Shown here: one piece after another, positions 1 to 64,000 of the stretch | Numbering within the stretch: position 1 is the stretch's first letter | How the letters are laid out: the number at the start of each line of letters is the position of its first letter | Source: Escherichia phage BF15 | Sequence record: MW822007.1 | Strand: one strand, 5' to 3' | Length of the DNA stretch: 64,000 nt | Translations under genes and position numbers: made by a program | The notes under the pieces: model-generated | Told to the model about the DNA's origin: nothing | The model's database searches: none | Seen by the model: the letters and a program-made list of their open reading frames with translations, nothing else

Positions 1-140
1 AATACAGCACGATCACAAATCATACGTTTGTTCCATTTAATCACAGTATAATGAACATCTAAATCATCGACTGCTGTAACAATAACGATATGTCCGTTAA
101 CACGATAATACTGATCAATTTTAATCTCTTTATCAACCAT
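1..140 (-). CDS. hypothetical early protein, N-terminal part only (runs off window start)
   Basis: ATG at 140-138 preceded by GAGGAA SD; frame open to position 1 (MVDKEIKIDQYY...). Confidence 0.35.
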   Translation of the reverse strand, partial: MVDKEIKIDQYYRVNGHIVIVTAVDDLDVHYTVIKWNKRMICDRAV

Positions 141-170
141 ATCAATTCCTCAAAGGTAATTCATATGTTA

Positions 171-200
171 ATAATACCACAGTTTGAACTTGTTGTAAAC
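171..200 (-). promoter_or_regulatory. T4 early-type promoter (-35 GTTTAC, 15 nt, extended -10 TGGTATTAT)
   Basis: motif read on minus strand upstream of ORF at 1-140. Confidence 0.4.
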
Positions 201-267
201 AACTTTATGAAAATTATTTTAGGGAATGATAAGAAGTGAATGATAGTTAGAATGGTAATATACAGAA

Positions 268-294
268 TGTGAGAAAGAAAGGCCCAGAGGGCCT
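268..294 (-). terminator. rho-independent terminator
   Basis: hairpin AGGCCC-TCT-GGGCCT followed by TTTCTTTCTC on minus strand just after stop of 298-606. Confidence 0.45.
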
Positions 295-297
295 GTC

Positions 298-606
298 TTA
301 GTCTTCTATGATATCTCTATCATATCCAAGTGAAATGAGAGTTTCTTTGAAGTGTTTAATGTTCTTTTGTCTAGAATCATTAATGAAAATGACTGGATAA
401 CGAATGTTAAGAGATGTGAATCCAGCGCGTTTAGCAAGAGATACAATCAGTGGACGATCATACTCAATCTTACCATTATTTGTAAGAACTTTATAGAAAG
501 TAAAAGGAGCATTGAGCTCCTTTAGAAGTTTTGTAACTGATTGACATCCAGGACAACGACCTACTTCATCTGGAATTCCATAGACTTCAATCTTGTTTTG
601 TTTCAC
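298..606 (-). CDS. nrdH: glutaredoxin/NrdH-like redoxin
   Basis: CPGC active-site motif near N-terminus, about 100 aa, lies beside nrdG as in T4. Confidence 0.55.
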   Translation of the reverse strand: MKQNKIEVYGIPDEVGRCPGCQSVTKLLKELNAPFTFYKVLTNNGKIEYDRPLIVSLAKRAGFTSLNIRYPVIFINDSRQKNIKHFKETLISLGYDRDIIED

Positions 607-608
607 AA

Positions 609-821
609 CTATTCCTTACTAAGAGCAGCATTCAGCTTGTTAGTAATTTTATCCAGACGCTCATTGAACTCACTAGAAGATAAGCCCTTTTCTGGAGAAA
701 TCAAACTAATCACGAAAAATATAGCAATAAAAGGAATAAGGAAAATAGCTCCAACTGCCATAAACAGAAAGAATGTTACAGTTGTAAGAAAATCAGCTAA
801 ACCTTTACGAAATTTATACAT
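609..821 (-). CDS. small membrane protein
   Basis: 70 aa ORF with one long hydrophobic segment (FFLFMAVGAIFLIPFIAIFFVISLI). Confidence 0.4.
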   Translation of the reverse strand: MYKFRKGLADFLTTVTFFLFMAVGAIFLIPFIAIFFVISLISPEKGLSSSEFNERLDKITNKLNAALSKE

Positions 822-945
822 TTACATTTACCTTTACCTTTAATTGATTAACCAAGCATTGATAAGCACTAAACTATACTGCGAATAAAATTCTGGACCA
901 AAATGAAAAATCATATCATTTATAGTATCCATAATATAATTCAAT

Positions 946-1416
946 TTAATCATGTTTCCACACCCCATCGATATTTGACCAAAGTCGCTGATTATCTGAT
1001 CCTCGCCACAGCTTTTTAGTCGGAAGATTTTTCTCATACTTCCCATCAATAATAACATCAACATATTTAAGCATTTCTAGTTGTTTAATATCTTCAAACT
1101 TATATCCTGTCCACAACCAAATGCTTTTATTGGGATAAAGATTTTTTACTGTTTGAACAATGCAATGAATCACGTCTCTGTTATCAGGATAAAGAGGGTC
1201 ACCTCCGGTTATAGTTAATCCTTCTATATAATCATTATTCAAACATTCAATCAATTGTTCTAGTGTTTCACCAGTGAATGGAATACCATTTCTAGCATTC
1301 CATGTTGATTTATTATAACACCCTTCGCATTTATGCAAACAACCTGTAACGAAAAGAACGGTCCTGCATCCAGGACCATTCACAAAGCAGCACGGGTATA
1401 TTCTGTCATAATTCAT
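946..1416 (-). CDS. nrdG: anaerobic ribonucleotide reductase activating protein (radical SAM)
   Basis: 156 aa; N-terminal Cys cluster CCFVNGPGC...C; 3-prime of nrdD as in T4. Confidence 0.85.
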   Translation of the reverse strand: MNYDRIYPCCFVNGPGCRTVLFVTGCLHKCEGCYNKSTWNARNGIPFTGETLEQLIECLNNDYIEGLTITGGDPLYPDNRDVIHCIVQTVKNLYPNKSIWLWTGYKFEDIKQLEMLKYVDVIIDGKYEKNLPTKKLWRGSDNQRLWSNIDGVWKHD

Positions 1417-2092
1417 TTATATATTTCCAATTATAGCCTTCAACACTTTTACGTTCGCCATTTAAACATTTTAAAATATTTCCTTTGCTAGAAATATTAA
1501 AATATTTTGCTGCGTCTGGTATATAATTAAATGTTTTTAAAAGAACACCATCTTTATATGCGCCAAATAAATTAAGAGTATATTTTTCTCGAAGACGTTG
1601 ATGTTTCCTTTTCATAACCTCAGGATTTGCATACGCCAACCTCAATGAATTTCTATGTTTTTCTTTTACTTCAGGTTTTTGCATTGCTAACTTAGTTAGC
1701 CTGGAAATTTTATTTCTAACTTCGTCAGTTTTCATTGCATTTGACAAATTTAATAAAGTTTTATTTCTAACTTCAGGTTTTTGCATTGCTAACTTAGTTA
1801 GTTCTCTATGTCTTTTTCTAAAATCGTCATCCTTCCATATATTTTTCGATAATTTTGACATAGAGCGGTGAAATAATTCCTTTTCACTGGAATACAATTT
1901 AAGAATTTCATCCAATTCATCTGTATTAAATCTATCGGTATTCGAGTTTATCATTCTATGAAAGGCATAACACATTTTACTATTACTTGTTTTAGCTAAA
2001 TAGTAATGAGCTAACGCGTGGTCATAATATGACAAATTAACAATATTCCATTTATCTGTTTTATATTCAGGAAATATAGATTTGGGAAGCAC
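1406..2092 (-). CDS. free-standing homing-endonuclease-like protein with four tandem ~17-aa basic repeats; catalytic motif not recognised
   Basis: repeats (L)TKLAMQKPEV(R/K)xK x4; inserted between nrdD and nrdG, overlaps nrdG start by 11 nt. Confidence 0.4.
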   Translation of the reverse strand: MLPKSIFPEYKTDKWNIVNLSYYDHALAHYYLAKTSNSKMCYAFHRMINSNTDRFNTDELDEILKLYSSEKELFHRSMSKLSKNIWKDDDFRKRHRELTKLAMQKPEVRNKTLLNLSNAMKTDEVRNKISRLTKLAMQKPEVKEKHRNSLRLAYANPEVMKRKHQRLREKYTLNLFGAYKDGVLLKTFNYIPDAAKYFNISSKGNILKCLNGERKSVEGYNWKYINEL

Positions 2093-2126
2093 GTGATGTG
2101 CTTCCGTTTTTCCTTTTATTTTAGGA

Positions 2127-2246
2127 TTATTATAATTTTTTTGTTATCAAATCAACATATGACAATAGTAAATCATTATTTTCTTCAAATATTAAAGATA
2201 ATTTATCATTAACAAAATCGCAAGGATAAAATCTATCATAATTCAT
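2127..2246 (-). pseudogene. diverged duplicate of the nrdG 5-prime end (39-codon ORF MNYDRFYPCDFVN...)
   Basis: ATG overlaps nrdD stop (ATGA); first 13 residues parallel NrdG MNYDRIYPCCFVN; the full nrdG lies 0.7 kb downstream. Confidence 0.5.
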
Positions 2247-4060
2247 TGGTGTTTAACCCTATGCATGATTTCTTTATTTTTACCGAGATTAAATCCGCGT
2301 TCGTTCGGATTTCCCAAATAACCACATGTTCTTCTTATGGTATTCATCTTTTTAGGATCAGTTTCTCCACAAATAGAACAAACAAATCCGTTTTCAGTAG
2401 GAGTCATTTCATGGGTACTTCCGCATGTAAAACATTTATCTACTGGCATATTAACACCAAAATAATCTAAATGTTGTGCAGCATAATCCCACACGGCCTC
2501 AAGACCTTTCAAGTTATTTTTCATATCAGGAAGTTCAACATAAGAAATGTGACCACCTGTCGCAATGAAATGATACGGCGCTTCACGAGAAATCTTTTCA
2601 AACGGAGTAATATTTTCTTCTACTGAAACATGGAAACTGTTAGTGTACCAACCTTTATCGGTAACATCTTTTACGCTTCCATATTTTTCCGTATCGAGTT
2701 TACAGAAGCGATAACAAAGGTTTTCAGCAGGAGTCGAATATAAACTAAAAGCAAATCCAGTTCTTTCAGTCCACTGTTTAAGATGAGCATTCATTTTAGT
2801 TAAAATTTCCTGTCCAATATCACGACCGACAAGAATATTCAATTCGTGAATACCAATGTATCCTAAAGACACTGAACTTCTACCGTTTTTAAATAACTCA
2901 ATTATGTCGTCATCAGGTTTAAGACGAACCCCGAATGCACCTTCTTGGTAAAGAATAGGAGCAACAGTCGCTTTAACTCCTTTTAAGGAACTAATTCTAC
3001 ACATCAAAGCTTCAAAACATAAATCCATTCGTTCATTAAATAGCTCAACAAATTTCTGTTCATTGAACTGTGTTCCAATATAAGAATCTAACGCGATGCG
3101 AGGAAGATTCAGTGTTACAACACCAAGATTATTACGTCCATCAAGAATTTCATTACCAGTCGAATCTTTCCATACGCTCAAGAAACTGCGGCAACCCATT
3201 GGAGAAACAGGAACAGATGAACCAGTGATAGCTTTATTGTTCTTAGCCGAAATGATGTCAGGATACATCCTTTTGCTTGCACACTCTAGAGCAAGCTGCT
3301 TAATATCATAGTTCGGATCGTCTTTATAAAGATTAACACCCTCTTCAACGAACATAACAAGCTTAGGGAAAATAGGAGTTATTCCATCACGACCAAGACC
3401 TTTAATACGATTTTTCAGAATTGCTTTCTGAATCATTCGTTCAGTCCAGTCAGTTCCCGTACCAAATGTAATTGTTACAAAAGGTGTTTGCCCGTTTGAA
3501 CTAAAGAGAGTATTTACTTCATATTCATAAGCTTGGAATGCATCGTATACGTCTTTTTCTGTTTTAGATTGAGCATAATTCAACGCATCAGCGATTTGCC
3601 ATTTTTCTGCATCCTCAATATGTTTTGCATAGGTGCGTTTAACATAAGGAGAAAGTACTTTATCTACATTCGCAAAAGTCGTTCCGCCGTATTGGTGAGA
3701 AGCAACCTGTGCAGTAATTTGTGCCATAATTGCAGTAGCAACGCCAATTGATTTAGGAGTTTCAATCTGCGCATTACCGAGCTTAAATCCGTTCTCAAGC
3801 ATTCCTTTTAAATCTACTAAACAGCAATTAGTAAATGGAAGAGCAGGGGAATAATCAATATCATGGAAATGAATAATTCCGCTTTCATGCGCTTTCATAA
3901 TAAAAGACGGGACCATATTTTTGGCAATGTGTTTAGACACAATACCAGCCATAAGGTCCCGTTGAGTTGGAAAAACACGAGAATCTTTATTAGCATTCTC
4001 GTTTAAAAGGTCTTTATCAGTTTTATGAATCAATCCTTCAATTTCTTTTTCAATTGTCAT
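2243..4060 (-). CDS. nrdD: anaerobic ribonucleoside-triphosphate reductase, intron-less
   Basis: 605 aa continuous ORF; glycyl-radical enzyme; C-terminal Cys cluster CFTCGS...CSICG. Confidence 0.9.
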   Translation of the reverse strand: MTIEKEIEGLIHKTDKDLLNENANKDSRVFPTQRDLMAGIVSKHIAKNMVPSFIMKAHESGIIHFHDIDYSPALPFTNCCLVDLKGMLENGFKLGNAQIETPKSIGVATAIMAQITAQVASHQYGGTTFANVDKVLSPYVKRTYAKHIEDAEKWQIADALNYAQSKTEKDVYDAFQAYEYEVNTLFSSNGQTPFVTITFGTGTDWTERMIQKAILKNRIKGLGRDGITPIFPKLVMFVEEGVNLYKDDPNYDIKQLALECASKRMYPDIISAKNNKAITGSSVPVSPMGCRSFLSVWKDSTGNEILDGRNNLGVVTLNLPRIALDSYIGTQFNEQKFVELFNERMDLCFEALMCRISSLKGVKATVAPILYQEGAFGVRLKPDDDIIELFKNGRSSVSLGYIGIHELNILVGRDIGQEILTKMNAHLKQWTERTGFAFSLYSTPAENLCYRFCKLDTEKYGSVKDVTDKGWYTNSFHVSVEENITPFEKISREAPYHFIATGGHISYVELPDMKNNLKGLEAVWDYAAQHLDYFGVNMPVDKCFTCGSTHEMTPTENGFVCSICGETDPKKMNTIRRTCGYLGNPNERGFNLGKNKEIMHRVKHQ

Positions 4061-4530
4061 TTTAAACTCTTTCTAAGCTGCTTCTTAAATGAAGCTATTA
4101 ATTGTGTTTTGGTGTCAGATTCATTATATTCAAATCCTCTTTGAAGCATCTCAGCCATCATTTCCTCTTTTCCTAAACGAGAAAATTCCTTTGATTTATC
4201 TCCAACGAAGTTAGGGTGAATATTATTTTGGGTGTAATCGGATTTTAAATAAGTAAGTAAATTTTCTAACCATTCAAGATAATCAACACCTTGTCCCTTT
4301 AAGCCAGAACGATTAAATTTGTGCTTCATTTGACCTTCTGCGGCATTGCATAGATTACAAAGCAATCCACGTACCTTTCCTGCTTTTGGTCCATTTAATT
4401 CATGATCATGGTCGAGGTGATTAGCTTGAACATCAGGATTTAGTTCTCGTTGGCAAATTAAGCATTTACCGTTTTGTGCATCATAAAATTTTTGTTTTTC
4501 TTCTTTATATAATTTGCCAGTCAATAACAT
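4057..4530 (-). CDS. 49: endonuclease VII (Holliday junction resolvase)
   Basis: 157 aa; Zn-binding CLIC...CNLC and HLDHDH motif; sequence matches T4 gp49 as I recall it. Confidence 0.85.
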   Translation of the reverse strand: MLLTGKLYKEEKQKFYDAQNGKCLICQRELNPDVQANHLDHDHELNGPKAGKVRGLLCNLCNAAEGQMKHKFNRSGLKGQGVDYLEWLENLLTYLKSDYTQNNIHPNFVGDKSKEFSRLGKEEMMAEMLQRGFEYNESDTKTQLIASFKKQLRKSLK

Positions 4531-4571
4531 AATAAACCCTTACCTTAAATAGATAAGGGTATTTATTATTT

Positions 4572-5057
4572 TCAAGTATTGTAAAACATTTGATGCAATC
4601 GCTTATATTGCCGAATCATTTGGTCAGAAAAAGAAATTTGAGTTTCAAGCCATTCAATGTATTCTGCGGCAGCTTGCATCAGGTTACCTTCATAGCCATC
4701 GTTATTTTCTTGCGCAGCTAATTTAGCTAATGCGTATGAAATACGTTCACCTTGAAAATCGGCTTTAGGCTTCTGAACAACTTGATTAGTTCGCTCTACA
4801 ACTTCTTCAATTTCGCCATTTTCGACTGATTCAGTATTCCACAAACACCAATACGTAATTGGCTTATCGTAGATGTTAATAATCTTTCCGTCGGAAAGTT
4901 CAATTTCAATAATTCCAGTATCAGGCTCTATATCATCTTCACATTCTTTTGCAAGTTCACGAACTTTAAAGACAGTACCTGCACTAAGTTCCGGCCAGTA
5001 ATTACATAGCCCTGTATCAGCACGATTAATTCTAAACCACTTATCTACTGTAATCAT
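4572..5057 (-). CDS. hypothetical protein in the 49.x/pin position
   Basis: 161 aa ORF between 49 and nrdC; assignment by position only. Confidence 0.35.
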   Translation of the reverse strand: MITVDKWFRINRADTGLCNYWPELSAGTVFKVRELAKECEDDIEPDTGIIEIELSDGKIINIYDKPITYWCLWNTESVENGEIEEVVERTNQVVQKPKADFQGERISYALAKLAAQENNDGYEGNLMQAAAEYIEWLETQISFSDQMIRQYKRLHQMFYNT

Positions 5058-5179
5058 GTCCCATCTCCATATTAATTAAGTCATTTATCGTTGGTTCATT
5101 ATATACTGTTTCTTCATCAGTGTAAACCGGTTCTTCCGGCTCTGGCTCTACAGTTTCCCATCTAGCCGCCCACCAGGGT

Positions 5180-5374
5180 TTAACCCCGAAGCTTATTAAG
5201 TTCTTCATAATCAATCCAGGATTCTAATCCTGATGGCAAATCAGATTCAATTTCCCAAAGAAGTTCTTCAATTTTATGAAGACGATCTAATTCTTCAACA
5301 GGAATAGTAACCATTGATGGAGCTCTTGCTGCACTAATATCGTATATCATATTTACCCCAGTTTGACCATGCAA
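5180..5374 (-). CDS. hypothetical protein
   Basis: 64 aa ORF, acidic. Confidence 0.35.
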   Translation of the reverse strand: MHGQTGVNMIYDISAARAPSMVTIPVEELDRLHKIEELLWEIESDLPSGLESWIDYEELNKLRG

Positions 5375-5568
5375 TCACCGTATTTCCACTTAGAAATAGA
5401 CTTTTCACCATTAGAATAATAAACTTCGAGTTTAGCACGATTATTTTTAATTTGAATAACCTTGGCTGTCATCAAAGTTCCATACCCATAGTAAACTGCA
5501 ACTTCATCACCTACATATATCGCGCTTCCACGATAATCATGGATATAATCAGTTCCTTCGAGCATCAT
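5353..5568 (-). CDS. hypothetical protein
   Basis: 71 aa ORF abutting nrdC. Confidence 0.4.
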   Translation of the reverse strand: MMLEGTDYIHDYRGSAIYVGDEVAVYYGYGTLMTAKVIQIKNNRAKLEVYYSNGEKSISKWKYGDCMVKLG

Positions 5569-5828
5569 TTAAAGTATTCCCGCAATTGGTCAAAGCCGCC
5601 AATATGACTTCCATCAGGAGCAAATACCTGAGGCATTGTCAAGCCGATTTGAGTATCACGACCTAGTTTAGTCAGAAGCTCAGCAATTTTCTCATCATCA
5701 AAAACACCTTTTTCCGGCATAATGTTGATAAATTCAAACGGCTGTTTCTTCACGGTCAAAAGACGTTTTGCATTATCACAATACACGCATTTATGAATGT
5801 TGCTATCATAACCATATACTTTAAACAT
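5565..5828 (-). CDS. nrdC: thioredoxin/glutaredoxin
   Basis: 87 aa; CVYC active site; matches T4 NrdC as recalled. Confidence 0.85.
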   Translation of the reverse strand: MFKVYGYDSNIHKCVYCDNAKRLLTVKKQPFEFINIMPEKGVFDDEKIAELLTKLGRDTQIGLTMPQVFAPDGSHIGGFDQLREYFK

Positions 5829-5829
5829 A

Positions 5830-6072
5830 TTATTCCTTAATTCCTAGTACTTGTTTAAAAGTCTCGTCGTAATCAAGACTTTGGCCCGTTTGTTCTTTAT
5901 GTTTGTATATAATATCACTTACTTCTGATAGCATATTTTTATATGAACGAGTTAAAGCAGATTTAAGCACGCTGTATCTATCAGGAAATTTACCGTGTTC
6001 ATTATAATAAGCTATTGCTAATTCACGGACTGTCTTTTCAGCAGCCTCCATATATTCTTTACGCTTGGTCAT
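5830..6072 (-). CDS. hypothetical protein
   Basis: ORF trimmed to internal Met (MTKRKEY...); the longer track ORF overlaps the next gene. Confidence 0.35.
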
Positions 6073-6376
6073 TTTCTTCTCGGTCAAATCGGTGTTTACA
6101 ATGGCGACATTTATAACGAAGATTACTAGTCTGCCAATGGACCAATTGCACCTGTTCAGTTCCACATTCAGGGCAATTAGGAACGTTTTTAGAAGCGCGT
6201 TCGCGGCGTTCAACCATAACCATAATGGCATCCCAAGCAGGAGGTTTAAAGTCTAAATCGTCACAACCATGAATCTTTCCACGCATTTCCAAATCGTCTT
6301 CTTCACCAGCCATAATAATTTTAATTAGACTAGAATTACTTGAAGCTGCAATGTCTTCTAATAGACGCTTTTTCAT
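6059..6376 (-). CDS. zinc-ribbon protein
   Basis: CPECG...CRHCKH four-Cys motif at C-terminus. Confidence 0.45.
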
Positions 6377-7299
6377 TTCAATACCTCAATAGCATTACGT
6401 AAACCATTTGCTTTTGCATTAAGAGCTTTTAACAATTTGGTGTGTTCTGCAATTTGGGCTTCAACTTCAATCAAACGAGCATTGAGATATTCGCGTTCTT
6501 CTTTCATAGTATCATTCCCATGATTGGATTTTGGCGTAGGTTTAAATTCACTAGGGTCCTTTAATTTAATAACAAATTTAGTTTCAAACAGTGAAAGACC
6601 ATAATTCTTATTATCATCAAAGGATTTGACTACATCCATATCAGATAATAACACGCGCAAATTATAAGCCAAAGAACTAATAGTTTCATTGTGTTTATTA
6701 GCTTCGCGTGGTTTCATATACGGAAGATTTTTATATATTTCATGCGGAGCACAAATGATAATTGACAATTCAAATTGTCCATTCTGGGACGATGGAGTGA
6801 ATTTAGCCGTAACCCAGTCTTTTACATTCACATTAATAGTACGGTTATCACCATGACAAAACAGTCTACGAGAATGCTTAAAAAGCATATTCACGTTATT
6901 ATTGAATTCGTGTGAAAATTCACTAGCAAATTTTTCTTTACTATCTTTAGAAAACCATTCTTCTAAATAAGTTCTTTTCACGTCGTTAATAATATTAAAT
7001 GTAACAACATTAGCATTTGATACATTAGTCTCAATGTAGCTTGGATACATAAATTTTTTAACATTATTAACAGCTATCACAGAAGATAGTAATCGGGAAC
7101 GTTTGAACCACTCGAGCAAAGAACCAAGAGAATGTGAATACGCATTTTGTGTATCTTTACAAATATGGTTTTCCCATCCAATATAGTCTAAAAAATCACG
7201 AAGAATATTATTGATTACTGCTCTGTGTCCTATCTGATAATTACGATGTTTAGTAATAAGACTGTCAAAATAATCAATATAATGTTTACGTGTTTTCAT
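6373..7299 (-). CDS. paralog-array protein 1, C-terminal coiled coil
   Basis: 308 aa; starts MKTRKH; C-terminal 45 aa heptad-rich ([37 protein letters not shown]). Confidence 0.6.
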   Translation of the reverse strand: MKTRKHYIDYFDSLITKHRNYQIGHRAVINNILRDFLDYIGWENHICKDTQNAYSHSLGSLLEWFKRSRLLSSVIAVNNVKKFMYPSYIETNVSNANVVTFNIINDVKRTYLEEWFSKDSKEKFASEFSHEFNNNVNMLFKHSRRLFCHGDNRTINVNVKDWVTAKFTPSSQNGQFELSIIICAPHEIYKNLPYMKPREANKHNETISSLAYNLRVLLSDMDVVKSFDDNKNYGLSLFETKFVIKLKDPSEFKPTPKSNHGNDTMKEEREYLNARLIEVEAQIAEHTKLLKALNAKANGLRNAIEVLK

Positions 7300-7351
7300 G
7301 TTCTTCTCACTTGGTTAATGATTTATACTCCGAGCCATCCTTGGCTTTAAA

Positions 7352-8353
7352 TTACTTAATTAACTGTAAAGCTTGTTCCAGACGATCAAGACGATTAACA
7401 GATTCTTCCCAAATCTTTTTAGCCTGCTCATATTCTTTCTGCGCTTTATTAGAAATTTCTAGAACTTCCTTATAAGATTTTTCTAATGCAATAACTTCTG
7501 GACGAATTTCTATCGGTTCAGGTGAATCATCAAGACATTCCATTAGTTCCTCAAGGGTAGTTTCTTCTTTAGGAGTATTCACAATTTCATCACATTTTTG
7601 TTGATAAATTTCTTTATCAGTAGGTGAGTACGCGCACTTTACTTCACGAAGACTAATTACAATTTTATATCCTTCCCAACCGCATATATTCTTAAAAGGA
7701 TATGTATGAATATTTTCTACTGTTTCCATACAAAGTAATGCGGTCTCTAATTGACGAGTTATAGTGCTAGCAATTGAGAAAAATTTATTAATATTCTTTT
7801 GGTTAGTTTCTGGTGTAAAAAATCCATAATTCACAAAAATAGCTACTTTATTTTTATCAAGTTCATATTCTTTTATGATAATCATATCAGAAGCCAAAGG
7901 ATGAATTTGACGATAATCGCCATAACATAATTTAGAAGCTGATTTTAGAATTTGCTTCTTAAAAAGTCTGAAATTACTAATCCAACGACGAGTAAAAATA
8001 TTCTCAGGGTCTTCTTTGACATTAAGATGATAAGAATTAACATCACCGAACCAATTATATCCTACTACATCTTTGGTTCGTTTAATTTCTTTCCCAAAAT
8101 TACCAAGAATATCCCGATTAACCAAATATGAAAGAAGACGAGACTCTTTAAAGGTTTTCTTGATAACATCTTTATCTACACGGCTAGAAATTTTACGAAT
8201 TTCATGAATAAATTTAGTAGAAGAAACAATACTTGCATCAACACTATTGAGCCATTGATTGATAATAGAAAGAACACTATTTTGGCCAAACATCGGTATA
8301 GCTTTATCATCAATAACGCTATTGAATGATTTGATATATTCGTTACGAGTCAT
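7352..8353 (-). CDS. paralog-array protein 2, C-terminal coiled coil
   Basis: start set at ATG with GAGGAG SD (MTRNEYIKSF); shares QILKSASKL motif with protein 3. Confidence 0.6.
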   Translation of the reverse strand: MTRNEYIKSFNSVIDDKAIPMFGQNSVLSIINQWLNSVDASIVSSTKFIHEIRKISSRVDKDVIKKTFKESRLLSYLVNRDILGNFGKEIKRTKDVVGYNWFGDVNSYHLNVKEDPENIFTRRWISNFRLFKKQILKSASKLCYGDYRQIHPLASDMIIIKEYELDKNKVAIFVNYGFFTPETNQKNINKFFSIASTITRQLETALLCMETVENIHTYPFKNICGWEGYKIVISLREVKCAYSPTDKEIYQQKCDEIVNTPKEETTLEELMECLDDSPEPIEIRPEVIALEKSYKEVLEISNKAQKEYEQAKKIWEESVNRLDRLEQALQLIK

Positions 8354-8380
8354 ATTAATCTCCTCAGTAGAAAGTAAGAA

Positions 8381-8410
8381 CATTATACCACATCCTTGTG
8401 ACGAAGTAAA
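8381..8410 (-). promoter_or_regulatory. early-type promoter (GTTTAC, 15 nt, TGGTATAAT)
   Basis: spacer contains CAAGGATG; -35 overlaps stop of the upstream paralog. Confidence 0.45.
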
Positions 8411-9439
8411 CTAGTTTAGTGCATTTAGTGCATTGTTCAGTTTAGAACGTTGCTTTGTCAGATTTTGAACCCTTGACTGAGCTTGTTCTAACGCCTTTTC
8501 AGCTTCTAGCACTTCATTGGTCGCTTTAACGAGTTCATCATCTACTGCCTTAAGGGACTTCTCAATCGCATCCGCGTGCCATTTTTCAACAGGTTTAAGA
8601 CTCGGATTTTCAATAGGAAGAAAATTCACTTTATTGAATTTCCATGCATCCTTATTACCTGAACTATACATCCAAAATTTAGGATCGTTTGATAAGTAAT
8701 TGGATAAATTTAAATTTAAGTTATCTTGTACTTCTTGCTTTTTCTCTTGTGTAACTTCGTCCTTTCTCAAAAAATCATATTTAAATGAAACGATCATATC
8801 AAGTTCATATGATGTTGTATCTAACTTAAATCGTTCAAAACGAGGTAAAATCTTAGATTGAACAGCAGCAACAACATCCATATACTTAAATGCTTCTGTT
8901 AGCTGTGACTTAAGACATTCACAAATTGAAAGAGAATTTTTTGTATTAGGTTTAAAGCTAATTCGTGCAGTTCTATTATTTTCTTTTAACGGTCTTACTT
9001 CCATCTGAAGAGTATAACCATCAAATTTCAGATTCTTTAAGTTAATATCAGAACCTTTTAATCGACTAGCAGTAGACAAAATTTGCTTTAATTGTCTACG
9101 GAACAGAGCAATAAATCTCCATTCAATACGATAATGATTTGGATTGAAAAATCCAGATGATAAATCGACCTTACTTTGACCAACGCCTTGAACAAATAGA
9201 GGATTTTTATAATCAATAGTTTTACAGAAATCGGTGAGCTGTTCACGAGCAGTCATTTGAGTAATATACCCTGCTTTACTAAAATTACGCACCCATTCAC
9301 TGCTATTCGTATACTTAAAGTGATGAATAACACGATTAACTTTATCGGGGTCTAAATTATTTTCACACAAAAATGTCATAACATCACGAGTATAGCTGGC
9401 ATTACGAACCATATCTTCAATTTGAGAACGAGTTTTCAT
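8411..9439 (-). CDS. paralog-array protein 3, C-terminal coiled coil
   Basis: 342 aa; starts MKTRSQ; motif QLKQILSTASRL; C-terminal heptad tail. Confidence 0.6.
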   Translation of the reverse strand: MKTRSQIEDMVRNASYTRDVMTFLCENNLDPDKVNRVIHHFKYTNSSEWVRNFSKAGYITQMTAREQLTDFCKTIDYKNPLFVQGVGQSKVDLSSGFFNPNHYRIEWRFIALFRRQLKQILSTASRLKGSDINLKNLKFDGYTLQMEVRPLKENNRTARISFKPNTKNSLSICECLKSQLTEAFKYMDVVAAVQSKILPRFERFKLDTTSYELDMIVSFKYDFLRKDEVTQEKKQEVQDNLNLNLSNYLSNDPKFWMYSSGNKDAWKFNKVNFLPIENPSLKPVEKWHADAIEKSLKAVDDELVKATNEVLEAEKALEQAQSRVQNLTKQRSKLNNALNALN

Positions 9440-9447
9440 GGTGTTCC

Positions 9448-10353
9448 TTAAGATTTAAGTAAATCAACAATTTTAATTAATTTTTCACGTTCAGATTTAG
9501 CTTTACTACTCAGTCCAGATAGTCTGAAAATTTCATCGTCATATTGTTGAATAGAAATATTCAGCTCTTCAATCTGTTTATTAAAATAATCAATTTGTTC
9601 AGAATGTTTTTCGTTACTACGAACTGGCACAGGTTTTGTAGGCAATTTAGTTGAACTGGATTCATCCGGGCGATAAATTAAAATACAATTTGAACCAATT
9701 GGGCATTTAGCACCAGACACATATTCTAGTGTTCCAGCTTCTTTTAAAACTTCAAAAGCTAAACAGAGATGATGACCCATATTGACATAATCTGTAGAGT
9801 GAGCTCTGACGTAATAATCATCTCCACGAGTACTAAATTTAAAGCATTTAAGGTCTTCTGTATTATTGGTCTTAAAAATCATTTGTTTATCTAGACCTTT
9901 AGCTAATCGAGCGCCCAATGCTAATAATCGTCGTTGATTTTCCCACAAATCCGCAATCATTTGATCGAATGATAATTTCGGCATTAGTCGACCATAAAGG
10001 TCATATCCTTTATTATAATTACGAAGGATTTCACTCGCATTAATACGAGACAATGCTCCAATTTTATTAAGGGCTTTCATAATGCGATTAGATAAACTCA
10101 TTCCAGATCCGCTTGTTCGCTGTAAATGTTTTTCTAATCCAAAGCCAATATCAACTTTAAACTTATCTAAAATTTCGGCATGAACATCTCTGTCAATAAC
10201 ATTCAAATCCAAAGTTGGGTTAAATCTATGAAAAAATTTATCTGGCTCTCCACGACGAAATACAGTCCATTCATTCATCATTTTTTTATTAACTAAAGAT
10301 TTAATTACTGCATTGACATTATTAATTACTACTGACATATTTTCCTCACTCAA
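9448..10353 (-). CDS. paralog-array protein 4, C-terminal coiled coil
   Basis: 301 aa; C-terminal coiled coil; 8-nt gap to protein 3. Confidence 0.55.
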   Translation of the reverse strand: MSEENMSVVINNVNAVIKSLVNKKMMNEWTVFRRGEPDKFFHRFNPTLDLNVIDRDVHAEILDKFKVDIGFGLEKHLQRTSGSGMSLSNRIMKALNKIGALSRINASEILRNYNKGYDLYGRLMPKLSFDQMIADLWENQRRLLALGARLAKGLDKQMIFKTNNTEDLKCFKFSTRGDDYYVRAHSTDYVNMGHHLCLAFEVLKEAGTLEYVSGAKCPIGSNCILIYRPDESSSTKLPTKPVPVRSNEKHSEQIDYFNKQIEELNISIQQYDDEIFRLSGLSSKAKSEREKLIKIVDLLKS

Positions 10354-10747
10354 TTTTACTAATTACGTGGAATAAGATTGAACAGACTATATAAGTACCA
10401 CATATAGATTGAACTAATGCCATTCCAAAGAACCAAACAATATTATCAAACCATGTCTGTTTTACGTCGAAAGGACGTAAACTTACAGTAATATTATCAC
10501 CTTTTTCTATTGAAGAATACATCTCTGGGGAAATATATTCACTAAATCTATAACCGTCTTTGAGTTCATATACGGCAATAAACGATAAACTAGACCCCTT
10601 TCCTTGTGTTCCTGTAATAGTATTAACTACAGTAACATCATAATCTTTATAATGCATATAATCATTAATTGCGTAATAACCATATGCAACTACTACACAT
10701 AAACAACATATCAATAAATTCAATCTTTTAATTATCAACCGTTTCAT
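10346..10747 (-). CDS. membrane protein
   Basis: N-terminal TM (LLICCLCVVVAYGYYAI) and C-terminal TM; overlaps start of paralog 4. Confidence 0.5.
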   Translation of the reverse strand: MKRLIIKRLNLLICCLCVVVAYGYYAINDYMHYKDYDVTVVNTITGTQGKGSSLSFIAVYELKDGYRFSEYISPEMYSSIEKGDNITVSLRPFDVKQTWFDNIVWFFGMALVQSICGTYIVCSILFHVISKIE

Positions 10748-10776
10748 AATAATCTCAATTAAAAGGGCTTAGAACC

Positions 10777-10799
10777 ATTATACCATCCTTGGTATAAAG
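10777..10799 (-). promoter_or_regulatory. early-type promoter (TGGTATAAT with AAGGATGG spacer)
   Basis: upstream of the 10346-10747 operon. Confidence 0.4.
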
Positions 10800-10802
10800 C
10801 GG

Positions 10803-11330
10803 TTATGCGAGTACCGTCTTTAACCGTTCTTCAAACTTCCGAAGAGTATTTTGGCGTTCAGCTCTTTGCTTTTTGTAAGTTTCAATACGCTCTGAAATGA
10901 GAGTGTATCGTTCATTTACTGATTCTTTCATAAAATCAGGAATTTCACGAGAAGCTTTAATCTCGTCAAATTTATCAATAACAGCTTGCTCTTCAGCAAT
11001 TAAGTTATCATACATCAAAATATCTTTCTTGATGAACTCAATATCTTCTTGAGTTACACGAGATAATTTAGATGCTTTATCCTTTTTGTACTGTTCATTA
11101 GTATCACGAGACCAGTGTAATGTACGATTTTTATTCGTATTTTTGTAAATTTCTACAATACCAATCTCATCGATAATAACGATCCAATTCCAACGAGATT
11201 TGTAAATTTGCCCTCCGTCAACCGTGATTTCACCTCCGATTGAGATGTCATTAAAGAACTTGCTTTGCGCTTCAGATTTAAATTTACCATCATTGTAATT
11301 TACCAAGTTGAAAATATCTTTAGCGTTCAT
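10803..11330 (-). CDS. hypothetical coiled-coil protein
   Basis: start set at ATG with GGAGG SD (MNAKDIF); the track ORF extends through the promoter. Confidence 0.5.
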   Translation of the reverse strand: MNAKDIFNLVNYNDGKFKSEAQSKFFNDISIGGEITVDGGQIYKSRWNWIVIIDEIGIVEIYKNTNKNRTLHWSRDTNEQYKKDKASKLSRVTQEDIEFIKKDILMYDNLIAEEQAVIDKFDEIKASREIPDFMKESVNERYTLISERIETYKKQRAERQNTLRKFEERLKTVLA

Positions 11331-11358
11331 TTTGTGTTCCTCCGTAGTTGATAGTTGT

Positions 11359-11388
11359 ATAGTACCACAGAGGAACGGTCTTGTAAAC
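11359..11388 (-). promoter_or_regulatory. early promoter (GTTTAC, 15 nt, TGGTACTAT)
   Basis: conserved block TGGTACTATACAACTATCAACTAC then SD. Confidence 0.5.
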
Positions 11389-11390
11389 AA

Positions 11391-11693
11391 CTAAAAGAAA
11401 CTTCTTTCACAATTTTTTCCACTGAACCAAGCGCTCACTGCTTTCTTAGTCTCAGGAGCAGTATTATCCATAAACCATTCAAAAGCAGCCTTTTTATGAT
11501 TCTGGAGGGCTTCTCGGGCTTTAATCTGCTCACGGTCTATTAACACTAACATATGAGCCTTTCTTGTCACCATGGGCTTCTTATGATTTTTTGAATACTC
11601 CCAATCATTTGTCCATCGCATCGTTGTTGCGAATTGAAGTACAGCTTCTTTAATTTTAGTTTCGTAAATTTCACGAGCCTTTGAGTATAACAT
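11391..11693 (-). CDS. hypothetical protein
   Basis: start at second ATG with GGAGG SD (MLYSKAREIY). Confidence 0.45.
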   Translation of the reverse strand: MLYSKAREIYETKIKEAVLQFATTMRWTNDWEYSKNHKKPMVTRKAHMLVLIDREQIKAREALQNHKKAAFEWFMDNTAPETKKAVSAWFSGKNCERSFF

Positions 11694-11775
11694 CACTACC
11701 TCCATTTACCAGTTTAATTCTAGTCATCTTTTTGATGGCAGTCCATATAATCTATTTCTGAACTGCCTTTTTGTC

Positions 11776-12495
11776 TTAGGATTCTTCTAAATGTCTTTTC
11801 TGAAAAGTTGATACCATACTACGATACGGTTCATTTGGATATCCGTGTTTTATAGCTTCCTTTGTAAATTTTCTCCATCCACATTTAGTTTCTTTCCAAA
11901 GCTCGAATAATTCATCTTCATACTGCCATATAGTTAAATGAGAACGCTTTGCAGCTTTAATTCCATTAATATGCTTTTCTTTTACTGCAGGATTGCTTAG
12001 TTTCTTTTTAATAATATTACTAACTTTTCTAACAAAAACCGGGTCCTTATATCGTTGCGAAGTTTTTATTGAAGTGTTTAATTTAGCTTCCGGCGTGGAT
12101 GTGACCTCTTTCATCTTTTTCTTCATATGCTGTATATGATTAGGATTTTTCCATAAATTTATAGAATGCTTTTTGCATTTTATCCTAGTTTCATCTGCAA
12201 CCTTTCCTCCTTCACCCCCGTATGACAGGTTAACACAGTTTTTTCCATATTTCAATTTACCTGCCATGATATATAATATTTCAGCTTGTACCATTTTATC
12301 ATAATTATCAAAAACTTCTAAAACCGTTTTTGACAATATGTGGTCATTTGACACTTTTACACGTTCTATATAATTTCCACTACCAACATACGAATCATTG
12401 ATATTATTAGTTATATGTCGACCATAATAATATTTCTTAACGCCAGTCTTTAAATTTAATATTTCAGTTTTATAGATAGTAAAATATTTTTTCAT
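11776..12495 (-). CDS. GIY-YIG homing endonuclease (Seg-like)
   Basis: N-terminal GIY-YIG-like (FTIYK...YYYGRH), shared GGEGG motif with the segB-like gene at 29672. Confidence 0.6.
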   Translation of the reverse strand: MKKYFTIYKTEILNLKTGVKKYYYGRHITNNINDSYVGSGNYIERVKVSNDHILSKTVLEVFDNYDKMVQAEILYIMAGKLKYGKNCVNLSYGGEGGKVADETRIKCKKHSINLWKNPNHIQHMKKKMKEVTSTPEAKLNTSIKTSQRYKDPVFVRKVSNIIKKKLSNPAVKEKHINGIKAAKRSHLTIWQYEDELFELWKETKCGWRKFTKEAIKHGYPNEPYRSMVSTFQKRHLEES

Positions 12496-13460
12496 TTTAA
12501 CAATACCGTTTCAGCGATTTCTTCCCAATAGTTTTTGTCGGTCATAATAAAGTCAGCAAGATAAAGAGCAGTACGCAGTGAAACATTACGTAAACGGTTA
12601 ACATTGACTTTCATCCATGATAATGCTTTATAAGTTTCTTCATCAGAAAGACCGCGTTTTTGCATCATGTCAGTTGAAAGAATAACATCTTCAACCCTGA
12701 CCATAATTTCTTCATTAGTGTGAACACCCAAATCTAAATAAACTGAGCGGGACACTAATGCTTGTAAATGTGGAGCAAGTTTAGTACCACGGTCTAATTC
12801 GCGGTCAATATCAACGTTTGTGATAAAAACAATCGTTCCTTTAAATTCAAACTCACGGTCAATGCCTTTTTCTTCTAAGTAAGAAGATGCAGTGCTCCAG
12901 CAGACTTTACGGGTCTCTCCAGTGTCCAGAGCAGCTTTCAGAAGATTAAGAATGTCCATATCAGAGAAAACATCCACATCATCAATCAAAAGGACAGAAT
13001 TCTCTTCACGATTATTCCAAAGCTGCTCATAAAGACCGATACCAGAGATTTTACCATTAATGCTTTTATATTCAATGTATCCAATATCATTTGCTTTATT
13101 TAAAGCTTTATCTAAAGAATACGTTTTACCAATACCCGCCGCACCAGAGATAATTAATGAACGAATATTTCCATTAATAATACCATTCGTCATCATTCCC
13201 ATAACATTAAATCTTTTATTAATGCGGGTTTTCATATCTTCATATGATTCTTTAACTTCTTCAACTTTTACACCATCATATGAAATATCTGATTTGTAAA
13301 CCCAAACACCGCGACGTTTACCGTCAATTTCAACAAAAACTTTACCATCTCCTTGTGCATCTACCGGAGCATTATCTGGGAACCATTCGCCTAAGAGCTC
13401 AAAAGTTCCAGAGATTTCTTTACCGAAGTAGATACCCTTATTGATAGTTACAGTTTTCAT
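12492..13460 (-). CDS. P-loop ATPase
   Basis: Walker A GAAGIGKT, Walker B LLIDDVD; start trimmed to MKTVTINKG after promoter. Confidence 0.6.
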   Translation of the reverse strand: MKTVTINKGIYFGKEISGTFELLGEWFPDNAPVDAQGDGKVFVEIDGKRRGVWVYKSDISYDGVKVEEVKESYEDMKTRINKRFNVMGMMTNGIINGNIRSLIISGAAGIGKTYSLDKALNKANDIGYIEYKSINGKISGIGLYEQLWNNREENSVLLIDDVDVFSDMDILNLLKAALDTGETRKVCWSTASSYLEEKGIDREFEFKGTIVFITNVDIDRELDRGTKLAPHLQALVSRSVYLDLGVHTNEEIMVRVEDVILSTDMMQKRGLSDEETYKALSWMKVNVNRLRNVSLRTALYLADFIMTDKNYWEEIAETVLLK

Positions 13461-13496
13461 TTTATTCTCCAAATCCGTATCAGTAGTTGATAGTTG

Positions 13497-13527
13497 TATA
13501 GTACCATAAAGCTTTATGCTTGTAAAC
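13497..13527 (-). promoter_or_regulatory. early promoter (GTTTAC, 15 nt, TGGTACTAT)
   Basis: same conserved block as at 11359. Confidence 0.5.
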
Positions 13528-13548
13528 CGTTCTGTGAAAAAATTTTTG

Positions 13549-13576
13549 AAATAAAAAAGGGAGCCCGAAGGCTCCC
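13549..13576 (-). terminator. rho-independent terminator
   Basis: GGGAGCC-TTCG-GGCTCCC then TTTTTTAT on minus strand after stop of 13579-14592. Confidence 0.7.
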
Positions 13577-13578
13577 TA

Positions 13579-14592
13579 TCATTTATAATAACTTCGGTGG
13601 TTTTCAAGATAAACCCTCTCAAGGAAGTCATCCCAGAAACTCATGTCTACTTTTTGCTGCATACCGTTCTTAGAAGCTTTAATGGATGCTGCTTCTACTT
13701 GATCGACAACATCTTCCAAAAACTCTTGAACAGTTTTAAATGGATGTTTACCCAACTTCACGTCGAGAATAAATGGAGCGTCTTGAAGTGGATAAATCAA
13801 GTCGCCAGTTTTGTAAATTTCCAATAGTTGAAGTCCACCACGACAAGCATGACTCAGAGCTTTCCAGTCAATACCTTCGTTGGCTTCGGCCTTACGAGCG
13901 CGTTCACCGTATTCAGCATCAAGTTTATTCAAAGACTGCTTAAGCTCAATAAGAGAAAGCGTTGTCTGATATTTACGACCCAACACAGTATAGAACGTTT
14001 GCGGGCCTGTTTTCTCATGATTATGGAACACCCATTCACAGAATTCGTTTTCTGGAAGACGATGCTTAATATCTTCAACTTTAGTGCGACGCTGCTTAAT
14101 GGAACCATCTTCTTGGTAATCAACCCACTGGTCAGGGATTTGATTAACTACTTTCAATACATCACGCAATGCAGCCAAACGAGAACCCTTGACACCGTAT
14201 TTAGAAGCTTGCTTGCGGACATATCCTAAATAGGATTTCATGTTAGTCGTATAGAACCGAGAACGATTGTCTTGGATAAATTTCCATACATCAGGTAAAT
14301 CAGATTTAACCACTAGTTCAGGTGGAGTGTGAAGCATATCCAATGCTACAGTTTCACCATCTGCTGCTAATTTAAAGAAATACTTAAGACTGTATAGTTC
14401 ATGGTCAATATCATCTTTAGTGTTTTTAGATGATGTGTTGTTAGTGTTTTTACTCATATGCTCTTTAACATTTCCGATAAGAATATCGCGAGCAGGAGGA
14501 ACAAAGATTTCTTTAAAATCCACATCAGATTCTGGAGTAGAAGTTCCATAAAGATGACTACCAAAATAGCTTTTCATTACTGTTTTCATCAT
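13579..14592 (-). CDS. polymerase-beta-fold nucleotidyltransferase-like protein
   Basis: N-terminal GSHLYGTSTPESDVD (GS-x9-DxD signature); 337 aa. Confidence 0.5.
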   Translation of the reverse strand: MMKTVMKSYFGSHLYGTSTPESDVDFKEIFVPPARDILIGNVKEHMSKNTNNTSSKNTKDDIDHELYSLKYFFKLAADGETVALDMLHTPPELVVKSDLPDVWKFIQDNRSRFYTTNMKSYLGYVRKQASKYGVKGSRLAALRDVLKVVNQIPDQWVDYQEDGSIKQRRTKVEDIKHRLPENEFCEWVFHNHEKTGPQTFYTVLGRKYQTTLSLIELKQSLNKLDAEYGERARKAEANEGIDWKALSHACRGGLQLLEIYKTGDLIYPLQDAPFILDVKLGKHPFKTVQEFLEDVVDQVEAASIKASKNGMQQKVDMSFWDDFLERVYLENHRSYYK

Positions 14593-15050
14593 TCAGCCTT
14601 ATATTCAATAACAGGACATACTTTAGCTTTACGAGCTTTTAAAAATTCGACGATAATAGACTTCTTGGGTTGAATAGGAGGTAAACCTTTATACGCCCTA
14701 TCAATATTTTCTACATGTAAAGCATAATCCTTTTTCCATTTATAATCTTTATATTTTTCATGCAGTTGTGCAGGAATAACAAATGAACCAATAATAAGTA
14801 AAACAAGCAAAATGGCAAGTATAAATGCTGATGGAATAAGAGTCCATAAACTACTAAAAATAAGCCAACGTTGTAAACTTTCTGCGCAGATAATAGTTAG
14901 ACCTGCGAGTATAGTACATCCGAAAAAAGAAACGAAAAATGTAGGAATAACAATAGACCAAAAATACGCGCATAGTGTCTTAGGTCGTTTCCATTCATCA
15001 TTAAACATTTTGAATAATTTATAGTGCCAAGAGCTTTCATTAATAATCAT
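14589..15050 (-). CDS. membrane protein
   Basis: three to four hydrophobic helices. Confidence 0.45.
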   Translation of the reverse strand: MIINESSWHYKLFKMFNDEWKRPKTLCAYFWSIVIPTFFVSFFGCTILAGLTIICAESLQRWLIFSSLWTLIPSAFILAILLVLLIIGSFVIPAQLHEKYKDYKWKKDYALHVENIDRAYKGLPPIQPKKSIIVEFLKARKAKVCPVIEYKAE

Positions 15051-15052
15051 AA

Positions 15053-15574
15053 TTATCCTTTCATTGAAGGTGTAACGGTTGTTAAATACTTAATCATAGC
15101 TTCAGCTTCTGATTTTGATAATGAAATTTCTCCATTGTTTTGACGAATAGAAATAAAATCCGGATGACGGTCACCGCCCGCTTTCAAAACACACATATAG
15201 GTATCAGTTTCATCTTCAATATTTGAAATAATTGAAGCAGTTCCGCATGAATGCGGTTTTTGATAAATCAATACGGCTTTTCTTCCACCGTTTGACTGTT
15301 CATAAACTTTTAACACATCAAACAAATCACTTCTTTTATCAATAGCTAAGATGTTGTTTTCATCTTCAATGTTAAATCCTTCGGATACTTCATAAAGCGT
15401 CACCCATAAATCACCTATATCGATAGTAGCATTTTCCTTTCCATGACTTTCAAGAGTATGACAAATTTTCTTGATTTCGTCATAACTCATTTTAATAATA
15501 TCATCTCCTTGAATAAGGAAGATGTCATTTTTAAATTCAACACGAATTAAACCACTTTCACTTGAAATAAACAT
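15053..15574 (-). CDS. hypothetical protein, paralog of the 15581-16138 protein
   Basis: shared C-terminal motif (A..K.YL..V.P(S/T)M). Confidence 0.5.
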   Translation of the reverse strand: MFISSESGLIRVEFKNDIFLIQGDDIIKMSYDEIKKICHTLESHGKENATIDIGDLWVTLYEVSEGFNIEDENNILAIDKRSDLFDVLKVYEQSNGGRKAVLIYQKPHSCGTASIISNIEDETDTYMCVLKAGGDRHPDFISIRQNNGEISLSKSEAEAMIKYLTTVTPSMKG

Positions 15575-15580
15575 ATTTCC

Positions 15581-16138
15581 TCACTTTGAAATCATAGTTG
15601 GAATGACAGAATCAAGATAAGTCTTTAGCGCAATAGCTTCGTCTTTGGTAAATGTGACAATATGTGATCGAAAATCGTCAATTTGGCGAATAGTTAAGAC
15701 ATCTCCCTCTTCATAACATTTTGATACATTTAAAAGAGTTTCATCATTCTGATTGCAAGCGTTAGTAATAATAGCATTGCAATTTTTGAGCCATTTTAAA
15801 CTATGTTTTCTTTCATTAGAATAATAAAAATATTTAATCTTAGCTATAAAACTATCCCAATGGATAACTGATAAACACATTGACTCACTGTTAATATTAA
15901 ATCCTGGGCATGAAGAATAAAAATGAATTTTGTGCTCATCATTGATGCTTACTATTTTATCAGTATAAGGATATTCAATTTGGGTTAAATGAATGATTTC
16001 ACTAGGCGTAAAATATAGCATATCGTCTTCTTGCGTCAAACGATACATGTTATTTACTTTTTCTATAGCCAATTCACCAAAAAGCGGACTAACTTCTAAT
16101 ACTAATCGTTTCATATTGATTCTCTTCGACTCACTCAC
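15581..16138 (-). CDS. hypothetical protein, paralog of the 15053-15574 protein
   Basis: 185 aa; track ORF begins at a GTG, true start uncertain. Confidence 0.45.
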   Translation of the reverse strand: MSESKRINMKRLVLEVSPLFGELAIEKVNNMYRLTQEDDMLYFTPSEIIHLTQIEYPYTDKIVSINDEHKIHFYSSCPGFNINSESMCLSVIHWDSFIAKIKYFYYSNERKHSLKWLKNCNAIITNACNQNDETLLNVSKCYEEGDVLTIRQIDDFRSHIVTFTKDEAIALKTYLDSVIPTMISK

Positions 16139-16270
16139 AATTACATACTCCTTTGAATAATATCAATAATGTTGTTCACCAGATTATAAGTAAACATTGG
16201 GTAATTATATTGAATCATCACATACACAACAAACAAAACTTTCATTCTCTTCTCCTTGGCAGTTGACAAG

Positions 16271-16303
16271 ATTACTATACCATAACCTTGCCAACTTGTA
16301 AAC
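16271..16303 (-). promoter_or_regulatory. early promoter (GTTTAC, 15 nt, TGGTATAGT)
   Basis: followed by AAGGAG SD. Confidence 0.45.
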
Positions 16304-16305
16304 CA

Positions 16306-16479
16306 TTAAATGACGTTTTCAATAAAATTCTGAAGCTTTGTGTGAGCATCAACCATGATTTTCATTTCTTCCTTTGCGAAAGCTGTACCTCTTTCCCGAG
16401 AAGAACACTCATAGTCAGAAACTGCATTAGCATATTCTTCAATTAGCTTCATTAAAAACATCTGCTTTTCAGTTTTCAT
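16306..16479 (-). CDS. small helical protein (57 aa), below the ORF-track cutoff
   Basis: hand translation MKTEKQMFLMKLIEEY...; resembles neighbouring ~60 aa genes. Confidence 0.35.
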   Translation of the reverse strand: MKTEKQMFLMKLIEEYANAVSDYECSSRERGTAFAKEEMKIMVDAHTKLQNFIENVI

Positions 16480-16663
16480 TATTCCACCTAATCATTTCAA
16501 GATATTGAACTAACTTAGCTTTGGATTTATCCAAATCCTTTTTAGCTGCTGCTATACCTTCGTATGAATATCCTTCACAGTGCTCAACTGCTAATTGATA
16601 TGAATCTATTTCAACATCACGTGCTAATTTAATGATTTTTTCAAACTGTTCTTGTGTCAGCAT
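16469..16663 (-). CDS. small helical protein
   Basis: 64 aa, MLTQEQFEKIIKL N-terminus. Confidence 0.45.
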   Translation of the reverse strand: MLTQEQFEKIIKLARDVEIDSYQLAVEHCEGYSYEGIAAAKKDLDKSKAKLVQYLEMIRWNNEN

Positions 16664-16665
16664 AC

Positions 16666-16869
16666 TTAAACTCTCGTATTGTGATCGATAATTTCATCAA
16701 GAAACATATCTAAAGCTTCTACGGCATTATCAACTTTAGCTTCAAATTCTTCAATACCTTTATTTGCAATACCTGACGAAAACCAACCAAAGTCACTAAG
16801 TTCCCCATCTGCTTTGCGAATTAAAGCTACCAATTCTTTAATTTTATCTGCTTGTTCTATACTAATCAT
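16666..16869 (-). CDS. small helical protein
   Basis: start trimmed to [13 protein letters not shown]. Confidence 0.4.
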   Translation of the reverse strand: MISIEQADKIKELVALIRKADGELSDFGWFSSGIANKGIEEFEAKVDNAVEALDMFLDEIIDHNTRV

Positions 16870-17057
16870 TATTCCACCACATATGAAAGAGAGAATATTG
16901 CGCACGCCATATGAGTTGCAGCTTCATCACACATATCATAACGTTTCTTAAGAAGTTCTACAAGTTCTTCACTAGTAACTTCATCCATGTCGACGAAAAA
17001 ATCACCATTAATGATGACGTAGATATTTCCTTCTTGATTAAGCGCTTCAATTTTCAT
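16869..17057 (-). CDS. small acidic protein
   Basis: start at ATG with GAGGAG SD (MKIEALNQ). Confidence 0.4.
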
Positions 17058-17084
17058 GATGTTCTCCTCTTTATCCGATGGTTG

Positions 17085-17115
17085 TATAGTATCACAGCTC
17101 AAATGGAAAGTAAAC
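17085..17115 (-). promoter_or_regulatory. early promoter (GTTTAC, 15 nt, TGATACTAT)
   Basis: consensus spacing. Confidence 0.45.
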
Positions 17116-17120
17116 CGGTA

Positions 17121-17148
17121 AAATGAAAAAAGTCTCCCGAAGGAGACT
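17121..17148 (-). terminator. rho-independent terminator
   Basis: GTCTCC-TTCG-GGAGAC then TTTTTTCATTTT on minus strand after 17153-17539. Confidence 0.6.
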
Positions 17149-17152
17149 AATG

Positions 17153-17539
17153 TTATTCGAGGGAAAGAAGATATTTACTTTGATAAAACATTCCAGTAAT
17201 ATCATCTATCGTGCTTTGAATGGCTGGAGGCATTTCTTTGTAAATGCTGTTAGATTGGTCTAGTATACGATCAATCATTTTAATTGTGTCGGTAGGAAGT
17301 TTACTAGCATCTGGAATTGAAGGTGTGTATTTTCTACCAGAATACCCCAAATACTGCTCACCAAATTTATCAATCAAATCTGGCAACTCAGAGAAAATAA
17401 AATCGTATGCCTTGTGTCTAGCATAACTTTTAGTTTCAAAATGCGCAGAATGAAAATAAGCTTGTGCAGCCATTAATAAACCTAAGTATTCATCTGCCTT
17501 TGAAGGTTTTCCACTTTGTGAAAAGTCGCTGAATTTCAT
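17153..17539 (-). CDS. rI.-1: conserved hypothetical protein in the rI.-1 position
   Basis: 128 aa; synteny upstream of rI. Confidence 0.5.
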
Positions 17540-17829
17540 TCAGTCTCCAATTTAATGTTCATAATTCTAGCGTATGATTGTGCCATCTCCGCGCCTCGTT
17601 CTATACATTCAAAATCGGAAGAGCACGGGTCATTTTTATAGGTCGTTCGCATAAAACTATAGAACTGTTCAGATGATTCTACGCTTTTATTTTCAAAAAG
17701 CATATAAACATGTCTAATACCAGATTCCATAAATTTATCAAAATGAGGATCGACATTCGCTTCAATCGGCGGAGATAAAACAAACGTTAATCCTAGCATG
17801 GCAAATAGTGCCGTTGCTTTTAAGGCCAT
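17536..17829 (-). CDS. rI: lysis-inhibition regulator rI
   Basis: 97 aa; N-terminal signal-anchor then periplasmic domain; matches T4 RI as recalled. Confidence 0.8.
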   Translation of the reverse strand: MALKATALFAMLGLTFVLSPPIEANVDPHFDKFMESGIRHVYMLFENKSVESSEQFYSFMRTTYKNDPCSSDFECIERGAEMAQSYARIMNIKLETE

Positions 17830-17841
17830 AAAGGCCTCCTA

Positions 17842-18054
17842 TCATTTTTGTCCTGTATTTACTTTATGCCGATGCACGGCCTTAACTTTATCAAGGTATT
17901 TTTCAAAATTTCGCAATCTAGTATAGTCTGCCGGAGATTGGTTGAGTGATACTTCTCGACGCAAAGCTGAAATGATATTTCCAACTTCCCTACGAATTTC
18001 ATCTAATTGAAGCACAGTAAGATTGCGAAGTTGCTTTTCAGTTAATTGTAGCAT
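17842..18054 (-). CDS. rI.1: hypothetical protein
   Basis: 70 aa basic protein; synteny. Confidence 0.45.
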
Positions 18055-18096
18055 ATATACCCCTTTAGTTAGATAAACCTATTTATAACTTTTGCA

Positions 18097-18678
18097 CTAA
18101 CCGAGCTTTTTAGTTAATTCATTCCAATGTTTTCTACACAAAGAAACATAAATTTCATCACCAATACAGATTTGATTACCTTCTTTAACTGGTGTTCCAT
18201 CTTCCATTAATCGAGCTGTCATAATCGCTTTTTTACCGCAATGACAAACTGCTTTTAGTTCAATAAGTTTATCTGCAATCGCCAAAAGTTCTTTAGAACC
18301 TTCAAATAATTTTCCGGCGAAATCAGTCCTTAATCCATAAGCCATAACAGGAACATTATATGTATCAACAATTCGACTTAATTGATGCACCTGTTCAGTT
18401 TTTAAAAATTGGGCTTCATCTACAAATACGCAATGAATATCTTTTTGTGCTTCAGCCCATTTATAGAACTCGAAAATATCCATATCATCTGTAATAATAT
18501 TCGCTTCCTGCTTAATTCCAATGCGAGAAACGACTTCACAGACAGAATCGCGAGTATCAATAGCAGGCTTAAGAACTAATACACTCATTCCACGTTCTTT
18601 ATAATTATGTGCAGCAGTCAAAAGAGAAGCAGATTTTCCAGCATTCATTGCCGCATAAGTAAAAATTAAACTCGCCAT
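18097..18678 (-). CDS. tk: thymidine kinase
   Basis: 193 aa; P-loop NAGKS; C-terminal Zn motif CHCG...C. Confidence 0.9.
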   Translation of the reverse strand: MASLIFTYAAMNAGKSASLLTAAHNYKERGMSVLVLKPAIDTRDSVCEVVSRIGIKQEANIITDDMDIFEFYKWAEAQKDIHCVFVDEAQFLKTEQVHQLSRIVDTYNVPVMAYGLRTDFAGKLFEGSKELLAIADKLIELKAVCHCGKKAIMTARLMEDGTPVKEGNQICIGDEIYVSLCRKHWNELTKKLG

Positions 18679-18679
18679 T

Positions 18680-18868
18680 TTAATCCTTAGTTAAATTTTC
18701 TAAATATGTTTTTAAATCATTTTCAGCTTTATCGATAGATTTTACTAATTCGTAATATGTTTCGGCATCTCCATATTCAGAAGATATTTCAAAAGACAAA
18801 TCCTTTTCTAAACTAATAATTTCACCAACTAAAAATAATATTTCGTTCTTTTGTTCGCGAGTAATCAT
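18680..18868 (-). CDS. tk.1: small helical protein
   Basis: 62 aa, MITREQKNEIL. Confidence 0.45.
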   Translation of the reverse strand: MITREQKNEILFLVGEIISLEKDLSFEISSEYGDAETYYELVKSIDKAENDLKTYLENLTKD

Positions 18869-19056
18869 AAGGAATTTATATAATTAATAAGTTCTTGTTC
18901 TTTATTATCGAATTCTTTAGAAAGTTCTTCGTACTCGTTTGCACTAAAAGGACCGCATTCATTACAAACTTTTTCCAATTCACTATTTTTATCCATAACT
19001 TCGTGGATAAGAGAAAAGAGTTTGTCTTTTTGTTCTTTACTTAAACTCATAACCAT
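18865..19056 (-). CDS. tk.2: small helical protein
   Basis: 63 aa, MSLSKEQKDKL. Confidence 0.45.
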   Translation of the reverse strand: MVMSLSKEQKDKLFSLIHEVMDKNSELEKVCNECGPFSANEYEELSKEFDNKEQELINYINSL

Positions 19057-19274
19057 GTCACCTTTAAGCAGTATTCTTCTACATGCTGTTTACGACCTTT
19101 CTTATCAATAAAGGTATATTCAACGAATGTTCCAATGTAGTCTTTATCGACATCATGTGGACTATTAATTGGACATTTAGTACGGCAAATGCGTTCCCAT
19201 TGACGAATAATTACTGCCTTATTCTTTGGGTCATACGGATGTGGATAATGTATATTCATAATAATGGTTCCCAA
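19047..19274 (-). CDS. tk.3: hypothetical protein
   Basis: 75 aa. Confidence 0.4.
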   Translation of the reverse strand: MGTIIMNIHYPHPYDPKNKAVIIRQWERICRTKCPINSPHDVDKDYIGTFVEYTFIDKKGRKQHVEEYCLKVTWL

Positions 19275-19723
19275 TCAACAATCACAATTTCTAATTTAGA
19301 GGAATATGTATCTAAAATCCCCTCAATAATATCCCAGTTCCCTTTACCTATGCCTGCACCAATCCTAGGCATATAGATTGTAGGTTTAATTAGTTTATTT
19401 TCACCAAACTCATTTAATTCTAACATACAATTCATTAAAGCGGAATACTCAAAATTTGGCCCTGGTTGAAATTGAGTATAAAGATTAAAGCAGCAAGCTT
19501 TATGAGTCCTAAAGTATTTTTCATAGACTGAATAAGAACCAAGTTTAGTTACATCACCCCATTCAGTCTGTAATTTATCAGCTTCCAAAATTTTAGGGAA
19601 AGCTTTGGTTAATTGACCTGCGACTCCAGCTTTCATCATGTGAAAACAATTACATCCATGCGCAATATTTTTACCTTCAGCGAAAAGGGCGACAATATCG
19701 CCCTTGATATATTTTACAATCAT
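19256..19723 (-). CDS. tk.4: macro-domain-like protein (putative ADP-ribose binding/hydrolase)
   Basis: GDIV...HGCNC...AGVAGQL and PRIGAGIGKGNW loops parallel macro-domain motifs. Confidence 0.5.
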   Translation of the reverse strand: MIVKYIKGDIVALFAEGKNIAHGCNCFHMMKAGVAGQLTKAFPKILEADKLQTEWGDVTKLGSYSVYEKYFRTHKACCFNLYTQFQPGPNFEYSALMNCMLELNEFGENKLIKPTIYMPRIGAGIGKGNWDIIEGILDTYSSKLEIVIVDWEPLL

Positions 19724-20067
19724 CTAGTACTCAATCCTCTATTATAAGAATCTACCAAACGGTCAACCATTGAATGACAAGCGGCTTTATCTTTCTCCTC
19801 CGCAACTGAACATTCTAAGGTATTCCACTTTTTAGCATATCGTTTTAATAATGTATCGTTTTTGTATCTGCTTGATTTATCTCTTTCTCCGTCTTTATAT
19901 GCATATATTAATTTCTGTGCAAATTCAGCTTGGCATGCTTTATTTTTCCCACAATAATCTGCCGCAGTGCGGTTTACATATTCTCTAATTTCAGTATATG
20001 ATGTATCTGCTGACGCAGAAGCAGAAAATGAAATTAATCCTATACATAAAACCAAAATTTTAGTCAT
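19720..20067 (-). CDS. secreted Cys-containing protein (vs position)
   Basis: 115 aa; signal peptide MTKILVLCIGLISFSASASA. Confidence 0.45.
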   Translation of the reverse strand: MTKILVLCIGLISFSASASADTSYTEIREYVNRTAADYCGKNKACQAEFAQKLIYAYKDGERDKSSRYKNDTLLKRYAKKWNTLECSVAEEKDKAACHSMVDRLVDSYNRGLSTR

Positions 20068-20605
20068 TTACTATTTCCAAAAGTTTATTATTTTTAAGGT
20101 AATTAGCCTTTTCTAGGACTTCAGAAGCATATTTAGAACCAGCTTTAACATTCCATCCCGAATTATAAGAGGATATTGCTTTTCTTATATCACCCTTATG
20201 TATATTTAACCAATAAGAAAGTTCAATGTACGCCCAGGAAGCTGAATTGGATCGTTTATTCAACATTCTTTTTATTTCAGCATCGGTCATATTATAACCA
20301 AGTTCCTTAACTCTTGCTCGCATAGTAGGCAAATAATTTTGGAACATTCCGTAGGCGTGATGCTTTGGTTTAGATTTTAAATTAACTCCGCCAGAGCTTT
20401 CTTGCCATAAAATAGCAGCCATTATATGACCTAATCCGCTCTTGTGGATATTTTTGTGTGTTTTATATTTTCCATCCTTAGAAAACTGTTCCCCGAATTG
20501 ATACGCGTAACGCATGTTATCGAGTTGGACATTACTGAAAGTATGCTCGGAGCTATGTGCCATCATTGAAATGGCCAATAGACCAGCGAGTAGTGCTTTT
20601 CTCAT
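20060..20605 (-). CDS. vs.1: secreted lytic transglycosylase-like protein
   Basis: signal peptide; SLT-like motifs WQESSGG, YGMFQ, SYNSGW. Confidence 0.6.
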   Translation of the reverse strand: MRKALLAGLLAISMMAHSSEHTFSNVQLDNMRYAYQFGEQFSKDGKYKTHKNIHKSGLGHIMAAILWQESSGGVNLKSKPKHHAYGMFQNYLPTMRARVKELGYNMTDAEIKRMLNKRSNSASWAYIELSYWLNIHKGDIRKAISSYNSGWNVKAGSKYASEVLEKANYLKNNKLLEIVND

Positions 20606-20612
20606 GCTTACC

Positions 20613-21074
20613 TCATTGAGTTTTAATTACTGCTTTAGAAGCCTTTCCTGGTAAACGACGACTGTTAATAATTGCCATCCTGCATTGAAGCGACGGGTCT
20701 TTGAACTTCGCATTAGGTTTACAAACTGTAAATCCAAGCCAAAGATTTCCATCTGTGATTTCTAAACGTCCAGGACGATATTCAACCCCATCAATAAAAT
20801 CCTCGTCAATGTCAGGACGCGGAGGCATACTCAGGAATTCATTAACTTCTAAAACATGGTCTTTTATTTTATGGAATAATTCAAAAACGTATGTCTCATC
20901 AATCTCCCGTTGAATTGCGCGATCAAGAAGATGTTGAGAATATTTTAGATGAAACGATGAGACCCCTGCTGCTTTTGATGCCTCACGAATCTCATTGTTA
21001 ATTTGACGAAACTCCGACTCAAAGTGACGACGAAGCTTATTTCGACGGATAAAAACTTCTGTGTTGATAGTCAT
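20613..21074 (-). CDS. regB: probable RegB endoribonuclease
   Basis: 153 aa, the length I recall for T4 RegB, in the expected slot between vs.1 and vs.3. Confidence 0.45.
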   Translation of the reverse strand: MTINTEVFIRRNKLRRHFESEFRQINNEIREASKAAGVSSFHLKYSQHLLDRAIQREIDETYVFELFHKIKDHVLEVNEFLSMPPRPDIDEDFIDGVEYRPGRLEITDGNLWLGFTVCKPNAKFKDPSLQCRMAIINSRRLPGKASKAVIKTQ

Positions 21075-21101
21075 GTTATTCTCCTCTTAACTGATAGAAA
21101 A

Positions 21102-21131
21102 ATTATACCACAGTCAAGAGGAAAAGTAAAC
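21102..21131 (-). promoter_or_regulatory. early promoter (GTTTAC, 15 nt, TGGTATAAT)
   Basis: consensus match. Confidence 0.5.
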
Positions 21132-21133
21132 AG

Positions 21134-21412
21134 TTATTCTTTAAATCTAATCAATTTATTCATAGACTTTGAAACTTCTGCACGAACCTCATGTAGATTT
21201 TTGAGCTGTTCAAGACGCTGCGTATAGTAAGCAATTTCATCTTCTTCGAGACAGTCCTGTGAATCTTCTTTAAGATAACGTGCATAGTCCTGAAAAGCGT
21301 TACGAACTACTTCCTGGAAGTCATCAAGACTTTGAATTTTCTTAGGAGCAGCAGATACACGACGAGGGGCAGTATAATACTCATAACCAAACCCTGCGCT
21401 TAATTGAGCCAT
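21134..21412 (-). CDS. vs.3: hypothetical protein
   Basis: start at ATG with GAGGAA SD ([13 protein letters not shown]). Confidence 0.45.
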
Positions 21413-21678
21413 TAGTATTTTTCCTCTGGTTGGAACACTGCACGACAAGCCCACATACTGGCTTCTTTGAGTTTCGTTTTAGCAATAGTTAACTGATCGA
21501 GGCTTTCGGCGTAATTCTTCGCGAGTTCATCATCTTCACAGCTATCAAATGCTTCCCAAAATTCATCGTATAAAGCATCAAAGATAAGTCCTAAACGAAC
21601 TTCAGCGTCTTTAATAGCATTTACTTTACCGATTTTTTCGTCGGTATGTGGCTTATAACCTTTAATATCTTCAATCAT
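21412..21678 (-). CDS. vs.4: small protein in the vs.4 slot; candidate Acb2-like cyclic-nucleotide sponge
   Basis: 88 aa from ATG with GAGGAAG SD; assignment by synteny with T4 vs.4. Confidence 0.4.
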
Positions 21679-21892
21679 ATTTGACTTCCTCACCAGTACA
21701 TAAATCGTATTCAACTAAACGAATAGGTTCATGAATGCCATATCCCTGAACAGAAATTTCTGTAGTAGGATAAATTCCATTAATATCACCCATGTTCCAT
21801 GCTTCGTTAAATTGCTGTTCGCCTGAATTACTAAACCATTCGGCGAAAGCATTTAGCACATCTTCAGAACCTTCAATAATTATCTTTGCCAT
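21671..21892 (-). CDS. vs.5: hypothetical protein
   Basis: 73 aa. Confidence 0.4.
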   Translation of the reverse strand: MAKIIIEGSEDVLNAFAEWFSNSGEQQFNEAWNMGDINGIYPTTEISVQGYGIHEPIRLVEYDLCTGEEVKYD

Positions 21893-22254
21893 TACAAACT
21901 CTCGGTAAAGGTACGAGCGATAACGTCGCGCTGCTGTTCCGGAGTCAGAGAGTTAAAGCGAACTGCATAACCGGATACACGGATGGTCAGCTGCGGATAT
22001 TTTTCCGGATGCTTAACTGCATCTTCCAGAGTTTCACGACGCAGCACGTTTACGTTCAGGTGTTGACCACCTTCAATTTTAACTGTAGGCTGTTGCTCAA
22101 TTTCAATTTCACGGGCATGCAAACCGTAGAAAATTTCTGGGTCTACAAAAGAGTCCTCTTTAAAGGTTTTAGAGACAATAATTCGTGCTTGAATACCATC
22201 TTCAAAATAAATAGTACCTTTATGTGTGCCTTCAAGAATTTGATATGCTTTCAT
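21892..22254 (-). CDS. vs.6: autonomous glycyl radical cofactor (GrcA/YfiD-like)
   Basis: C-terminal ~60 aa carry the glycyl-radical signature [25 protein letters not shown]. Confidence 0.8.
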
Positions 22255-22261
22255 ATAAACC

Positions 22262-22642
22262 TCAATTAGAAAATAAATTTATCCAAGATTGTTCTTTAAT
22301 TAAAAATGGCTCAGAATCATATGCCATTAAACTCTGTGTGATTAGTCCTTTAAAAGGCCCATCAATAAATTCCATGGTAAAATATGGAATTTTATTCATT
22401 AGCCGTGCATTAGGAGCAGTACATAAAACTCTGCATCCTTTGAATACACCTTTTTGTAATTTGTATTGCTTGGGATAAAATTCGCTCAAAATGTTGTTAT
22501 TTGCCAAAATTTCAAAATGATTTACCAATTTATTTTTAATAGTTTTTGGCGAAAAATAGAGATATTCGAAAAGCTGAGTGTCTGTCATCATTGCATTCCG
22601 ATTACGAAAAACTGTGGACGAGTAATACCACCAATACAACAT
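22262..22642 (-). CDS. vs.7: hypothetical protein
   Basis: 126 aa; start overlaps the upstream ORF by 55 nt. Confidence 0.4.
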
Positions 22643-23127
22643 TTAATATTACAGCAGCAGTGTACAGTGTCAATATGGACACTATAAATCTTATCCATAT
22701 CAGGAGATTTGACAGGCTCGTCAATTATATACAAAATTCGCGAAAGCGATAAACCTCTGAACTTGCTTCCTTTATTACCAATAAAACTGCGTACAGAATC
22801 AGTAAATAAACGAAAACGTATATCATCATTAGAATAACGCGAAAATTCCTTTTTAATGTTATTTGCAGAAATTTTAGCGTAAGCTGAAGTATTAGAAAGA
22901 ACAATAACTGTTCCGCCATCATACAACCAATTAGCAGCAAAGTTAGTCACAGCAATTGATTTACCGGATTGACGCCCACCATCTAGTCGAAGTGTGCAAT
23001 ACTGTTTAAGTAAGTCTTCAAATGGCGGGATATATTCGTTTTTACAAATTTCTTCTACTCTAGCATCAGAATGGTGTGTAAAAGCATTCATCAGGGATAG
23101 ATAAGGTCCAGTTAAAAATGTTCTCAT
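22588..23127 (-). CDS. vs.8: P-loop protein with Cys-rich tail
   Basis: Walker A-like GGRQSGKS; C-terminal HCCCNIKCC. Confidence 0.4.
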   Translation of the reverse strand: MRTFLTGPYLSLMNAFTHHSDARVEEICKNEYIPPFEDLLKQYCTLRLDGGRQSGKSIAVTNFAANWLYDGGTVIVLSNTSAYAKISANNIKKEFSRYSNDDIRFRLFTDSVRSFIGNKGSKFRGLSLSRILYIIDEPVKSPDMDKIYSVHIDTVHCCCNIKCCIGGITRPQFFVIGMQ

Positions 23128-23240
23128 TTAGTTTCTCTTTTAGGTTGGGCCATTCCGTGGCGCATGAATTGTCCATTTCTGTATTTACCCCTCCAAGTAA
23201 TTATGAATATACTATCACAATTCTAGGAGAAAGTAAACTG

Positions 23241-23543
23241 TTATTTACCTTTAATTACTTTAGCTGCTTCGATAGCCGCTTGCTGAAGGTCATCCATAGA
23301 CATACCGAATTTAGAAGCAAAGTTATCAATTTTCTTTTCGACAGCATTCAAAGGCTTGGCCTGTTTACCTTCATTAGCGCCAGGAAGAGCGAGAATACGC
23401 TCTTTGTCAATATAAAGGCTTACAAGTTTCTTACGGTCTTTATCGGACAAATCATGAAATGAATGGGCCTTTTTATTTATAGCGGCTTCTAATTTACCTG
23501 CACTCACTCGCGCTTCAGTAATAAATTCTTGATATGTTTTCAT
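23241..23543 (-). CDS. ipII: internal protein (IPII-like) with capsid targeting sequence
   Basis: MKTYQEFITE-A leader with gp21-type cleavage motif; 100 aa. Confidence 0.7.
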   Translation of the reverse strand: MKTYQEFITEARVSAGKLEAAINKKAHSFHDLSDKDRKKLVSLYIDKERILALPGANEGKQAKPLNAVEKKIDNFASKFGMSMDDLQQAAIEAAKVIKGK

Positions 23544-23584
23544 ATGTTTCCTTTAAATGTAAATAGGTCTGAGTATTATCTTTA

Positions 23585-24163
23585 TTAGGAATTACGGGCT
23601 GCATTAGCAACGGCGTAAGCGTACTGGACATTAGCGTCTTTAAACGTACCTTTAGAGGTATCTATTTCTGCCTTAAAGCCGCCTTTAGCCATAACATCGG
23701 CAAATTCTTTACGGAAAGCCATTGCATCAAGACCTTTCCATGATGATTTATGCTTGGCAAATTCAAGACCAGCGTAGTTGACAGCCTTAGCTAATTTATT
23801 ATCAATAACCCATTTACCGGCTTTAGGCACAAACTTCGGGCCTTTTTGTTTAGAGAACAGTTTTAAATTCCAGCGACGAAGGTCACTGTCGGCTTTAACA
23901 AAAGCTGCGTCTAAGTTACTAGCAACAACATCTTCAATATGAGCAAATTTAAGTCCGTCAACTTCAATATTTAGATCGTTACGCCAGCGAAGTCCTTCCC
24001 AAGCGAAGGCTTTAAAGTCGGAAGCCTTTGTAGCTAAGTACCGTTCAATAGGAGCTGTTTTAGGGTCAAAGCCGTTTCCCGATCGGTAGGTCCACTCATC
24101 TTTATTAATGCCTTTGGCCTTTACTATAGAAGCTTCGGCAATAAATTCTTGATAGGTTTTCAT
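23585..24163 (-). CDS. ipIII: internal protein (IPIII-like) with capsid targeting sequence
   Basis: MKTYQEFIAE-A leader; 192 aa. Confidence 0.7.
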   Translation of the reverse strand: MKTYQEFIAEASIVKAKGINKDEWTYRSGNGFDPKTAPIERYLATKASDFKAFAWEGLRWRNDLNIEVDGLKFAHIEDVVASNLDAAFVKADSDLRRWNLKLFSKQKGPKFVPKAGKWVIDNKLAKAVNYAGLEFAKHKSSWKGLDAMAFRKEFADVMAKGGFKAEIDTSKGTFKDANVQYAYAVANAARNS

Positions 24164-24191
24164 GTGTTTCCTTGTTTGTTTTGATAGAGTA

Positions 24192-24221
24192 ATTATACCA
24201 TATTAATACTTAAGCGTAAAC
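24192..24221 (-). promoter_or_regulatory. early promoter (GTTTAC, 15 nt, TGGTATAAT)
   Basis: consensus match. Confidence 0.5.
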
Positions 24222-24224
24222 CGT

Positions 24225-24485
24225 TTAAGCTTTACCGCCAGAAATAATTCCGAAGTTGTTAAAATCATATCCAATATCGTCAACATCTACTTTAGGACTT
24301 GCTACAACATAAGCAATTTCACTACGTTTTGCACAGGTGTTGATTTCTTTACCATCGCCACCTAAGAAAGAATACCCATTACGTTTTAATGAGCCAAAGT
24401 CTTCCGCATCACCAATGAAAGCTTTAACTTTAAATTTAGAACCTTTGGCATCTGCTTCAACGATAAATTCTTGATACATTTTCAT
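24225..24485 (-). CDS. novel internal-protein-like gene with capsid targeting sequence
   Basis: MKMYQEFIVE-A leader; 86 aa, Gly-rich body. Confidence 0.6.
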   Translation of the reverse strand: MKMYQEFIVEADAKGSKFKVKAFIGDAEDFGSLKRNGYSFLGGDGKEINTCAKRSEIAYVVASPKVDVDDIGYDFNNFGIISGGKA

Positions 24486-24491
24486 TTTTCC

Positions 24492-24595
24492 TTAGTAAAT
24501 TGATTTACCAAAGTATTTGTACCAAGTCGGACGTTGATCAATTTTTTCATCTAAGCGTGCTTGATTTATCGCAATGGACGCTTCGGACGGGTCAT
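24492..24595 (-). pseudogene. denV: denV remnant: start codon and last ~33 codons joined out of frame
   Basis: GGAGG-N7-ATGACCCGT (MTR) then stop after 9 codons; in the +1 frame ...[30 protein letters not shown] matches the T4 endonuclease V C-terminus as recalled. Confidence 0.6.
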
Positions 24596-24621
24596 AATTT
24601 CCTCCAAGTAGTTGATGAATG

Positions 24622-24652
24622 TATAGTATCAAAACCCTTGGAGGAAGTAAAC
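24622..24652 (-). promoter_or_regulatory. early promoter (GTTTAC, 15 nt, TGATACTAT) of the denV remnant
   Basis: lies inside the N-terminal part of track ORF 24492-24689. Confidence 0.45.
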
Positions 24653-24654
24653 AA

Positions 24655-25895
<1,241 letters not shown>

Positions 25896-25914
<19 letters not shown>

Positions 25915-26384
25915 TCAGTGATAAAGCTATTTAAATTTTGGGTATATTTCTTTTCATCATAAATCTTTTGCTGTCTGCGTAAACGCCATGGCATTTCAAT
26001 GAACATACGCCATATTCCTGATAATACTGCTGCTGTAAAAATATTAACAAGTATAGTTAAAAGAATCCAATCTCCTATTCTGTCCATTGGATTTTTTATA
26101 AAAAAGTAAAATACGAATGATGATATAGGAAGACTAATGATATACCACAGAAGAACCTTTTTATCTGTGAACCAATCAGCGTTCGTTAACTTAGCGCGAC
26201 CATTATGAATACACACGAATTTATCGTCTGTTATAGTAGATGGCTTAACTGGTTGATATCCCATTCTAAACTCCCTAATCAACAAATTTTTCATATCTTC
26301 GGAACAGCCATTCCAGTCAACTCTATCAACTGAAATGCCATCGTCCCCATCATCTAAATCATACCAACGAGTTTTTAAAATCAT
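25896..26384 (-). CDS. membrane protein, member of ECRK-tail family
   Basis: two C-terminal TM helices; ends ...SFITECRKLK. Confidence 0.5.
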
Positions 26385-26743
26385 TTGATTTTCCTACAAT
26401 CACTCACAAACTCTTCCATTGATTCTTTTTCAATATAAGACATGTAGTTGTTATATTCTTTTAATTGTATTTTGTAATCCTTTTTTCTTTGCCAATTTAT
26501 TTTAAAATTATCATAATGAAAAAATAGCATGGTACCAAAGAATGAAAATAATGAAATCGCTATAGTATAACGAAGTTCGCTCCAAACCTCTGTTATAATT
26601 GCTGAACTATCGACGTTTAAAATAAAACAGTCAATCATTAGTCCAATAAGACTACCCGCAAGAGCTGCAAATACTGATACGGCAAGAATTAATAGTGCCT
26701 CAGGAAACGAATATTTGACTTTATTTAGTTTTGGCTTTTGCAT
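26381..26743 (-). CDS. small membrane protein, member of ECRK-tail family
   Basis: two TM helices; ends ...EFVSDCRKIK. Confidence 0.5.
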   Translation of the reverse strand: MQKPKLNKVKYSFPEALLILAVSVFAALAGSLIGLMIDCFILNVDSSAIITEVWSELRYTIAISLFSFFGTMLFFHYDNFKINWQRKKDYKIQLKEYNNYMSYIEKESMEEFVSDCRKIK

Positions 26744-27138
26744 CGTGATTCCTTAACAAATTTCATAATTTCGTTAAATTCATACATATCTAGTTTAAGC
26801 TGGTGTTCCTTTTTAATCTTTTTACACTGAGCTTTCCATTCACGTACGCGTTTACGATAATGTCTTCCTTGATACCAGTATCCTACCCAATTTACAGGTA
26901 CCAATAAAAATGGAACTACTAATGGAAGAATTAACGTTGCTCCAAATATTACGCCAGATTCAATATCTGTCATAACGTCTATAACCATTCCAGCAATCAG
27001 TAGAATTACAAATGATACAGCTACCACAGGACCCATTAATACATCGGTAGAAATTATCTGGCGCTTTAGTTCATACTTCAAAGGTTTACTTGGAAGGTAT
27101 AGTGATGGCTTTGACATATTCTCTACATTCCTTAACAA
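26725..27138 (-). CDS. small membrane protein, member of ECRK-tail family
   Basis: two TM helices; ends ...KFVKESRCKSQN; N-terminus overlaps upstream ORF. Confidence 0.45.
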   Translation of the reverse strand: MLRNVENMSKPSLYLPSKPLKYELKRQIISTDVLMGPVVAVSFVILLIAGMVIDVMTDIESGVIFGATLILPLVVPFLLVPVNWVGYWYQGRHYRKRVREWKAQCKKIKKEHQLKLDMYEFNEIMKFVKESRCKSQN

Positions 27139-27694
27139 ATTTTTCTAGTAATAAATCGCTTTCAAAATTAGGATTTTTCACGAATTTATCAAAAAGATCA
27201 TCAATAATAGTCAAAATATTCTTTTTACTAAGAATACGCTTATTTTCATATTCCGTTTCAGAGTCAACTATAAGAGTAAAGAAATATTTCTTTCCCTGAA
27301 ATTTTACCGTAGTATCAATATAAAATAAATTTGACTTTTGTAAATTACGTTTAAACCATGCGTCACTTAAACTATAAATGCCAAGATAATCATAATCGTC
27401 GTTTAAATAACAAACTGTCCATTCAGGAGAAATGAAATCAGTAAATTCAACATCAAAATCACATGTCAATGAATGAATTGATTCAATACTGTTAATAAGT
27501 ATTCCAGGACGTATTAAAGACTTTTTACCTCTATAAAATCTTCCAGAAAGACTTTCGTCAGTTTCATACGAAGACCCCCAATAGTAATTACGTCCTTCTG
27601 CCATACGTTTAAGAGCATTCAGTAATTGGTCTGGAACATCAACCTGTCTTTGGAACTCTTCAAACATTGAATTGAAATCATTTTGCATTCTCAT
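27086..27694 (-). CDS. hypothetical protein sharing the KFVKECR tail motif
   Basis: 202 aa, no TM; C-terminus ...EKFVKECREYVK. Confidence 0.45.
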   Translation of the reverse strand: MRMQNDFNSMFEEFQRQVDVPDQLLNALKRMAEGRNYYWGSSYETDESLSGRFYRGKKSLIRPGILINSIESIHSLTCDFDVEFTDFISPEWTVCYLNDDYDYLGIYSLSDAWFKRNLQKSNLFYIDTTVKFQGKKYFFTLIVDSETEYENKRILSKKNILTIIDDLFDKFVKNPNFESDLLLEKFVKECREYVKAITIPSK

Positions 27695-27735
27695 TCCTAT
27701 TTACTCCAAGTAATAGGGGCCGAAGCCCCTTATCA

Positions 27736-28329
27736 TTATTTCAGAGAATTGATGTATTCCTGAACATCGGCAGAGGTAGTTTCAACCCCGGAAATATTAC
27801 CGTTAAAGGTTTCAACTCGAGCAAGAGTATCTTCAATATCAACCTTAGTTAGCGCTGCGATTTCAACTACATCATCAGCAGTACTAATTCCAAGGGCATT
27901 TGCCGCACGAGTTTCACGGATATATTCCAATTTAACTGCAAGTTCTTGGCGAGCATCATCTAACTCAACTACTTTCTTGGCGATTTCAATTCGCATTTCA
28001 GCATAACCATCAGCTTTAGTAGTCAACTGCTCAGCTGTTCGACGATATAGTAAACCGAGTTTAGCATGCATTGTTACATCTTGACCTTCGGAAAGAAGTC
28101 TGCGAATTTCACGCTCTTTTGATTCGGCTTGTCGATTCTTTTCGATAACAAGTTCACGAATACGTTTTTCTTCATTAATAGATTTAACAGAAGCAGTTTT
28201 TAGGTCTTTAATTTTATCAAGTAATTTTGCTGCTGCAGCAGTATACTGTTCTTCAACAGATAAATTTTTAGCCATAGCAGAACCAAGTTTAGTGCGAATA
28301 AACTCAACAATTTTCTTCAGTGTGTTCAT
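27736..28329 (-). CDS. long coiled-coil protein with weak PspA/IM30-like character
   Basis: 197 aa, predicted almost entirely helical, heptad pattern. Confidence 0.4.
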
Positions 28330-28385
28330 AGTATTTCCTTAGGTTGATACAATTAGATAATATCACGTTTTAATAAATTGTAAAC

Positions 28386-28721
28386 TTATTCTTCGTCTAG
28401 CTCATCGATAAAGACGTCAATGGCCTCGATAACGGCATCATTGATAGCCAATAAAGTAAAATCATCGTCAGTGTCTTTAGAAGATTCTAAAGCATTGATA
28501 TATGCTTTGTTAGCAAGTTCCCAAGCCTTTTTAAAATAAGGAGCTTCATCATCAGGGCCAACGAAACGTACACCTTCAAAGATACGGTTAGCATAATCCA
28601 ATACCCACTGTACAGGCATGCTTTGAGAACGTTCGTTAAACTCTTTAAATTCCTTAGATTCAAAAAGCTCTTCGGGATAATAATTTCGATTACAAAAAGC
28701 TTTACTAAAGTTACGTTTCAT
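28386..28721 (-). CDS. hypothetical acidic protein
   Basis: 111 aa, acidic C-terminus. Confidence 0.45.
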   Translation of the reverse strand: MKRNFSKAFCNRNYYPEELFESKEFKEFNERSQSMPVQWVLDYANRIFEGVRFVGPDDEAPYFKKAWELANKAYINALESSKDTDDDFTLLAINDAVIEAIDVFIDELDEE

Positions 28722-28776
28722 AATGTTCTCCTCAAATTATGGGCTCATAATATCTCAATCATGAGCCCATGTAAAC

Positions 28777-29052
28777 TTATTTCATATTATTGAAATATTC
28801 TTCTGCGATTTCGTCGTTATCGTGGTAAACTTTAGAAGACAGTTTAACATAACCTTCAGCAGTGAACATGTTAATCACAACCTTTACAGTATACCACTGA
28901 CCATCTTCATTACCCATTACTGCGTAAGTTTCAAACATCGGATGGTCAGGACCGATAACTTTAATATCATTCACCGTACGACCGAAATCTTCTGAAACAC
29001 ATTTCAGAAAGAAGTTGAACAGTTCGCCGTAATTATCCATTTCGTTCTCCAA
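28777..29052 (-). CDS. hypothetical protein
   Basis: 91 aa; early promoter immediately upstream. Confidence 0.45.
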   Translation of the reverse strand: MENEMDNYGELFNFFLKCVSEDFGRTVNDIKVIGPDHPMFETYAVMGNEDGQWYTVKVVINMFTAEGYVKLSSKVYHDNDEIAEEYFNNMK

Positions 29053-29082
29053 GTTGTTTTCTGTATCAGTAGTTGATATTGA

Positions 29083-29113
29083 TATAGTACCATGGAAGAA
29101 CAGGGATGTAAAC
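29083..29113 (-). promoter_or_regulatory. early promoter (GTTTAC, 15 nt, TGGTACTAT)
   Basis: A/T-rich upstream element. Confidence 0.5.
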
Positions 29114-29243
29114 CATTTTGTGAAAAAATTTTTTTAAAAGTTTTAGGGAATTCTAGGGCAGGGAGGGGCAATTAAAGGATAGGATAATATATTATAAAGG
29201 GTAGAAACTAAATGATGCCTAGAGAGGTCCAAAAAGGCCTAGA

Positions 29244-29275
29244 TACTAAAAAGCCCCAACCTTTCGGCTGGGGCT
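29244..29275 (-). terminator. rho-independent terminator at the end of the tRNA/stable-RNA transcription unit
   Basis: GCCCCAGCC-GAAA-GGTTGGGGC then TTTTTAG on minus strand. Confidence 0.5.
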
Positions 29276-29289
29276 AAGCCTTGCGGCAA

Positions 29290-29585
29290 CCTTGTCGGGG
29301 TTCCACCTGCTAAGGCAAGTGTTTGTACGAAACGCCGGGATTCGAACCCGGTTATTGAGCAGTTGACGCTACTCAATATTTTTAAAAGGCCATATCTCGA
29401 CCATATCCGAACGTTCCGTCAAAAACGCTACTCGGCTTATGGCAAAGATATTTCCTCGAATCGATAATTCGGTGCGCCGTTTCTGCTGTGATATAAGGGG
29501 GCATTAACAAAACATAAAGATTTATTAATGCCAGTCCTTAAACAGGGAACATCAGTCCGACGACTTGCCGGTAGCGACCCGGCTT
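29290..29585 (-). ncRNA. probable stable small RNA region (T4 species 1/2-like), tRNA-like elements
   Basis: no ORF; T-arm-like CCGGGTTCGAATCCCGG and 9-bp stem-loop; sits where T4 has rnaC/rnaD. Confidence 0.3.
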
Positions 29586-29591
29586 CTTGTT

Positions 29592-29668
<77 letters not shown>

Positions 29669-29671
29669 TAA

Positions 29672-30337
29672 TTAAAATTTCATTTTTCGACCTTTAAACC
29701 ATCCTTCTGGAATTGGATCAGTTTTCTTAATACGTTTAGAAACTTTTTCATCTAATGAATGAATCCACATCATACCAAATTGGGAATTCTTTTCACCTTG
29801 TTGGTGTTTATTTCTGGCGTGAGATTCTTTCATTTTATTAATAGTTTCAGGAGTATGAGTCTTACCCAAGAAAGATTTAGTATTTAAAAATTTCTCTCTA
29901 TACTTAGGATTATCCCAAAGCTGTTTAAACCTTTCTGAACCCATTTTACGATATTTTTCTTTAAGGTCTGGGTCGTTCTCAAATCTGGTTTTAAAAGCGG
30001 CAGCTCCTTTTAAGGAAGCTTCTTTCTTTTTATCCAAATATTCTTTAGTGTTTAAATGGTCCCAACCACCTTCACCACCTAATTTCAAATTATAAACATC
30101 AGGGCGCTTTAAAAACTCTTCAGTCACAATATTCTTTTCTGACTCAAACATAGAGGTTTTATCGTCAAAGAACTCTAATATTTCTTTAGAAAAATTTTCT
30201 ATACCATACTTATCTTGGGCTCTTTTTAATAATTTACCAGAACCCATATATCCATCATCTAAATTTTCGGTAGAATGAGCGCCTATATAGATTTTATTAT
30301 TAATTTTATTTGTTATTTTATAAATGTAATGGAACAT
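29672..30337 (-). CDS. segB: GIY-YIG homing endonuclease (SegB-like) inside the tRNA cluster
   Basis: YIYKITNKINNKIYIGAHS GIY-YIG motif; GGEGG; same position as T4 segB. Confidence 0.75.
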   Translation of the reverse strand: MFHYIYKITNKINNKIYIGAHSTENLDDGYMGSGKLLKRAQDKYGIENFSKEILEFFDDKTSMFESEKNIVTEEFLKRPDVYNLKLGGEGGWDHLNTKEYLDKKKEASLKGAAAFKTRFENDPDLKEKYRKMGSERFKQLWDNPKYREKFLNTKSFLGKTHTPETINKMKESHARNKHQQGEKNSQFGMMWIHSLDEKVSKRIKKTDPIPEGWFKGRKMKF

Positions 30338-30378
30338 AAATATCTCCTATTTCTAAGAGTATTTATGTTCTCAAAATA

Positions 30379-30450
30379 TGGCCCTGGGTGGAATTGAACC
30401 ACCATCTGGCGATTATGAGTCGCTTGCTTGAACCTTCCAGCTACAGGGCC
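30379..30450 (-). tRNA. trnI: tRNA-Ile (anticodon CAT, lysidine-type)
   Basis: acceptor GGCCCTG/CAGGGCC; anticodon loop CTCATAA; T-arm GGTGGTTCAATTCCACC. Confidence 0.7.
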
Positions 30451-30456
30451 TTGATA

Positions 30457-30529
30457 TGCTGATTGACGGAATCGAACCGCCGACGTCCTCATTACAAGTG
30501 AGTTGCTCTACCTACTGAGCTAAATCAGC
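30457..30529 (-). tRNA. trnT: tRNA-Thr (anticodon TGT)
   Basis: GCTGATTTAGCTCAGTAGG...; anticodon loop CTTGTAA; GGTTCGATTCC. Confidence 0.8.
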
Positions 30530-30536
30530 GAAATTA

Positions 30537-30623
30537 CGGAGGCGATAGGATTTGAACCTATGAGTCGCCGGAGCGACTGCCGGTTTTCAAGACCGGTGCA
30601 TTAAACCACTCTGCCACGCCTCC
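30537..30623 (-). tRNA. trnS: tRNA-Ser (anticodon TGA), long variable arm
   Basis: GGAGGCGTGGCAGAGTGG...; anticodon loop CTTGAAA; 87 nt. Confidence 0.8.
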
Positions 30624-30625
30624 AG

Positions 30626-30699
30626 TCTCCATACAAGGATTTGAACCTTGGACCTCCTGATCCCAAATCAGGCGCTCTACCAAACTGAGCTACACGGAG
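30626..30699 (-). tRNA. trnP: tRNA-Pro (anticodon TGG)
   Basis: TAGCTCAGTTTGGTAGAGC D-arm; anticodon loop TTTGGGA; GGTTCAAATCC. Confidence 0.8.
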
Positions 30700-30711
30700 T
30701 AAATTAAATTT

Positions 30712-30783
<72 letters not shown>

Positions 30784-30789
30784 AAACTT

Positions 30790-30876
30790 TGGTACGAGAA
30801 GTGGGACTCGAACCCACAAGGAAATCATTCCGCAGCATTTTAAGTGCTGTGCCTTTACCAATTTGACCATTCTCGC
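30790..30876 (-). tRNA. trnL: tRNA-Leu (anticodon TAA), CCA encoded
   Basis: GCGAGAATGGTCAAATTGGTAAAGG...; anticodon loop CTTAAAA; GGTTCGAGTCC; 87 nt. Confidence 0.8.
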
Positions 30877-30877
30877 G

Positions 30878-30950
30878 CTGGGAATAAAGGACTCGAACCT
30901 TTGCATCCTGGAATCAAAATCCAGTGCCTTACCAACTTGGCTAATTCCCA
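30878..30950 (-). tRNA. trnQ: tRNA-Gln (anticodon TTG)
   Basis: TGGGAATTAGCCAAGTTGG...; anticodon loop TTTTGAT; 1-nt spacer to tRNA-Leu (dimeric precursor). Confidence 0.8.
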
Positions 30951-31047
30951 ATTATTAACAAAGGCTCTCAAACAAGAACCCTTGATGATAGAGGGTATTA
31001 ATCAGTGCGGTATGAGTTAATAATAACAAATAATTCTTAAAGCATAT

Positions 31048-31335
31048 TTACCATTTATGATGATACATATTTACGATGCATTCAAGATCCAAAGGATTCT
31101 TGAAAATATCATATTCAAGAGGACCTTTTTCTGTTTCAATAAAGAAATCAAAATTTACTGTGTTAAATTTACGGTCTTCCTTCGCTAATTTAACTTGAGA
31201 AGATGAACGGTCAATGTAAACTTTTTCAACTTCAAAACATGTTAAAATGCCATAATCATTAATCAAGGCTTTAGCCGCATCTTGATCATATTTATATCCA
31301 TTTTCAACGGACGATACTTTAGCATAAAGAATCAT
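31048..31335 (-). CDS. hypothetical protein
   Basis: 95 aa ORF. Confidence 0.45.
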   Translation of the reverse strand: MILYAKVSSVENGYKYDQDAAKALINDYGILTCFEVEKVYIDRSSSQVKLAKEDRKFNTVNFDFFIETEKGPLEYDIFKNPLDLECIVNMYHHKW

Positions 31336-31337
31336 TA

Positions 31338-31721
31338 TCAGCCTTCATCAACAATAGTATGAGTATGGGCATTTACAATTTGCCACCAGTCAAAACGATT
31401 AGAACCATACATCGGTTTATTTTCATTTTCTTTGATAATATCACGAAGTTCATCTTCAGTAGCGGCTTTCGCGATTAAATCAGAATATCCACCACGAGGA
31501 TAATAATTATCACCCGCAAAAAGTAAAAAGTTCGGTTTAATATTATTGAACTCTTCAAGAGTAATAACTGTTCCTGATGGTAGTTGAACAATCTCTACAT
31601 ATTTATATCCTAATTTTTGAGCAGCATCTACTGCTTCAAGCAAAGTATCATGAGCCCATCCTATTTGACAATTCGGCTTTTTAGATGGATTAGCCTGATA
31701 ATCTGCGTACACTTTATACAT
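31338..31721 (-). CDS. hypothetical protein
   Basis: start trimmed to MYKVYADYQ. Confidence 0.45.
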   Translation of the reverse strand: MYKVYADYQANPSKKPNCQIGWAHDTLLEAVDAAQKLGYKYVEIVQLPSGTVITLEEFNNIKPNFLLFAGDNYYPRGGYSDLIAKAATEDELRDIIKENENKPMYGSNRFDWWQIVNAHTHTIVDEG

Positions 31722-31722
31722 T

Positions 31723-31908
31723 CTATTCACCTTTAGAAATTTTATCCATAACGATAGCAATTAAACCAATTAAAAATGCTACTACAAGTGAAAAAACATT
31801 TTCTGCTGTAGTCAATAATCCGCATATAAATCCAACAAACATTGAAAAACTAAAAGCGGAAGCAGAAATTGCAATAGCAACATTTCGAATTAATTCACAA
31901 CGTTTCAT
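31723..31908 (-). CDS. small membrane protein
   Basis: 61 aa, two hydrophobic helices. Confidence 0.45.
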   Translation of the reverse strand: MKRCELIRNVAIAISASAFSFSMFVGFICGLLTTAENVFSLVVAFLIGLIAIVMDKISKGE

Positions 31909-31937
31909 TTTATTCTCCTCAGTAGTTGATAGGGTAA

Positions 31938-31966
31938 TAGTATCACTACCCTATCTAAAAGTAAAC
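31938..31966 (-). promoter_or_regulatory. early promoter (GTTTAC, 14 nt, TGATACTAT)
   Basis: consensus match. Confidence 0.45.
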
Positions 31967-31978
31967 TGTTTTTATAAA

Positions 31979-32287
31979 CTATTTTATTCCGCGTGATGCA
32001 ATTGTATTCTGTCGTTTAGCACCAGTTTGTTTAAAGTCATGATTGTCGATTTGATCGGTACGAGCAACTCCGAATGATGATTTAATCTTAGCTTTAGATC
32101 CTTTAGTTATAGAAATAAACATCTCGGAAGACCCTTTCTTAAAGTCCGATGCGGATACTTCAACGCCGTTCTTAGCAAGTGACCTCAGAATTGCCTCCGC
32201 GTACTCATCATCAAGACTCGCTTGAGTATTAATAACGAATGTCTTTGGTGCAGCCGCTTCATTGATAAATTCTTTGAAAGTTTTCAT
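31979..32287 (-). CDS. internal-protein-like gene (ipI locus) with capsid targeting sequence
   Basis: MKTFKEFINE-A leader; 102 aa basic body. Confidence 0.6.
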   Translation of the reverse strand: MKTFKEFINEAAAPKTFVINTQASLDDEYAEAILRSLAKNGVEVSASDFKKGSSEMFISITKGSKAKIKSSFGVARTDQIDNHDFKQTGAKRQNTIASRGIK

Positions 32288-32347
32288 TTTATTTTCCTAA
32301 TTAATTTTGATGAGATAATAGTACAACAACCCTATTTAAAAGTAAAC

Positions 32348-32620
32348 TCATTTTAAATAAATTGCGTATTTTTTATAACCCGCTGACTCATGACGAAGAC
32401 CCTTATCATTAGCAAAACGCTCAATGTTGTTAATTTGATTCTGGTCAAGTTCAGAGATGTCAAACACGAAAAAGTTACGTTTGTTACCAACTGTTACATA
32501 GTCAGTTAAATCAATATCATATAGGTAATTGATGTCAGCAATCAAAGTCTTGACAGCTTTGCTAATTTTTACTTTTTCGTTAAAAGCAGCTTCATTGATA
32601 AATTCTTTAAATGTTTTCAT
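32348..32620 (-). CDS. internal-protein-like gene (ipI locus) with capsid targeting sequence
   Basis: ATG with GGAG SD gives the MKTFKEFINE-A leader; the track ORF starts at an upstream TTG. Confidence 0.6.
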   Translation of the reverse strand: MKTFKEFINEAAFNEKVKISKAVKTLIADINYLYDIDLTDYVTVGNKRNFFVFDISELDQNQINNIERFANDKGLRHESAGYKKYAIYLK

Positions 32621-32656
32621 TTTATTCTCCAATCACTCATTTGTTTTGATAGGGTA

Positions 32657-32686
32657 ATAGTATCATAACTAAAACCCCATGTAAAC
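32657..32686 (-). promoter_or_regulatory. early promoter (GTTTAC, 15 nt, TGATACTAT)
   Basis: consensus match. Confidence 0.45.
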
Positions 32687-32698
32687 AGCTTTGTGAAA

Positions 32699-33395
<697 letters not shown>

Positions 33396-33396
<1 letters not shown>

Positions 33397-34121
33397 TATA
33401 GTACCTTTAGTGTATTTTTAATTTTAGAAAAAAGTTCTTCAAGAGAACCATCGTTTGTAATTACTAAATCACCATCACGAATTGGCAATCCAGCTTCTGT
33501 AATATGTGTATCATTGGATTTTTGACCAGGACGAACTACATGAATTACTGTAGCACCCATCGCCCTAGCCGCATCCATTTCATGATCTTGACGAGTATCA
33601 GGAACGATATAATAATCATAACCTGAGTTAAATTTATCAAGATAATCTAAAGCAAATAATTTTACCCAATACATGCGGTCGAAGTTATTAACAATCAAAT
33701 CCGTACCTAGGGCTTGCATCAGACGACGGACTGACCATTGGTCTTCAATATTATTTATAACGTCAATAATCTTGTTACATGCTACGGAATCAACTGATTC
33801 TTGTCCTTCGTCCTCAAAAACACACACACCCTTAATTGGGCTTTTACCGTTAAGATAGCAAAATGCTTGTTCCATAATCGTGATTACTTCTGATTTAGTC
33901 AGATTTAAATTAGTCTCACGATCATAGTCAATTCCTTCAAACTCTTTGCGAGTTAAGCAAGGATAGTCAGTGTTTGCTGCAAATACACCCCATGCATAAG
34001 CCAATGCATCTTTAATAGGACCAGCAAGTTGATATTTAACTGCAGAATAATTATTCATGATAAAATCTGCAGTAGTATCTTTTCCACTACGCTTTACACC
34101 ACTTAAAAAGATTAGTTTCAT
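33396..34121 (-). CDS. 1: deoxynucleoside monophosphate kinase
   Basis: 241 aa; P-loop GVKRSGKDT. Confidence 0.85.
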
Positions 34122-34170
34122 ATGTTTCTCCTCAAATTTAGTTAAGATTATAACACATGAAACTGAAGCA

Positions 34171-34701
34171 TTAAACTTCTGCTATAATTTTACCATCTTT
34201 TTCTACTTGAAAATACGTATAAGGAATCGTTGCTGTACATACTAAAGCTGGGTCTGAATCTTCCGTGTAGCTAAATTCTACTTCAGACAGGTCAGAAACC
34301 CAAGGCTTATAAAAATTTATTGACATCACGATTTCAGTTTTACTGTTATCTAAAATGTAAAGCGTAATGTACTCAGGACCTGTTTTTTGGGCAGTATTTT
34401 CACCTGTAAGATAGTTGCTAGTTCCTAGCATCCATTCATACATTCCTATCCACGACTTAAGTTCTTCATCAACTATAAATCTCACAATGAGTGGGTCGTA
34501 CTCAAATGTAACTCCTGGACGCTGTGCTCGGCCTAGTCCAAACGGCCCAGTCACGGTATCAGTAACAGGTATCCTAATTCCCGGAATAGGAACTGACTGA
34601 GCATTTAAAGTAAAAGCAGATGTAGTATTACTATGTGGTATTGATACTACAAAGTTAGTTGTATTTGCTTGGTTAAAAATTTGTTGTAGTGCTTGCGACA
34701 T
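34171..34701 (-). CDS. 3: tail completion / sheath stabiliser gp3
   Basis: start trimmed to MSQALQQIF giving 176 aa as in T4. Confidence 0.75.
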   Translation of the reverse strand: MSQALQQIFNQANTTNFVVSIPHSNTTSAFTLNAQSVPIPGIRIPVTDTVTGPFGLGRAQRPGVTFEYDPLIVRFIVDEELKSWIGMYEWMLGTSNYLTGENTAQKTGPEYITLYILDNSKTEIVMSINFYKPWVSDLSEVEFSYTEDSDPALVCTATIPYTYFQVEKDGKIIAEV

Positions 34702-34807
34702 ATATTCCTCATAATGCTTTATAAATGTTGGTGGTATAATGGGTCTAAGTCCCTTCCATTCAATTCCAATTAGAACAAACAATAGAAAAGAATGGAAGAT
34801 AATAGAA

Positions 34808-35632
34808 TTAAATATTTGACCAGACTTTGTTTGCAGAGAAACGTTTTCCTTTTGAAACGAACTGCTGAAGTGGCATTAACACAACGTTCGCCCAGTCTTT
34901 CGGGGCGATTTCAACAAGACTACCCATGATATTACCAGGTATATATGCCTTAATCATTTGGTCTGCACCCCTAAATCCTTTCACTTGACTCCAATCAATT
35001 TTTAATTTCGTTTTATTAGTAATAGTAGGTGTATTTGAATATTGCTTTAAAAGCTCTTCTAGAAATTGCTGACGAGCTTTAGGTGGAATATAGTGCAAGT
35101 TCAATCCGTACATTAAATTATGTTTACCTAAACCGAGGTAAATTATCAAAGGAAATTTATCCCAATAAGGAAGAGTTTCCTTGTGTTTAGCATCATAAGC
35201 AAAAGCATATATTCGTCCCGGCTGCGGGCGAACAACTTTATGTCCTTTTACCTGCTTAATAGTTTCAGCAAACCACTTTCTGGTTTTATTATTAATTGCT
35301 GCGCCTTCATTACGAATTTTATCACGCAACGTTTGCCTAAATGAATTTATCATAAGCAGTTGTCTTTCTTGCTTATTGAGTTTATTCATTGGTTTTGATT
35401 CAAGCTTTTGAATCTTTTCAGCCGTTTTAATTCCTGAAGCATATTTTGACATTGCCGAAGTAAACGTAGAATATTTAATTCCTCTTTCTTCAGCAAATTG
35501 CTTTCCTGTCATTCCTTTTGCTTTGGCCTTTTTGTATTCAAGACCTATCTGAATCCATTTCTTTTCGTTTAATGATTGCTTAACCTTTGGAACTTGGGGA
35601 GTGCTTTCATTAATTATTTGAAAAATAGCCAT
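34808..35632 (-). CDS. 2: DNA end-protector protein gp2
   Basis: 274 aa; synteny 3-2-4. Confidence 0.8.
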
Positions 35633-36084
35633 TATGCCCCCTTAAAGCCAAGAGCTCGTAATCCATCTTCTGTTAGAATTCTAAATTTTATTCCACGCTT
35701 TTCAGCTAAAGATTGTGCTGCTTTCCATTTGTCAGTATTAACGGAATATGTATAAATTTCATTCATAAATCTTTTCTTCGCTGCGGTTGTTAGATGTGCT
35801 GGTTTAACTGGTGGTTGTGTTTCTTTTTTAGGTTTTATTTCAATAAAAAATTCTTGTCCAGAAGAATCTTTCATCCAAATATCCATGAAGTATCTACGTT
35901 TTTTCCCTTCTGCATTACAAAAATAAGGAATTACTGCTGTTTCACTACCCCATGCAATAATTTCTGGATTTTTATCTAACCATTCAAAAAAGAATTTTTC
36001 CCAATTTGATCTATACGTAATTTTTTTAGGGTCACCTCTATATTTTGATATATTTTTAGGAACCCATTTTCCAGAATATGCCAT
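35632..36084 (-). CDS. 4: head completion protein gp4
   Basis: 150 aa; [21 protein letters not shown]. Confidence 0.8.
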
Positions 36085-36095
36085 TGGATTCTCCT

Positions 36096-36118
36096 TATAA
36101 ATAGATAATATATTTATA
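36096..36118. promoter_or_regulatory. divergent late promoters (TATAAATA on each strand) for genes 53 and 4
   Basis: plus TATAAATA 36096-36103; minus TATAAATA at 36111-36118; SDs AGGAGG and AAGGAG. Confidence 0.6.
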
Positions 36119-36131
36119 AACAGGAGGGCCC

Positions 36132-36722
36132 ATGCTCTTTACATTTTTTGATCCGATTGAATATGCGGCCAAAACGGTGAATAAAAACGCGCCGACTATT
36201 CCTATGACAGATATTTTTAGAAACTATAAAGACTATTTCAAACGCGCTCTTGCGGGATACCGCTTACGTACTTATTATATTAAAGGTTCACCACGCCCGG
36301 AAGAGTTAGCAAATGCTATATATGGAAATCCGCAGTTGTATTGGGTTTTATTGATGTGTAATGATAATTATGATCCGTATTATGGATGGATTACTTCACA
36401 AGAAGCTGCTTATCAAGCATCTATACAAAAATACAAAAACGTAGGTGGAGACCAAATAGTATATCACGTGAATGAGAATGGTGAAAAATTTTATAATTTA
36501 ATATCATACGATGATAATCCGTATGTTTGGTATGACAAAGGCGATAAAGCTAGAAAATATCCTCAATATGAAGGAGCACTGGCTGCGGTCGATACGTATG
36601 AAGCTGCTGTTCTTGAAAATGAAAAACTTCGTCAAATAAAAATAATAGCAAAATCAGACATCAATTCATTTATGAACGACCTTATACGTATAATGGAGAA
36701 ATCTTATGGAAATGATAAGTAA
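36132..36722 (+). CDS. 53: baseplate wedge protein gp53
   Basis: 196 aa; synteny before gene 5. Confidence 0.85.
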   Translation: MLFTFFDPIEYAAKTVNKNAPTIPMTDIFRNYKDYFKRALAGYRLRTYYIKGSPRPEELANAIYGNPQLYWVLLMCNDNYDPYYGWITSQEAAYQASIQKYKNVGGDQIVYHVNENGEKFYNLISYDDNPYVWYDKGDKARKYPQYEGALAAVDTYEAAVLENEKLRQIKIIAKSDINSFMNDLIRIMEKSYGNDK

Positions 36723-38433
36723 TAACCTCAACTGGTTTGTTGGTGTTGTTGAAGATAGAATGGACCCATTAAAATTAGGTCGTGTTCGTGTTCGTGTGGT
36801 TGGTCTGCATCCACCTCAAAGAGCGCAAGGCGACGTAATGGGTATTCCAACCGATAAATTGCCATGGATGTCAGTTATTCAACCTATAACTTCTGCAGCA
36901 ATGTCTGGAATTGGAGGTTCCGTTACTGGACCAGTAGAAGGAACTAGAGTTTATGGTCATTTTTTAGACAAATGGAAAACTAACGGAATTGTCCTTGGTA
37001 CTTATGGCGGAATAGTTCGCGAAAAACCTAATAGACTTGAAGGATTTTCTGACCCAACTGGACAGTATCCTAGACGTCTAGGAAATGATACTAACGTATT
37101 AAACCAAGGCGGAGAAGTAGGATATGATTCGTCTTCTAACATTATCCAAGATAGCAATCTAGACACTGCAATAAATCCCGATGATAGACCGCTATCAGAG
37201 ATTCCAACTGATGATAATCCAAATATGTCAATGGCTGAAATGCTTCGCCGTGATGAAGGATTAAGACTAAAAGTTTATTGGGATACTGAAGGATATCCGA
37301 CAATTGGCATTGGCCATCTTATCATGAAGCAGCCAGTTCGTGATATGGCCCAAATTAATAAAGTTTTATCAAAACAAGTTGGTCGTGAAATTACCGGAAA
37401 TCCAGGTTCTATTACAATGGAAGAAGCGGTAACTTTATTTGAACGTGATTTAGCTGATATGCAACGTGACATTAAATCACATTCTAAAGTTGGCCCAGTT
37501 TGGAAAGCAGTTAATCGTTCTCGTCAAATGGCATTAGAAAATATGGCATTTCAGATGGGTGTTGGCGGTGTAGCTAAATTTAACACAATGTTAACTGCTA
37601 TGTTAGCCGGAGATTGGGAAAAAGCATATAAAGCCGGTCGTGATTCATTGTGGTATCAACAAACAAAAGGCCGTGCATCCCGTGTTACCATGATTATTCT
37701 TACAGGCAATTTGGAATCATACGGTATTGAAGTGAAAACGCCAGCTAGGTCTTTGTCTGCAATGGCTGCTACTGTAGCAAAGTCTTCTGACCCGGCTGAC
37801 CCTCCTATTCCGAATGATTCGAGAATTTTATTCAAAGAACCTGTTTCTTCATATAAAGGTGAGTATCCGTATGTTCACACAATGGAAACTGAAAGCGGTC
37901 ATATTCAGGAATTTGATGATACCCCTGGGCAAGAGCGATACAGATTAGTTCATCCGACTGGAACGTATGAGGAAGTATCACCATCAGGAAGAAGAACAAG
38001 AAAAACTGTTGATAATTTGTATGATATAACAAATGCTGATGGTAATTTTTTGGTAGCCGGCGATAAAAAGACTAACGTCGGTGGATCAGAAATTTATTAC
38101 AACATGGATAATCGTCTTCACCAAATAGATGGAAGCAACACAATATTTGTGCGTGGCGATGAAACCAAGACAGTTGAAGGTAATGGAACTATCCTAGTAA
38201 AAGGTAATGTTACTATTGTAGTTGAAGGTAATGCTGACATTACAGTTAAAGGAGATGCTACCACTTTAGTTGAAGGAAATCAGACTAATACAGTAAATGG
38301 AAATCTTTCTTGGAAAGTTGCTGGGACAGTTGATTGGGACGTTGGTGGTGATTGGACAGAAAAAATGGCATCTATGAGTTCTATTTCATCTGGTCAATAC
38401 ACAATTGATGGATCGAGGATTGACATTGGCTAA
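36706..38433 (+). CDS. 5: baseplate hub and tail lysozyme gp5
   Basis: 575 aa; OB-fold N-terminus, lysozyme core homologous to e (MAEMLRRDEGLRLKVYWDTEGYPTIGIGH), C-terminal VxGxxxV beta-helix repeats. Confidence 0.92.
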   Translation: MEMISNNLNWFVGVVEDRMDPLKLGRVRVRVVGLHPPQRAQGDVMGIPTDKLPWMSVIQPITSAAMSGIGGSVTGPVEGTRVYGHFLDKWKTNGIVLGTYGGIVREKPNRLEGFSDPTGQYPRRLGNDTNVLNQGGEVGYDSSSNIIQDSNLDTAINPDDRPLSEIPTDDNPNMSMAEMLRRDEGLRLKVYWDTEGYPTIGIGHLIMKQPVRDMAQINKVLSKQVGREITGNPGSITMEEAVTLFERDLADMQRDIKSHSKVGPVWKAVNRSRQMALENMAFQMGVGGVAKFNTMLTAMLAGDWEKAYKAGRDSLWYQQTKGRASRVTMIILTGNLESYGIEVKTPARSLSAMAATVAKSSDPADPPIPNDSRILFKEPVSSYKGEYPYVHTMETESGHIQEFDDTPGQERYRLVHPTGTYEEVSPSGRRTRKTVDNLYDITNADGNFLVAGDKKTNVGGSEIYYNMDNRLHQIDGSNTIFVRGDETKTVEGNGTILVKGNVTIVVEGNADITVKGDATTLVEGNQTNTVNGNLSWKVAGTVDWDVGGDWTEKMASMSSISSGQYTIDGSRIDIG

Positions 38434-38962
38434 TATACTTCCAATGAGCGCTGATTTAGGAGAATCCATGGAAGGTTCTTCTATCGACGTCACCTTTACC
38501 GCTCAATTAGAAACGGGTGAAACGTTAGTATCTATAAATATAACTAGTTACGAAGAAACTCCTGGGGTTTTAGTAGAAGAAAATCGTTTATATGGAACGT
38601 ATGAATCTGTATTTGGATTTGGAAATGACGCATTGAAATATCGTTTAGATAATGAATTTAAAACTGCTGCTTCATGGGAAGACCTTCCAACTGATTCTAA
38701 TACTCAGTTATATCTATGGAAAGCTCCTCAAAACCTCCAGAAGACATTCACTTACGAAGTAACATTAATATATGACTACCAAGAACAAAGTGAATCTGGA
38801 GGTTCTGGCAGTAATTCTAGGTCATCTTCTGATACTACTGAATCAACGGATCCTCCTGCTCCAATAAGAAAAACTCTTGTTAAAAATTACACAAAAACTA
38901 TAGTTGGAAATTGGAGCCGTTGGGCTAATAAATTGAGAAGCTACGTATATGAGAGGCAATAA
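38405..38962 (+). CDS. 5.1: baseplate-associated protein gp5.1
   Basis: synteny; start uncertain. Confidence 0.6.
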
Positions 38963-39255
38963 TGTCAGGATTAAGTTATGATAAGTGTGTTACTGCTGGC
39001 CATGAAGCATGGCCTCCAACAGTTGTGAATGCTACACAAAGTAAAGTATTCACTGGAGGAATTGCTGTTCTCGTAGCAGGTGATCCAATTACAGAACATA
39101 CAGAAATTAAAAAGCCATATGAAACACATGGCGGAGTGACACAACCTAGAACTTCTAAGGTATATGTCACTGGAAAGAAAGCTGTTCAAATGGCTGATCC
39201 AATATCATGCGGTGATACTGTGGCTCAGGCATCATCTAAAGTATTCATTAAATAG
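38962..39255 (+). CDS. 5.4: PAAR-repeat spike tip protein gp5.4
   Basis: 97 aa; ATGA overlap with 5.1. Confidence 0.8.
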
Positions 39256-39263
39256 GATTCAAA

Positions 39264-41246
39264 ATGGCAAATACCCCTGTAAATTATCAATTAACAAGAA
39301 CAGCAAATGCTATTCCCGAGATATTCGTCGGGGGTACATTTGCTGAAATAAAACAAAACCTCATTGAATGGCTTAATGGTCAAAATGAATTTTTGGATTA
39401 TGATTTTGAAGGCTCAAGATTAAACGTTCTGTGTGACCTTTTAGCTTATAATACATTATACATTCAGCAGTTTGGTAATGCTGCTGTGTATGAAAGCTTT
39501 ATGCGTACTGCTAACTTACGAAGTTCAGTTGTTCAAGCTGCACAAGATAACGGATATTTACCTACTTCAAAATCCGCTGCGCAGACCGAAATTATGTTAA
39601 CATGCACTGACGCATTGAATAGGAATTACATTACTATTCCTCGCGGAACTCGCTTTTTAGCATATGCAAAAGATACTTCTGTTAATCCATATAACTTCGT
39701 TTCTACCGAAGACGTTATTGCCATTCGTGATAAAAATAACCAATATTTTCCGCGTTTAAAATTGGCCCAGGGACGTATAGTAAGAACTGAAATCATTTAT
39801 GATAAATTAACACCTATTATCATTTATGATAAAAATATTGATAGAAACCAGGTTAAATTATATGTCGATGGAGCGGAATGGATTAACTGGACGAGAAAGT
39901 CAATGGTTCATGCTGGTTCAACATCAACGATTTACTATATGCGTGAAACTATTGATGGAAACACTGAATTCTATTTTGGTGAAGGTGAAATTTCTGTTAA
40001 TGCTTCTGAAGGAGCTTTGACCGCTAATTATATCGGAGGTCTTAAACCTACTCAGAACTCTACGATTGTTATTGAATACATCAGTACTAATGGCGCTGAC
40101 GCGAACGGAGCAGTCGGATTTTCATACGCAGATACATTAACAAATATAACTGTCATCAATATTAATGAAAACCCAAACGATGACCCAGATTTTGTTGGGG
40201 CAGATGGCGGCGGCGATCCAGAAGATATTGAGCGTATTCGCGAATTGGGTACTATTAAACGTGAAACCCAGCAACGCTGCGTAACTGCGACCGACTATGA
40301 TACATTCGTTTCAGAAAGATTCGGTTCTATTATTCAAGCGGTTCAGACTTTCACTGATTCTACTAAGCCTGGTTATGCATTTATTGCTGCTAAACCTAAA
40401 TCAGGATTATATTTAACTACTGTACAACGTGAAGATATTAAAAATTATCTCAAAGATTATAATTTAGCTCCTATTACACCATCAATTATTTCTCCTAATT
40501 ATCTTTTTGTTAAGACTAATTTAAAAGTCACATATGCTTTAAATAAGCTGCAAGAATCAGAACAGTGGCTAGAAGGTCAAATAATTGATAAAATTGATCG
40601 TTATTATACCGAAGATGTAGAAATTTTTAACTCATCTTTCGCTAAATCTAAGATGCTGACATACGTAGATGATGCAGATCATTCTATCATTGGCTCATCC
40701 GCGACAATTCAAATGGTACGTGAAGTACAAAACTTCTATAAAACGCCTGAAGCGGGTATTAAATACAATAATCAAATAAAAGATCGTTCTATGGAATCTA
40801 ATACGTTTTCATTTAATTCCGGACGAAAGGTTGTAAATCCTGATACTGGTTTAGAAGAAGATGTATTATACGATGTTCGTATAGTATCAACAGACCGAGA
40901 TTCTAAAGGAATTGGTAAAGTTATTATTGGTCCATTTGCTTCGGGTGATGTTACAGAAAATGAAAACATTCAGCCATATACAGGCAATGATTTTAATAAA
41001 TTAGCAAGTTCCGATGGACGCGACAAATACTACGTTATCGGTGAAATAAATTATCCAGCTGACATGATTTATTGGAATATCGCTAAAATTAATTTAACAT
41101 CCGATAAATTTGAGGTTCAGACTATTGAGCTATATTCTGATCCAATAGACGATGTTATTTTCACACGCGATGGTTCACTGATTGTATTTGAAAATGATTT
41201 ACGTCCACAATACTTAACTATCGATTTGGAGCCTATATCACAATGA
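39264..41246 (+). CDS. 6: baseplate wedge protein gp6
   Basis: 660 aa as in T4. Confidence 0.9.
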   Translation: MANTPVNYQLTRTANAIPEIFVGGTFAEIKQNLIEWLNGQNEFLDYDFEGSRLNVLCDLLAYNTLYIQQFGNAAVYESFMRTANLRSSVVQAAQDNGYLPTSKSAAQTEIMLTCTDALNRNYITIPRGTRFLAYAKDTSVNPYNFVSTEDVIAIRDKNNQYFPRLKLAQGRIVRTEIIYDKLTPIIIYDKNIDRNQVKLYVDGAEWINWTRKSMVHAGSTSTIYYMRETIDGNTEFYFGEGEISVNASEGALTANYIGGLKPTQNSTIVIEYISTNGADANGAVGFSYADTLTNITVININENPNDDPDFVGADGGGDPEDIERIRELGTIKRETQQRCVTATDYDTFVSERFGSIIQAVQTFTDSTKPGYAFIAAKPKSGLYLTTVQREDIKNYLKDYNLAPITPSIISPNYLFVKTNLKVTYALNKLQESEQWLEGQIIDKIDRYYTEDVEIFNSSFAKSKMLTYVDDADHSIIGSSATIQMVREVQNFYKTPEAGIKYNNQIKDRSMESNTFSFNSGRKVVNPDTGLEEDVLYDVRIVSTDRDSKGIGKVIIGPFASGDVTENENIQPYTGNDFNKLASSDGRDKYYVIGEINYPADMIYWNIAKINLTSDKFEVQTIELYSDPIDDVIFTRDGSLIVFENDLRPQYLTIDLEPISQ

Positions 41247-44200
41247 CAGTAAAAGCACCTTCAGTCACTAGTCTCAGAATTTCCAAGTTATCCGCAAATC
41301 AGGTGCAAGTACGCTGGGATGACGTTGGTGCTAATTTCTACTATTTTGTAGAAATCGCTGAGACAAAAACAAACTCGGGAGAAAATCTCCCGAGTAATCA
41401 ATACAAATGGATTAACTTAGGATATACTGCAAATAACAGCTTCTTTTTTGATAATGCTAATCCATTGACATCGTACATTATTAGAGTAGCTACAGCTGCG
41501 CAGGATTTTGAGCAGTCTGATTGGATTTATACTGAAGAGTTTGAAACTTTTGCTACAAACGCTTATACATTTCAAAACATGATTGAAATGCAATTAGCTA
41601 ATAAATTCATTCAGGAAAAATTTACTCTTAATAATTCTGACTATGTCAATTTTAACAATGACACTATAATGGCTGCATTGATGAATGAATCGTTTCAATT
41701 CAGCCCATCATATGTTGATGTTTCATCAATAAGTAATTTTATTATTGGTGAAAATGAGTATCATGAAATACAAGGTTCTATTCAGCAAGTATGTAAGGAT
41801 ATTAACCGAGTTTATTTGATGGAATCAGAAGGGATTCTATATCTTTTTGAGCGTTATCAACCTGTAGTTAAAGTATCTAATGATAAAGGACAAACCTGGA
41901 AAGCTGTAAAGCTCTTCAATGACCGTGTAGGATATCCTTTATCTAAGACTGTATATTACCAATCTGCAAACACAACATACGTTCTAGGATACGACAAGAT
42001 TTTCTATGGCCGCAAATCTACTGATGTTAGATGGTCAGCTGATGATGTCAGATTTAGTTCGCAGGATATAACATTTGCTAAACTTGGCGACCAATTACAT
42101 CTAGGATTTGATGTAGAAATTTTTGCCACTTACGCGACTTTGCCAGCTAATGTATACCGCATTGCAGAAGCTATTACTTGCACCGATGATTACATTTACG
42201 TTGTCGCCAGAGACAAAGTTAGATACATAAAAACGAGTAATGCACCTATAGATTCTGACCCATTATCTCCAACATATTCGGAACGGCTATTTGAACCTGA
42301 TACGATGACTATAACCGGAAATCCTAAAGCAGTATGTTATAAAATGGATTCTATTGGTGATAAAGTTTTTGCTCTTATTATCGGAGAAGTTGAAACATTA
42401 AATGCTAATCCTAGAACATCAAAAATAATTGATTCTGCTGATAAAGGAATATATGTTTTAAATCATGGCACGAAAACATGGAAAAGAGTTTTTGGCAACA
42501 CTGAAGAAGAAAGAAGACGTATTCAACCTGGATATGCGAATATGTCAACTGATGGTAAATTAGTTTCTCTGTCTTCGAGTAATTTTAAATTTTTAAGCGA
42601 TAACATTGTTAATGACCCTGAAACTGCAGCGAAATATCAGTTAATCGGTGCTGTTAAATATGAATTTCCTCGTGAATGGCTAGCTGATAAGCATTATCAT
42701 ATGATGGCATTTATAGCAGATGAAAAATCTGATTGGGAAACTTTTACACCTCAGCCGATGAAATACTATGCAGAACCATTCTTTAACTGGTCTAAAAAAT
42801 CTAACACACGCTGTTGGATAAACAACTCTGACAGAGCTGTAGTAGTTTATGCTGATTTAAAATACACTAAAGTTATAGAAAATATTCCGGAAACATCGCC
42901 AGATAGATTAGTTCATGAATACTGGGATGATGGTGATTGTACGATAGTAATGCCAAATGTTAAATTCACGGGATTTAAAAAATACGCGTCTGGGATGCTT
43001 TTTTATAAGTCTTCTGGTGAAATAATTTCTTACTATGATTTTAACTATCGAGTGAGAGACACGGTTGAAATAATTTGGAAGCCAACTGGAATATTTTTAA
43101 AAGCATTTTTACAAAACCAAGAGCGTGAAACTCCTTGGTCCCCGGAAGAAGAGCATGGATTAGCTGATCCTGATTTAAGACCATTGATTGGCACAATGAT
43201 GCCTGATTCTTATTTGCTACAGGATTCTAATTTTGAGGCATTCTGCGAAGCATATATTCAGTATCTTTCTGATGGATATGGAACTCAATATAATAATTTA
43301 CGAAATTTAATTCGTAACCAATATCCGCGAGAAGAGCACGCGTGGGAATATTTGTGGTCAGAGATATATAAAAGAAACATTTATTTAAATGCTGATAAAC
43401 GTGATGCTGTTGCAAGATTTTTTGAATCACGTAGCTATGATTTTTATTCTACTAAAGGAATTGAAGCATCATACAAATTTCTTTTTAAAGTTCTTTATAA
43501 TGAAGAAGTTGAAATTGAAATTGAATCTGGAGCTGGTACTGAATATGATATAATCGTTCAATCTGATTCTTTAACCGAAGACTTAGTAGGACAAACGATT
43601 TATACAGCTACAGGAAGATGTAATGTTACTTATATAGAAAGAAGCTATTCTAATGGTAAATTGCAATGGACCGTAACTATTCATAATCTTTTGGGAAGAT
43701 TAATTGCCGGTCAAGAAGTTAAAGCAGAAAGACTCCCTAGTTTCGAAGGCGAAATTATTCGCGGGGTTAAAGGAAAGGATTTGCTTCAAAATAATATAGA
43801 CTATATTAATAGAAGTAGATCATATTATGTAATGAAAATTAAATCCAATTTACCTTCTTCCCGCTGGAAATCTGACGTTATTCGTTTTGTTCATCCAGTA
43901 GGATTTGGATTTATAGCAATTACCCTTTTAACAATGTTTATTAATGTTGGTTTAACTCTTAAACACACAGAGACTATAATTAATAAATACAAAAACTATA
44001 AATGGGATTCTGGATTGCCTACTGAATATGCTGATAGAGTAGCCAAATTGACTCCAACTGGTGAAATTGAGCATGATTCAGTAACAGGCGAAGCAATTTA
44101 TGAACCTGGCCCAATGGCTGGTGTAGAATATCCTCTTCCTGATGACTATAATGCTGAAAATAATAATTCAATATTTCAAGGTCAATTGCCGTCTGAACGA

Positions 44201-44341
44201 CGTAAATTAATGAGTCCTTTATTTGATGCATCTGGAACAACATTTGCGCAATTTAGAGATTTAGTTAATAAACGTCTAAAAGATAATATAGGAAATCCAA
44301 GAGACCCTGAAAATCCAACACAGGTTAAAATAGATGAATGA
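41243..44341 (+). CDS. 7: baseplate wedge initiator gp7
   Basis: 1032 aa as in T4. Confidence 0.9.
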   Translation: MTVKAPSVTSLRISKLSANQVQVRWDDVGANFYYFVEIAETKTNSGENLPSNQYKWINLGYTANNSFFFDNANPLTSYIIRVATAAQDFEQSDWIYTEEFETFATNAYTFQNMIEMQLANKFIQEKFTLNNSDYVNFNNDTIMAALMNESFQFSPSYVDVSSISNFIIGENEYHEIQGSIQQVCKDINRVYLMESEGILYLFERYQPVVKVSNDKGQTWKAVKLFNDRVGYPLSKTVYYQSANTTYVLGYDKIFYGRKSTDVRWSADDVRFSSQDITFAKLGDQLHLGFDVEIFATYATLPANVYRIAEAITCTDDYIYVVARDKVRYIKTSNAPIDSDPLSPTYSERLFEPDTMTITGNPKAVCYKMDSIGDKVFALIIGEVETLNANPRTSKIIDSADKGIYVLNHGTKTWKRVFGNTEEERRRIQPGYANMSTDGKLVSLSSSNFKFLSDNIVNDPETAAKYQLIGAVKYEFPREWLADKHYHMMAFIADEKSDWETFTPQPMKYYAEPFFNWSKKSNTRCWINNSDRAVVVYADLKYTKVIENIPETSPDRLVHEYWDDGDCTIVMPNVKFTGFKKYASGMLFYKSSGEIISYYDFNYRVRDTVEIIWKPTGIFLKAFLQNQERETPWSPEEEHGLADPDLRPLIGTMMPDSYLLQDSNFEAFCEAYIQYLSDGYGTQYNNLRNLIRNQYPREEHAWEYLWSEIYKRNIYLNADKRDAVARFFESRSYDFYSTKGIEASYKFLFKVLYNEEVEIEIESGAGTEYDIIVQSDSLTEDLVGQTIYTATGRCNVTYIERSYSNGKLQWTVTIHNLLGRLIAGQEVKAERLPSFEGEIIRGVKGKDLLQNNIDYINRSRSYYVMKIKSNLPSSRWKSDVIRFVHPVGFGFIAITLLTMFINVGLTLKHTETIINKYKNYKWDSGLPTEYADRVAKLTPTGEIEHDSVTGEAIYEPGPMAGVEYPLPDDYNAENNNSIFQGQLPSERRKLMSPLFDASGTTFAQFRDLVNKRLKDNIGNPRDPENPTQVKIDE

Positions 44342-45338
44342 TTCAAGTGTTATCTATCGTGCGATAGTTACTTCAAAATTTAGAACAGAAAAAATGTTGA
44401 ATTTTTATAATTCAATTGGAAGTGGTCCGGATAAAAACACTATCTTTATTACATTTGGAAGATCAGAACCGTGGTCATCAAACGAAAATGAGGTGGGATT
44501 TGCCCCACCTTATCCCACCGATTCTGTGTTAGGTGTAACTGACATGTGGACTCATATGATGGGAACCGTGAAGGTTCTTCCATCTATGCTTGATGCAGTT
44601 ATTCCTCGTCGAGATTGGGGAGATACTAGATATCCGGATCCATACACATTTAGAATTAACGATATTGTAGTGTGTAACTCAGCTCCTTACAACGCTACCG
44701 AATCAGGCGCAGGCTGGTTAGTATATCGTTGTTTAGATGTTCCTGATACTGGAATGTGCTCAATTGAGTCTTTAACTAATAAGGATGAATGCCTTAAGCT
44801 AGGTGGAAAATGGACTCCTTCTGTTAGGTCAATGACTCCTCCTGAAGGTCGAGGAGACGCGGAAGGAACAATCGAACCTGGAGACGGGTATGTATGGGAA
44901 TATCTTTTTGAGATTCCGCCTGATGTATCTATAAACAGATGCACGAATGAATATATCGTGGTTCCTTGGCCCGAGGAATTAAAAGAAGACCCGACTAGAT
45001 GGGGGTATGAAGATAACCTCACTTGGCAGCAAGATGATTTTGGATTAATTTACCGGGTTAAGGCAAATACTATTCGTTTTAAAGCATACTTAGATTCAGT
45101 TTATTTTCCTGAAGCTGCATTGCCAGGAAATAAAGGATTTAGACAAATATCGATAATCACGAATCCTCTTGAAGCTAAAGTTCATCCAAATGACCCAAAC
45201 GTTAAAGCTGAAAAGGATTACTATGATCCGGAAGATTTAATGAGGCATTCGGGCGAAATGATTTATATGGAAAATAGGCCACCTATTATTATGGCAATGG
45301 ATCAAACAGAAGAAATCAATATTCTGTTTACATTTTAA
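44334..45338 (+). CDS. 8: baseplate wedge protein gp8
   Basis: 334 aa. Confidence 0.9.
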   Translation: MNDSSVIYRAIVTSKFRTEKMLNFYNSIGSGPDKNTIFITFGRSEPWSSNENEVGFAPPYPTDSVLGVTDMWTHMMGTVKVLPSMLDAVIPRRDWGDTRYPDPYTFRINDIVVCNSAPYNATESGAGWLVYRCLDVPDTGMCSIESLTNKDECLKLGGKWTPSVRSMTPPEGRGDAEGTIEPGDGYVWEYLFEIPPDVSINRCTNEYIVVPWPEELKEDPTRWGYEDNLTWQQDDFGLIYRVKANTIRFKAYLDSVYFPEAALPGNKGFRQISIITNPLEAKVHPNDPNVKAEKDYYDPEDLMRHSGEMIYMENRPPIIMAMDQTEEINILFTF

Positions 45339-45343
45339 ATTAA

Positions 45344-45370
45344 GGGAGCCCATGGGCTCCCTTTTTCTTT
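45344..45370 (+). terminator. rho-independent terminator after gene 8
   Basis: GGGAGCCC-ATG-GGCTCCC then TTTTTCTTT. Confidence 0.75.
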
Positions 45371-45377
45371 ATAAATA
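45370..45377 (+). promoter_or_regulatory. late promoter TATAAATA for gene 9
   Basis: exact TATAAATA 25 nt upstream of the ATG. Confidence 0.6.
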
Positions 45378-45401
45378 CTATAAACTCATAAGGAAACCGC
45401 T

Positions 45402-46268
45402 ATGTTCATTCAAGAACCAAAGAAATTGATTGATACCGGCGAAATTGGTAACGCTTCTACTGGTGATATCTTATTCGACGGTGGTAATAAAATTAATAGT
45501 GATTTTAATGCAATTTATAACGCGTTTGGCGATCAGCGTAAAATGGCAGTAGCAAATGGTACTGGTGCTGACGGCCAAATTATCCATGCTACTGGATATT
45601 ATCAAAAGCATTCTATCACAGAGTACGCAACTCCGGTGAAAGTTGGTACTAGGCATGATATTGATACCTCTACTGTTGGTGTTAAAGTTATCATTGAAAG
45701 AGGAGAACTCGGTGACTGTGTTGAATTCATTAATTCTAACGGATCGATATCAGTTACTAATCCTTTAACAATTCAAGCCATTGATTCAATTAAAGGTGTT
45801 TCAGGTAATTTGGTAGTAACTAGCCCATATAGTAAAGTTACTTTACGTTGTATTTCATCTGATAATTCTACGTCAGTTTGGAATTATTCTATTGAAAGTA
45901 TGTTTGGCCAAAAGGAATCACCGGTCGAAGGTACATGGAATATTTCTACATCTGGGTCAGTTGACATTCCATTATTTCATCGTACTGAATATAACATGGC
46001 TAAATTGCTAGTTACTTGTCAATCGGTAGATGGAAGAAAAATTAAAACGGCAGAAATAAATATTCTTGTAGATACTGTTAATTCAACGGTCATTTCTTCT
46101 GAATATGCTGTCATGCGGGTTGGGAATGAAACCGAAGAAGACGAAATCGCTAATATTGCATTTAGTATTAAAGAAAATTATGTAACGGCGACTATAAGTT
46201 CTTCAACTGTCGGTATGAGAGCAGCAGTTAAAGTTATCGCTACGCAGAAAATCGGGGTGGCTCAATAA
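45402..46268 (+). CDS. 9: baseplate wedge / long-tail-fibre socket gp9
   Basis: 288 aa. Confidence 0.9.
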   Translation: MFIQEPKKLIDTGEIGNASTGDILFDGGNKINSDFNAIYNAFGDQRKMAVANGTGADGQIIHATGYYQKHSITEYATPVKVGTRHDIDTSTVGVKVIIERGELGDCVEFINSNGSISVTNPLTIQAIDSIKGVSGNLVVTSPYSKVTLRCISSDNSTSVWNYSIESMFGQKESPVEGTWNISTSGSVDIPLFHRTEYNMAKLLVTCQSVDGRKIKTAEINILVDTVNSTVISSEYAVMRVGNETEEDEIANIAFSIKENYVTATISSSTVGMRAAVKVIATQKIGVAQ

Positions 46269-48073
46269 TGAAACAAAATATTAATATCGGTAATGTTGTT
46301 GATGATGGTACCGGTGACTACCTGCGTAAAGGTGGTATAAAAATAAATGAAAACTTTGATGAGCTTTATTATGAACTTGGTGATGGAGATGTTCCATATT
46401 CAGCCGGTGCCTGGAAAACTTATGATGCTTCATCTGGTCAAACACTAACGGCAGAATGGGGAAAATCATACGCTATTAATACCTCTTCTGGAAGAGTAAC
46501 TCTACAACTTCCTAAAGGAACTGTCAATGATTACAACAAGGTAATTAGAGCCAGGGATGTATTTGCAACGTGGAACATCAATCCAGTTACACTAGTAGCT
46601 GCTTCCGGAGATACAATTAAAGGGTCGTCATCATCAGTTGAAATTAATATTCAATTTAGTGATTTAGAGCTCGTTTATTGCGCTCCAGGACGCTGGGAGT
46701 ATGTCAAAAATAAGCAAATTGATAAAATTATTAGTTCAGACATTAGTAATGTAGCTCGCAAAGAATTTTTAGTTGAAGTTCAAGGACAAACAGACTTTTT
46801 AGATGTTTTCAATGGAACTAGTTATAATGTCAATAACATCAGAGTAAAACATCGTGGTAACGAATTGTATTACGGTGATGTATTTAGCGAAAACAGTGAC
46901 TTTGGCTCTCCGGGCGAAAATGAAGGCGAATTAGTTCCTCTTGATGGATTTAATATTCGATTAAGACAGCCTTGTAATATTGGTGACACCGTTCAAATTG
47001 AAACATTTATGGATGGTGTATCACAATGGAGAAGTTCATATACTAGACGCCAAATAAAAGTACTAGATTCAAAACTAACATCAAAGACTTCATTAGAAGG
47101 AAGTATTTACGTTACTGATTTATCGGCGATGAAATCAATTCCATTTTCTGCATTTGGATTAATTCCTGGTGAACCCATTAATCCTAACTCTCTTGAGGTT
47201 CGTTTTAATGGAATTTTACAGCAGCAGGCTGGAACAGCTGGATATCCTCTGTTTTTGTGTGAAGGCGCTAATTCAGACACGCAAGAAGGATGTATATCTC
47301 TTGGTGGCGAATGGAAAGAATCAAACACCGATTATTCTATAGAATATGAAGACGGAAAACCTATCAGTCTTTTATTTGATAGAAAATTTGAATCCGGTGA
47401 CATTATCGTTATAACATGGTTCAATAATGATTTAGGAACTCTTTTAGAAAAAGATGACATCATTGAATTGACTGATGACCGTTATGTTAGTAAAGGATCA
47501 TCTACCGAAGTTACTGGTGATGTAGCCTTAACAGATTTTGATAAAATCGGTTGGCCAAATGTTGAAAAAGTTGATTCTTATACTAGAACGTATAATTCAA
47601 TATCATCTATTTTCGATAGCATTTATCCTGTAGGTTCAATTTATGAAAATGCTATAAATCCAAATAATCCGGTGACTTATATGGGATTTGGTTCATGGAA
47701 ATTATTTGGTAAAGGACAAGTTTTAGTAGGATGGAATGATGATGTTACGGATCCAAACTTTGCTTTAAACAATAATGATTTAGATTCTAGCGGAAATCCT
47801 TCACATACTGCCGGTGGAACAGTTGGAACAACATCAGTAACGCTTGAAAACGCAAATCTTCCTGCAACTAAAACCGACGAAAGAGTTTTAATTGAAGACG
47901 AAAATGGATCGGTTATTATTGGAGGTTGCCAATATGACCCAGACGAAACTGGTCCTATATATACAAAATATCGTGAAGACTATGCAACAACAAACTCTTC
48001 ACATACTCCTCCTGCTAATATTAGTAATATTCAACCGTCTATTACTGTATACCGTTGGATAAGGATTGCATAA
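46268..48073 (+). CDS. 10: baseplate wedge / short-fibre attachment gp10
   Basis: 601 aa. Confidence 0.9.
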
Positions 48074-48732
48074 TGAGTTTACTTAATAATAAAGCGGGAG
48101 TTATTTCCCGCTTAGCAGATTTTCTTGGTTTTAGAACTAAGAAAAATGATATTTCGGTTATGAATAATCAGCCAGTAGGTGCTGTAACAATTTCACAAAT
48201 AGCAAAAGGGTTTTATGACCCAAATGTAGAATCTGCTATTAATGATGTTAGAAATATGGCAGAGCAACAGGTTGGAGCTGTATTAGTTAATATAAGTGGC
48301 GTATCTCCTACTGGCGTGCAGCAAACAGACTATTGGTCATTTGAAGGAACTGTCAATGATACTTCAGCCAAACCAGGTGACCCAGTTATTGTTAATATGT
48401 TTGGCATTCCTGTTAAAGCTACTAACGGAATGACTTCAATCGAATTTACCAGTGCCGTTAGAACAGCTCTGCAGGAAATGGTTGCAAAATTTATTGCAAT
48501 TGATTCATTTGAAGACCATCCTACCATAGGAAATAAAATACAAGTTAAGTATTTAGATAACCAAGAACATATCTTAGAACAATACTCTGATAAAGGAATT
48601 ACTTTCAAACAAGAAATAATTTCTCCTTCTAAACCTGGATACGGAACTTGGCAATTATTAGGTGCGCAAACTGTCACGCTAGATAGTCACACACAACCTA
48701 CGGTATTTTATTATTTTGAGAGAATAGCATGA
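48073..48732 (+). CDS. 11: baseplate wedge protein gp11
   Basis: start at TAATG overlap with gene 10 giving 219 aa (MSLLNNKAG). Confidence 0.88.
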
Positions 48733-50279
48733 GTAACAATACATATCAGCACGTATCAAATGAATCAAAATATGTTAAATTCGATCCTACTGGATCGAAT
48801 TTTCCTGACACTGTCACGACAGTGCAGTCTGCATTATCAAAAATAAGTAATATCGGCGTAAATGGTATTCCTGATGCAACTATGGAAGTTAAAGGAATAG
48901 CAATGATTGCGTCAGAGCAAGAGGTTTTAGATGGAACTAATAATTCTAAAATCGTTACACCAGCTACATTAGCAACAAGATTATTGTATCCAAATGCTAC
49001 TGAAACTAAGTATGGTTTAACGCGCTATTCAACAAATGAAGAAACATTAGAAGGCTCAGATAATAATTCATCAATAACGCCGCAAAAACTGAAATACCAT
49101 ACTGACGATGTGTTCCAAAATAGATATTCGTCTGAGTCATCAAACGGGGTTATTAAAATATCATCTACACCTGCAGCTTTAGCTGGAGTTGATGATACTA
49201 CGGCAATGACTCCATTAAAAACACAAAAACTTGCAATAAAATTAATTTCACAAATAGCTCCTTCCGAAGATACTGCATCAGAATCTGTGAGAGGTGTAGT
49301 TCAATTATCTACTGTTGCGCAAACTCGTCAAGGAACTCTCCGCGAAGGATATGCAATTTCTCCGTATACCTTTATGAATTCTGTTGCAACACAAGAATAT
49401 AAGGGTGTTATACGTTTAGGAACACAATCGGAAATTAACAGTAATTTAGGAGATGTTGCAGTAACGGGTGAAACACTAAATGGTCGAGGAGCTACTGGTT
49501 CTATGCGTGGAGTAGTTAAATTAACGACGCAAGCCGGTATTGCCCCTGAAGGTGATAGCTCTGGTGCATTAGCATGGAACGCAGATGTAATTAATACTCG
49601 TGGTGGACAAACTATTAATGGTTCTTTAAATTTAGACCATCTTACAGCAAACGGAATTTGGTCGCGCGGCGGAATGTGGAAAAATGGCGATCAACCTGTT
49701 GCCACTGAAAGATATGCGTCCGAAAGAGTTCCAGTTGGAACTATTATGATGTTTGCAGGTGATTCAGCACCTCCGGGTTGGATTATGTGCCACGGCGGAA
49801 CCGTGTCAGGAGACCAATATCCTGATTATAGAAACACGGTTGGAGCAAGATTTGGTGGTGATTGGAATAATCCAGGGATTCCTGATATGAGAGGTCTTTT
49901 TGTTAGAGGAGCTGGCACGGGCGGTCATATTTTAAATCAACGTGGACAAGATGGTTATGGGAAGGATAGACTTGGCGTAGGATGTGACGGAATGCATGTT
50001 GGTGGTGTTCAGGCACAACAAATGTCATACCATAAACACGCTGGTGGTTGGGGAGAATACCAAAGACATGAAGCTCCATTTGGCGCGTCCGTTTATCAAG
50101 GATATCTTGGAACTAGAAAATATTCCGACTGGGATAATGCTTCATACTTCACTAATGATGGATTTGAATTGGGTGGACCGAGAGATGCCCTTGGTACACT
50201 TAATCGTGAAGGATTAATTGGTTATGAAACTAGACCATGGAATATATCATTAAACTATATTATTAAAATTCATTACTAA
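48729..50279 (+). CDS. 12: short tail fibre gp12
   Basis: 516 aa; repetitive Thr/Gly-rich shaft. Confidence 0.88.
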
Positions 50280-50288
50280 GGATTACAA

Positions 50289-51746
50289 ATGATTGAATTA
50301 AAAGAGTTACCTTTTGTTGATAGCGTTCCTGGCGAAGGTCAGGAACGTATTTCATGGATTAAAAATGGTGAAGAAATATTAGGAGCTAGTACTAAGTATG
50401 GAAACGATGGGTCAATGAATAGACCAACTGTTTCTGTGTTTAAAAATGTCGAGGTTCTCGACGAAAATGTAGGAATTCTTAAAACTGCCATTGAAACATC
50501 TCAGGAAGATATTAAAACCATTCAAGGCATTTTAGATGTATCAGGAGATATAGAAGCGCTATCACAGATTAGTGTTAATAAAAATGATATATCAAATTTA
50601 AAGACACTCACGAATGAACATACTGATATATTAAATGGTACAAATACTACGGTTGATAATATTCTTTCTGACATTGGTCCATTTAATTCGCAAGCAAATT
50701 CAGTTTATAGAACGATTAGAAATGATTTGTTATGGATTAAAAGGGAATTAGGACAATATGCTGGACAAGACATTAATGGTCTTCCTGTTGTAGGAAATAG
50801 CAGCACGGGTATGAAGCACCGCATCATTAATAATACAGATGCTATAACTTCCCAAGGAATACGTCTAAGTGATTTGGAAGAAAAATTTATTGAATCTGAT
50901 GTAGGTTCACTGACAATTGAAGTCGGAAATCTTAGACAAGAACTTGGACAAAGACCATCTTCATTCAGTGAAAGCATATATTCACGTGTGCATAATTTAG
51001 ATCAATCTCAGATTAATCTTAGTTCCGAAATTAAATCTATCAAAACTTCTATTGGATATCCAGGAAATACTTCAATAATCACAGATGTTAACACTAATAC
51101 ACGAGAAGTTTCAGCTTTAAATGATGAACTAAATAAAAGCGGAGGTATTAAACAACGATTGACTGTCATTGAAACATCAATTGGCTCAGATGATATTCCT
51201 TCTAGTATTAAAGGTCAAATTAAAGATAATACCACATCAATTGAGTTTTTAAATGGAATTGTTGGTGAAAACACTTCATCTGGACTACGAGCAAACGTTT
51301 CATGGCTAAACCAAATCGTTGGAACTGATTCTAGTGGAGGTCAGCCTTCTCCTCCTGGGTCTCTTTTAAATAGAGTTTCAACAGTTGAAACTTCAGTTAA
51401 TAGACTGAACAATGATGTTCAAAACTTACAAGTTGAAATTGGTAATAACACTACTGGAATTAAAGGCCAAGTTGTTGCATTAAATAAACTAGTAAGCGGC
51501 ACAAATCCAAATGGTTCAACAGTAGAAGAGCGCGGATTAACTAATTCAATAAAAGCTAATGAAACTAACATTTCTTCTATTAATCAAGAAATGCGTAGTA
51601 TTAAAAGTAATGTATCTTCATTACAGGGGGATGTTCAGACTTTACAGGAAGCAGGTTATATTCCTGAAGCTCCAAAAGATGGCCAAGCTTACGTTCGTAA
51701 AGACGGCGAATGGGTACTACTTTCTACCTTTTTATCACCAGCATAA
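50289..51746 (+). CDS. wac: fibritin (whisker)
   Basis: 485 aa; segmented coiled coil; C-terminal foldon [27 protein letters not shown]. Confidence 0.92.
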
Positions 51747-51749
51747 CAT

Positions 51750-51776
51750 GGGGCCGCAAGGCCCCAAAGGATTTTT
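51750..51776 (+). terminator. probable terminator after wac
   Basis: GGGGCC-GCAA-GGCCCC followed by AAAGGATTTTT. Confidence 0.5.
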
Positions 51777-51778
51777 AA

Positions 51779-53486
<1,708 letters not shown>

Positions 53487-53521
53487 TTATAAACTAATTA
53501 AAGCCCAGATTAGGAGAAATC

Positions 53522-56662
<3,141 letters not shown>

Positions 56663-56690
56663 TATTAAAGCATATTAAAGAGGATTAAAA

Positions 56691-58670
56691 ATGACTTTAT
56701 TATCTCCGGGCATTGAGCTCAAAGAAACTACGGTTCAAAGCACCGTGGTTAATAACTCTACTGGTACAGCAGCTTTGGCCGGTAAATTCCAGTGGGGTCC
56801 TGCTTTTCAGATCAAACAGGTTACAAATGAAGTAGATTTAGTTAATACTTTTGGTCAACCTACAGCTGAAACTGCTGATTATTTTATGTCTGCAATGAAT
56901 TTCTTACAATATGGAAATGATTTGCGAGTTGTGCGTGCTGTCGATAGAGATACCGCTAAAAACTCATCTCCGATTGCTGGTAATATTGAATACACTATTT
57001 CTACCCCAGGTAGTAACTACGCGGTTGGAGATAAAATCACAGTTAAGTATGTTTCAGAAGACATTGAAACGGAAGGTAAAATTACCGAAGTAGATGCTGA
57101 TGGAAAAATTAAGAAAATTAATATTCCTACCGCAAAAATTATCGCTAAAGCGAAAGAAGTAGGTGAATATCCAGCATTAGGTTCTAACTGGACCGCGGAA
57201 ATTTCTTCGTCTTCCTCTGGTTTAGCTGCAGTAATAACTCTTGGAAAAATTATTACTGATTCCGGTATTTTATTAGCTGAGATTGAAAATGCTGAAGCTG
57301 CTATGACAGCAGTTGAATTTCAAACAAATCTCGAAAAATATGGAATTCCAGGAGTAGTAGCTCTTTATCCAGGCGAGTTGGGCGATAAAATCGAAATTGA
57401 AATCGTATCTAAAGCTGACTATGCAAAAGGTGCTTCTGCATTACTACCAATTTATCCAGGTGGCGGAACACGCGCATCTACTGCCAAAGCAGTGTTTGGA
57501 TATGGACCACAAACTGATTCACAATACGCTATTATAGTTCGTCGTAATGATGCTATTGTTCAAAGCGTTGTTCTTTCAACAAAGCGTGGTGAAAAAGATA
57601 TTTACGATAGTAACATCTACATTGATGACTTTTTCGCAAAAGGCGGTTCAGAATATATTTTCGCAACTGCACAAAACTGGCCAGAAGGATTCTCTGGAAT
57701 TTTAACTCTGTCTGGTGGATTATCATCAAATGCTGAAGTAACAGCAGGAGATTTGATGGAAGCTTGGGACTTCTTTGCTGACCGTGAATCCGTTGATGTT
57801 CAGCTGTTTATTGCTGGTTCTTGTGCCGGTGAATCTTTAGAAACAGCATCTACTGTCCAAAAACACGTCGTTTCAATTGGGGATGCTCGCCAGGATTGCT
57901 TAGTATTGTGCTCACCACCGCGCGAAACTGTAGTTGGAATTCCTGTAACTCGCGCTGTTGACAACTTAGTCAATTGGAGAACCGCAACAGGTTCATACAC
58001 TGATAATAACTTTAATATCAGTTCAACCTACGCAGCAATTGATGGTAACTACAAATATCAATATGACAAATATAACGATGTCAATCGCTGGGTTCCATTA
58101 GCAGCTGATATTGCAGGTTTATGCGCAAGAACCGATAACGTTTCTCAGACTTGGATGTCTCCAGCTGGTTATAATCGCGGCCAGATTCTTAACGTTATTA
58201 AACTTGCTATTGAAACTCGCCAAGCTCAGCGCGACCGTTTATATCAAGAAGCTATCAACCCAGTAACTGGTACAGGTGGTGATGGTTACGTATTGTATGG
58301 TGATAAAACAGCTACTTCTGTTCCTTCTCCATTTGATCGTATTAACGTTCGTCGTCTGTTTAATATGTTGAAAACGAATATCGGACGTAGTTCAAAATAT
58401 CGTTTGTTCGAATTAAACAACGCGTTTACTCGTTCATCATTCCGCACAGAAACTGCCCAATACTTACAGGGAATTAAAGCTCTCGGTGGAATTTATGAAT
58501 ATCGTGTAGTTTGCGATACAACAAATAACACTCCGTCAGTAATTGATAGAAATGAGTTTGTTGCAACATTCTACATCCAACCGGCTAGAAGCATTAACTA
58601 CATTACCTTGAACTTCGTAGCAACTGCTACTGGTGCAGATTTCGATGAGTTAACTGGTCTTGCAGGTTAA
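56691..58670 (+). CDS. 18: tail sheath protein gp18
   Basis: 659 aa. Confidence 0.93.
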   Translation: MTLLSPGIELKETTVQSTVVNNSTGTAALAGKFQWGPAFQIKQVTNEVDLVNTFGQPTAETADYFMSAMNFLQYGNDLRVVRAVDRDTAKNSSPIAGNIEYTISTPGSNYAVGDKITVKYVSEDIETEGKITEVDADGKIKKINIPTAKIIAKAKEVGEYPALGSNWTAEISSSSSGLAAVITLGKIITDSGILLAEIENAEAAMTAVEFQTNLEKYGIPGVVALYPGELGDKIEIEIVSKADYAKGASALLPIYPGGGTRASTAKAVFGYGPQTDSQYAIIVRRNDAIVQSVVLSTKRGEKDIYDSNIYIDDFFAKGGSEYIFATAQNWPEGFSGILTLSGGLSSNAEVTAGDLMEAWDFFADRESVDVQLFIAGSCAGESLETASTVQKHVVSIGDARQDCLVLCSPPRETVVGIPVTRAVDNLVNWRTATGSYTDNNFNISSTYAAIDGNYKYQYDKYNDVNRWVPLAADIAGLCARTDNVSQTWMSPAGYNRGQILNVIKLAIETRQAQRDRLYQEAINPVTGTGGDGYVLYGDKTATSVPSPFDRINVRRLFNMLKTNIGRSSKYRLFELNNAFTRSSFRTETAQYLQGIKALGGIYEYRVVCDTTNNTPSVIDRNEFVATFYIQPARSINYITLNFVATATGADFDELTGLAG

Positions 58671-58686
58671 TACGGTGCATTCTAAA

Positions 58687-58704
58687 GGCCTGTTTCGGCA
58701 GGCC
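58687..58704 (+). terminator. hairpin after gene 18 (possible terminator or processing site)
   Basis: GGCCTG-TTTCGG-CAGGCC; no strong U-run. Confidence 0.35.
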
Positions 58705-58705
58705 A

Positions 58706-58772
58706 TATAAATACACTATATCCTTAATTCTTTAATTCTATATGCCCTAGGTTAAACATAGGGATATAAATA
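58706..58772 (+). promoter_or_regulatory. two late promoters (TATAAATA at 58706 and 58765) for gene 19
   Basis: exact TATAAATA twice in the 18-19 intergenic region. Confidence 0.55.
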
Positions 58773-58786
58773 CTACAGAGGCTAAT

Positions 58787-59278
58787 ATGTTTGTAGATGA
58801 TGTAACACGAGCGTTTGAATCTGGTGATTTTGCTCGACCTAACTTATTCCAAGTAGAAATTTCTTATCTTGGACAAAATTTTACGTTTCAATGTAAAGCC
58901 ACTGCTTTACCAGCTGGTATTGTAGAAAAAATTCCAGTCGGATTTATGAACCGTAAAATTAACGTAGCAGGCGATCGCACATTCGATGACTGGACTATTA
59001 CAGTAATGAATGATGAGGCGCATGATGCACGCCAGAAGTTTGTTGACTGGCAAAGCATTGCTGCTGGGCAAGGAAACGAAATTACTGGTGGAAAACCAGC
59101 AGAGTATAAAAAGAGTGCTATTGTACGCCAATATGCTCGTGACGCTAAAACTGTAACAAAAGAAGTCGAAATTAAAGGCCTGTGGCCTACTAACGTGGGT
59201 GAACTTCAGTTAGATTGGGATTCAAACAATGAAATCCAAACCTTTGAAGTAACTCTCGCTCTCGATTATTGGGAATAA
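58787..59278 (+). CDS. 19: tail tube protein gp19
   Basis: 163 aa. Confidence 0.92.
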   Translation: MFVDDVTRAFESGDFARPNLFQVEISYLGQNFTFQCKATALPAGIVEKIPVGFMNRKINVAGDRTFDDWTITVMNDEAHDARQKFVDWQSIAAGQGNEITGGKPAEYKKSAIVRQYARDAKTVTKEVEIKGLWPTNVGELQLDWDSNNEIQTFEVTLALDYWE

Positions 59279-59285
59279 AATGAAT

Positions 59286-59299
59286 GGGGAGAAATCCCC
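59286..59299 (+). terminator. hairpin after gene 19
   Basis: GGGGA-GAAA-TCCCC. Confidence 0.3.
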
Positions 59300-59310
59300 A
59301 TCCTGCTTAA

Positions 59311-60935
<1,625 letters not shown>

Positions 60936-60936
<1 letters not shown>

Positions 60937-61184
60937 TGGAAGGTTTAATTGAAGCTATTAAATCAAACGACCTCGTAGCCGCTCGTAAATTATTTGCTGA
61001 AGCCATGGCTGCAAGAACGATTGATTTAATTAAAGAAGAAAAAATCGCTATCGCTCGTAATTTCTTAATCGAAGGTGAAGAACCTGAAGACGAGGATGAT
61101 GACGAAGACGAAGATAGTGATGATAAAGACGACAAAAAAGACAAAGACTCTGACGAAGATGACGAAGACGAGGATGATGAATAA
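60936..61184 (+). CDS. 67: prohead core protein gp67 with poly-acidic tail
   Basis: 82 aa; C-terminal ~30 residues almost entirely D/E. Confidence 0.8.
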
Positions 61185-61609
61185 TGCTTCTGATCCCTGA
61201 AACTCATGAATTAGTTCTCGAGAATGTCGAAGCACTTATTCCTGAAGCACAGGGTCGCTTTGACGAATTGTCTTCTGCTTTAAATAAAGACGATATAAAT
61301 ACAATTGTCGAGAATATGCTTGATGATGAAACCGATTTAGCAGTTGCATTAGCTTCTATTAATGAAAATATGCCGTTAAATGAATTCATTGTTAAGCATG
61401 TTTCAGCTCGTGGTGAAATTACACGTACTAAAGACCGCAAAACACGCGAACGTAATGCATTTCAAACCACTGGGCTGTCTAAAGCAAAACGTAGACAAAT
61501 TGCTCGCAAAGCTACCAAAACGAAGATTGCCAATCCAGCAGGTCAATCTCGTGCTCAGCGTAAGCGTAAAAAAGCTCTTAAACGCCGTAAAGCATTAGGA
61601 TTAAGCTAA
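61184..61609 (+). CDS. 68: prohead core protein gp68
   Basis: 141 aa; basic C-terminus. Confidence 0.8.
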
Positions 61610-62247
61610 TGAATGAACCCCAATTACTAATTGAAACTTGGGGTCAACCTGGCGAAATTATTGATGGTGTGCCAATGCTTGAATCCCACGATGGAAAAGA
61701 CTTAGGTTTAAAACCTGGTTTATACATCGAAGGAATATTCATGCAAGCAGAAGTCGTCAATAGAAATAAACGTCTTTATCCAAAACGCATATTAGAAAAA
61801 GCGGTAAAAGACTATATTAATGAGCAAGTTTTAACTAAACAAGCTCTCGGAGAATTAAATCATCCTCCACGCGCTAATGTTGACCCGATGCAAGCCGCTA
61901 TCATTATAGAAGATATGTGGTGGAAAGGAAATGACGTATACGGACGAGCTCGTGTTATTGAAGGTGACCATGGTCCTGGAGATAAATTAGCAGCTAATAT
62001 TCGTGCCGGATGGATTCCAGGAGTTTCTTCTCGTGGATTAGGTTCATTGACTGACACAAATAAAGGTTATCGTATCGTAAACGAAGGATTCAAATTAACT
62101 GTAGGTGTTGATGCAGTATGGGGTCCAAGTGCTCCAGATGCATGGGTAACTCCTAAGGAAATTACCGAATCACAGACGGCGGAAGCCGATACAAGTGCCG
62201 ATGACGCCTATATGGCTCTCGCAGAGGCCATGAAAAAAGCGTTATAA
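61609..62247 (+). CDS. 21: prohead protease gp21
   Basis: 212 aa. Confidence 0.9.
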   Translation: MNEPQLLIETWGQPGEIIDGVPMLESHDGKDLGLKPGLYIEGIFMQAEVVNRNKRLYPKRILEKAVKDYINEQVLTKQALGELNHPPRANVDPMQAAIIIEDMWWKGNDVYGRARVIEGDHGPGDKLAANIRAGWIPGVSSRGLGSLTDTNKGYRIVNEGFKLTVGVDAVWGPSAPDAWVTPKEITESQTAEADTSADDAYMALAEAMKKAL

Positions 62248-62250
62248 ATA
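62243..62250 (+). promoter_or_regulatory. late promoter TATAAATA for gene 22
   Basis: overlaps the end of gene 21. Confidence 0.55.
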
Positions 62251-62277
62251 TTATTATCTAAACAACAGGACTACAAA

Positions 62278-63087
62278 ATGCTTAAAGAACAACTGATTGC
62301 TGAAGCGCAAAAAATTGATGCTTCCGTTGCTCTTGATAGTATTTTCGAATCAGTTAATATTTCTCCGGAAGCAAAAGAAACTTTCGGCACTGTATTCGAA
62401 GCTACCGTCAAGCAGCACGCCGTTAAATTAGCTGAATCTCATATCGCTAAAATTGCTGAAAAAGCAGAAGAAGAAGTAGAAAAAAATAAAGAAGAAGCCG
62501 AAGAAAAAGCTGAGAAGAAAATCGCTGAGCAAGCTTCTAAATTCATCGACCATCTTGCGAAAGAATGGCTCGCTGAAAATAAATTAGCAGTTGATAAAGG
62601 CATCAAAGCCGAACTGTTTGAATCCATGCTTGGTGGATTAAAAGAGCTCTTTGTTGAACACAACGTTGTTGTTCCAGAAGAATCAGTTGATGTTGTGGCT
62701 GAAATGGAAGAAGAGCTGCAAGAACATAAAGAAGAATCAGCTCGTCTGTTCGAAGAACTCAATATGCGCGACGCATATATTAATTATGTGCAGCGTGAAG
62801 TGGCATTGAGCGAAAGTACTAAAGATCTGACTGAGTCTCAAAAAGAAAAAGTCTCTGCTCTGGTCGAAGGTATGGATTATTCAGATGAATTCTCAAATAA
62901 ATTGAGTGCCATCGTAGAAATGGTGAAGAAGTCTAATAAAGATGAAAGCACTATTACTGAGGGTATAAATACTCCTGATACTGAAGCAGCCGGACTGAAT
63001 TTCGTCACTGAAGCTGTAGAAGATAAAGCTGCACCTGGTGCAGAAGATATTGTAAGTGTATATGCGAAAGTCGCATCTCGTTTCTAA
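62278..63087 (+). CDS. 22: prohead core scaffold protein gp22
   Basis: 269 aa; highly charged helical. Confidence 0.9.
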   Translation: MLKEQLIAEAQKIDASVALDSIFESVNISPEAKETFGTVFEATVKQHAVKLAESHIAKIAEKAEEEVEKNKEEAEEKAEKKIAEQASKFIDHLAKEWLAENKLAVDKGIKAELFESMLGGLKELFVEHNVVVPEESVDVVAEMEEELQEHKEESARLFEELNMRDAYINYVQREVALSESTKDLTESQKEKVSALVEGMDYSDEFSNKLSAIVEMVKKSNKDESTITEGINTPDTEAAGLNFVTEAVEDKAAPGAEDIVSVYAKVASRF

Positions 63088-63105
63088 TTTTAAAGGTTAA
63101 CACAA

Positions 63106-64000
63106 ATGACTATCAAAACTAAAGCTGAACTTTTGAACAAATGGAAGCCATTACTGGAAGGTGAAGGTTTATCGGAAATTGCTAATAGCAAACAAGCGAT
63201 TATCGCTAAAATCTTTGAAAACCAGGAAAAAGATTTCCAGACAGCTCCAGAGTACAAAGACGAAAAAATTGCTCAGGCATTCGGTTCTTTCTTAACAGAA
63301 GCTGAAATCGGTGGTGACCACGGTTACAACGCTACTAACATCGCTGCTGGTCAGACTTCTGGCGCAGTAACTCAGATTGGCCCAGCTGTTATGGGTATGG
63401 TACGTCGTGCTATTCCTAACCTGATTGCTTTCGATATTTGCGGTGTTCAGCCGATGAACAGCCCAACTGGTCAGGTATTCGCACTGCGCGCAGTATATGG
63501 TAAAGACCCAATCGCTGCCGGCGCTAAAGAAGCATTCCACCCAATGTATGGTCCAGATGCAATGTTCTCTGGTCAGGGTGCTGCTAAGAAATTCCCAGCT
63601 CTGGCTGCTAGCACACAAACCGTTGTAGGTGATATCTATACTCACTTCTTCCAGGAAACTGGTACTGTGTATCTGCAGGCTTCTGCTGTAGTAACAATCG
63701 ATGCTGGTGCATCTGACGCAGCTAAATTAGATGCAGAAATTAAGAAACAAATGGAAGCTGGTGTACTGGTAGAAATCGCTGAAGGTATGGCTACTTCTAT
63801 CGCTGAACTCCAGGAAGGTTTCAACGGTTCTACCGATAACCCATGGAATGAAATGGGCTTCCGTATCGATAAACAAGTTATCGAAGCTAAATCTCGTCAG
63901 CTGAAAGCTGCTTACTCTATCGAATTAGCACAAGACCTCCGCGCTGTTCACGGTATGGATGCTGATGCTGAACTGTCTGGTATTCTGGCTACCGAAATCA
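63106..64000 (+). CDS. 23: major capsid protein gp23, N-terminal ~298 codons (runs off window end)
   Basis: MTIKTKAELLNKWKPLLEGEGL start; frame open to the window end. Confidence 0.92.
   Translation, partial: MTIKTKAELLNKWKPLLEGEGLSEIANSKQAIIAKIFENQEKDFQTAPEYKDEKIAQAFGSFLTEAEIGGDHGYNATNIAAGQTSGAVTQIGPAVMGMVRRAIPNLIAFDICGVQPMNSPTGQVFALRAVYGKDPIAAGAKEAFHPMYGPDAMFSGQGAAKKFPALAASTQTVVGDIYTHFFQETGTVYLQASAVVTIDAGASDAAKLDAEIKKQMEAGVLVEIAEGMATSIAELQEGFNGSTDNPWNEMGFRIDKQVIEAKSRQLKAAYSIELAQDLRAVHGMDADAELSGILATEI

Follow-up and report, generated by a model that had tools for sequence, protein, structure and literature searches.

The question raised by this locus is what lies between nrdD and nrdG in Escherichia phage BF15 (sequence record MW822007.1), and how nrdG has stayed intact next to it. 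The window, i.e. the whole stretch of 64,000 nucleotides that was analysed, belongs to a T4-like phage and carries the gene order nrdH–nrdG–X–nrdD–gene 49, all on the minus strand, X being the interposed sequence. In endonuclease-free phages, nrdD and nrdG are joined by the same ATGA overlap that here connects nrdD to X. A scan of positions 900-2700 for sigma-70 promoters and terminators returned promoters in no greater number than expected from shuffled sequence. The features that frame the question are as follows.

2243..4060, minus strand: nrdD, 605 aa, without intron; the TGA stop and the endonuclease ATG share the sequence ATGA.
2130..2246, minus strand: 38-aa ORF, the endonuclease N-terminal fragment (codons 1-36, two out-of-frame codons and TAATAA).
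2136..2142, minus strand: A7 homopolymer (T7 on the plus strand), one base longer than in relatives; the frameshift that splits the gene.
1406..2129, minus strand: remaining endonuclease frame, codons 37-279 of the intact gene, recovered by removal of one A and matched by PHROG 655.
1406..2092, minus strand: mechanical 228-aa ORF, opening at a GTG that is codon 52.
1406..1416, minus strand: 11-nt overlap ATGAATTATGA, in which the last endonuclease codons, N-E-L-stop, lie over the nrdG start.
946..1416, minus strand: nrdG, 156 aa, intact.

The 38-aa and 228-aa ORFs correspond to a single 279-aa gene in 21 related genomes, where it is annotated as mobC or as a homing endonuclease; phages PST, 235Ecol030PP and others carry it as an unbroken 279-aa CDS that starts on the nrdD stop. 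In the alignments, all 21 database relatives have A6 where the window alone has A7, the matches being one base shorter than the query, and in silico deletion of one A yields a 279-aa protein that is three residues off the MobC of phage PST. The preliminary description had correctly placed a 39-codon ORF (38 aa plus stop) on the nrdD stop, with its ATG over the TGA; its reading of this ORF as a separate duplicate did not hold, the ORF being the first 36 codons of the endonuclease, severed from the rest by the extra A. The 228-aa protein described beside it exists as an ORF with four repeats and is only a part of the 279-aa gene. Across the nrdD-nrdG junctions of T4-like genomes, a comparison that the same description had proposed, the 21 relatives show one continuous ORF and no separate small one. 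A dN/dS of 0.07 between the endonuclease gene and its Klebsiella-phage copy indicates that the gene is under purifying selection.

Since the downstream ORF opens only after the catalytic HH pair of the enzyme, the window copy would be either a pseudogene or a gene carrying a one-base sequencing error, and the letters are compatible with both. That A7 is an error of sequencing or assembly, with the source phage having A6 and an intact, active endonuclease gene, is a possibility to be taken seriously, if not the expectation. The commonest artefact of sequencing is the single-base homopolymer error, and A7 occurs in no other record. In coding sequence that otherwise shows 95-98% identity to the nearest genome over 48 kb, it is a lone 1-nt difference in homopolymer length. 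Against an error, the same 48-kb comparison contains few isolated 1-nt homopolymer differences, most indels lying in divergent segments, and the assembly is therefore not generally error-prone. Exact-pattern searches of IMG/VR and a metagenome collection gave zero matches to either the A7 or the A6 segment, i.e. no independent A7 and no additional carriers. The matter bears only on the state of the window copy and not on the identity of the element; if real, the A7 allele would offer a ready null control for homing experiments.

It is very improbable that A7 is a programmed frameshift or a site of transcriptional slippage that keeps the endonuclease low, with full-length protein made only upon slippage. 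Seven A are short for efficient polymerase slippage. The shift does lie in a homopolymer, and T4 homing endonucleases are tightly down-regulated (PMC2988022); however, the shift is absent from the 21 relatives and from the Klebsiella-phage copies (that of Roth04 being in frame), and the +1 correction at ACA-AAA-AAA-UUA shows no obvious slippery geometry. For want of a conserved shift site, programmed frameshifting was rejected.

When read as one gene, the insert encodes the following features.

2006..2098, minus strand: HNH catalytic motif, H50 H51 … N67 … H76 … H80 (EAHHVLPKS…N…NL…H…H).
2085..2105, minus strand: stable RNA/DNA hairpin GGAAGCAC-AUCAC-GUGCUUCC (z = -6.2).
1604..1810, minus strand: four tandem 17-18-aa basic repeats of the form xxxLxxxAxxxPEVxxK, located by repeat search; a putative DNA-binding linker.
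1421..1549, minus strand: candidate C-terminal NUMOD1 / I-HmuI-NUMOD-like helix-turn-helix module, from sub-threshold Pfam matches.

No HNH motif had been recognised in the preliminary description. One is present, and was overlooked because it spans the GTG, codon 52, at which the 228-aa ORF appears to begin, directly after the HH pair. Residues H50, H51, N67, H76 and H80 are invariant in alignments of eight homologues. Membership in the HNH class was shown via the family profile, PHROGs and T4 MobC: the family profile matches the McrA HNH domain (6ghc) at E 0.003 with the motif residues aligned, the protein matches PHROG 655 'homing endonuclease' at E 2.5e-36 and PHROG 12434 'HNH endonuclease' at E 4e-15, and BLASTP pairs it with T4 MobC at E 1e-7, T4 MobC itself clearing Pfam PF01844 with 27.6 bits (cut-off 21.4). 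The Pfam HNH models gave no match at E<=1 for either the 279-aa or the 228-aa protein, the only Pfam signals being sub-threshold NUMOD ones. Residues 235-272 score 21 bits against PF22083 (cut-off 27) and 17 bits against PF07453 (cut-off 22.8), both below the curated cut-offs; PF22083 is matched by four of the eight homologues (best E 1.9e-7). NUMOD3 in Pfam is matched by one homologue and not by the window protein. An AlphaFold model built on an alignment of only eight sequences (pLDDT 68 overall, 81-92 for residues 11-120) places strands at 47-51 and 68-72 followed by a helix, and its top PDB fold match, I-HmuI (1u3e; prob 0.93, E 0.31), is not significant. The hairpin at 2085-2105 encodes active-site residues and buries the GTG, and its stem is the same in three diverged homologues, wobble positions included. 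On these comparisons, positions 1406-2246 are classed as a free-standing HNH homing-endonuclease gene (HEG) of the T4 'Mob' type that is not the orthologue of T4 mobC. The annotation would accordingly change from two ORFs without a nuclease motif, a state that is likely a mis-annotation, to one frameshifted HNH homing-endonuclease gene.

The manner of insertion is recorded in two copies of the nrdG 5' end.

2208..2246, minus strand: left copy, resident nrdG codons 1-13 (MNYDRFYPCDFVN), serving as endonuclease codons 1-13 and as start/coupling site.
1378..1416, minus strand: right copy, cassette-borne recoded nrdG codons 1-13 (MNYDRIYPCCFVN, the 'CC allele'), the working nrdG 5' end.

The resemblance between the small ORF and the NrdG N-terminus noted earlier was borne out, with 11 of 13 residues of MNYDRFYPCDFVN and MNYDRIYPCCFVN matching. 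Nucleotide alignment of the two copies, as had been suggested, gave 30/39 identical positions, and a repeat finder reported a 41-nt direct repeat at 78%; the copies are 830 nt (0.83 kb) apart and not 0.7 kb. The divergence is real, but it had been assigned to the wrong copy. The left copy is identical to endonuclease-free nrdG at 39/39 nt in genome L009 and 38/39 in F1. The diverged one is that of the working nrdG, which is 77-82% identical to endonuclease-free alleles, with 8 substitutions clustered in nt 12-30, and then 92-100% identical from nrdG nt 40 to 471. Against the endonuclease-free F1, identity over nt 40-471 is 98-100% in each bin (99.1% over codons 14-156), and no graded co-conversion tract was found in the window nrdG beyond nt 39. 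Judged from these alignments, the foreign sequence amounts to 39 nt of the cassette with sharp borders, without graded co-conversion of flanking DNA. The proposal of a footprint of endonuclease-mediated conversion survives in so far as a homing-endonuclease-type insertion between nrdD and nrdG carries a duplicated nrdG 5' end, and donor sequence has travelled with it; the foreign DNA is limited to the bounded 39-nt piece.

The arrangement indicates that the cassette is inserted into nrdG in frame, directly 3' of codon 13, and that the resident nrdG start (the ATG on the nrdD stop plus 13 codons) is now the start of the endonuclease. The 3' end of the cassette bears a recoded version of nrdG codons 1-13, into which the endonuclease runs before its stop; nrdG is therefore left intact. 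Sequence comparison finds both an in-frame fusion to resident host codons and a second, foreign copy that restores nrdG.

In Klebsiella phages this layout recurs: the left copy matches the nrdG allele found locally, the right one that of the cassette (MNYDRIYPCCFVN), and the diverged right copy accompanies the cassette into this second phage lineage. In Klebsiella phage Roth04, the left copy is identical (39/39 nt) to the local endonuclease-free allele of L024/L033, and the right copy is 87% identical to the window right copy and 74% to L024. From nt 40 onward, the nrdG of Roth04 is 77-97% identical to that of L024 by bin (91% over codons 14-156), and the rest of nrdG is 68% identical between the window and Roth04. 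Synonymous divergence between the E. coli and Klebsiella phages is ~1.0 for the HEG and 1.45 for nrdG; as the former is little below the latter, a recent transfer between the lineages is unproven.

Could the NrdG-like N-terminus be intrinsic to Mob-type endonucleases, and so be silent on the insertion site? T4 MobD, at an unrelated locus, starts MNYTKVYNNL and T4 MobC starts MNYDRIYSNL, and this shared start makes the 7-codon match of T4 mobC to nrdG ambiguous. For the window gene, an intrinsic origin is scarcely credible given its 39/39 nt identity to endonuclease-free nrdG, the presence of the local allele in Klebsiella phages, and the unrelated N-termini of the closest paralogues (T6, P0004, P0007 and P0008). 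Homologues at other loci are without residues 2-13, and the endonuclease N-terminus is, on this comparison, borrowed. Hardly tenable as well is the view that the 39-codon ORF is a decaying nrdG 5' duplicate left by co-conversion beside a nuclease-motif-free 228-aa DNA-binding protein, a view that has in its favour the ORFs being separate in the window alone and the 228-aa ORF being without the HH pair, and which is already refuted by the one continuous ORF in 21/21 relatives, with further evidence in the alignment of small-ORF residues 14-36 with N-terminal helices of paralogues at other loci, in the PHROG 655 profile match that begins at position 2 on the fused protein and at 55 on the 228-aa ORF, and in the small-ORF DNA being the undiverged copy.

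The insert was found in 31 carrier records, always between nrdD and nrdG, and 563 records have an uninterrupted junction; in other records the same site holds segH or a T4-type mobC. In these records the HEG is sporadic in distribution and confined to a single fixed site, close relatives having it or not. Of the 60 best records for the CC allele, 58 have this HNH gene, segH or an unnamed ORF abutting nrdG, and only 2 have nrdD directly adjoining nrdG. Since the allele also accompanies segH and is present in the endonuclease-free genomes U5 and ESh24, it may be an older polymorphism, or one related to SegH, instead of an immunity patch specific to this HEG.

Taken as a whole, the best explanation, which we hold to be highly probable, is a Mob-type HEG lodged in nrdG that has captured the nrdG start, supplies a substitute 5' end and would spread by homing. 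The endonuclease would be translated by coupling to nrdD at the former initiation site of nrdG, and nrdG in turn by coupling to the endonuclease. The enzyme would cut within or close to the nrdG 5' region of genomes that lack the endonuclease. In the repair, one homology arm would consist of nrdD and the left nrdG-like copy and the second of nrdG beginning at codon 14, and the HEG would be copied in together with the substitute nrdG 5' end. The substitutions in nt 12-30 and the interruption after codon 13 would protect carriers from re-cleavage and may also lower deletion between the repeats. The cut site need not be codon 13, since the free-standing endonucleases of T4 frequently cleave at a distance of hundreds of bases from their own gene. 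We infer both cleavage specificity and homing from this arrangement; a literature search found no published cleavage or mixed-infection inheritance data for this protein. The present reading predicts a cleavage site in the nrdG 5' region, the D-type allele being sensitive and the CC-type resistant. What the locus illustrates is an insertion strategy in which a free-standing endonuclease sits within a coding sequence, captures the host start and gives a recoded replacement. The element is of a known kind, with a probably under-described insertion architecture: the literature search returned nothing specific on this architecture, and Sandegren et al. 2005, who reportedly described the mobC/segH locus, were outside its reach.

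The closest known occupant of the site is T4 mobC, for which a 2010 review (PMC2988022) lists activity as 'ND' and the target as unknown. T4 MobC resembles the window protein in occupying the same slot, in a start that overlaps the nrdD stop, in an (N/D)EL-stop over ATGAATTATGA at the nrdG start, and in having an HNH motif and a C-terminal GY.WKY module. It differs in being 210 aa against 279 aa, in BLASTP similarity confined to 60 residues at 38%, and in lacking the four PEV repeats of the window protein, and the two genes are essentially unalignable as nucleotides outside both junctions. Orthology was rejected on the lengths and the limited similarity. The start of T4 mobC has only ~7 nrdG-like codons, perhaps partly intrinsic to the family, and the T4 nrdG 5' end is D-type against CC-type in the window. 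T4 mobC had been considered as a third clean case of captured codons and was downgraded to ambiguous, as MobD elsewhere also starts MNYTKVY.

SegH, in the account of Sandegren et al. 2005 as cited in PMC2988022, is a GIY-YIG endonuclease found in place of mobC in T6, RB3 and e11/2. It shares the nrdD/nrdG slot and the linkage to the same CC-type nrdG 5' allele. Unlike the window gene, it belongs to another nuclease family, has its own start with no nrdG-derived N-terminus, and comes with an altered nrdD 3' end instead of a duplicated nrdG start. Beside T4 mobC and segH, the window gene is a third distinct endonuclease at the nrdD/nrdG junction of T-even phages.

A closer parallel in architecture is the T6 HNH gene upstream of gene 46, which is annotated as hypothetical or as a homing endonuclease. 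Its product is 35-39% identical to the window protein, and the likeness includes an identical GKTEAHHVLPKSIFPEY block and the hairpin. The endonuclease begins with the 6 codons that open the resident gene 46, along with the region upstream of them, and gene 46 itself is left with a recoded ATG-AAA-TCA… start. The target gene is a different one, the captured segment is shorter (18 nt), and an 18-nt spacer with a ribosome-binding region precedes the substitute start where the window has an overlap. By sequence comparison, T6 gene 46 is an independent parallel of the nrdG layout. We put forward tentatively, with a confidence that stops a little below even, that the HNH subfamily with the nrdG and T6 gene-46 types invades coding genes without an intron or intein, capturing the start and supplying a recoded, uncleavable 5' end. 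The cassette would enter the target in frame, a few codons from its start, and take over its start codon and translational coupling, and the resident-type copy would act as the upstream homology arm for further homing, which would account for the left copy always matching the local allele.

MobE splits nrdA in Aeromonas phage Aeh1, and MobA accompanies the gene 60/39 split in T4 (PMC3653736, PMC3045599, bioRxiv 10.1101/2022.08.31.505936). These too are HNH Mob-type cassettes inside the coding sequence of an essential gene of nucleotide metabolism or replication, and they bring along features by which the host gene keeps working. There, however, the host gene is left as two parts whose protein products reassemble, gene 60 also involving ribosomal bypassing, whereas the window nrdG stays one ORF because its 5' end was duplicated and recoded. 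Outside phages, endonuclease ORFs of fungal mitochondria that are joined in frame to atp6 and other genes, with duplication of the gene terminus, were reportedly described by Paquin, Laforest and Lang in 1994. The fungal cases share with the window a coding insertion without intron or intein, an in-frame host fusion and a foreign copy that restores the displaced gene end; they differ in that the 3' end is duplicated and the enzyme is usually GIY-YIG or LAGLIDADG, whereas in the window the duplication takes in the 5' end and the translation start, and the setting is a phage.

The window belongs to a T4-like phage (Tequatrovirus), and the following features were placed around its nrdD/nrdG junction:

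298-606, minus strand, nrdH
609-821, minus strand, 55.8
946-1416, minus strand, nrdG
1406-2092, minus strand, ORF of 228 aa
2130-2246, minus strand, ORF of 38 aa
2243-4060, minus strand, nrdD without an intron
4057-4530, minus strand, gene 49

The preliminary description treated the two ORFs between nrdD and nrdG as a small diverged duplicate of the nrdG 5' end followed by a protein without a recognisable HNH motif. The 38-aa ORF does begin on the nrdD stop codon (ATGA overlap), 11 of its first 13 residues match the NrdG N-terminus, and the four 17-18-aa PEV-type repeats (1604-1810) of the 228-aa ORF are real. The two 39-nt copies of the nrdG start (2208-2246 and 1378-1416) are identical at 30 of 39 nt; they are reported as a 41-nt direct repeat and lie 830 nt apart, not 0.7 kb. 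The small ORF is not a separate unit, as relatives, among them 235Ecol030PP and Yersinia phage PST, have in place of both ORFs a single 279-aa CDS starting on the nrdD stop, where it is annotated as mobC, homing endonuclease or mobile endonuclease. Both its separate appearance and the missing nuclease motif are due to a one-base frameshift.

In the alignment at the shift site, the window reads ACAAAAAAATT and PST reads ACAAAAAATT. A 121-nt query spanning the site matched 21 records, all 21 of which were one base shorter than the query, and the run of seven A residues is therefore unique to the window; exact-pattern scans of IMG/VR and a metagenome collection gave no match to either form, A6 or A7. 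With one A removed, the frame again encodes 279 aa, and the product is three residues different from PST MobC. A programmed frameshift was rejected because the shift is not conserved. The extra A may be a single sequencing error, although isolated 1-nt homopolymer differences are few across 48 kb compared with the nearest genome, so that the assembly is not generally full of such errors. As it stands, the window copy would yield a 38-aa peptide and, at best, also a DNA-binding fragment predicted to be nuclease-dead, because the sole start available further downstream, GTG 2092, comes after the HH pair and sits within a stable hairpin.

Once the frame is extended upstream of the GTG, the HNH motif is found (…NNPKIKGKTEAHH|VLPKSIFPEY…N…NLSYYDHALAH); the mechanical ORF start had been placed immediately downstream of the HH pair. 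BLASTP aligned this block with ELHHIIPRS…NLVFLTYKAHYTAH of T4 MobC (E 1e-7), which itself scores above the Pfam HNH threshold, while Pfam HNH models gave no match to the window protein itself. In a profile of eight homologues, which matches the McrA HNH domain (E 0.003), H50, H51, N67, H76 and H80 are invariant. PHROGs searches returned phrog 655 'homing endonuclease' (E 2.5e-36) and phrog 12434 'HNH endonuclease' (E 4e-15), and the phrog 655 match of the 228-aa ORF starts only at profile position 55, confirming the loss of its N-terminus. The predicted structure (pLDDT 68) has I-HmuI as a weak top match (E 0.31), and the NUMOD1 and I-HmuI-NUMOD matches at the C-terminus are both below threshold. 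Comparison with the Klebsiella-phage copy (dN/dS 0.07, dS ~1.0) shows purifying selection. On an ENA metagenome contig (L039 1276-3343), the distant homologue P0007 lies immediately downstream of a 413-aa ORF and overlaps it; this ORF likewise gives an I-HmuI-NUMOD-like match, and the two may form a tandem pair of endonuclease-like genes.

The sequence coding for the active-site T-E-A-H-H-V-L-P folds into a hairpin, GGAAGCAC-AUCAC-GUGCUUCC (2085-2105, minus strand, z = -6.2). Its stem, including five wobble positions, is unchanged between the types of the window/PST and the Klebsiella phages and a 35%-identical paralogue at gene 46 of T6, and variation among the three types is restricted to the loop His wobble bases. 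Within the identical-amino-acid stretch, wobble positions vary at 0/5 in the stem versus 6/11 outside it (p about 0.06); the hairpin may have a regulatory role, as RNA or as DNA.

It is the working nrdG, and not the small ORF, that carries the divergent start. Endonuclease-free junctions (phage F1 and ten IMG/VR contigs) read …CACCA-ATGAATTATGATAGA(T/A)TTTATCCTTGCGATTTTGT(G/T)AAT-GG…, translating to MNYDR(F/I)YPCDFVN. The left copy, at the endonuclease start, matches an endonuclease-free allele (L009) at 39/39 nt. The right copy has only 77-82% identity to such alleles, with eight differences from the F-type allele (F1) clustered in nt 12-30, including F6I and D10C. Since identity rises to 92-100% over nrdG nt 40-471 (99.1% to F1 over codons 14-156), the foreign piece is confined to 39 nt with a sharp boundary.

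This layout recurs in Klebsiella phage Roth04, whose endonuclease has 86% protein identity. Its first 39 nt match the local endonuclease-free allele MNFDRIYPSDFVN (L024, L033) at 39/39, and the Roth04 nrdG begins with the cassette allele MNYDRIYPCCFVN, which shares 87% identity with the window copy and 74% with L024. Beyond nt 39, identity of the Roth04 nrdG to L024 is 77-97% when scored by bin and 91% for codons 14-156 as a whole. Outside its start, nrdG of the window and Roth04 lineages shows only 68% identity. The cassette therefore consists of codons 14-279 of the endonuclease and substitute codons 1-13 of nrdG, inserted in frame after resident codon 13, with the left copy always of local-genome origin. 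N-termini of homologues at other loci are unrelated. An additional ORF of 77 aa is present in Klebsiella-type phages (2436-2669 in L002; 2296-2529 in L024 and L033), seen both with and without the endonuclease, which overlaps the nrdD 3' end and the start of nrdG or the endonuclease.

Gene 46 provides an independent parallel. The paralogue, an HNH endonuclease gene, lies upstream of gene 46 in T6 and about 70 other genomes (about 72 of 517 records). In PST (L036 575-), which is endonuclease-free here, gene 46 begins GTGAAGAATTTTAAACTT|AATAGA…. In T6 (L005 1474-2328) the same 18 nt and upstream sequence begin the endonuclease (VKNFKL|DINDEF…), and gene 46 follows after a new spacer as ATGAAATCATTTAAACTT|AATAGA…; the endonuclease has taken the resident GTG and first six codons, and gene 46 has received a recoded ATG start. 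T4 mobC also starts with seven NrdG codons (MNYDRIY), an ambiguous case given that MNYTKVY opens T4 MobD, which is encoded elsewhere.

Beyond the gene identity, frameshift, cassette boundaries, duplicated and recoded start and sporadic distribution, which are established, a mechanism can be proposed. Translation of the endonuclease would be coupled to nrdD through the former nrdG start, with the 11-nt overlap coupling nrdG in turn to the endonuclease. Endonuclease-free genomes would be cut close to the 5' end of nrdG; repair would draw on two homology arms, the left copy with its nrdG-like sequence and nrdG from codon 14 on; and the recoded patch would protect carriers. Of the best 60 records with the substitute (CC) start (all ≥95% identical over nrdG nt 1-80), 58 have this HNH gene, segH or an unnamed ORF directly adjoining nrdG. 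This linkage is consistent with an immunity or co-conversion patch, but is no proof that the substitute sequence is recognised by this endonuclease. In the other two, phage U5 and Shigella phage ESh24, which lack an endonuclease, the CC start directly follows an nrdD whose 3' end is normal; they could carry an ancestral resistant allele, or could reflect precise deletion of the cassette between its 11-nt ATGAATTATGA repeats. The captured host start and its recoded substitute are the most interesting aspect of the element and are open to experiment.

Megablast with 900-2400 matched 824 phage records, only 28 of which covered the full query; matches in the majority of the remainder were confined to nrdG and nrdD, hence the insert is absent from most other records. 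The junction is uninterrupted in 563 records, and 31 carry the window-type endonuclease (21 phages of Escherichia, Yersinia, Shigella and Salmonella, and 10 of Klebsiella). In 235Ecol030PP (L037 2257-5119), the closest relative across the nrdD region, nrdD carries the group I intron together with I-TevII, so that the two differ by ~1 kb at position ~3525 of the window.

The element is real and its kind is known, copies in relatives being already annotated as putative homing endonucleases, and the duplicated nrdG start may already have been described in the primary paper on the locus (Sandegren et al. 2005). A 2010 review of T4 mobile elements (PMC2988022) places mobC among the free-standing HNH genes, at nrdG/nrdD, and gives its activity as 'not determined' and its target as unknown; MobC is replaced by segH in some genomes (2022 preprint, bioRxiv 10.1101/2022.08.31.505936). 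In T4 (nrdG at L004 3947-4417), nt 100-279 of nrdG have only 53-58% identity to the window but 75-87% to the type found in Klebsiella phages. Its 3' third matches the window at 98-99%. The mosaic patch beside T4-type mobC looks like a co-conversion tract from a distant donor. The GIY-YIG gene segH fills the nrdD/nrdG slot of other phages and, with T4 mobC and the window-type gene in the same slot, the site is therefore home to at least three different endonuclease genes. T4 mobC shares the slot and both junction overlaps with the window gene, but was rejected as the same gene, its protein having 210 aa and resembling the window protein over 60 residues only.

Follow-up and report, generated by a model that had tools for sequence, protein, structure and literature searches.

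Profile comparisons show two adjacent genes of Escherichia phage BF15, encoding proteins of 185 aa and 173 aa, to be true, anciently diverged paralogs of the MobD.1/Y05I family. The window, that is, the whole stretch of 64,000 nucleotides that was analyzed (sequence record MW822007.1), is from a T4-like Tequatrovirus, and the region that carries the pair has 97-98% identity with a large number of Tequatrovirus genomes, those of GADU22, KK4, HY01, and ime09 among them. On the minus strand the genes are, in order, tk, rI.1, rI, rI.-1, mobD.5 to mobD.2, the 185-aa gene, the 173-aa gene, a gene for a 153-aa membrane protein, nrdC.11, and nrdC.10. The features of this unit are as follows.

16274..16302, minus strand: candidate early-type sigma-70 promoter (TTTACA-17-TATAGT with TG), heading the mobD.2/185-aa/173-aa/membrane-protein unit
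16141..16245, minus strand: mobD.2 homolog, a 34-aa hydrophobic peptide that aligns with T4 mobD.2; first open reading frame of the unit
15581..16138, minus strand: paralog 1, 185 aa, GTG start; ortholog of T4 MobD.1 (Y05I_BPT4)
15809..16114, minus strand: N-domain of the 185-aa protein, residues 9-110 (T4_y05I_N)
15584..15808, minus strand: C-domain of the 185-aa protein, residues 111-185 (T4_y05I_C)
15053..15574, minus strand: paralog 2, 173 aa, 173-type lineage (T4_y05I_N + T4_y05I_C)
15284..15574, minus strand: N-domain of the 173-aa protein, residues 1-97 (T4_y05I_N)
15056..15283, minus strand: C-domain of the 173-aa protein, residues 98-173 (T4_y05I_C)
14589..15050, minus strand: 153-aa small membrane protein, RB69ORF104c-like (phrog_944, 2.5e-50)
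13579..14592, minus strand: nrdC.11, RlaP-family nucleotidyltransferase, next gene of the unit (Pfam RlaP, 1.8e-11; phrog_388, 1.2e-136)

The preliminary description had called these a tandem pair of proteins of comparable length with similar C-termini, and it was accurate in this: both open reading frames lie on the minus strand where it had placed them, the C-terminal strings that it quoted are exact, and the genes are only 6 nt apart, with a GAGG ribosome-binding site that overlaps the stop codon of the first gene. The ATG of the 153-aa membrane gene is 2 nt past the stop codon of the 173-aa gene. In the ime09 annotation the upstream gene of the pair is named mobD.1a and the downstream gene mobD.1, and nrdC.11 is the name used for the counterpart of 13579..14592 in both the ime09 and the T4 annotations. 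A third copy of the family was not found within the 64-kb window.

That the two proteins are paralogous was borne out over their full length by Pfam, PHROG, and HMMs built from one lineage at a time. With PF24449 (T4_y05I_N) the 185-aa protein scored 132.1 bits (E=1.3e-38) and the 173-aa protein 111.7 bits (E=2.9e-32), and with PF24448 (T4_y05I_C) the scores were 74.9 bits (E=6.7e-21) and 82.9 bits (E=2.1e-23), respectively; both proteins exceeded both gathering cut-offs, 24.9 and 27, with the domains in N-then-C order. The statement that no known motif is apparent is therefore not correct, since both belong to a curated Pfam family. They also matched phrog_1502 end to end, the 185-aa protein with 5.5e-80 (residues 12-184) and the 173-aa protein with 2.9e-66 (residues 1-173). 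To avoid circularity, an HMM was built from 18 relatives of the 185-aa protein, leaving out the 173-types and a chimera described below, and this 185-type HMM recognized the 173-aa protein with 51.8 bits (E=4.6e-18); in the reverse test an HMM built from the 173-type only recognized the 185-aa protein with 26.9 bits (E=1.9e-10). The similarity is thus not limited to the last few residues, as the profile alignment spans residues 12-171 of the 173-aa protein. In the family alignment the identity of the two proteins is about 26%, with values of 22% for the N-domain and 30% for the C-domain. The pairwise alignment that had been proposed as a check gave a divided answer, as plain BLASTP of one protein against the other found nothing significant (best E=6.7) and the profile comparison was full-length; the relationship is therefore detectable by profiles alone. 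As Pfam and PHROG already define the family, the placing of two hypothetical genes in it changes little. GenBank has its sequences in hundreds of records, and the finding is real and of an ordinary kind.

By its identity and position the 185-aa gene is the ortholog of T4 mobD.1. It shares position, promoter, leader, and about 87-88% protein identity with T4 MobD.1, which is UniProt P39240, Y05I_BPT4 (PMC9697503 supplement) and from which the Pfam family takes its name. The GTG start of the 185-aa gene aligns with the annotated ATG of T4 and has AAGGAG 9 nt upstream; an internal ATG at 16114, which would give 177 aa, serves as the start in some annotations. The 173-aa gene has the matching two-domain architecture. 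In T4 the only copy is of the 185-type and the next gene is mobD, which encodes an HNH homing endonuclease, whereas this phage has two copies followed by the membrane-protein gene; the insertion site of mobD has been given as nrdC.11/mobD.1 (PMC2988022). Thus the T4 reference is without the second copy and the membrane gene because mobD occupies their place, and T4 may be a poor model for the module. The RefSeq label molybdopterin-guanine dinucleotide biosynthesis protein MobD was rejected, as no MobA/MobB-type Pfam or NCBIfam match was found. This label occurs only on MobD.1 and MobD.4 homologs and is a gene-name collision with the mob of T4, which stands for mobile endonuclease, so the present analysis clears up a mis-annotation that has been propagated. 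No NCBIfam model matched either paralog, and no functional study of MobD.1, y05I, P39240, or T4p097 was found in the literature.

The genes had also been described as early, and this agrees with what was found upstream of them. A promoter scan placed the TTTACA-17-TATAGT site (10/12 matches plus TG) at 16302..16274, 22 nt upstream of mobD.2, and the sequence of promoter and leader is almost identical to that preceding mobD.2 in T4, where the early promoter Pe57954/Pe57.9 has been reported (PMC6024815). The leader GTTTACAAG...TGGTA.TA..A.CT.TCAACT is common to the sites upstream of mobD.2, nrdC.10, and nrdC.8 in the window, which have the consensus of T4 early promoters in common, and at these three sites it continues as GTTTACAAG...TGGTA.TATA...TCAACT...GGAG...ATG. 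T4 MobD.1 was seen by mass spectrometry and is classed as early-RNA_early-Protein (PMC9697503 supplement). A full MotA-box middle promoter was not found inside the two genes. Both genes appear to be co-transcribed from a predicted T4-type early promoter; the early kinetics come from the T4 ortholog of the 185-aa gene, and for the 173-aa gene co-transcription suggests that it is early as well. The mobD.2 counterpart in a metagenomic lineage, L025, matches Pfam Phage_T4_Y05J, and the mobD.2 peptide of the window had no Pfam match at E<=0.01. In the laboratory T4 can do without its ortholog of the 185-aa gene, since a viable T4 deletion covers nrdC.11 to mobD.3 (PMC9825161). Among six Tequatrovirus sequences the 185-type had a pooled dN/dS of 0.18, the 173-type one of 0.12, and the membrane gene one of 0.19, and hence both copies, where they are intact, and the membrane gene are under purifying selection.

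When 1.84 billion representative proteins were scanned exhaustively with HMMER, only 28 matches were obtained, and the most distant of these were missed by an alignment-based homolog search. The family is present in about 720-726 records of the phage collection, all of them T-even-like phages, with hosts in Escherichia, Shigella, Yersinia, Salmonella, Citrobacter, and similar enterobacteria. In the comparison of presence and absence across T4-like genomes that had been suggested, both types were common and T4 was without the 173-type. At an identity of at least 80% the 173-type was found in 433 phage records, all the matches listed being from Tequatrovirus-like phages, and the 185-type in about 413; about 430 records preserve the 173-type at 90-99% identity. 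Within a single genus, alleles that differ strongly can occupy the upstream slot, as in G4507, where a copy that is 47% identical to the 185-type precedes the 173-type. The 173-type is about as far from its neighbor (26% identity) as it is from orthologs in other genera (22-30%), and in lineage L025 a relative of the 173-type is the sole copy. These observations argue against a recent in-place duplication, and the pair looks, from its sequences, like two old lineages that were brought or kept together. In P0011 (six contigs) the locus has a single gene that is a chimera of a 185-type N-part and a 173-type C-part, a form that is the expected outcome of recombination between tandem copies. This chimera was considered as a bridge between the paralogs and was rejected, as it is a recombinant and not an evolutionary intermediate.

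The structure prediction that had been proposed as a check gave confident AlphaFold models with no significant match in the PDB. With a 24-sequence family alignment as input, AlphaFold2 gave a pLDDT of 88.8 and a pTM of 0.69 for the full-length 185-aa protein and 94.6 and 0.85, respectively, for the N-domain alone. For each protein the prediction is of three units of the four-strand-plus-helix type, of which the N-domain has two and the C-domain one; the predicted order of elements is bbbba-bbbba-bbbbba, with five strands and a helix in the C-domain. When these units were compared by hhalign, unit 1 matched the C-domain (E=1.7e-5), and DUF7189 (PF23819) matched both unit 1 (E=5.2e-6) and the C-domain (E=2.4e-5). 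Unit 2 showed no relationship by hhalign to unit 1, the C-domain, or DUF7189, and therefore only unit 1 and the C-domain are homologous repeats by sequence. DUF7189 proteins are small and their genes are just upstream of y05I in Dhakavirus and related phages; they have a signature in common with unit 1 and the C-domain, a Q-E-D-D hairpin plus helix (ItLqQE(D/N)D strand, strand, helix), and the 173-aa protein itself has a sub-threshold DUF7189 match (23.7 bits, the cut-off being 27). They differ in that they stand alone as a single unit of about 65 aa in a separate Pfam family, the link being by profile comparison only, with a probability of 76-86%.

All the invariant or near-invariant columns of the 24-sequence alignment are in the C-domain, including its terminal YL..V.P.M helix and tail, and the C-domain also occurs alone, in genes of about 70-85 aa (typically about 75 aa). 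By this alignment the C-domain is the conserved core of the family. The stand-alone C-domain proteins (phrog_7763 and phrog_10804; SEA1 gp0101, gp0100, and gp0094; CC31p103) have the same C-terminal fold and motif and are without an N-domain, and their genes, like the fused ones, are directly upstream of the membrane-protein gene; the stand-alone C-domain gene and its adjacency to the membrane gene are a new observation of this study. A domain-HMM scan of 25 loci was used to examine this adjacency. In 23 of 23 Tevenvirinae loci that have both genes, the distance from the stop of the C-domain gene to the start of the membrane gene was -10 to +22 nt, in contrast to the gap from the membrane gene to nrdC.11, which varied from -3 to 2588 nt. 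These 23 loci, the window included, carry full-length or C-domain-only y05I and come from Tequatro-, Dhaka-, Gelderland-, and Karamvirus and several unclassified T4-like contigs. Salmonella phage SEA1 (Gelderlandvirus) has two separate cassettes, [C, C, membrane] and [C, membrane], so that it has three stand-alone C-domain genes, and CC31 (Karamvirus) has one cassette, [C, membrane]. T4 was the only examined locus that had a y05I gene but no membrane gene. It has to be considered that T4-like genomes are collinear by descent and that adjacency alone is therefore weak evidence; the only observations that simple synteny does not cover are the duplication of the SEA1 cassette and the contrast to the downstream gap, which is variable.

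The best guess is that members of the family are cytoplasmic partners of the adjacent membrane protein, and we give a probability of roughly 0.4 to the reading that the C-domain serves to dock onto the membrane protein encoded with it and that the divergent N-domains give different specificities. The 153-aa membrane protein has a hydrophobic core at about residues 25-98 (roughly 70 residues) and positively charged N- and C-tails, the pI of the C-tail being 8.9-9.9 in four of five homologs, and the charge counts alone suggest a positive-inside topology. The helix and tail of the C-domain, [F/L]TK.EA.AL..YL[ND][ST]VIP[TS]M, would dock onto the cytoplasmic, mostly basic tails of this protein. The N-domain would be an optional, fast-evolving part that adds a second binding specificity, and in this way one early membrane protein could be linked, through the two paralogs, to two different partners of host or phage origin. 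The whole module may then serve an accessory function of the host-range or host-takeover type, outside core replication. What speaks for the docking of the C-domain is the charge complementarity between the acidic y05I proteins and the basic C-tails of the membrane proteins, together with the invariant adjacency of the C-domain and membrane genes, the SEA1 cassettes, and the P0011 chimera, which retains the 173-type C-domain beside the membrane gene. What speaks against it is that T4 keeps and expresses MobD.1 though mobD has replaced the membrane gene, and hence MobD.1 has some role that does not need this partner or is on its way out in T4. Moreover, the membrane protein is more widespread than the y05I family (915 phage records compared to about 726) and is present in an Aeromonas phage, in which the upstream gene is not a detectable member of the y05I family. 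The module idea is a hypothesis, and a concrete and cheap one for an uncharacterized early T-even gene: that the C-domain binds the putative partner next to it. It is also conceivable, and here we are rather doubtful, that the y05I C-domain, unit 1, and DUF7189 form one unrecognized repeat superfamily, in which the C-domain and the membrane protein would be a conserved two-gene early module of T-even phages and the N-domains, duplicated and diverging fast, would be interchangeable specificity heads, with superinfection exclusion, lysis control, or the countering of membrane-associated host defense as suggested roles.

An alternative that we consider possible though rather unlikely is that the proteins act by themselves, as acidic inhibitors or decoys of a host protein, and independently of the membrane protein, for example as an anti-defense factor, a host-takeover factor, or a nucleic-acid mimic, the two paralogs covering two variants of the target. 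The retention of MobD.1 by T4 in the absence of the membrane gene fits this alternative, as do the divergent alleles in the upstream slot within one genus (47% identity to the 185-type in G4507) and the general character of the family, which is early, dispensable, acidic, confined to T-even phages of enterobacteria, and often lost or broken. Of the members tested, all but one had a pI of 4.2-5.8, and the net charge of the full-length proteins was -3 to -22. On the other hand, an acidic inhibitor leaves the adjacency of the C-domain and membrane genes and the duplicated SEA1 cassettes unexplained, and within each lineage the dN/dS of 0.12-0.18 does not point to an arms race. The PADLOC defense-system models matched neither paralog, which rules out only similarity to defense-system proteins, and no phenotype was found in the literature.

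That the proteins are single-stranded nucleic-acid binders like those of the Whirly/PUR/MRP type, acting as phage transcription or RNA factors, is unlikely. Such a role is implied by the Pfam label putative transcription factor, for which no published basis was found in the literature. The two bbbba units predicted for the N-domain agree with it, as bbbba is the topology of PUR and Whirly-type domains, and in Pur-alpha there are three such repeats, two of which form a domain and the third of which serves for dimerization. When the N-domain model was compared to the PDB by Foldseek, the list included the trypanosome guide-RNA-binding proteins MRP1/MRP2 (2gje_D and 2gia_B) with a probability of 0.92-0.96 and a TMq of 0.49-0.51, and the list for the full-length model included Pur-alpha (3k44_B) with a probability of 0.93. 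However, nothing in these lists was significant: with the full-length and N-domain models the TM-scores were at most 0.53 with E at least 7e-4, the best superpositions of the N-domain had a TMq of 0.49-0.53, an RMSD of 7-8 A, and E at least 0.007 (best 6.8e-3), and an unrelated dioxygenase scored equally (TMq 0.53). The analogues are all repetitive beta-plus-helix structures; Ctf4, the PH domains of Pob3/Rtt106, the DnaN clamp, the dioxygenase, MRP1/2, and Pur-alpha were rejected as evidence of function. Single-sequence searches of the PDB gave nothing relevant and the family profile matched no PDB chain even at E<=10; BFVD returned family members and weak matches to uncharacterized phage proteins and nothing else. 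The family is, in addition, acidic almost throughout in its bulk charge and not basic, which is unusual in nucleic-acid binders and disfavors the role implied by Pfam. The likeness to the Whirly/PUR/MRP1-MRP2 fold appears to be one of topology, in the repeated bbbba units, and not membership.

That one or both copies are decaying duplicates without a function of their own is very improbable, even though both are broken into fragments in T2, split or truncated versions are found in fPS-90, a T4 stock, and TadeuszReichstein, and the 173-type is wholly absent from T4. Both reading frames are intact in the window, the dN/dS values (0.18 and 0.12) are low, and the two types are retained in about 413 and about 430 records. 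The dN/dS and the wide retention thus all but exclude pseudogene decay. A chance match of C-terminal motifs between unrelated proteins, which the pairwise BLASTP result by itself would allow, can be dismissed almost entirely, since independent profiles from Pfam, PHROG, and single lineages give near-full-length alignments of the two proteins, the E-values ranging from 1e-10 to 1e-80.

When the stretch between nrdC.11 and the MobD.1 ortholog was compared with that in T4, it was found that mobD, the HNH homing-endonuclease gene (T4 locus, 12430..13209), occupies the exact place of window 14589..15574, where BF15 instead carries the gene for the 173-aa paralog and the gene for the 153-aa membrane protein. 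On the face of it, mobD on the one hand and the paralog with the membrane-protein gene on the other look like alternative alleles of a single slot lying between nrdC.11 and the MobD.1 ortholog.

In phage T2 (AP018813), at 1937..3016 of the compared locus (L004), the two y05I copies together with the beginning of the membrane gene are fragmented into several short ORFs, whose annotations, for example 'prohead core scaffold protein' or 'integrase/recombinase', are implausible. A natural chimera, P0011 (L027, L028 and L029), has an N-terminal part of the 185-aa (MobD.1) type and a C-terminal part of the 173-aa type; its loci, on six metagenomic contigs, are single-copy, and it is the expected product of recombination between the tandem paralogs. 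Stand-alone C-domain genes and DUF7189 genes lie as follows.

Salmonella phage SEA1 locus (L003), 3501..4460: cassette of two stand-alone C-domain genes and then a membrane-protein gene.
Same locus, 5763..6487: cassette of one stand-alone C-domain gene and then a membrane-protein gene.
L006, 2293..2490: DUF7189 gene 5' of a y05I gene; such genes lie likewise in L012, L014, L015 and L026.

The two SEA1 cassettes are separate, and each has its own paralog of the membrane protein. The first of these paralogs ends in ...YQLKYLLTLE, which is similar to the C-terminus of the 128-aa protein encoded at window 17153..17539, rI.-1 by the ime09 and T4 annotation. In Dhakavirus-like phages the DUF7189 genes (about 65 aa) closely precede those for y05I, and by profile comparison DUF7189 is related both to y05I unit 1 and to the y05I C-domain, which suggests that one repeat unit is common to three Pfam families.

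In most loci the membrane gene is followed by nrdC.11 and nrdC.10. The product of nrdC.11 (13579..14592) is a nucleotidyltransferase of the RlaP (RNA-ligase-associated Pol-beta) family, the biochemical characterisation of which was described in a 2025 preprint (PMC12776372), and nrdC.10 has weak matches to AAA/STAND-type P-loop proteins. The nrdC.10 ORF and several sequence elements of the region are listed here.

12492..13631: nrdC.10 long ORF, 379 aa, its 5' part being 13458..13631.
14724: perfect MotA-box core TGCTTTA, within the gene for the membrane protein; the start of nrdC.11 follows after about 130 nt.
15243..15256: palindromic hairpin CCGCA-TGAA-TGCGG, perfect 5-bp stem, within the 173-aa coding sequence.
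17131..17148, minus strand: GC-rich hairpin AGTCTCC-CGAA-GGAGACT with a T-run.

The T4 early-promoter and leader sequence is repeated in the window (GTTTACAAG...TGGTACTATACAACTATCAACT), at 13458..13631 and 11328..11390, and the N-terminal extensions of the nrdC.10 and nrdC.8 ORFs are read-through translations of it. The true start of nrdC.10 is probably M58, the ATG at 13460, and such read-through in the nrdC.10 ORF places an early promoter inside the 3' end of nrdC.11. The MotA-box core could be a middle promoter. The hairpin at 17131..17148 adjoins the rI.-1 gene on its downstream side and is likely an intrinsic terminator dividing the rI unit from the mobD.5-nrdC.11 unit; in phage G4507 the equivalent site carries a terminator annotation. 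The hairpin at 15243..15256 was scored as terminator-like on the plus strand in the scan and is probably due to chance.

Finally, RefSeq labels MobD.1 and MobD.4 homologs (e.g. NC_019503 mobD.1a and NC_000866 mobD.4) as 'molybdopterin-guanine dinucleotide biosynthesis protein MobD', which neither Pfam nor NCBIfam supports. This label is a propagated gene-name collision, the T4 'mob' standing for mobile endonuclease.

What the first reader, a model, noticed from the sequence alone, without database searches (positions are those of the whole stretch)
16306..19056. Family of five ~60-aa helical proteins flanking rI and tk, one below the ORF-track cutoff
Five small proteins share an N-terminal pattern: MKTEKQMFLMKLIEEY (hand-translated, 57 aa, 16306-16479), [51 protein letters not shown] and MSLSKEQKDKLFSLIHEV. 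The pattern is M-x-(T/S)-x-EQ-x-x-K-(I/L)-x-x-L. The first lies in what looked like a 330-bp gene-free gap and overlaps the upstream stop in operon style.
Basis: seen in the sequence. Interest (0 to 1): 0.45.

Follow-up and report, generated by a model that had tools for sequence, protein, structure and literature searches.

The report
Five small T4 hairpin proteins (DUF7438)
The five ~60-residue proteins are true relatives of each other, but they are the already annotated T4-type genes tk.2, tk.1, mobD.4, mobD.3 and mobD.2a, which belong to the catalogued Pfam family DUF7438, whose function nobody has yet established.

Summary
The window is a T4-like (Tequatrovirus) genome. The five minus-strand ORFs are tk.2, tk.1, mobD.4, mobD.3 and mobD.2a. 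All five match Pfam DUF7438 at 55-69 bits against a cut-off of 25. In leave-one-paralogue-out profile searches, the omitted copy is always the best of 913 six-frame ORFs in the window. AlphaFold predicts two-helix hairpins (pLDDT 90 and 95).

The 57-aa ORF is a real gene, mobD.2a. It is annotated in RB32 and T2, intact in 9 of 10 related phages, has dN/dS of about 0.14, and overlaps the mobD.3 stop by 11 nt.

Published T4 omics reports early RNA for all five orthologues and detected protein for four. A T4 deletion spanning nrdC.11 to mobD.3 is viable.

The family is small: about 35 clusters among 1.84 billion representatives. It sits in early or accessory regions of T4-like and N4-like enterobacterial phages. 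Copy number varies from 1 to 6, and variation concentrates in the loop.

Function is unknown. My best inference is that these are small, mostly acidic helical binders of host or phage proteins, acting in takeover or counter-defence. The family itself is already known, so interest is low to moderate.

The parts
18865..19050 (-). tk.2, 61 aa, DUF7438 member. An alternative upstream ATG lies at 19056.
   Evidence: Pfam PF24219 at 69 bits. AF2 model is a helical hairpin, H5-30/H37-60, pLDDT 90.3. The start overlaps the tk.3 stop as ATGA. T4/RB32 annotation agrees. dN/dS 0.08.
18680..18868 (-). tk.1, 62 aa, DUF7438 member. Its ATGA overlaps the tk.2 stop, and its own stop lies 1 nt before the tk start.
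   Evidence: Pfam 55.6 bits. Left-out profile E = 4e-9. Annotated in T4 and RB32. T4 orthologue has early RNA and detected protein.
16666..16869 (-). mobD.4, 67 aa, DUF7438 member. Its start overlaps the mobD.5 stop by 1 nt (TAATG).
   Evidence: Pfam 59.7 bits. Left-out profile E = 7e-3, rank 1 of 913. Loop-length alleles of 60, 63 and 67 aa occur in related phages. dN/dS 0.21. T4 protein detected early.
16469..16663 (-). mobD.3, 64 aa, DUF7438 member.
   Evidence: Pfam 58.7 bits. Left-out profile E = 5e-3, rank 1. dN/dS 0.14. T4 protein detected early. Lost in a viable T4 deletion spanning nrdC.11 to mobD.3.
16306..16479 (-). mobD.2a, 57 aa, the most divergent DUF7438 member. It overlaps the mobD.3 stop by 11 nt and is preceded by AGGTGG.
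   Evidence: Pfam 56.5 bits and PHROG 2758 at 123 bits. AF2 hairpin H4-30/H36-55, pLDDT 94.7. Intact at 57 codons in 9 of 10 Tequatrovirus loci, dN/dS 0.14. Annotated in RB32 and T2.
16869..17057 (-). mobD.5, 62 aa. Not a family member. It is the first gene of the mobD.5-mobD.4-mobD.3-mobD.2a unit.
   Evidence: No DUF7438 hit; matches PHROG 3024. Annotated in RB32 and T4. A mobD.5 promoter and transcript are documented in T4 (PMC1702504).
17086..17115 (-). Promoter-like sequence, GTTTAC-16 nt-(TGT)GATACT, upstream of mobD.5. It fell below the scan threshold and was read by eye.
   Evidence: Sequence. A mobD.5 promoter exists in T4. That this sequence is that promoter is inference.
17131..17148 (-). 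Intrinsic-terminator-like hairpin plus T-run after rI.-1. It separates the rI unit from the mobD.5 unit.
   Evidence: The same site is annotated as a terminator in phage R5505.
16274..16302 (-). Sigma-70-type early-promoter-like site (TTTACA-17-TATAGT with TG), directly downstream of mobD.2a and upstream of mobD.2.
   Evidence: T4 early promoters Pe57954/Pe57.9 are named by coordinate in PMC6024815, and those coordinates lie between T4 mobD.2 and mobD.2a.

Best explanation
The five ORFs are the T4-type genes tk.2, tk.1, mobD.4, mobD.3 and mobD.2a. They are ancient, diverged paralogues of one small phage protein family, Pfam DUF7438.

Each encodes a protein of about 7 kDa, mostly acidic, that folds as an antiparallel two-helix coiled-coil hairpin. 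The genes sit in two tandem sets inside early transcription units and are translationally coupled to their neighbours. The proteins are made early in infection and are dispensable in the laboratory.

The conserved parts lie side by side at the open end of the hairpin: the N-terminal M-I/L-T-x-E-Q...L..L motif and the C-terminal L..(Y/F)(L/I)E.(L/I) motif. The loop end varies in sequence and length.

Inferred, not shown: the hairpins pair into four-helix bundles and act stoichiometrically as small binders or modulators of host (or phage) proteins during takeover or counter-defence. Different paralogues and loop alleles would give different specificities.
For: Shown:
- Family membership and homology.
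- Gene identities from RB32, T4 and T2 annotation.
- Hairpin models with pLDDT 90.3 and 94.7.
- a/d(+e) hydrophobic periodicity in both helices and a mean net charge of -6.5 across 34 family members. The five window copies are -2, -3, -8, -8 and -7.
- Purifying selection: dN/dS 0.08-0.21 for four genes; tk.1 gives 0.58 on very few changes.
- Start/stop overlaps of 11, 4, 4 and 1 nt.
- In T4, early RNA for all five orthologues and protein detected for MobD.3, MobD.4, Tk.1 and Tk.2 (PMC9697503 supplement). A mobD.5 promoter is also documented.
- Viable T4 deletion from nrdC.11 to mobD.3 (PMC9825161), and natural mobD.3::nrdC.11 fusion proteins (P0078, P0087).
- Copy number of 4-6 in Tequatrovirus, 3 in Mosigvirus ST0 and 1 in Kagamiyamavirus EcS1. 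One copy sits among the left-end early genes of the N4-like phage IME11.
- In-register tk.2/tk.1 hybrid genes (P0035, P0073).
- Variation within orthologue groups is concentrated in the loop.

Inferred: dimerisation, from the wide hydrophobic stripe; and the binder/modulator role, from size, charge, early timing, dispensability and presence/absence polymorphism, which are features shared with characterised small phage takeover and anti-defence proteins.
Against: - No binding partner, phenotype or structure exists for any member. Literature searches found nothing on function.
- Fold searches return only generic helical hairpins and uncharacterised phage proteins.
- Loop variability may simply reflect lack of constraint rather than specificity.
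- mobD.2a and mobD.3 are only weakly acidic.
- mobD.2a is frameshifted in the T4 reference with no known consequence.
- Oligomeric state was not modelled.
Confidence: 0.55

Rival explanations
1. The shared N-terminal pattern is a chance or compositional resemblance among unrelated small helical, Lys/Glu-rich ORFs of an AT-rich phage.
For: Pairwise identities are 13-31%, and most pairwise phmmer scores are only 2-10 bits. The strict motif fits only 2 of the 5 copies.
Against: All five match Pfam over their full length at more than twice the gathering score. In leave-one-out profiles the omitted copy ranks first of 913 ORFs all five times. Each paralogue type has its own orthologues in other genera. 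In-register natural tk.2/tk.1 hybrids exist. The predicted folds are identical.
Confidence: 0.02
2. The 57-aa ORF (16306-16479) is not a gene but an open frame in an intergenic spacer.
For: It is short. It is frameshifted to 38 aa in the T4 reference, and no T4 protein was detected.
Against: It scores 56.5 bits against DUF7438 and 123 bits against PHROG 2758. It is intact in 9 of 10 Tequatrovirus loci with dN/dS 0.14. It has a Shine-Dalgarno-like AGGTGG and a coupled start. A Mosigvirus orthologue exists (ST0 gp009). The hairpin model is confident. The absence of T4 protein is expected, because the T4 copy is broken.
Confidence: 0.04
3. The proteins are replication accessory factors ('helicase loader', as RefSeq and PHROG 4859 label one subfamily).
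For: PHROG 4859, labelled 'helicase loader', matches mobD.4 at E = 5e-5 and mobD.2a at 8e-4. It is the home family of a sixth paralogue type, found in wV7 and Mosigvirus. One metagenomic member lies just downstream of a 766-aa AAA_25 protein.
Against: The label appears only as an unsupported product name on RefSeq records. No paper was found. The known T4 helicase loader, gp59, is a 217-aa protein of a different family (my own knowledge). None of the five hits any replication-protein Pfam family at E <= 1. The genes are dispensable. They sit in accessory regions, not in the replication module.
Confidence: 0.05
4. They act as nucleic-acid mimics or nucleic-acid binders: acidic DNA mimics like Ocr or Arn, or ROP-like RNA-binding four-helix bundles, rather than protein-specific binders.
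For: tk.1, tk.2 and mobD.4 carry net charges of -7 to -8 on about 7 kDa (pI about 4.3-4.5), and the family mean is -6.5. The predicted fold is a hairpin compatible with a ROP-like dimer.
Against: mobD.2a and mobD.3 carry only -2 and -3, and family members range up to +4. No structural match to known DNA mimics or to ROP appears among the listed PDB hits. The one PDB sequence hit, an anti-CRISPR protein at E = 0.004, is fragmentary and non-colinear.
Confidence: 0.12
5. They have no function of their own as proteins. They persist as translationally coupled spacer cistrons, or as neutral passengers in hyperplastic regions.
For: They are dispensable in the laboratory. Presence and absence vary between closely related phages. 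The T4 mobD.2a copy is a pseudogene.
Against: dN/dS is 0.08-0.21. Length, fold and terminal motifs are conserved across phage genera and into the Schitoviridae. Proteins are detected in T4 infection.
Confidence: 0.1

Closest known systems
Pfam PF24219 (DUF7438), equivalent to PHROG 653 / 2758 / 4859; T4 genes tk.1, tk.2, mobD.3, mobD.4 and mobD.2a
   Same: All five window proteins are full-length members, well above the curated threshold. They are 89-100% identical to proteins of RB32, T2, T4 and hundreds of Tequatrovirus genomes.
   Different: Nothing differs in kind. This genome carries an intact mobD.2a, unlike the T4 reference. It has the long-loop mobD.4 allele. It lacks the sixth ('helicase loader'-labelled) copy present in wV7, PhiZZ6 and R5505.
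Characterised small early phage proteins that bind and modulate host proteins (for example T4 AsiA, T7 Gp2, lambda Kil, N4 gp8; from my own knowledge)
   Same: Small size, early expression, dispensability in laboratory hosts, and location in variable early regions.
   Different: There is no sequence or specific fold relationship, and no partner is known for DUF7438. The resemblance is functional analogy only and was not tested.
ROP/Rom of ColE1, a 63-aa helical hairpin that forms a homodimeric four-helix bundle (my own knowledge)
   Same: Same length class and a predicted helix-loop-helix hairpin. A wide hydrophobic stripe is compatible with dimerisation.
   Different: ROP is not among the 50 PDB Foldseek hits listed. 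There is no sequence similarity, and no evidence of RNA binding.
T4 gp59 helicase loader, and MobA/MobB molybdopterin-guanine dinucleotide biosynthesis proteins (names attached to members in RefSeq)
   Same: Only the product labels on some database records.
   Different: No Pfam, NCBIfam or structural similarity was found. The 'MobD' label derives from the T4 gene name mobD.x, which refers to a neighbouring homing endonuclease gene. It does not refer to molybdenum cofactor synthesis.

Membership tests
Pfam DUF7438 (PF24219) | Whole-protein score above the curated gathering threshold (25 bits), with a full-length match to the 57-position model | tested here: met
   Scores are 56.5, 58.7, 59.7, 55.6 and 69.0 bits, covering profile positions 1-56/57 in all five.
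Pfam DUF7438 (PF24219) | Homology that does not depend on the curated model possibly containing these very sequences | tested here: met
   Leave-one-paralogue-out HMMs rank the omitted copy first of 913 window ORFs, with E = 1e-6, 4e-9, 7e-3, 5e-3 and 0.12. mobD.2a is the weakest.
Pfam DUF7438 (PF24219) | Common architecture: about 57-67 aa, a two-helix hairpin, N-terminal M-(I/L)-T-x-E-Q and C-terminal L-x-x-(Y/F)-(L/I)-E motifs | tested here: met
   The alignment of 34 members shows both motifs. AF2 models of tk.2 and mobD.2a are hairpins with pLDDT 90.3 and 94.7.
T4 gp59-type helicase loader (RefSeq / PHROG 4859 label) | Sequence or domain similarity to a known helicase-loading protein | tested here: not met
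   No replication-related Pfam or NCBIfam hit at E <= 1. PHROG 4859 is itself a 61-position family of DUF7438-like proteins. No literature supports the label.
T4 gp59-type helicase loader (RefSeq / PHROG 4859 label) | Physical or functional interaction with a replicative helicase | not testable with these tools
   Needs biochemistry.
Molybdopterin-guanine dinucleotide biosynthesis protein 'MobD' (RefSeq label on mobD.4) | Similarity to MobA/MobB-type enzymes | tested here: not met
   No such Pfam or NCBIfam hit. The protein is a 60-67 aa hairpin. The name tracks the T4 locus name mobD.4.
Anti-CRISPR protein (PDB 23aa) | Colinear sequence homology | tested here: not met
   Whole-sequence E = 0.004, but it is split into non-colinear fragments of 13.6 and 8.4 bits.
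Dimeric four-helix-bundle hairpins (ROP-like) | Homodimerisation of two hairpins | not tested
   Only monomer prediction was available. The a/d/e hydrophobic stripe is suggestive only.

The most novel reading that the evidence does not exclude
DUF7438 genes form a diversifying arsenal of mini-binders. A conserved open-end scaffold presents a hypervariable loop, with loop-length alleles, whole-allele replacement and paralogue hybrids. Each variant would neutralise a different host factor or anti-phage defence protein. That would explain the copy-number variation of 1 to 6 between closely related phages and the family's presence in both T4-like and N4-like early regions.
Probability: 0.25. Interest if true: 0.55.

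Novelty: already known. Interest (0 to 1): 0.22.

Why it matters
About half of T4's genes still have no function, and many of those are small early ORFs in variable regions. This family provides five of them in one genome. It is expressed, under purifying selection and polymorphic in copy number. That makes it a reasonable candidate set for host-takeover or counter-defence screens.

The finding adds no new family, gene or mechanism. Its practical value is limited to three points:
- It confirms that mobD.2a is a real gene and that it is broken in the T4 reference.
- It documents loop-focused variation and paralogue hybrids.
- It flags two misleading database labels, 'MobD molybdopterin...' and 'helicase loader'.

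Tried and rejected
- Fold searches with the tk.2 model gave nothing specific. Foldseek against PDB had no hit at E <= 1e-3, only generic hairpins such as ZraP, CsoR/FrmR, histidine-kinase DHp domains and designed bundles. Foldseek against BFVD returned only uncharacterised 55-67 aa proteins of T4-like and N4-like phages.
- A PDB sequence search with the family profile gave one marginal anti-CRISPR hit. I rejected it as fragmentary and non-colinear.
- NCBIfam gave no family.
- Literature searches for DUF7438, mobD.3, mobD.4, mobD.2a, tk.2 and UniProt accessions found no functional study.
- Miller et al. 2003 (PMC150520) is not held in the library. The supplement of PMC9825161 is not held either.
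- Candidate sixth members in the window were rejected: 23241-23552 and 31723-31950 have no DUF7438 hit, and 7352-8410 scores only E = 0.13.
- The RB32 ORFs inserted between tk.2 and tk.3 (RB32ORF110c and 111c) are not family members. One is a phage zinc-binding domain protein.
- The two ORFs flanking the EcS1 member gave only E of about 0.5, so I did not count them.
- I considered a metal site at the tk.2 C-x-x-C and rejected it, because the cysteines are absent from other tk.2 alleles.
Full report
**Identity of the region.** Window 16000-19300 is 97-98% identical to many Tequatrovirus (T4-like) genomes. In 490 of 645 matching phage records, a single match covers at least 80% of it. From RB32, T4 and T2 annotation, the minus-strand gene order from high to low coordinates is:
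- tk.4 (macro domain), tk.3, tk.2, tk.1, tk, rI.1, rI, rI.-1
- a terminator
- mobD.5, mobD.4, mobD.3, mobD.2a
- a promoter
- mobD.2, mobD.1

**Is the similarity real?** Pairwise identity is only 13-31%. Pairwise phmmer is convincing only for tk.1/tk.2 (18.6 bits). Shuffled ORF sets give essentially no hits. At profile level the case is clear:
- All five match Pfam PF24219 (DUF7438) end to end at 55.6-69 bits, against a curated cut-off of 25.
- Four match PHROG 653, and mobD.2a matches PHROG 2758.
- The Pfam model may contain these very sequences, so I built profiles omitting each paralogue and its orthologues in turn. I searched all 913 six-frame ORFs of 30 aa or more in the window. The omitted copy was the top hit every time: E = 1e-6 (tk.2), 4e-9 (tk.1), 7e-3 (mobD.4), 5e-3 (mobD.3) and 0.12 (mobD.2a).
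- A richer 34-sequence profile finds exactly these five in the window and nothing else. Two weak candidates were checked against Pfam and rejected.

The homology is not confined to the N-terminus. The family also has a conserved C-terminal L-x-x-(Y/F)-(L/I)-E-x-(L/I) motif.

**The 57-aa ORF.** Several lines show it is a gene:
- It is annotated as mobD.2a in RB32, T2 and other phages.
- Its ATG overlaps the mobD.3 stop by 11 nt and follows AGGTGG.
- It is intact at 57 codons in 9 of 10 Tequatrovirus loci compared, with pooled dN/dS of 0.14. That is similar to rI at 0.11.
- Its model is a confident hairpin (pLDDT 94.7).
- A Mosigvirus orthologue exists.

The '330-bp gap' also holds the 34-aa gene mobD.2 and an early-promoter-like site. 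It looked empty only because of an ORF-length cut-off. In the T4 reference genome, mobD.2a is split by a frameshift into a 38-aa annotated stub and an out-of-frame C-terminal piece.

**Anatomy.** AlphaFold2 models tk.2 as helices 5-30 and 37-60 (pLDDT 90.3), and mobD.2a as helices 4-30 and 36-55. Across 34 members:
- Both helices show a/d (plus e) hydrophobic periodicity.
- Mean net charge is -6.5. The window copies are -2, -3, -8, -8 and -7.
- The conserved N-terminal start of helix 1 and C-terminal end of helix 2 must lie next to each other at the open end of an antiparallel hairpin. This follows from the hairpin geometry; I did not measure it on coordinates.
- Within each orthologue group, substitutions and indels concentrate in the loop region. 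For example, mobD.4 has alleles of 60, 63 and 67 aa.

**Expression and dispensability (published T4 data).**
- The supplement of PMC9697503 classifies mobD.3 and mobD.4 as early RNA with early protein. tk.1 and tk.2 are early RNA with middle protein. mobD.2a is early RNA with no protein detected, as expected for the broken T4 copy.
- PMC1702504 documents a mobD.5 promoter and transcript. In the window a terminator-like hairpin (17131-17148) follows rI.-1. A GTTTAC-16-(TGT)GATACT sequence precedes mobD.5 (my own reading).
- Starts and stops overlap along both gene sets: tk.3/tk.2 as ATGA, tk.2/tk.1 as ATGA, mobD.5/mobD.4 as TAATG, and mobD.3/mobD.2a by 11 nt. This indicates translational coupling.
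- A T4 deletion from nrdC.11 to mobD.3 is viable (PMC9825161). Natural mobD.3::nrdC.11 fusion proteins are present in databases (P0078, P0087).

**Distribution and evolution.**
- An exhaustive profile search of 1.84 billion cluster representatives returned only 42 hits at E <= 1e-3. About 35 of these are proteins of 50-76 aa; the large ones are multi-stretch coiled-coil matches.
- Each window paralogue has recognisable orthologues in other lineages, so the duplications are old.
- Copy number is 4-6 within Tequatrovirus. Some phages have a single divergent tk.2 allele where the window has tk.2 plus tk.1. Others carry a sixth type between mobD.2 and mobD.1.
- Mosigvirus ST0 has 3 copies. Kagamiyamavirus EcS1 has 1. 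An uncultured T4-like contig carries one in the same slot between the macro-domain gene and tk.
- N4-like IME11 has 1 copy, among the left-end early genes.
- Other metagenomic members sit in runs of small phage ORFs.
- Two database proteins are in-register tk.2/tk.1 hybrids (P0035, P0073). That is the expected product of unequal recombination between tandem paralogues.

**Function.** No source assigns a tested function.
- Pfam calls it a DUF, and PHROG 653 and 2758 are 'unknown function'.
- No solved structure is related. BFVD neighbours are all uncharacterised. No paper discusses these proteins.
- Two product names circulate in RefSeq. 'Molybdopterin-guanine dinucleotide biosynthesis protein MobD' is a confusion with the T4 locus name. 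'Helicase loader' sits on the PHROG 4859 subfamily.
- Neither label is backed by any similarity I could detect.

My best-supported reading is that these are small coiled-coil hairpins, probably dimeric. They would act early in infection as stoichiometric binders of host or phage proteins, with the variable loop end tuning specificity. This rests on analogy and on indirect features: size, charge, timing, dispensability and polymorphism. It is inference, not demonstration. I put about 0.97 on the identity and family claim and about 0.35 on the binder mechanism. The reported confidence of 0.55 is a blend of the two.

**Verdict.** It rediscovers an annotated, catalogued family of unknown function in the best-studied phage lineage. 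Interest is low to moderate.

Noticed in passing
L003 (T4 NC_000866) 5994-6178; compare window 16306-16479: In the T4 reference genome, mobD.2a is frameshifted. The annotated 38-aa product matches profile positions 1-31. The rest of the protein (HSFSKEEMKIMVDAHTKLQNFIENVI) lies in another frame. The window, RB32, T2 and 6 other phages have the intact 57-aa gene.
   Followed up: yes
L009 (wV7) 2352-2537; L008, L011, L012 at 2351-2536; absent from the window between 16139 and 16141: A sixth DUF7438 paralogue type (61 aa, MTSEQAFKLRELIETY...) lies between mobD.2 and mobD.1 in some Tequatroviruses. RefSeq labels it 'helicase loader' in wV7, and it belongs to the PHROG 4859 type. I found no support for that label.
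   Followed up: partly
Proteins P0035 (phage UFV-AREG1) and P0073; compare window 18680-19050: Natural in-register hybrids with a tk.2 N-terminal half and a tk.1 C-terminal half. This implies unequal recombination between the tandem paralogues. RB68, IME537 and R5505 instead carry one divergent tk.2 allele (about 57% identity) and no tk.1.
   Followed up: partly
window 16867-16880 and 16477-16490 (minus strand): The junctions before mobD.4 and before mobD.2a share the identical 12-mer GGTGGAATAATG, which spans the Shine-Dalgarno-like sequence, the spacer and the start codon. This is either a remnant of the duplication unit or convergent selection on coupling signals.
   Followed up: no
window 16141-16245 (minus strand): mobD.2 is a 34-aa hydrophobic peptide (MKVLFVVYVMIQYNYPMFTYNLVNNIIDIIQRSM) just downstream of an early-promoter-like site at 16302-16274.
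   Followed up: partly
window 15053-15574 and 15581-16138 (minus strand): There are two mobD.1-like paralogues in tandem (173 and 185 aa). A 153-aa ORF (14589-15050) stands where T4 has the mobD homing endonuclease, as in RB32 ('replaces mobD'). Both mobD.1-like proteins end in a helix, (T/S)K(D/S)EA-A(L/M)-(K/T)YL, that faintly resembles the DUF7438 motifs. The HMM E-value of 0.3-3 is not significant.
   Followed up: partly
RefSeq annotation of L003, L007, L009 and L010: Several product names look propagated in error. 'Molybdopterin-guanine dinucleotide biosynthesis protein MobD' is attached to mobD.4 and mobD.1. 'Tk.2 conserved hypothetical protein' is attached to tk.3. rI.-1 is labelled 'starvation-inducible transcriptional regulator'; I did not check that one.
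   Followed up: partly
window 19047-19050, compared with L001 4548-4930: Like T4, the window lacks the roughly 370-bp insertion carrying two small ORFs between tk.2 and tk.3 that RB32, T2 and wV7 have. One of those ORFs is a phage zinc-binding domain protein. The window does have the RB32-type replacement of mobD, so this region is a mosaic of T4-like and RB32-like segments.
   Followed up: partly
L014 2277-3622 and L016 2351-5177: Distant DUF7438 members in metagenomic phage contigs lie next to replication or nucleotide-related genes. One is immediately upstream of a 385-aa AAA_33/zeta-toxin-like kinase. Another is downstream of a 766-aa AAA_25 protein. With single examples of each, no conclusion can be drawn.
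   Followed up: no

Follow-up and report, generated by a model that had tools for sequence, protein, structure and literature searches.

Which reaction does the product of tk.4 carry out in the T-even phages that encode it, and which residues set its substrate? The question arises at positions 19256 to 19723 of a 64,000-nucleotide stretch of Escherichia phage BF15 (sequence record MW822007.1; hereafter the window), where a sequence-only reading had proposed a macro-domain protein in the tk.4 position that could reverse or bind ADP-ribose marks such as those placed by bacterial defenses. Existing annotation of the gene is divided. The T4 RefSeq record lists tk.4 as "phosphatase; contains A1pp phosphatase motif", several related genomes annotate a macro domain protein, and the majority of T-even records carry "hypothetical protein" or "phosphatase".

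Both the macrodomain nature of Tk.4 and its role against the DarTG2 system are already in the literature and are not new findings of this study. T4 lacking both AdfA and AdfN was still resistant to DarTG2, which implied a further anti-DarTG2 factor (PMC11257639). A November 2025 preprint on the HIDEN-SEQ method reports that, when a T4 transposon library was challenged on a DarTG2 host, tk.4 was the sole significant gene, that a clean tk.4 knockout rendered T4 sensitive to DarTG2, and that the gene was renamed adfM, for anti-DarT factor Macrodomain; its authors regard enzymatic removal of ADP-ribose from DNA by Tk.4 as something that "seems likely" (bioRxiv 10.1101/2025.11.20.689424). On plain E. 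coli K-12 the phage can do without tk.4, which matters only in the presence of DarTG2 (bioRxiv 10.1101/2025.11.20.689424). The expectation that a phage macrodomain could undo the ADP-ribose marks of a defense system fits these knockout results. The source of the tk.4 genetics is a preprint, and the T4 allele alone was its subject (bioRxiv 10.1101/2025.11.20.689424).

Two further reports bear on the gene. A 2026 paper in Cell Reports gave the name AdfM also to gp104 of phage PhiKZ, which clears DNA of DarT2 marks in vitro (PMC13309987). In January 2026, a preprint identified a Poa1p-like phage macrodomain, Adpp, as an ADPR-1''-phosphate phosphatase by LC-MS of Vibrio phage Gary gp137, an activity through which the NARP1 pathway can remake NAD+ once RES-type NADases have acted (bioRxiv 10.64898/2026.01.28.702374). 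There are, as a result, two AdfMs with one name, and members of the protein family PHROG 335 have two different published counter-defense roles. Knowing the substrate of Tk.4, and the residues that set it, would make it possible to annotate approximately 2,700 phage homologs correctly.

The tk.4 gene and its neighborhood

The open reading frame starts with ATG on the minus strand and represents a real gene, tk.4 (adfM), encoding a single macrodomain. Its product is identical to T4 Tk.4 (NP_049723.1) at 151 of 155 residues (97.4%) and is of equal length. The surrounding genes, rI-tk-tk.1-tk.2-tk.3-tk.4-vs-vs.1-regB-vs.3-vs.4, lie in the T4 order and encode proteins 94-100% identical to those of T4, so that the earlier placement of the gene in the tk.4 position is correct. 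The interval from tk to regB is collinear with T4, with zero indels, and this 3 kb region is roughly 98-99% identical to vB_Eco_F26, T6 and T2; the window is a Tequatrovirus. The tk.3 gene maps to 19050..19259 and is 100% identical to T4 tk.3. By sequence and position the reading frame is the ortholog of T4 tk.4 (AdfM), occupying the same ATGA-coupled place between vs and tk.3 in the same neighborhood. The features of the locus are as follows.

19256..19723, minus strand: coding sequence of tk.4 / adfM, 155 aa, from the open reading frame and T4 orthology
19720..19723, minus strand: ATGA overlap of the vs stop and the tk.4 start, indicative of translational coupling, from the sequence and reading-frame coordinates; likewise in T4
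19256..19259, minus strand: ATGA overlap of the tk.4 stop and the tk.3 start, from the sequence; likewise in T4
21102..21130, minus strand: candidate early promoter upstream of regB, sigma-70-like TTTACT-17-TATAAT plus TG, 10/12 matches, the best in the scan

We infer, and only infer, that the site upstream of regB may be an early promoter for the string regB-vs.1-vs-tk.4-tk.3 and onward; the scan for promoters and terminators returned no greater number of sites in the region than in shuffled sequence.

Tk.4 is a macrodomain of the ALC1-like class

The Pfam Macro model (PF01661) matched residues 22-132 with 24.7 bits (gathering cutoff 22; E 2.4e-5), and PHROG 335, which is named "phosphatase", matched with an E value of 1.5e-63. 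Homologs were located by tblastn in 2,727 phage records. A phmmer search of the PDB with the single sequence retrieved BT1257 (3e-8), yeast Poa1p and TARG1/OARD1, together with a weak match to DarG (E about 0.1). With a family profile built from 52 homologs, the matches were BT1257 (6e-22), SCO6735 (6e-18), TARG1 (7e-17), Poa1p (2e-15) and DarG (5e-14), and the viral nsP3/nsp3 macrodomains and Af1521 reached only about 3e-3 and 0.7, respectively.

Fold prediction and comparison with macro-domain structures, one of the checks that the sequence-only reading had put forward, returned the three-layer alpha/beta/alpha macro fold. Foldseek ranked human TARG1 highest (E 1.9e-9), and yeast Poa1p (PDB 6LFQ) was among the top structural matches. 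Taken together with the Pfam, phmmer and profile results, these comparisons bear out the original assignment to the macro-domain family. The nearest class by both sequence and structure is the ALC1-like class, and not the MacroD-type, viral or macroH2A-type macrodomains. On sequence and predicted structure, Tk.4 thus belongs to the ALC1-like class, as a free-standing macrodomain of 155 aa; members of the class include TARG1, DarG, SCO6735 and Poa1p, and the predicted structure by itself does not separate them from one another.

Active-site residues

All of the motifs picked out in the sequence-only reading are present: GDIV at residues 8-11, HGCNC at 22-26, AGVAGQL at 32-38 and the Gly-rich segment PRIGAGIGKGNW at 119-130. 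Their mapping onto the macrodomain scheme was essentially right, N25 being the conserved macrodomain Asn and residues 30-36 the substrate-binding loop. The Gly-rich loop described there lies at 119-130, but it is the phosphate-binding loop and not specifically a distal-ribose loop; PRIGAGIGKG corresponds to the PB-loop of SCO6735, which lies over both the diphosphate and the distal ribose (PMC9411070). The active-site features are located in the window as follows.

19646..19660, minus strand: motif H22-G23-C24-N25-C26, from the family alignment and residue mapping by profile and MAFFT
19616..19636, minus strand: substrate-binding loop M30-K31-A32-G33-V34-A35-G36, from the alignments; carries allele differences from T4
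19472..19486, minus strand: strand end N80-L-Y-T83-Q84, from profile alignment with TARG1, BT1257 and SCO6735 and from MAFFT
19334..19369, minus strand: phosphate-binding loop P119-R-I-G122-A-G124-I-G-K-G-N-W130, from the invariant P119, G122 and G124 and the alignments

Ten positions (G23, N25, G33, A35, G62, N80, Q84, P119, G122 and G124) are invariant in the 52-sequence family alignment, and H22, C24 and C26 are conserved in at least 90% of the family. N25 is equivalent to Asn27 of SCO6735 and N23 of PhiKZ gp104, H22 to His24 of SCO6735 and H23 of Poa1p, and G122 and G124 align with Gly126 and Gly128 of SCO6735 and with the PRIGCGLD segment of TARG1. Q84 stands where TARG1 and DarG have their catalytic lysines (Lys84 and Lys80) and where SCO6735 has its essential Gln85: N-L-Y-T-Q84 of Tk.4 aligns with Y-L-I-T-K84 of TARG1, F-P-T-K80 of DarG and N-M-I-G-Q85 of SCO6735 and BT1257. 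Where TARG1 has Asp125, Tk.4 has Gly126. As aligned, the Tk.4 active site is therefore of a Gln type, without the Lys on which the chemistry of DarG and TARG1 is based.

Relation to characterized macrodomains

SCO6735 (PDB 5E3B) and BT1257 (PDB 2FG1/2AFC) are likewise Gln-type members of the ALC1-like class and are 20-26% identical to Tk.4, although they are encoded by bacterial chromosomal genes and Tk.4 by a phage gene. Tk.4 shares the Gln that marks the SCO6735 type, with Q84 and N25 aligned to Gln85 and Asn27. It differs from SCO6735 at other defining positions. Val25 of SCO6735 (Val or Ile) is replaced by Gly23, which is invariant in the Tk.4 family, and Lys34 of the SCO6735 GKG motif by A32 in the window and S32 in T4, the adjacent residue being K31 in the window allele and G31 in T4. 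A long mobile loop, some five residues beyond those of DarG and TARG1 and containing Lys89, is characteristic of the SCO6735 subclass (PMC9411070). This loop has 13 residues in SCO6735 but 8 in Tk.4 (Q84 to Y93), a TARG1-like length, and Tk.4 has no equivalent of Lys89. Strict membership in the SCO6735 subclass was rejected on account of the short mobile loop and the missing equivalents of Val25, Lys34 and Lys89.

DarG (PDB 5M31/5M3E/5M3I/7OMU) and PhiKZ gp104 have a catalytic Lys, within FPTK, where Tk.4 has Gln, and DarG possesses a second, DarT-binding domain that Tk.4 does not. PhiKZ gp104 matches DarG with an E value of 1e-24, as against 0.013 and 20% identity for gp104 and Tk.4, and gp104 and DarG grouped at 98% bootstrap with Tk.4 outside, in a tree that resolves shallow groups only (support for the Adpp-type clade was 39%). 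Membership of Tk.4 in the lineage of DarG and the PhiKZ AdfM was rejected on the absence of the catalytic Lys, the weak match and the bootstrap grouping of gp104 with DarG. The name AdfM covers, as judged from these comparisons, two non-orthologous lineages that are functional analogs within one fold class.

Adpp of Vibrio phage Gary (gp137) is the nearest biochemically characterized homolog of Tk.4 by sequence, and its overall motifs match, the Gln among them. Adpp acts on ADPR-1''-P, is encoded in the three-gene NARP1 operon and has Q23/G83, whereas Tk.4 has vs and tk.3 as neighbors and G23/T83. Human TARG1/OARD1 (PDB 4J5R/4J5S) is of the same class and size as Tk.4, with its Lys84/Asp125 dyad replaced by Gln84/Gly126; thymidine-ADPr, too, is removed by TARG1 (PMC9411070). 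The description that suits Tk.4 best is that of a separate Gln-type branch, carried by phages, within the ALC1-like class.

De-ADP-ribosylation of thymidine as the probable role of Tk.4

We rank de-ADP-ribosylation of DNA thymidines first among the possible roles of Tk.4, and consider it probable, because the only phenotype reported for tk.4 concerns a DNA-modifying defense. In this mechanism, the DarT2 toxin of the host would ADP-ribosylate thymidines in single-stranded phage DNA upon infection and thereby block replication. Tk.4 would hold the ADP-ribose between its substrate-binding loop (30-36) and its phosphate-binding loop (119-130) and hydrolyze the bond between thymidine and ribose, restoring a replicable phage template. 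Q84, held by N25, would position the distal ribose in the manner of SCO6735, with no use of the Lys on which DarG and TARG1 depend. We infer that catalysis is by Tk.4 itself and that the window allele acts like that of T4.

Biochemistry of SCO6735 is consistent with this mechanism. SCO6735, with Gln85 at the position of the Lys, strips DNA of the dT-ADPr made by DarT and rescues cells from the toxin (PMC9411070). Gln84 is thus no argument against DNA de-ADP-ribosylation by Tk.4, since a protein with the same Gln performs the reaction efficiently. The Q85A variant of SCO6735 is inactive and N27S almost inactive, and discussion of a Gly128-to-Glu change credits the flexibility of the PB-loop (PMC9411070). 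Tk.4 retains the equivalents of these SCO6735 residues, namely H22, N25, Q84, G122 and G124. In PhiKZ gp104, substitution of the Asn equivalent to N25 (N23A) decreases DNA de-ADP-ribosylation (PMC13309987).

Counted against the thymidine reaction are the absence from Tk.4 of several features that are linked to DNA activity in SCO6735, the identity of its nearest characterized relative by sequence as a small-molecule phosphatase, Adpp, and the three residues of the substrate-binding loop at which the window allele departs from the one tested in T4.

Relation to the Adpp phosphatases

Tk.4 might instead act mainly as a small-molecule phosphatase, in the way of Adpp and Poa1p, with ADPR-1''-P as its substrate and ADPR as its product. 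The ADPR-1''-P would come from RES-type NADases or from RNA-repair chemistry, and the DarTG2 phenotype would be a secondary effect or a product of promiscuity. Such a role is in keeping with the A1pp motif in the T4 record and with the name of PHROG 335. Gary Adpp and the window protein share 34% identity (E 4e-22) as well as the motifs H-x-C-N-C, N-x-Y-x-Q and IG-G-AGGDW. In the Pakpunavirus Zigelbrucke, a Tk.4 homolog directly follows Adps-like and Namat-like genes and is listed as NARP1-linked in Table S1 (bioRxiv 10.64898/2026.01.28.702374), and the NARP1-linked macrodomains of Acinetobacter phages carry HGCNC/NAYTQ of the Tk.4 type.

The genomic setting of tk.4 argues otherwise. When Adps-like and Namat-like proteins of the Pakpunavirus were queried by tblastn against the window and the whole T4 genome, no homologs were returned (best E 0.7 and 0.064), while a macrodomain control in the same search found tk.4 at 1e-16 and 6e-15. 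With no Adps or Namat, a T-even phage could not turn the ADPR product back into NAD+, and the preprint ties Adpp functionally to its three-gene operon (bioRxiv 10.64898/2026.01.28.702374). The sole tk.4 phenotype reported is on DarTG2, a system that modifies DNA.

The residues at positions 23 and 83, which lie next to the catalytic Asn and Gln, point in the same direction. Q23/G83 occurs in about 87% (66/76) of the NARP1-linked macrodomains examined, the others being six of the Tk.4 type, all from Acinetobacter phages, and four of a third type. G23 with T/S83 occurs in 97/97 classifiable homologs retrieved with Tk.4, although near-identical sequences are numerous in both counts and the set seeded with Tk.4 is biased toward Tk.4. 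The combination G23 plus T/S83 was also found in three homologs, from a Felixounavirus, a Vequintavirus and a Schitoviridae Vibrio phage, whose flanking 4 kb contain no NARP1 genes. The signature H-Q-x-N-C plus N-x-Y-G-Q is absent from Tk.4, which has H-G-C-N-C and N-L-Y-T-Q; this signature is our own empirical criterion, derived from the 76 NARP1-linked macrodomains, and is not absolute, given the six exceptions in Acinetobacter phages. We treat the split between G23/T83 and Q23/G83 as a lead, not a proof. A principal function as an ADPR-1''-P phosphatase is, on balance, unlikely; the phosphatase and DNA de-ADP-ribosylation roles are not mutually exclusive and may coexist.

A joint reading of these data can be offered tentatively. 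The Tk.4-type phage macrodomains may be a Gln-type subclass of their own, marked by Gly23/Thr83, a short mobile loop and the absence of DNA-clamping lysines, and a sister form of the Adpp phosphatases. The switch between G23/T83 and Q23/G83 might then retarget one scaffold between ADP-ribosylated thymidine, against DarTG2, and free ADPR-1''-P, against RES, or else Tk.4 might be bifunctional, one small protein acting against the two kinds of defense. Were this so, the dense loop substitutions among T-even phages would represent continuing adaptation of substrate or toxin recognition.

Protection without catalysis and erasure of phage marks

Tk.4 might also protect with no catalysis at all, either by direct binding and inhibition of DarT2 or as a reader of ADP-ribosylated DNA. 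Catalytically dead SCO6735 Q85A, DarG K80A and TARG1 K84A inhibit DarT in vitro, SCO6735 most strongly (PMC9411070), and the other T-even protein known to counter DarT, AdfA, is reported to inhibit the toxin directly (PMC13309987). Variation among T-even Tk.4 alleles is, moreover, concentrated in the ligand loops. The residues required for hydrolysis by SCO6735 (the Asn, the Gln and two loop glycines) are, however, invariant in the family across many phage groups and hosts. Catalytic-type residues that are invariant across such diverse phages are more in line with an enzyme than with a protein that binds a single, fast-evolving toxin. Tk.4 is also a 155-aa single domain with no counterpart of the C-terminal DarT-binding domain of DarG. 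We regard protection in this form as quite improbable.

Last is the idea that Tk.4 erases the phage's own Alt, ModA and ModB marks on host proteins or RNA and so tunes host takeover, a link to T-even ADP-ribosylation already raised in the sequence-only reading; T4 does encode alt, modA and modB. These enzymes ADP-ribosylate arginine, and macrodomains are not known to cleave the arginine linkage, which was counted against the idea. Despite the hydrolysis of Glu/Asp-linked protein ADP-ribosylation by SCO6735 and TARG1 (PMC9411070), we judge it the least probable of the alternatives and very doubtful, for the Tk.4 family itself occurs in many phage groups beyond the T-evens, Pakpunavirus, Felixounavirus, Vequintavirus and Schitoviridae among them, and tk.4 is dispensable on E. 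coli K-12 and needed only with DarTG2 (bioRxiv 10.1101/2025.11.20.689424).

Allele differences in the substrate-binding loop

The window protein differs from T4 Tk.4 by four substitutions, T29M, G31K, S32A and Y77C, the first three of which are substitutions of the substrate-binding loop. In the neighboring tk.3, vs and vs.1, the encoded proteins show no difference from T4. At the nucleotide level, the tk to regB interval has 55 differences between the window and T4 in 2,978 collinear bases, and 12 of the 55 fall inside 22 nt (19619..19640) that correspond to tk.4 codons 28-35, that is, to the substrate-binding loop. In its sequence, this patch looks like a small mosaic segment that swaps loop alleles. 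The K31/A32 form of the loop is common among T-even orthologs (cluster P0001, n=122 sequences).

Sequence features of the Tk.4 macrodomain

Comparison of tk.4 with its T4 orthologue revealed a short patch of divergence that coincides exactly with the substrate-binding loop, comprising 12 nucleotide differences within 22 nt. The substitutions T29M, G31K and S32A result, and the remaining changes are silent. The protein products of tk.3, vs and vs.1, which lie to either side of tk.4, are identical to their T4 counterparts. From this alignment, the patch looks like a micro-mosaic or gene-conversion tract that exchanges loop alleles. A second distinction, between macrodomain groups, involves residues 23 and 83: Tk.4-type proteins carry G23/T83, whereas most NARP1-linked Adpp-type macrodomains carry Q23/G83 (Adpp is an ADPR-1''-P phosphatase, and NARP1 is the phage NAD+-rebuilding pathway). 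This paired signature divides the two groups, with the exception of NARP1-linked macrodomains of Acinetobacter phages, which have the Tk.4-type signature. The pair is a possible substrate-specificity switch between Tk.4-type and Adpp-type macrodomains, as judged from these sequences.

Positions in tk.4 (minus strand) discussed here
19619-19640, codons 28-35, substrate-binding loop patch
19655-19657, codon of residue 23
19475-19477, codon of residue 83

Longer proteins of this type also occur. Gp120 of Salmonella phage Meda, a Felixounavirus (L002:3995-4780 in our locus set), is a Tk.4-type macrodomain protein with HGCNC and NLYTQ motifs, and its 261 aa include a C-terminal extension of approximately 105 aa. 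Several metagenomic homologues are 243-246 aa long, and the family profile matched by Tk.4, PHROG 335, spans 422 positions.

The name AdfM (anti-DarT factor Macrodomain) has been given independently to two proteins: T4 Tk.4, a Gln-type macrodomain by its active-site residue at position 84, in the HIDEN-SEQ preprint (bioRxiv 2025.11.20.689424), and PhiKZ gp104, whose macrodomain is DarG-like and of the Lys type (PMC13309987). Identity between these proteins is about 20%; they are not orthologous, and the shared name is a collision.

Genomic context

T4 is collinear with the window from tk to regB. Phages T2, T6, SH7 and others match window positions 18000-21000 (3,001 bp) in two pieces spanning about 3,374 bp, and therefore carry approximately 370 bp of extra sequence that is absent from the window.

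Orthologues of T4 57B, nudE and vs.4 lie, as a set, at 21415-21678, 32702-33157 and 25462-25914. The vs.4 orthologue, which we take to be Acb2, shows a 94% match, and that of nudE, annotated as a Nudix hydrolase acting on ADP-ribose, a 96% match. The 57B orthologue shows a 98.7% match, and T4 57B is the anti-CBASS protein Acb1 according to the HIDEN-SEQ preprint (bioRxiv 10.1101/2025.11.20.689424).

By tblastn, the match to T4 denV was confined to its C-terminal 42 residues (24495-24620, 74% identity). The denV product is endonuclease V, a pyrimidine-dimer glycosylase. Because its N-terminal two-thirds had no tblastn match within the window, denV of Escherichia phage BF15 seems to be truncated, replaced or highly diverged.

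Within its 5' end, the tk.4 reading frame contains a perfect 8-bp palindromic stem (19685-19705, AAGGGCGA-N5-TCGCCCTT), which begins 18 nt past the start codon and which a terminator scan scored as terminator-like on the antisense strand. The stem would, from its sequence, fold in the tk.4 mRNA as well, and may be incidental.

Follow-up and report, generated by a model that had tools for sequence, protein, structure and literature searches.

A probable orthologue of T4 vs.4 (acb2), encoding a predicted cyclic-dinucleotide sponge, in Escherichia phage BF15

The gene at positions 21412..21678 (minus strand) of the analyzed window, a 64,000-nt stretch of Escherichia phage BF15 DNA (MW822007.1), is almost certainly the orthologue of T4 vs.4 (acb2), encoding the predicted dinucleotide sponge of a Tequatrovirus coliphage. 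The preliminary description had proposed, on position and size only, an Acb2-like sponge in the vs.4 slot and named a lack of detectable similarity to the Acb2 family as the result that would count against it; a clear similarity was found, as the encoded protein is 94.3% identical to T4 Vs.4 and matches both the Pfam domain PF24729 and PHROG 717. It also equates T4 Vs.4 with Acb2, which sequesters CBASS signalling nucleotides, in agreement with the published data (PMC10097602, PMC10312549, PMC12657218). Public databases and papers already cover the protein with its structure and mechanism, down to the exact allele. The gene and its neighbours considered below are as follows.

20613..21074, minus strand: regB, endoribonuclease (99.3% amino acid identity to T4 RegB; Pfam REGB_T4, 230 bits)
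21134..21412, minus strand: vs.3 homologue, 92 aa (98.9% amino acid identity to T4 Vs.3)
21412..21678, minus strand: vs.4/acb2 coding sequence, predicted anti-CBASS cyclic-dinucleotide sponge (open reading frame, T4 match, Pfam, PHROG, synteny)
21685..21691, minus strand: Shine–Dalgarno-like GAGGAAG, within the 3' end of vs.5 (read from the sequence)
21671..21892, minus strand: vs.5 homologue, 73 aa (open reading frame, synteny)
22262..22591, minus strand: vs.7, 109 aa (same tightly packed gene string)

The open reading frame comprises 267 nt including the TAA stop codon, starts with ATG, and encodes 88 amino acids; it occupies exactly the coordinates given in the preliminary description, which had left the strand unmentioned. 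The GAGG core of its Shine–Dalgarno sequence ends 9 nt before the ATG, and T4 carries an identical sequence at the equivalent position before vs.4. T4 Vs.4 begins with M-(I/S/A)-IEDIKGY, as do almost all of 38 related-phage homologues, and given these homologue starts and the Shine–Dalgarno sequence before the ATG, 88 aa is the right length of Acb2. The longer form in the mechanically produced list of frames, which begins at a TTG codon at 21714 and spans 100 aa, was rejected: this start falls inside the vs.5 coding sequence, and the homologues as well as the crystallized T4 protein start with MIEDIKGY. Relatives as distant as approximately 50% identity retain the reading frame; this and the low dN/dS against T4 (see below) show that the open reading frame is real and has not arisen by chance.

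The BF15 protein and T4 Vs.4 (AF158101.6; crystal structure with cGAMP, PDB:7UQ2) are identical at 83 out of 88 residues. A search of all PDB chain sequences yielded one strong match, namely, chain A of 7UQ2 (“Vs.4”), aligned end to end with E=4.4e-53, and two weak ones (E of about 0.09) to Acb2 of the Pseudomonas phage PaMx33 (“p26,” 8H2J/8IXZ); the weakness of the latter is expected, since the identity between Acb2 of T4 and that of PaMx33 is only about 24% (PMC10312549). The Pfam family PF24729 Acb2_Tad1_hairpin (“Acb2/Tad1, hairpin domain”) was matched with 71 bits against the gathering cutoff of 27, and PHROG 717, which has been used to define and enumerate Vs.4 homologues (Jenson et al., PMC10097602), with E=5.6e-32. 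No NCBIfam model matched Acb2 or Acb1, which is uninformative, as this library is aimed at bacterial and archaeal annotation.

Structure prediction agrees with the sequence matches. The single-sequence AF2 model (pLDDT 87.2) has helices at residues 11–45 and 50–81, that is, the all-helical hairpin fold of the Acb2 family, albeit with unreliable fine detail; its rmsd to 7UQ2 is 6.5–6.9 Å, making it usable for coarse topology only and not for contacts. Among PDB fold matches of this model, 7UQ2 ranks first (TM 0.74), followed by PaMx33 Acb2 (8H2X/8H2J, TM about 0.71), the lower-ranked matches being generic helical-hairpin noise.

The allele is not new: among 50,697 phage records searched with tblastn, 1231 carry an acb2 homologue, and 59 of these encode an Acb2 at least 99% identical to that of BF15, with complete identity, e.g., in Escherichia phage slur08. 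In the Tequatrovirus vB_EcoM_P8, the syntenic 267-nt gene is annotated as “anti-CBASS protein 2 (acb2),” while most deposited records label acb2 “hypothetical protein.”

In order to assess function, we considered the residues whose roles in T4 Vs.4 have been established by mutagenesis, ITC, ultracentrifugation, and crystallography (PMC10097602). T4 Vs.4 is a hexamer binding three molecules of 3'3'-cGAMP with Kd of about 30 nM (Jenson et al., PMC10097602) or about 84 nM (PMC10312549). The pocket sits between two protomers, with Tyr8 and Phe82 stacking on the bases, and Tyr8, His11, Lys23, and Arg79 forming hydrogen bonds and salt bridges (PMC10097602). Mutations of Tyr8, Phe82, Leu29, Ala66, Ala73, or Ala77 abolish inhibition of the CapV phospholipase, F33A destabilizes the hexamer, and T12I, S74N, and A77I were recovered as inactivating mutations in a screen (PMC10097602). 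All cGAMP contacts (Tyr8, His11, Lys23, Ser74, Arg79, Phe82) are identical in BF15 and T4, and so are the hexamer-interface residues Leu29, Phe33, Ala66, Ala73, and Ala77, as well as Leu60 and the helix cap Thr12. The conservation extends beyond this pair: in an alignment of 40 distinct Acb2 sequences of T4-like phages (BF15, T4, and 38 distinct sequences from IMG/VR), Tyr8, His11, and Lys23 are invariant, while Ser74, Arg79, and Phe82 are present in every intact sequence. From the 94% identity and the intact pocket residues, we infer that the BF15 allele would sequester 3'3'-cGAMP with high affinity and inhibit CBASS in vivo.

The same comparison bears on the ligand spectrum. T4 Acb2 binds neither cA3 nor cAAG, which has been attributed to an unkinked helix and to Tyr37, Ala57, Leu60, Asp61, and Thr64 (Cao et al., PMC10312549). 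These five residues, together with Thr68, are identical in BF15 Acb2, and since the residues blocking cA3 are the same as in T4, a T4-like spectrum is expected. Thus, BF15 Acb2 is predicted to bind dinucleotides only and no cyclic trinucleotides.

The five differences from T4 Vs.4 (E13D, L44F, N46S, C50D, and F52L) all fall at naturally variable positions. Across the 40 T4-like sequences, residues 1–33 and 66–88 are nearly invariant, whereas residues 37–65 are hypervariable and contain indels. At position 13, Asp is the majority residue (25 Asp, 10 Glu), and positions 44, 46, 50, and 52 belong to the hypervariable part, around the hairpin turn of the AF2 model. C50D removes the second cysteine of the T4 C47-x-x-C50 pair, which is variable within the genus itself, as a close relative (L005) has Tyr50. 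At the nucleotide level, acb2 of BF15 and T4 differ by 13 synonymous and six non-synonymous changes, and the resulting Nei–Gojobori dN/dS of 0.09 indicates that the gene is under purifying selection. Segment 37–65 also holds the positions that line the cyclic-trinucleotide pocket in other Acb2 proteins.

The distribution of these substitutions raises the question of whether the patch at the hairpin tip (L44F, N46S, C50D, F52L) makes the BF15 orthologue behave differently from T4 Acb2. Such a patch might shift the affinity or the range of ligands, lower the uptake of decoy nucleotides, alter the stability of the hexamer, or help the sponge evade a host factor that recognizes it. We consider this very unlikely. 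Four of the five substitutions do lie within the nine-residue span 44–52, a significant clustering (P of about 0.009 under random placement), in a segment that is hypervariable while the rest of the protein is nearly invariant and that contains the residues shaping the second pocket, which accommodates trinucleotides, in other members of the family (PMC10312549); moreover, sponge specificity is expected to be under pressure from decoy systems, e.g., Panoptes (PMC12657218; bioRxiv 10.1101/2025.08.24.671296). However, none of the four positions is a published ligand-contact, hexamer-interface, or cA3-occluding residue, all of which are unchanged, and in the AF2 model, rough as it is (6.5–6.9 Å off 7UQ2), the patch maps to the turn of the hairpin, a long way from the dinucleotide pocket with its N- and C-terminal residues. 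In addition, all reported Panoptes escapers are loss-of-function or binding-site mutants, with no tip mutants among them (PMC12657218), and the low overall dN/dS also speaks against a changed function. There is thus little reason to believe that L44F/N46S/C50D/F52L constitutes a circulating Acb2 haplotype with an altered ligand spectrum, decoy avoidance, or altered recognition by a host sensor; were it so, the variable center of T4-like Acb2 would be an arms-race surface rather than a neutral linker.

The genomic context supports the orthology with vs.4. Both at the scale of 5 kb around acb2 (96–98% identity to many isolates including T4) and at that of 24 kb (about 96% identity to the best matches, phage W143 and others), the DNA resembles that of T4 relatives, and by these matches the BF15 window belongs to a T4-like coliphage of the genus Tequatrovirus. 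The gene order is that of T4 (AF158101.6) gene for gene, namely, tk.4, vs, vs.1, regB, vs.3, vs.4, vs.5, vs.6, vs.7, vs.8. The preliminary description had arrived at the vs.4 position by counting open reading frames after regB, and this count holds: regB is followed by vs.3, acb2, vs.5, and vs.6, as in T4. Recognizable domains in the cluster are the macro domain of tk.4, the SLT domain of vs.1, and the glycyl-radical GrcA-like domain of vs.6, whereas no Pfam family was found for vs.3, vs.5, or vs.7. As small genes beside a known anti-defense gene, vs.3 and vs.7 are candidates for further anti-defense functions.

Adjacent genes overlap at their ends. The TAA stop codon of acb2 overlaps the ATG of vs.3 by 1 nt (TAATG), the stop codon of vs.5 overlaps the start of acb2 by 8 nt (ATGATTGA), and the overlap between the vs.6 stop and the vs.5 start is 1 nt. 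This tight packing on the minus strand, with overlapping stops and starts, implies that vs.5, acb2, and vs.3 are co-transcribed, and translational coupling of acb2 with its neighbours is possible.

The vs.5 gene itself differs between BF15 and the T4 reference. In AF158101.6, vs.5 encodes 58 aa (3216..3392 of the T4 locus, L001) and ends 36 nt upstream of vs.4, a 1-nt deletion at column 58 of the alignment having shifted the frame. Of 987 matching phage records, relatives at 44–72% identity included, 986 encode the 73-aa form at full length, and for this reason the T4 reference Vs.5 looks like a frameshifted exception, either a mutation of the laboratory strain or an old sequencing error.

A scan of region 20500..24500 for sigma-70-like promoters yielded 12 sites, with 12.0 expected by chance; the best ones on the minus strand are at 22673..22646, upstream of vs.7, and at 21130..21102, upstream of regB. 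Regular-expression searches of the minus strand in region 21000–24300 for middle (MotA-box) and late (TATAAATA) promoters identified no canonical MotA promoter and a sole late motif, at 23481, inside ipII; neither type was seen just upstream of acb2. As no promoter was assigned, the timing of BF15 acb2 expression is taken from T4, where expression of both vs.4/acb2 and 57B/acb1 is reported to be predominantly middle/late (bioRxiv 10.64898/2026.03.30.715471).

The lack of an assigned promoter might point to a decaying or unexpressed remnant without present function, and natural loss of acb2 may indeed occur, since a frameshift divides the gene into two reading frames at three of the 46 acb2 loci of related IMG/VR contigs. 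For BF15, we regard this reading as very improbable: the frame is intact and full length, it is preceded by a good Shine–Dalgarno sequence and tightly coupled to vs.5 and vs.3, its dN/dS is low, all functional residues are present, and the identical protein occurs in other viable isolated phages, e.g., slur08. The split loci themselves (L044, 601–872; L046, 601–878; L047, 601–872) may have arisen through errors in assembly, or they may be natural alleles that have lost their function, which would be of advantage on hosts of the Panoptes type.

The second anti-CBASS gene of T4 is found 11 kb from acb2, and its start overlaps the stop of 57A as TAATG:

32699..33154, minus strand: acb1 (T4 gene 57B; 98.7% amino acid identity to T4 gp57B; PDB:7T26/7T27 “Acb1,” E=5.6e-62)

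As judged from these matches, BF15 carries both known T4 anti-CBASS genes, a predicted Acb2 sponge and a predicted Acb1 enzyme, the two-pronged equipment described for T4 (PMC10312549).

Several other loci of the window depart from T4. The denV gene (endonuclease V), located in T4 between vs.8 and ipII, is missing from that slot (23127..23241 of the window). Its only trace is a segment of 42 aa (24495..24620, minus strand) with 74% identity to DenV residues 96–137. This segment, probably the remnant of a pseudogene, lies within a 65-aa open reading frame (24492..24689) that has internal-protein-like genes on one side and the lysozyme gene e on the other. The vs.8 homologue, too, is shorter than in T4, at the N-terminus (179 aa vs. 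219 aa), and no counterpart of T4 ipI was detected in the window at E<=1e-5. Four extra small open reading frames are present on the minus strand (24225..24485, 24655..24951, 31979..32287, and 32348..32632); three of them resemble IpII and IpIII, internal head proteins of T4, in starting with MK(T/M)(Y/F)(Q/K)EFI, and the remaining one (24655..24951) starts with MKTYSEFL. This suggests that BF15 has a different set of injected internal proteins. The internal-protein locus is known to vary in T4-like phages, and anti-restriction functions are possible.

Taken together with the T4 data, the orthology suggests the following mechanism. By homology, the 88-aa helical hairpin would form a hexamer whose three pockets each lie where two protomers meet. 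There, Tyr8 and Phe82 would stack on the purine bases, and Tyr8, His11, Lys23, and Arg79 would bond the ligand, with Ser74 nearby. The pockets would hold 3'3'-cGAMP and other cyclic dinucleotides at affinities of tens of nM without degrading them, so that the CD-NTase signal would be removed during infection before CBASS effectors, such as the phospholipase CapV, become active; abortive infection would be avoided, and the phage would complete its cycle. For the BF15 allele, the hexameric state, the binding and the range of ligands, and the inhibition of CBASS in vivo are features that we infer from the experiments on T4.

Hosts are known to counteract such sponges. Cap2-mediated conjugation of cGAS boosts cGAMP synthesis (PMC10097602), and in the Panoptes system (OptSE), the capture of the decoy 2'3'-c-di-AMP by Acb2, for which the T4 protein has Kd of about 62 nM, releases a toxic membrane effector (PMC12657218). 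On E. coli with a type II CBASS whose Cap2 is inactive, plating of T4 lacking vs.4 drops about 50-fold. On hosts with Panoptes, which fires once the decoy is sequestered, Acb2 would be a liability. The combination of Acb2 and Acb1 predicts resistance to many CBASS systems with dinucleotide signalling and sensitivity to decoy-guard systems, e.g., Panoptes. This may be used in predicting host range and in annotating phages for therapy; the assignment adds nothing new to biology, its practical value being better annotation.

Among the known systems, the closest one is T4 Vs.4/Acb2 (7UQ2; Jenson et al. 2023, PMC10097602), which shares with the BF15 protein the length of 88 aa and the slot between vs.3 and vs.5. 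The differences are the five substitutions and the state of vs.5, which in BF15 is intact (73 aa) and overlaps acb2, whereas in T4 it is 58 aa long.

Acb2 of PaMx33 (“p26”; 8H2J, 8H2X, 8IXZ; Huiting et al. 2023; Cao et al., PMC10312549) belongs to the same family and has the same fold. The alignment spans residues 4–85 with identity of only 23–26%, approximately, and the key Tyr and Lys are conserved, as Tyr11 and Lys26 of PaMx33 correspond to Tyr8 and Lys23 of BF15. It is a hexameric dinucleotide sponge, as the BF15 protein is predicted to be by homology. However, PaMx33 Acb2 accepts cA3 and cAAG as well, for which it has a second pocket dependent on Arg67 and Thr74. BF15 and T4 have Asp61 at the position of Arg67, which would place the BF15 protein outside the trinucleotide-binding subgroup (PaMx33/JBD67 type), characterized by this Arg and by a helix kink that opens the cA3 pocket; the D61R mutant of T4 Acb2 still does not bind cA3 (PMC10312549).

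Tad1, an anti-Thoeris sponge, has in common with the BF15 protein the Pfam “Acb2/Tad1 hairpin” domain and the sponge principle. Membership in Tad1 was rejected, as the BF15 protein is limited to the hairpin (88 aa), and Tad1 chains were absent both from the PDB sequence matches at E<=1 and from the best-ranking fold matches. Finally, Acb1 (T4 gp57B, PDB:7T26) serves the same goal, the removal of the CBASS signal, but it is not related to Acb2, and instead of sequestering cyclic nucleotides it degrades them enzymatically (PMC10312549).

Follow-up and report, generated by a model that had tools for sequence, protein, structure and literature searches.

One half of a small protein encoded by a T4-like phage is identical, residue for residue, to a protein of Escherichia coli, and the other half is different. 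This raises the questions of where each half came from, how recently and how often they were exchanged, and what the product would do in an infected cell. The gene lies in a stretch of 64,000 nucleotides from Escherichia phage BF15 (MW822007.1), referred to below as the window. A first-pass annotation, made from the DNA sequence alone, had proposed a GrcA-like glycyl-radical protein whose C-terminal module was derived from the host. We consider it highly probable that the gene is vs.6/Y06I, encoding a spare part for pyruvate formate-lyase (PFL), and that it combines a 5' half of phage lineage with a patch recently received from E. coli grcA.

The vs.6 Gene and Its Neighbourhood

The gene constitutes an uninterrupted reading frame on the minus strand, for a stand-alone protein of 120 amino acids (aa) and about 13 kDa, and it is preceded by a putative ribosome-binding site.

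21892..22254, minus strand: vs.6/Y06I orthologue encoding an autonomous glycyl-radical cofactor of 120 aa (phage GrcA), from ATG to TAA; identified from the ORF list, the sequence, BLAST, Pfam and NCBIfam
22260..22263, minus strand: GAGG, putative Shine-Dalgarno-like motif located 5 nt before the vs.6 start codon, read from the sequence

A 127-aa ORF on the opposite strand (21886..22269, plus) was dismissed as a shadow of vs.6. In a megablast search vs.6 was present in 756 of 50,697 phage records, many of which label it "autonomous glycyl radical cofactor GrcA" or "vs.6", and phage records with homologues number 1,591. Nucleotide identities to the window copy within the Tequatrovirus genus range from 97 to 99.7%, with values of 99.7% for Yersinia phage PST and 98.1% for T4 (strain 147). 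The T4 protein Y06I (vs.6; 'ORF 63.1' in X04567) is also 120 aa long, and its gene has the same neighbours and the same chimeric junction. That of T4 strain 147 differs from the window protein in a single residue, Q54P, such that the differences are at strain level only. Both the gene and its function are already known, vs.6/Y06I having been named, annotated and characterised.

Annotations of this gene in public records are not uniform. One record, OP168898.1 (ZCEC14), miscalls it 'HNH homing endonuclease', and in the T2 record AP018813.1 it falls under a feature named 'tail sheath monomer', both evident annotation errors, and several records of T5-like and Klebsiella phages name the homologue 'pyruvate formate-lyase' or '2-ketobutyrate formate-lyase'.

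Profile searches assigned the window protein to the glycyl-radical proteins (Pfam Gly_radical, PF01228, aa 60–101, E 2.5e-18) and to the GrcA family (NCBIfam TIGR04365, spare_glycyl; InterPro IPR011140), with 154.9 bits over aa 20–120, which falls below the curated equivalog cut-off of 170 bits. In a phmmer search against the PDB the top match was 6OWR, the NMR structure of E. coli GrcA (E 9.3e-42, aa 22–120), followed by PflB residues 697–759 (1cm5/1h16, E 5e-26). An AlphaFold2 model from the single sequence was uninformative (mean pLDDT 34.8, pTM 0.29).

All neighbours of vs.6 are tightly packed on the minus strand. Downstream are a 73-aa ORF, an Acb2/Tad1-type protein (vs.4), RegB, an SLT-domain protein (vs.1) and a macro-domain protein, while T4-type internal proteins and T4 lysozyme are encoded upstream. 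The order vs.8-vs.7-vs.6-vs.5-vs.4-vs.3-regB-vs.1 is conserved, in agreement with phage G8 and with the Vs.7 label in T4 strain 147, and the neighbourhood can be assigned to the early vs/regB region known from T4-like phages. E. coli grcA, in contrast, lies between ung and eamB, and vs.6 is part of an AT-rich phage early-region cluster. Promoter-like and terminator-like motifs around vs.6 did not exceed the numbers expected from shuffled sequences (12 against 10.2 and 2 against 2.0, respectively).

Two of the neighbours merit separate mention. The 100-aa protein encoded at 21412..21714 (minus), at the T4 vs.4 position two genes downstream of vs.6, matches the Pfam Acb2/Tad1 hairpin (E 1.4e-19) of a family of anti-CBASS/Thoeris cyclic-nucleotide sponges, and its gene stands in one tightly coupled series with vs.6. 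The 155-aa ORF at 19256..19723 (minus) carries a Macro domain (Pfam E 2.4e-5) and may correspond to tk.4, for which an A1pp phosphatase-domain match has been described (PMC1524935).

The Glycyl-Radical Half

The prediction that the C-terminal 60 or so residues, with their RVSGY signature, match enterobacterial GrcA was borne out in full. Residues 61–120 of the window protein are identical to residues 68–127 of E. coli GrcA at all 60 positions, and the identity ends at residue 60, which is I in the phage and V in the host. The signature was retained when the protein was aligned to GrcA and to PflB 697–759.

21967..21981, minus strand: RVSGY glycyl-radical signature, aa 92–96, from the translation and the alignment to GrcA and PflB 697–759
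21970..21972, minus strand: codon of Gly95, the expected radical carrier, aligned with GrcA Gly102 and PflB Gly734

The C-terminal domains of PflB and TdcE have the fold and the motif in common with the window protein, which lacks the catalytic barrel of these enzymes, and its sequence is of the GrcA type and not of the PflB type, which reads NREMLLDAMEN. Relative to E. coli GrcA the window protein is 7 aa shorter and its N-terminal half is 27% identical.

Some IMG/VR contigs filed as viral (our loci L163–L173) carry a GC-rich ORF (about 0.51) with a PflB-type C-terminus. These ORFs look like host pflB on prophage flanks or on misbinned bacterial contigs and not like phage GrcA.

A Host-Identical Patch of DNA

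At the nucleotide level the gene is divided into three parts.

22077..22254, minus strand: phage-type 5' half (head), gene nt 1–178, aa 1–60, AT-rich, defined by GC, GC3 and alignment
21905..22076, minus strand: host-identical patch, gene nt 179–350, aa 60/61–117, matching E. coli grcA DNA
21892..21904, minus strand: last 13 nt, codons 117–120 and stop, defined by codon comparison and sequence
21899..21903, minus strand: GAGAG within the last 13 nt, Shine-Dalgarno-like, a putative ribosome-binding site for vs.5

Over codons 61–116 (168 nt) the gene differs from E. coli grcA by one synonymous mismatch, GTG versus GTT at codon 70, corresponding to 99.4% identity, and the proposal of a host-derived module thereby holds at the level of DNA as well as protein. 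When 5,426 complete E. coli genomes were searched with blastn, gene nt 179–363 matched grcA in every genome, at 97.3%, a similarity far beyond chance. Composition changes with identity: the patch has a GC of 0.506 and a GC3 of 0.446, the head has 0.345 and 0.220, respectively, the mean GC of the window being 0.356, and the patch falls within the top 0.5% for GC among all 168-nt windows of the 64 kb. The leucine, arginine and proline codons of the patch are CTG, CGT/CGC and CCG, as in a highly expressed E. coli gene.

A few other 168-nt segments of the window are at least as GC-rich as the patch, at 63213..63999 (up to 0.536) and 49439..50143 (up to 0.512). The composition scan gave two further GC-rich islands, which are explained by a cluster of eight tRNA genes (Arg-tct, Met, Thr, Ser, Pro, Gly, Leu, Gln) at 29592..30950 (minus).

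At the 3' edge of the identity, codons 117–120 each carry one synonymous change relative to E. coli, and the vs.5 start codon (ATG, 21890..21892) overlaps the vs.6 stop codon as TAATG. Because the last 13 nt hold the GAGAG preceding the vs.5 start, this edge was plausibly set by selection for translational coupling with vs.5. The record of Klebsiella phage KLB8 labels the corresponding GAGG as a ribosome-binding site for the gene that follows.

As in the mosaics of the psbA type, host-level identity and composition inside the patch are combined with a flank of phage type in the same reading frame. The cyanophage genes psbA and psbD, as outlined by Sullivan et al. 2006 (PMC1484495), are auxiliary metabolic genes of T4-like phages with a patchwork of host and phage sequence and a shift in composition within the gene. 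Compared with this outline, vs.6 differs in showing 0–2 differences in 172 nt from living host alleles in two phage genera, in that its patch coincides with a structural domain boundary, and in that it is carried by a phage that degrades host DNA. No earlier description of the nucleotide-level mosaic in vs.6 was found in the literature searched, which covers T4 partially, so that its novelty is unproven.

The Phage-Type N-Terminal Half

The N-terminal half had been described as simply different from GrcA and, although this is correct, a weak relationship is still detectable. Over its residues 1–59, the window protein is 27% identical to E. coli GrcA in amino acids, 42% in nucleotides and 32% at third positions, and at the DNA level the head is essentially unrelated to that of grcA. 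A pairwise BLASTP alignment nevertheless gave 14 identities over 39 positions (36%) at aa 22–59, with an E value of 1e-5, and this match is colinear with the TIGR04365 alignment, which starts at aa 20; the first 21 aa are unalignable. Scanned alone against NCBIfam, the window head gave no match while the E. coli head scores 88 bits, and it is because of this divergence of the N-terminal half that the complete protein falls short of the equivalog threshold.

A head of the MKAYQILEG type occurs throughout the sampled T4-like genera; proteins of T5-like phages have only its opening, MKAYQ. The latter proteins are about 52% identical overall to the T4-like ones and yet begin with MKAYQ, which suggests that the phage-type N-terminal half has spread from phage to phage. 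In T5-like phages (our loci L091 and L092) and in the T4-like Aeromonas phage avDM5 (L090) the GrcA homologue adjoins tRNA-Met. We read the gene, from these sequence comparisons, as an old GrcA homologue of phage lineage whose catalytic half was overwritten by host DNA.

Donor and Direction of the Transfer

The last 186 nt of the gene were compared with grcA of 80 bacterial species and of E. coli. The closest were E. coli (96.8%) and another Escherichia (96.2%), and the best values outside Escherichia were about 90–92% (90.3%, then 89% and lower, with 92% given for Citrobacter amalonaticus); Salmonella sequences gave 82–85%. The host of E. coli type that had been inferred for the phage agrees with this ranking. 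Between bacteria, E. coli grcA is 92% identical to Citrobacter in the tail and 89% in the head, and 85% and 83%, respectively, to Salmonella. Since the head and tail of the E. coli gene diverge in parallel, the host copy seems to have been inherited vertically, which makes the phage the recipient.

Had the identity to host grcA been no higher than that of other phage orthologues, the proposal of a host-derived module would have been refuted, but the tails of other phage genera reach only 63–84% to E. coli grcA:

Jiaodavirus: 83–84%, and at best about 88.7% (87–89%) to any sampled bacterium
Slopekvirus and Pseudotevenvirus: 82–83%
Krischvirus: 74%
T5-like phages: 71–72%
jumbo Yersinia phage: 63%

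Patches matching the phages' own hosts were looked for in these genera. Against the 80 species, a set of loci without K. pneumoniae grcA, the tails of the Jiaodavirus (Klebsiella) phages never gave an exact run longer than 46 nt, and those of Slopekvirus and Pseudotevenvirus are 78–84% identical to the sampled bacteria. The tail protein is identical to GrcA in Slopekvirus 150040 and Pseudotevenvirus EC-F1, and differs in three residues in phage Miller.

The tails of these other lineages also vary at a short motif. The LLDAVEH variant, which is the GrcA type of Klebsiella, Enterobacter and Salmonella, occurs in Jiaodavirus (L003, 2001–2363; L084, 301–663) and in some Slopekvirus-like contigs from IMG/VR (L110, L111). 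The E. coli type LEDAVKH is found in Tequatrovirus, Mosigvirus, Slopekvirus 150040 and the Enterobacter Pseudotevenvirus EC-F1, and Citrobacter phage Miller carries LKDAVKH. The two variable residues of LLDAVEH and LEDAVKH co-vary as they do in bacteria, a hint that host exchange has taken place separately in other phage lineages, where nucleotide identities to the sampled bacteria are 83–89%.

Age and Possible Recurrence of the Exchange

Sixteen phage copies, 10 from Tequatrovirus and six from Mosigvirus, were compared. Copies from different genera diverge by 11.1% in the head, as against 1.7% in the patch, and at third positions by 22% and 5%, respectively, and the 300-nt flanks of the window gene are 67–74% identical to Mosigvirus genomes. 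Because the genera differ far more in the head than in the patch, the patch is, by this comparison, much younger than the Tequatrovirus/Mosigvirus split. In our reading it was taken up from the host chromosome by homologous exchange once the genera had separated, perhaps more than once. A host-like patch is common to essentially all genomes of both genera, with the 5' junction at the same position, and the patch consensus of both shows 0 of 168 differences from a living E. coli allele. Individual copies with no mismatch in 168 nt were found in T4 strain 147, G8, KNP5, two IMG/VR Tequatrovirus contigs and one Mosigvirus contig. More widely, of 751 matching phage records 374 reach an identity of at least 99% with chromosomal grcA across the 172 nt, and about one fifth, T2 and T4 among them, reach 100%. 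The 15 polymorphic sites in the patch among the 16 phages, mostly private singletons, are without exception synonymous, a pattern indicating strong purifying selection on the domain that they encode.

E. coli itself is polymorphic at gene nt 204, where A and T each occur in about half of the genomes (approximately 21 versus 17 among 40 evenly spaced genomes), and both host alleles are found among the phages. T2, T4, ECML-134 and others match the T allele at 172 of 172 positions, and PST (the nearest phage), Shfl2, EC121, W143 and others match the A allele at all 172; the window copy carries A together with one private synonymous change (G210).

Most simply, these patterns are accounted for either by repeated conversion from the host within a tract of homology or by one recent capture followed by spread from phage to phage. 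The former, in which recurrent homologous gene conversion from chromosomal grcA keeps the docking and radical domain in lockstep with the host, would explain the fixed junction in both genera if the conversion tract is confined to the shared homology. We propose it tentatively, at somewhat less than even probability, because the case for more than one capture depends on a single coincident polymorphic site, and a parallel mutation at nt 204, with a chance roughly estimated at about 3%, could produce the same coincidence. A single captured patch carried between the genera by phage-phage recombination would also be expected to leave the patch so little diverged. It is unlikely that the patch was captured just once, in the ancestor that Tequatrovirus and Mosigvirus share, and has stayed near-identical through slow synonymous change under codon or mRNA constraint with no later exchange. 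The one position of the 5' junction in both genera favours such an origin, and the preferred E. coli codons of grcA (CTG, CGT, CCG) can slow synonymous change, but the same region differs by 8–15% between E. coli and Citrobacter or Salmonella and is therefore not frozen. Moreover, a patch consensus without any difference from E. coli adjoins heads that differ by 22% at third positions, and the presence of both host alleles among the phages is not expected from one ancient event. That the patch is an artefact of chimeric assembly or host-read contamination, or a recently captured neutral passenger with no function, is so improbable that it can practically be set aside. Contamination would produce the same jump in GC and near-100% host identity, but the same in-frame junction recurs in some 640 independently sequenced phage genomes, and the T4 record X04567 (8,008 bp) already includes 'ORF 63.1 (AA 1-120)'. 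Against both the artefact and the passenger, the frame is continuous, patch polymorphisms are exclusively synonymous, and the last four codons show synonymous changes peculiar to the phage and bear the element resembling a vs.5 ribosome-binding site.

Function and Mechanism

The rescue of oxygen-damaged PFL, which had been suggested as the role of the protein, is supported by a report on its close relative. According to PMC8683613, citing Wagner 2001, no spare parts other than YfiD (GrcA) and T4 Y06I have been validated, and both are activated by the PFL-activating enzyme (PFL-AE) and restore O2-cleaved PFL. By analogy with Y06I, one residue apart (Q54P), the window protein would do the same. 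Residues 61–127 of YfiD are structured and adopt the fold of PFL 693–759, whereas residues 1–60 are disordered and aid the binding of cleaved PFL and the installation of the radical but are dispensable for catalysis (PMC8683613). Mapped on these YfiD domains, the host-identical patch (aa 61–117) falls exactly on the structured docking and radical domain, and the phage-type half corresponds to the recognition half.

For GrcA and Y06I the mechanism has been established in published work, and the window protein would follow it. In micro-oxic, fermenting cells O2 cuts host PflB at its radical glycine, Gly734. The vs.6 protein would then bind the cleaved PflB, with its C-terminal domain (beta-strand, Gly loop and helix) standing in for the lost residues 693–759, and host PflA (PFL-AE) would place the radical on Gly95 in RVSGY, such that the conversion of pyruvate to acetyl-CoA and formate could resume. 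T4-type phages shut off host gene expression, and for this reason a phage copy of the gene may be useful for PFL repair, keeping it available during infection in the gut. The phage would thus presumably benefit from supplying the repair protein while it propagates. In T4, vs.6 is among the genes not identified as essential (PMC1524935).

The window also encodes an anaerobic ribonucleotide reductase and its activase, to which the first-pass annotation had drawn attention as companions of the GrcA-like gene. Both are indeed present, but they lie 18–21 kb from vs.6 and are not adjacent to it.

2243..4060, minus strand: nrdD, 605 aa, with NRDD and Gly_radical domains
946..1416, minus strand: nrdG, 156 aa, radical SAM

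Between these two genes lies an ORF of 228 aa (1406..2092) with a weak match to an I-HmuI NUMOD-like profile (21.4 bits, under the cut-off of 27), which probably encodes a free-standing homing endonuclease and was inserted there.

Two other roles for the vs.6 product were considered. It might serve the reductase and not host PFL, assisting NrdD or acting as its spare glycyl-radical part after activation by NrdG. A role in nucleotide metabolism was proposed by Nolan et al. 2006 on the basis of the shared Gly_radical Pfam match (PMC1524935), to which the presence of both nrdD and nrdG in the window may be added. We regard this as very improbable, since the C-terminal 60 aa are those of GrcA and close to PflB 697–759, while the radical motif and tail of the window NrdD are different (IRRTCGYLGNPNERGF). 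The NrdD C-terminus reads IRRTCGYLGNPNERGFNLGK, with the motif RRTCGYLG..., and a radical motif or tail of this type was sought in the vs.6 protein and is absent. The distance between the loci speaks against a partnership as well, as does the report in PMC8683613 that Y06I acts with PFL-AE on cleaved PFL. There is an equally slim chance that the protein is a decoy, whose docking domain, identical to that of the host, is combined with a different N-terminus so as to block PFL or titrate PflA, redirecting or stopping fermentation. An N-terminal half only 27% identical to its host counterpart fits with this idea, and so does the fact that in YfiD this half governs the binding of cleaved PFL and the efficiency of radical formation, which implies that binding could differ in the phage protein. 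A blocker, however, would need neither a radical glycine nor a catalytic domain, and both are retained without any amino acid change in the 16 phages; furthermore, PMC8683613 reports that Y06I reconstitutes PFL activity. Repair of PFL is, for these reasons, the reading that we retain.

Implications for T4-Type Phages

As a gene, vs.6 adds nothing new, and its presence marks the window as that of a T-even phage of E. coli-like hosts. What it provides is a clean and quantifiable case of recent, and possibly repeated, homologous exchange from host to phage in a virulent phage, which is limited to one structural domain and in which both common host alleles are represented among the phages. It also shows that in spare-part proteins the catalytic half evolves as a module separable from the N-terminal half, which serves in recognition. 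The patch could also serve as a natural marker of recombination between T4-type phages and host DNA. Should recurrent conversion prove to be correct, then a strictly lytic phage that degrades the DNA of its host would continually resample host alleles of a single module, and vs.6 and grcA would exemplify the concerted evolution of a virus gene with a host gene, visible in hundreds of genomes.
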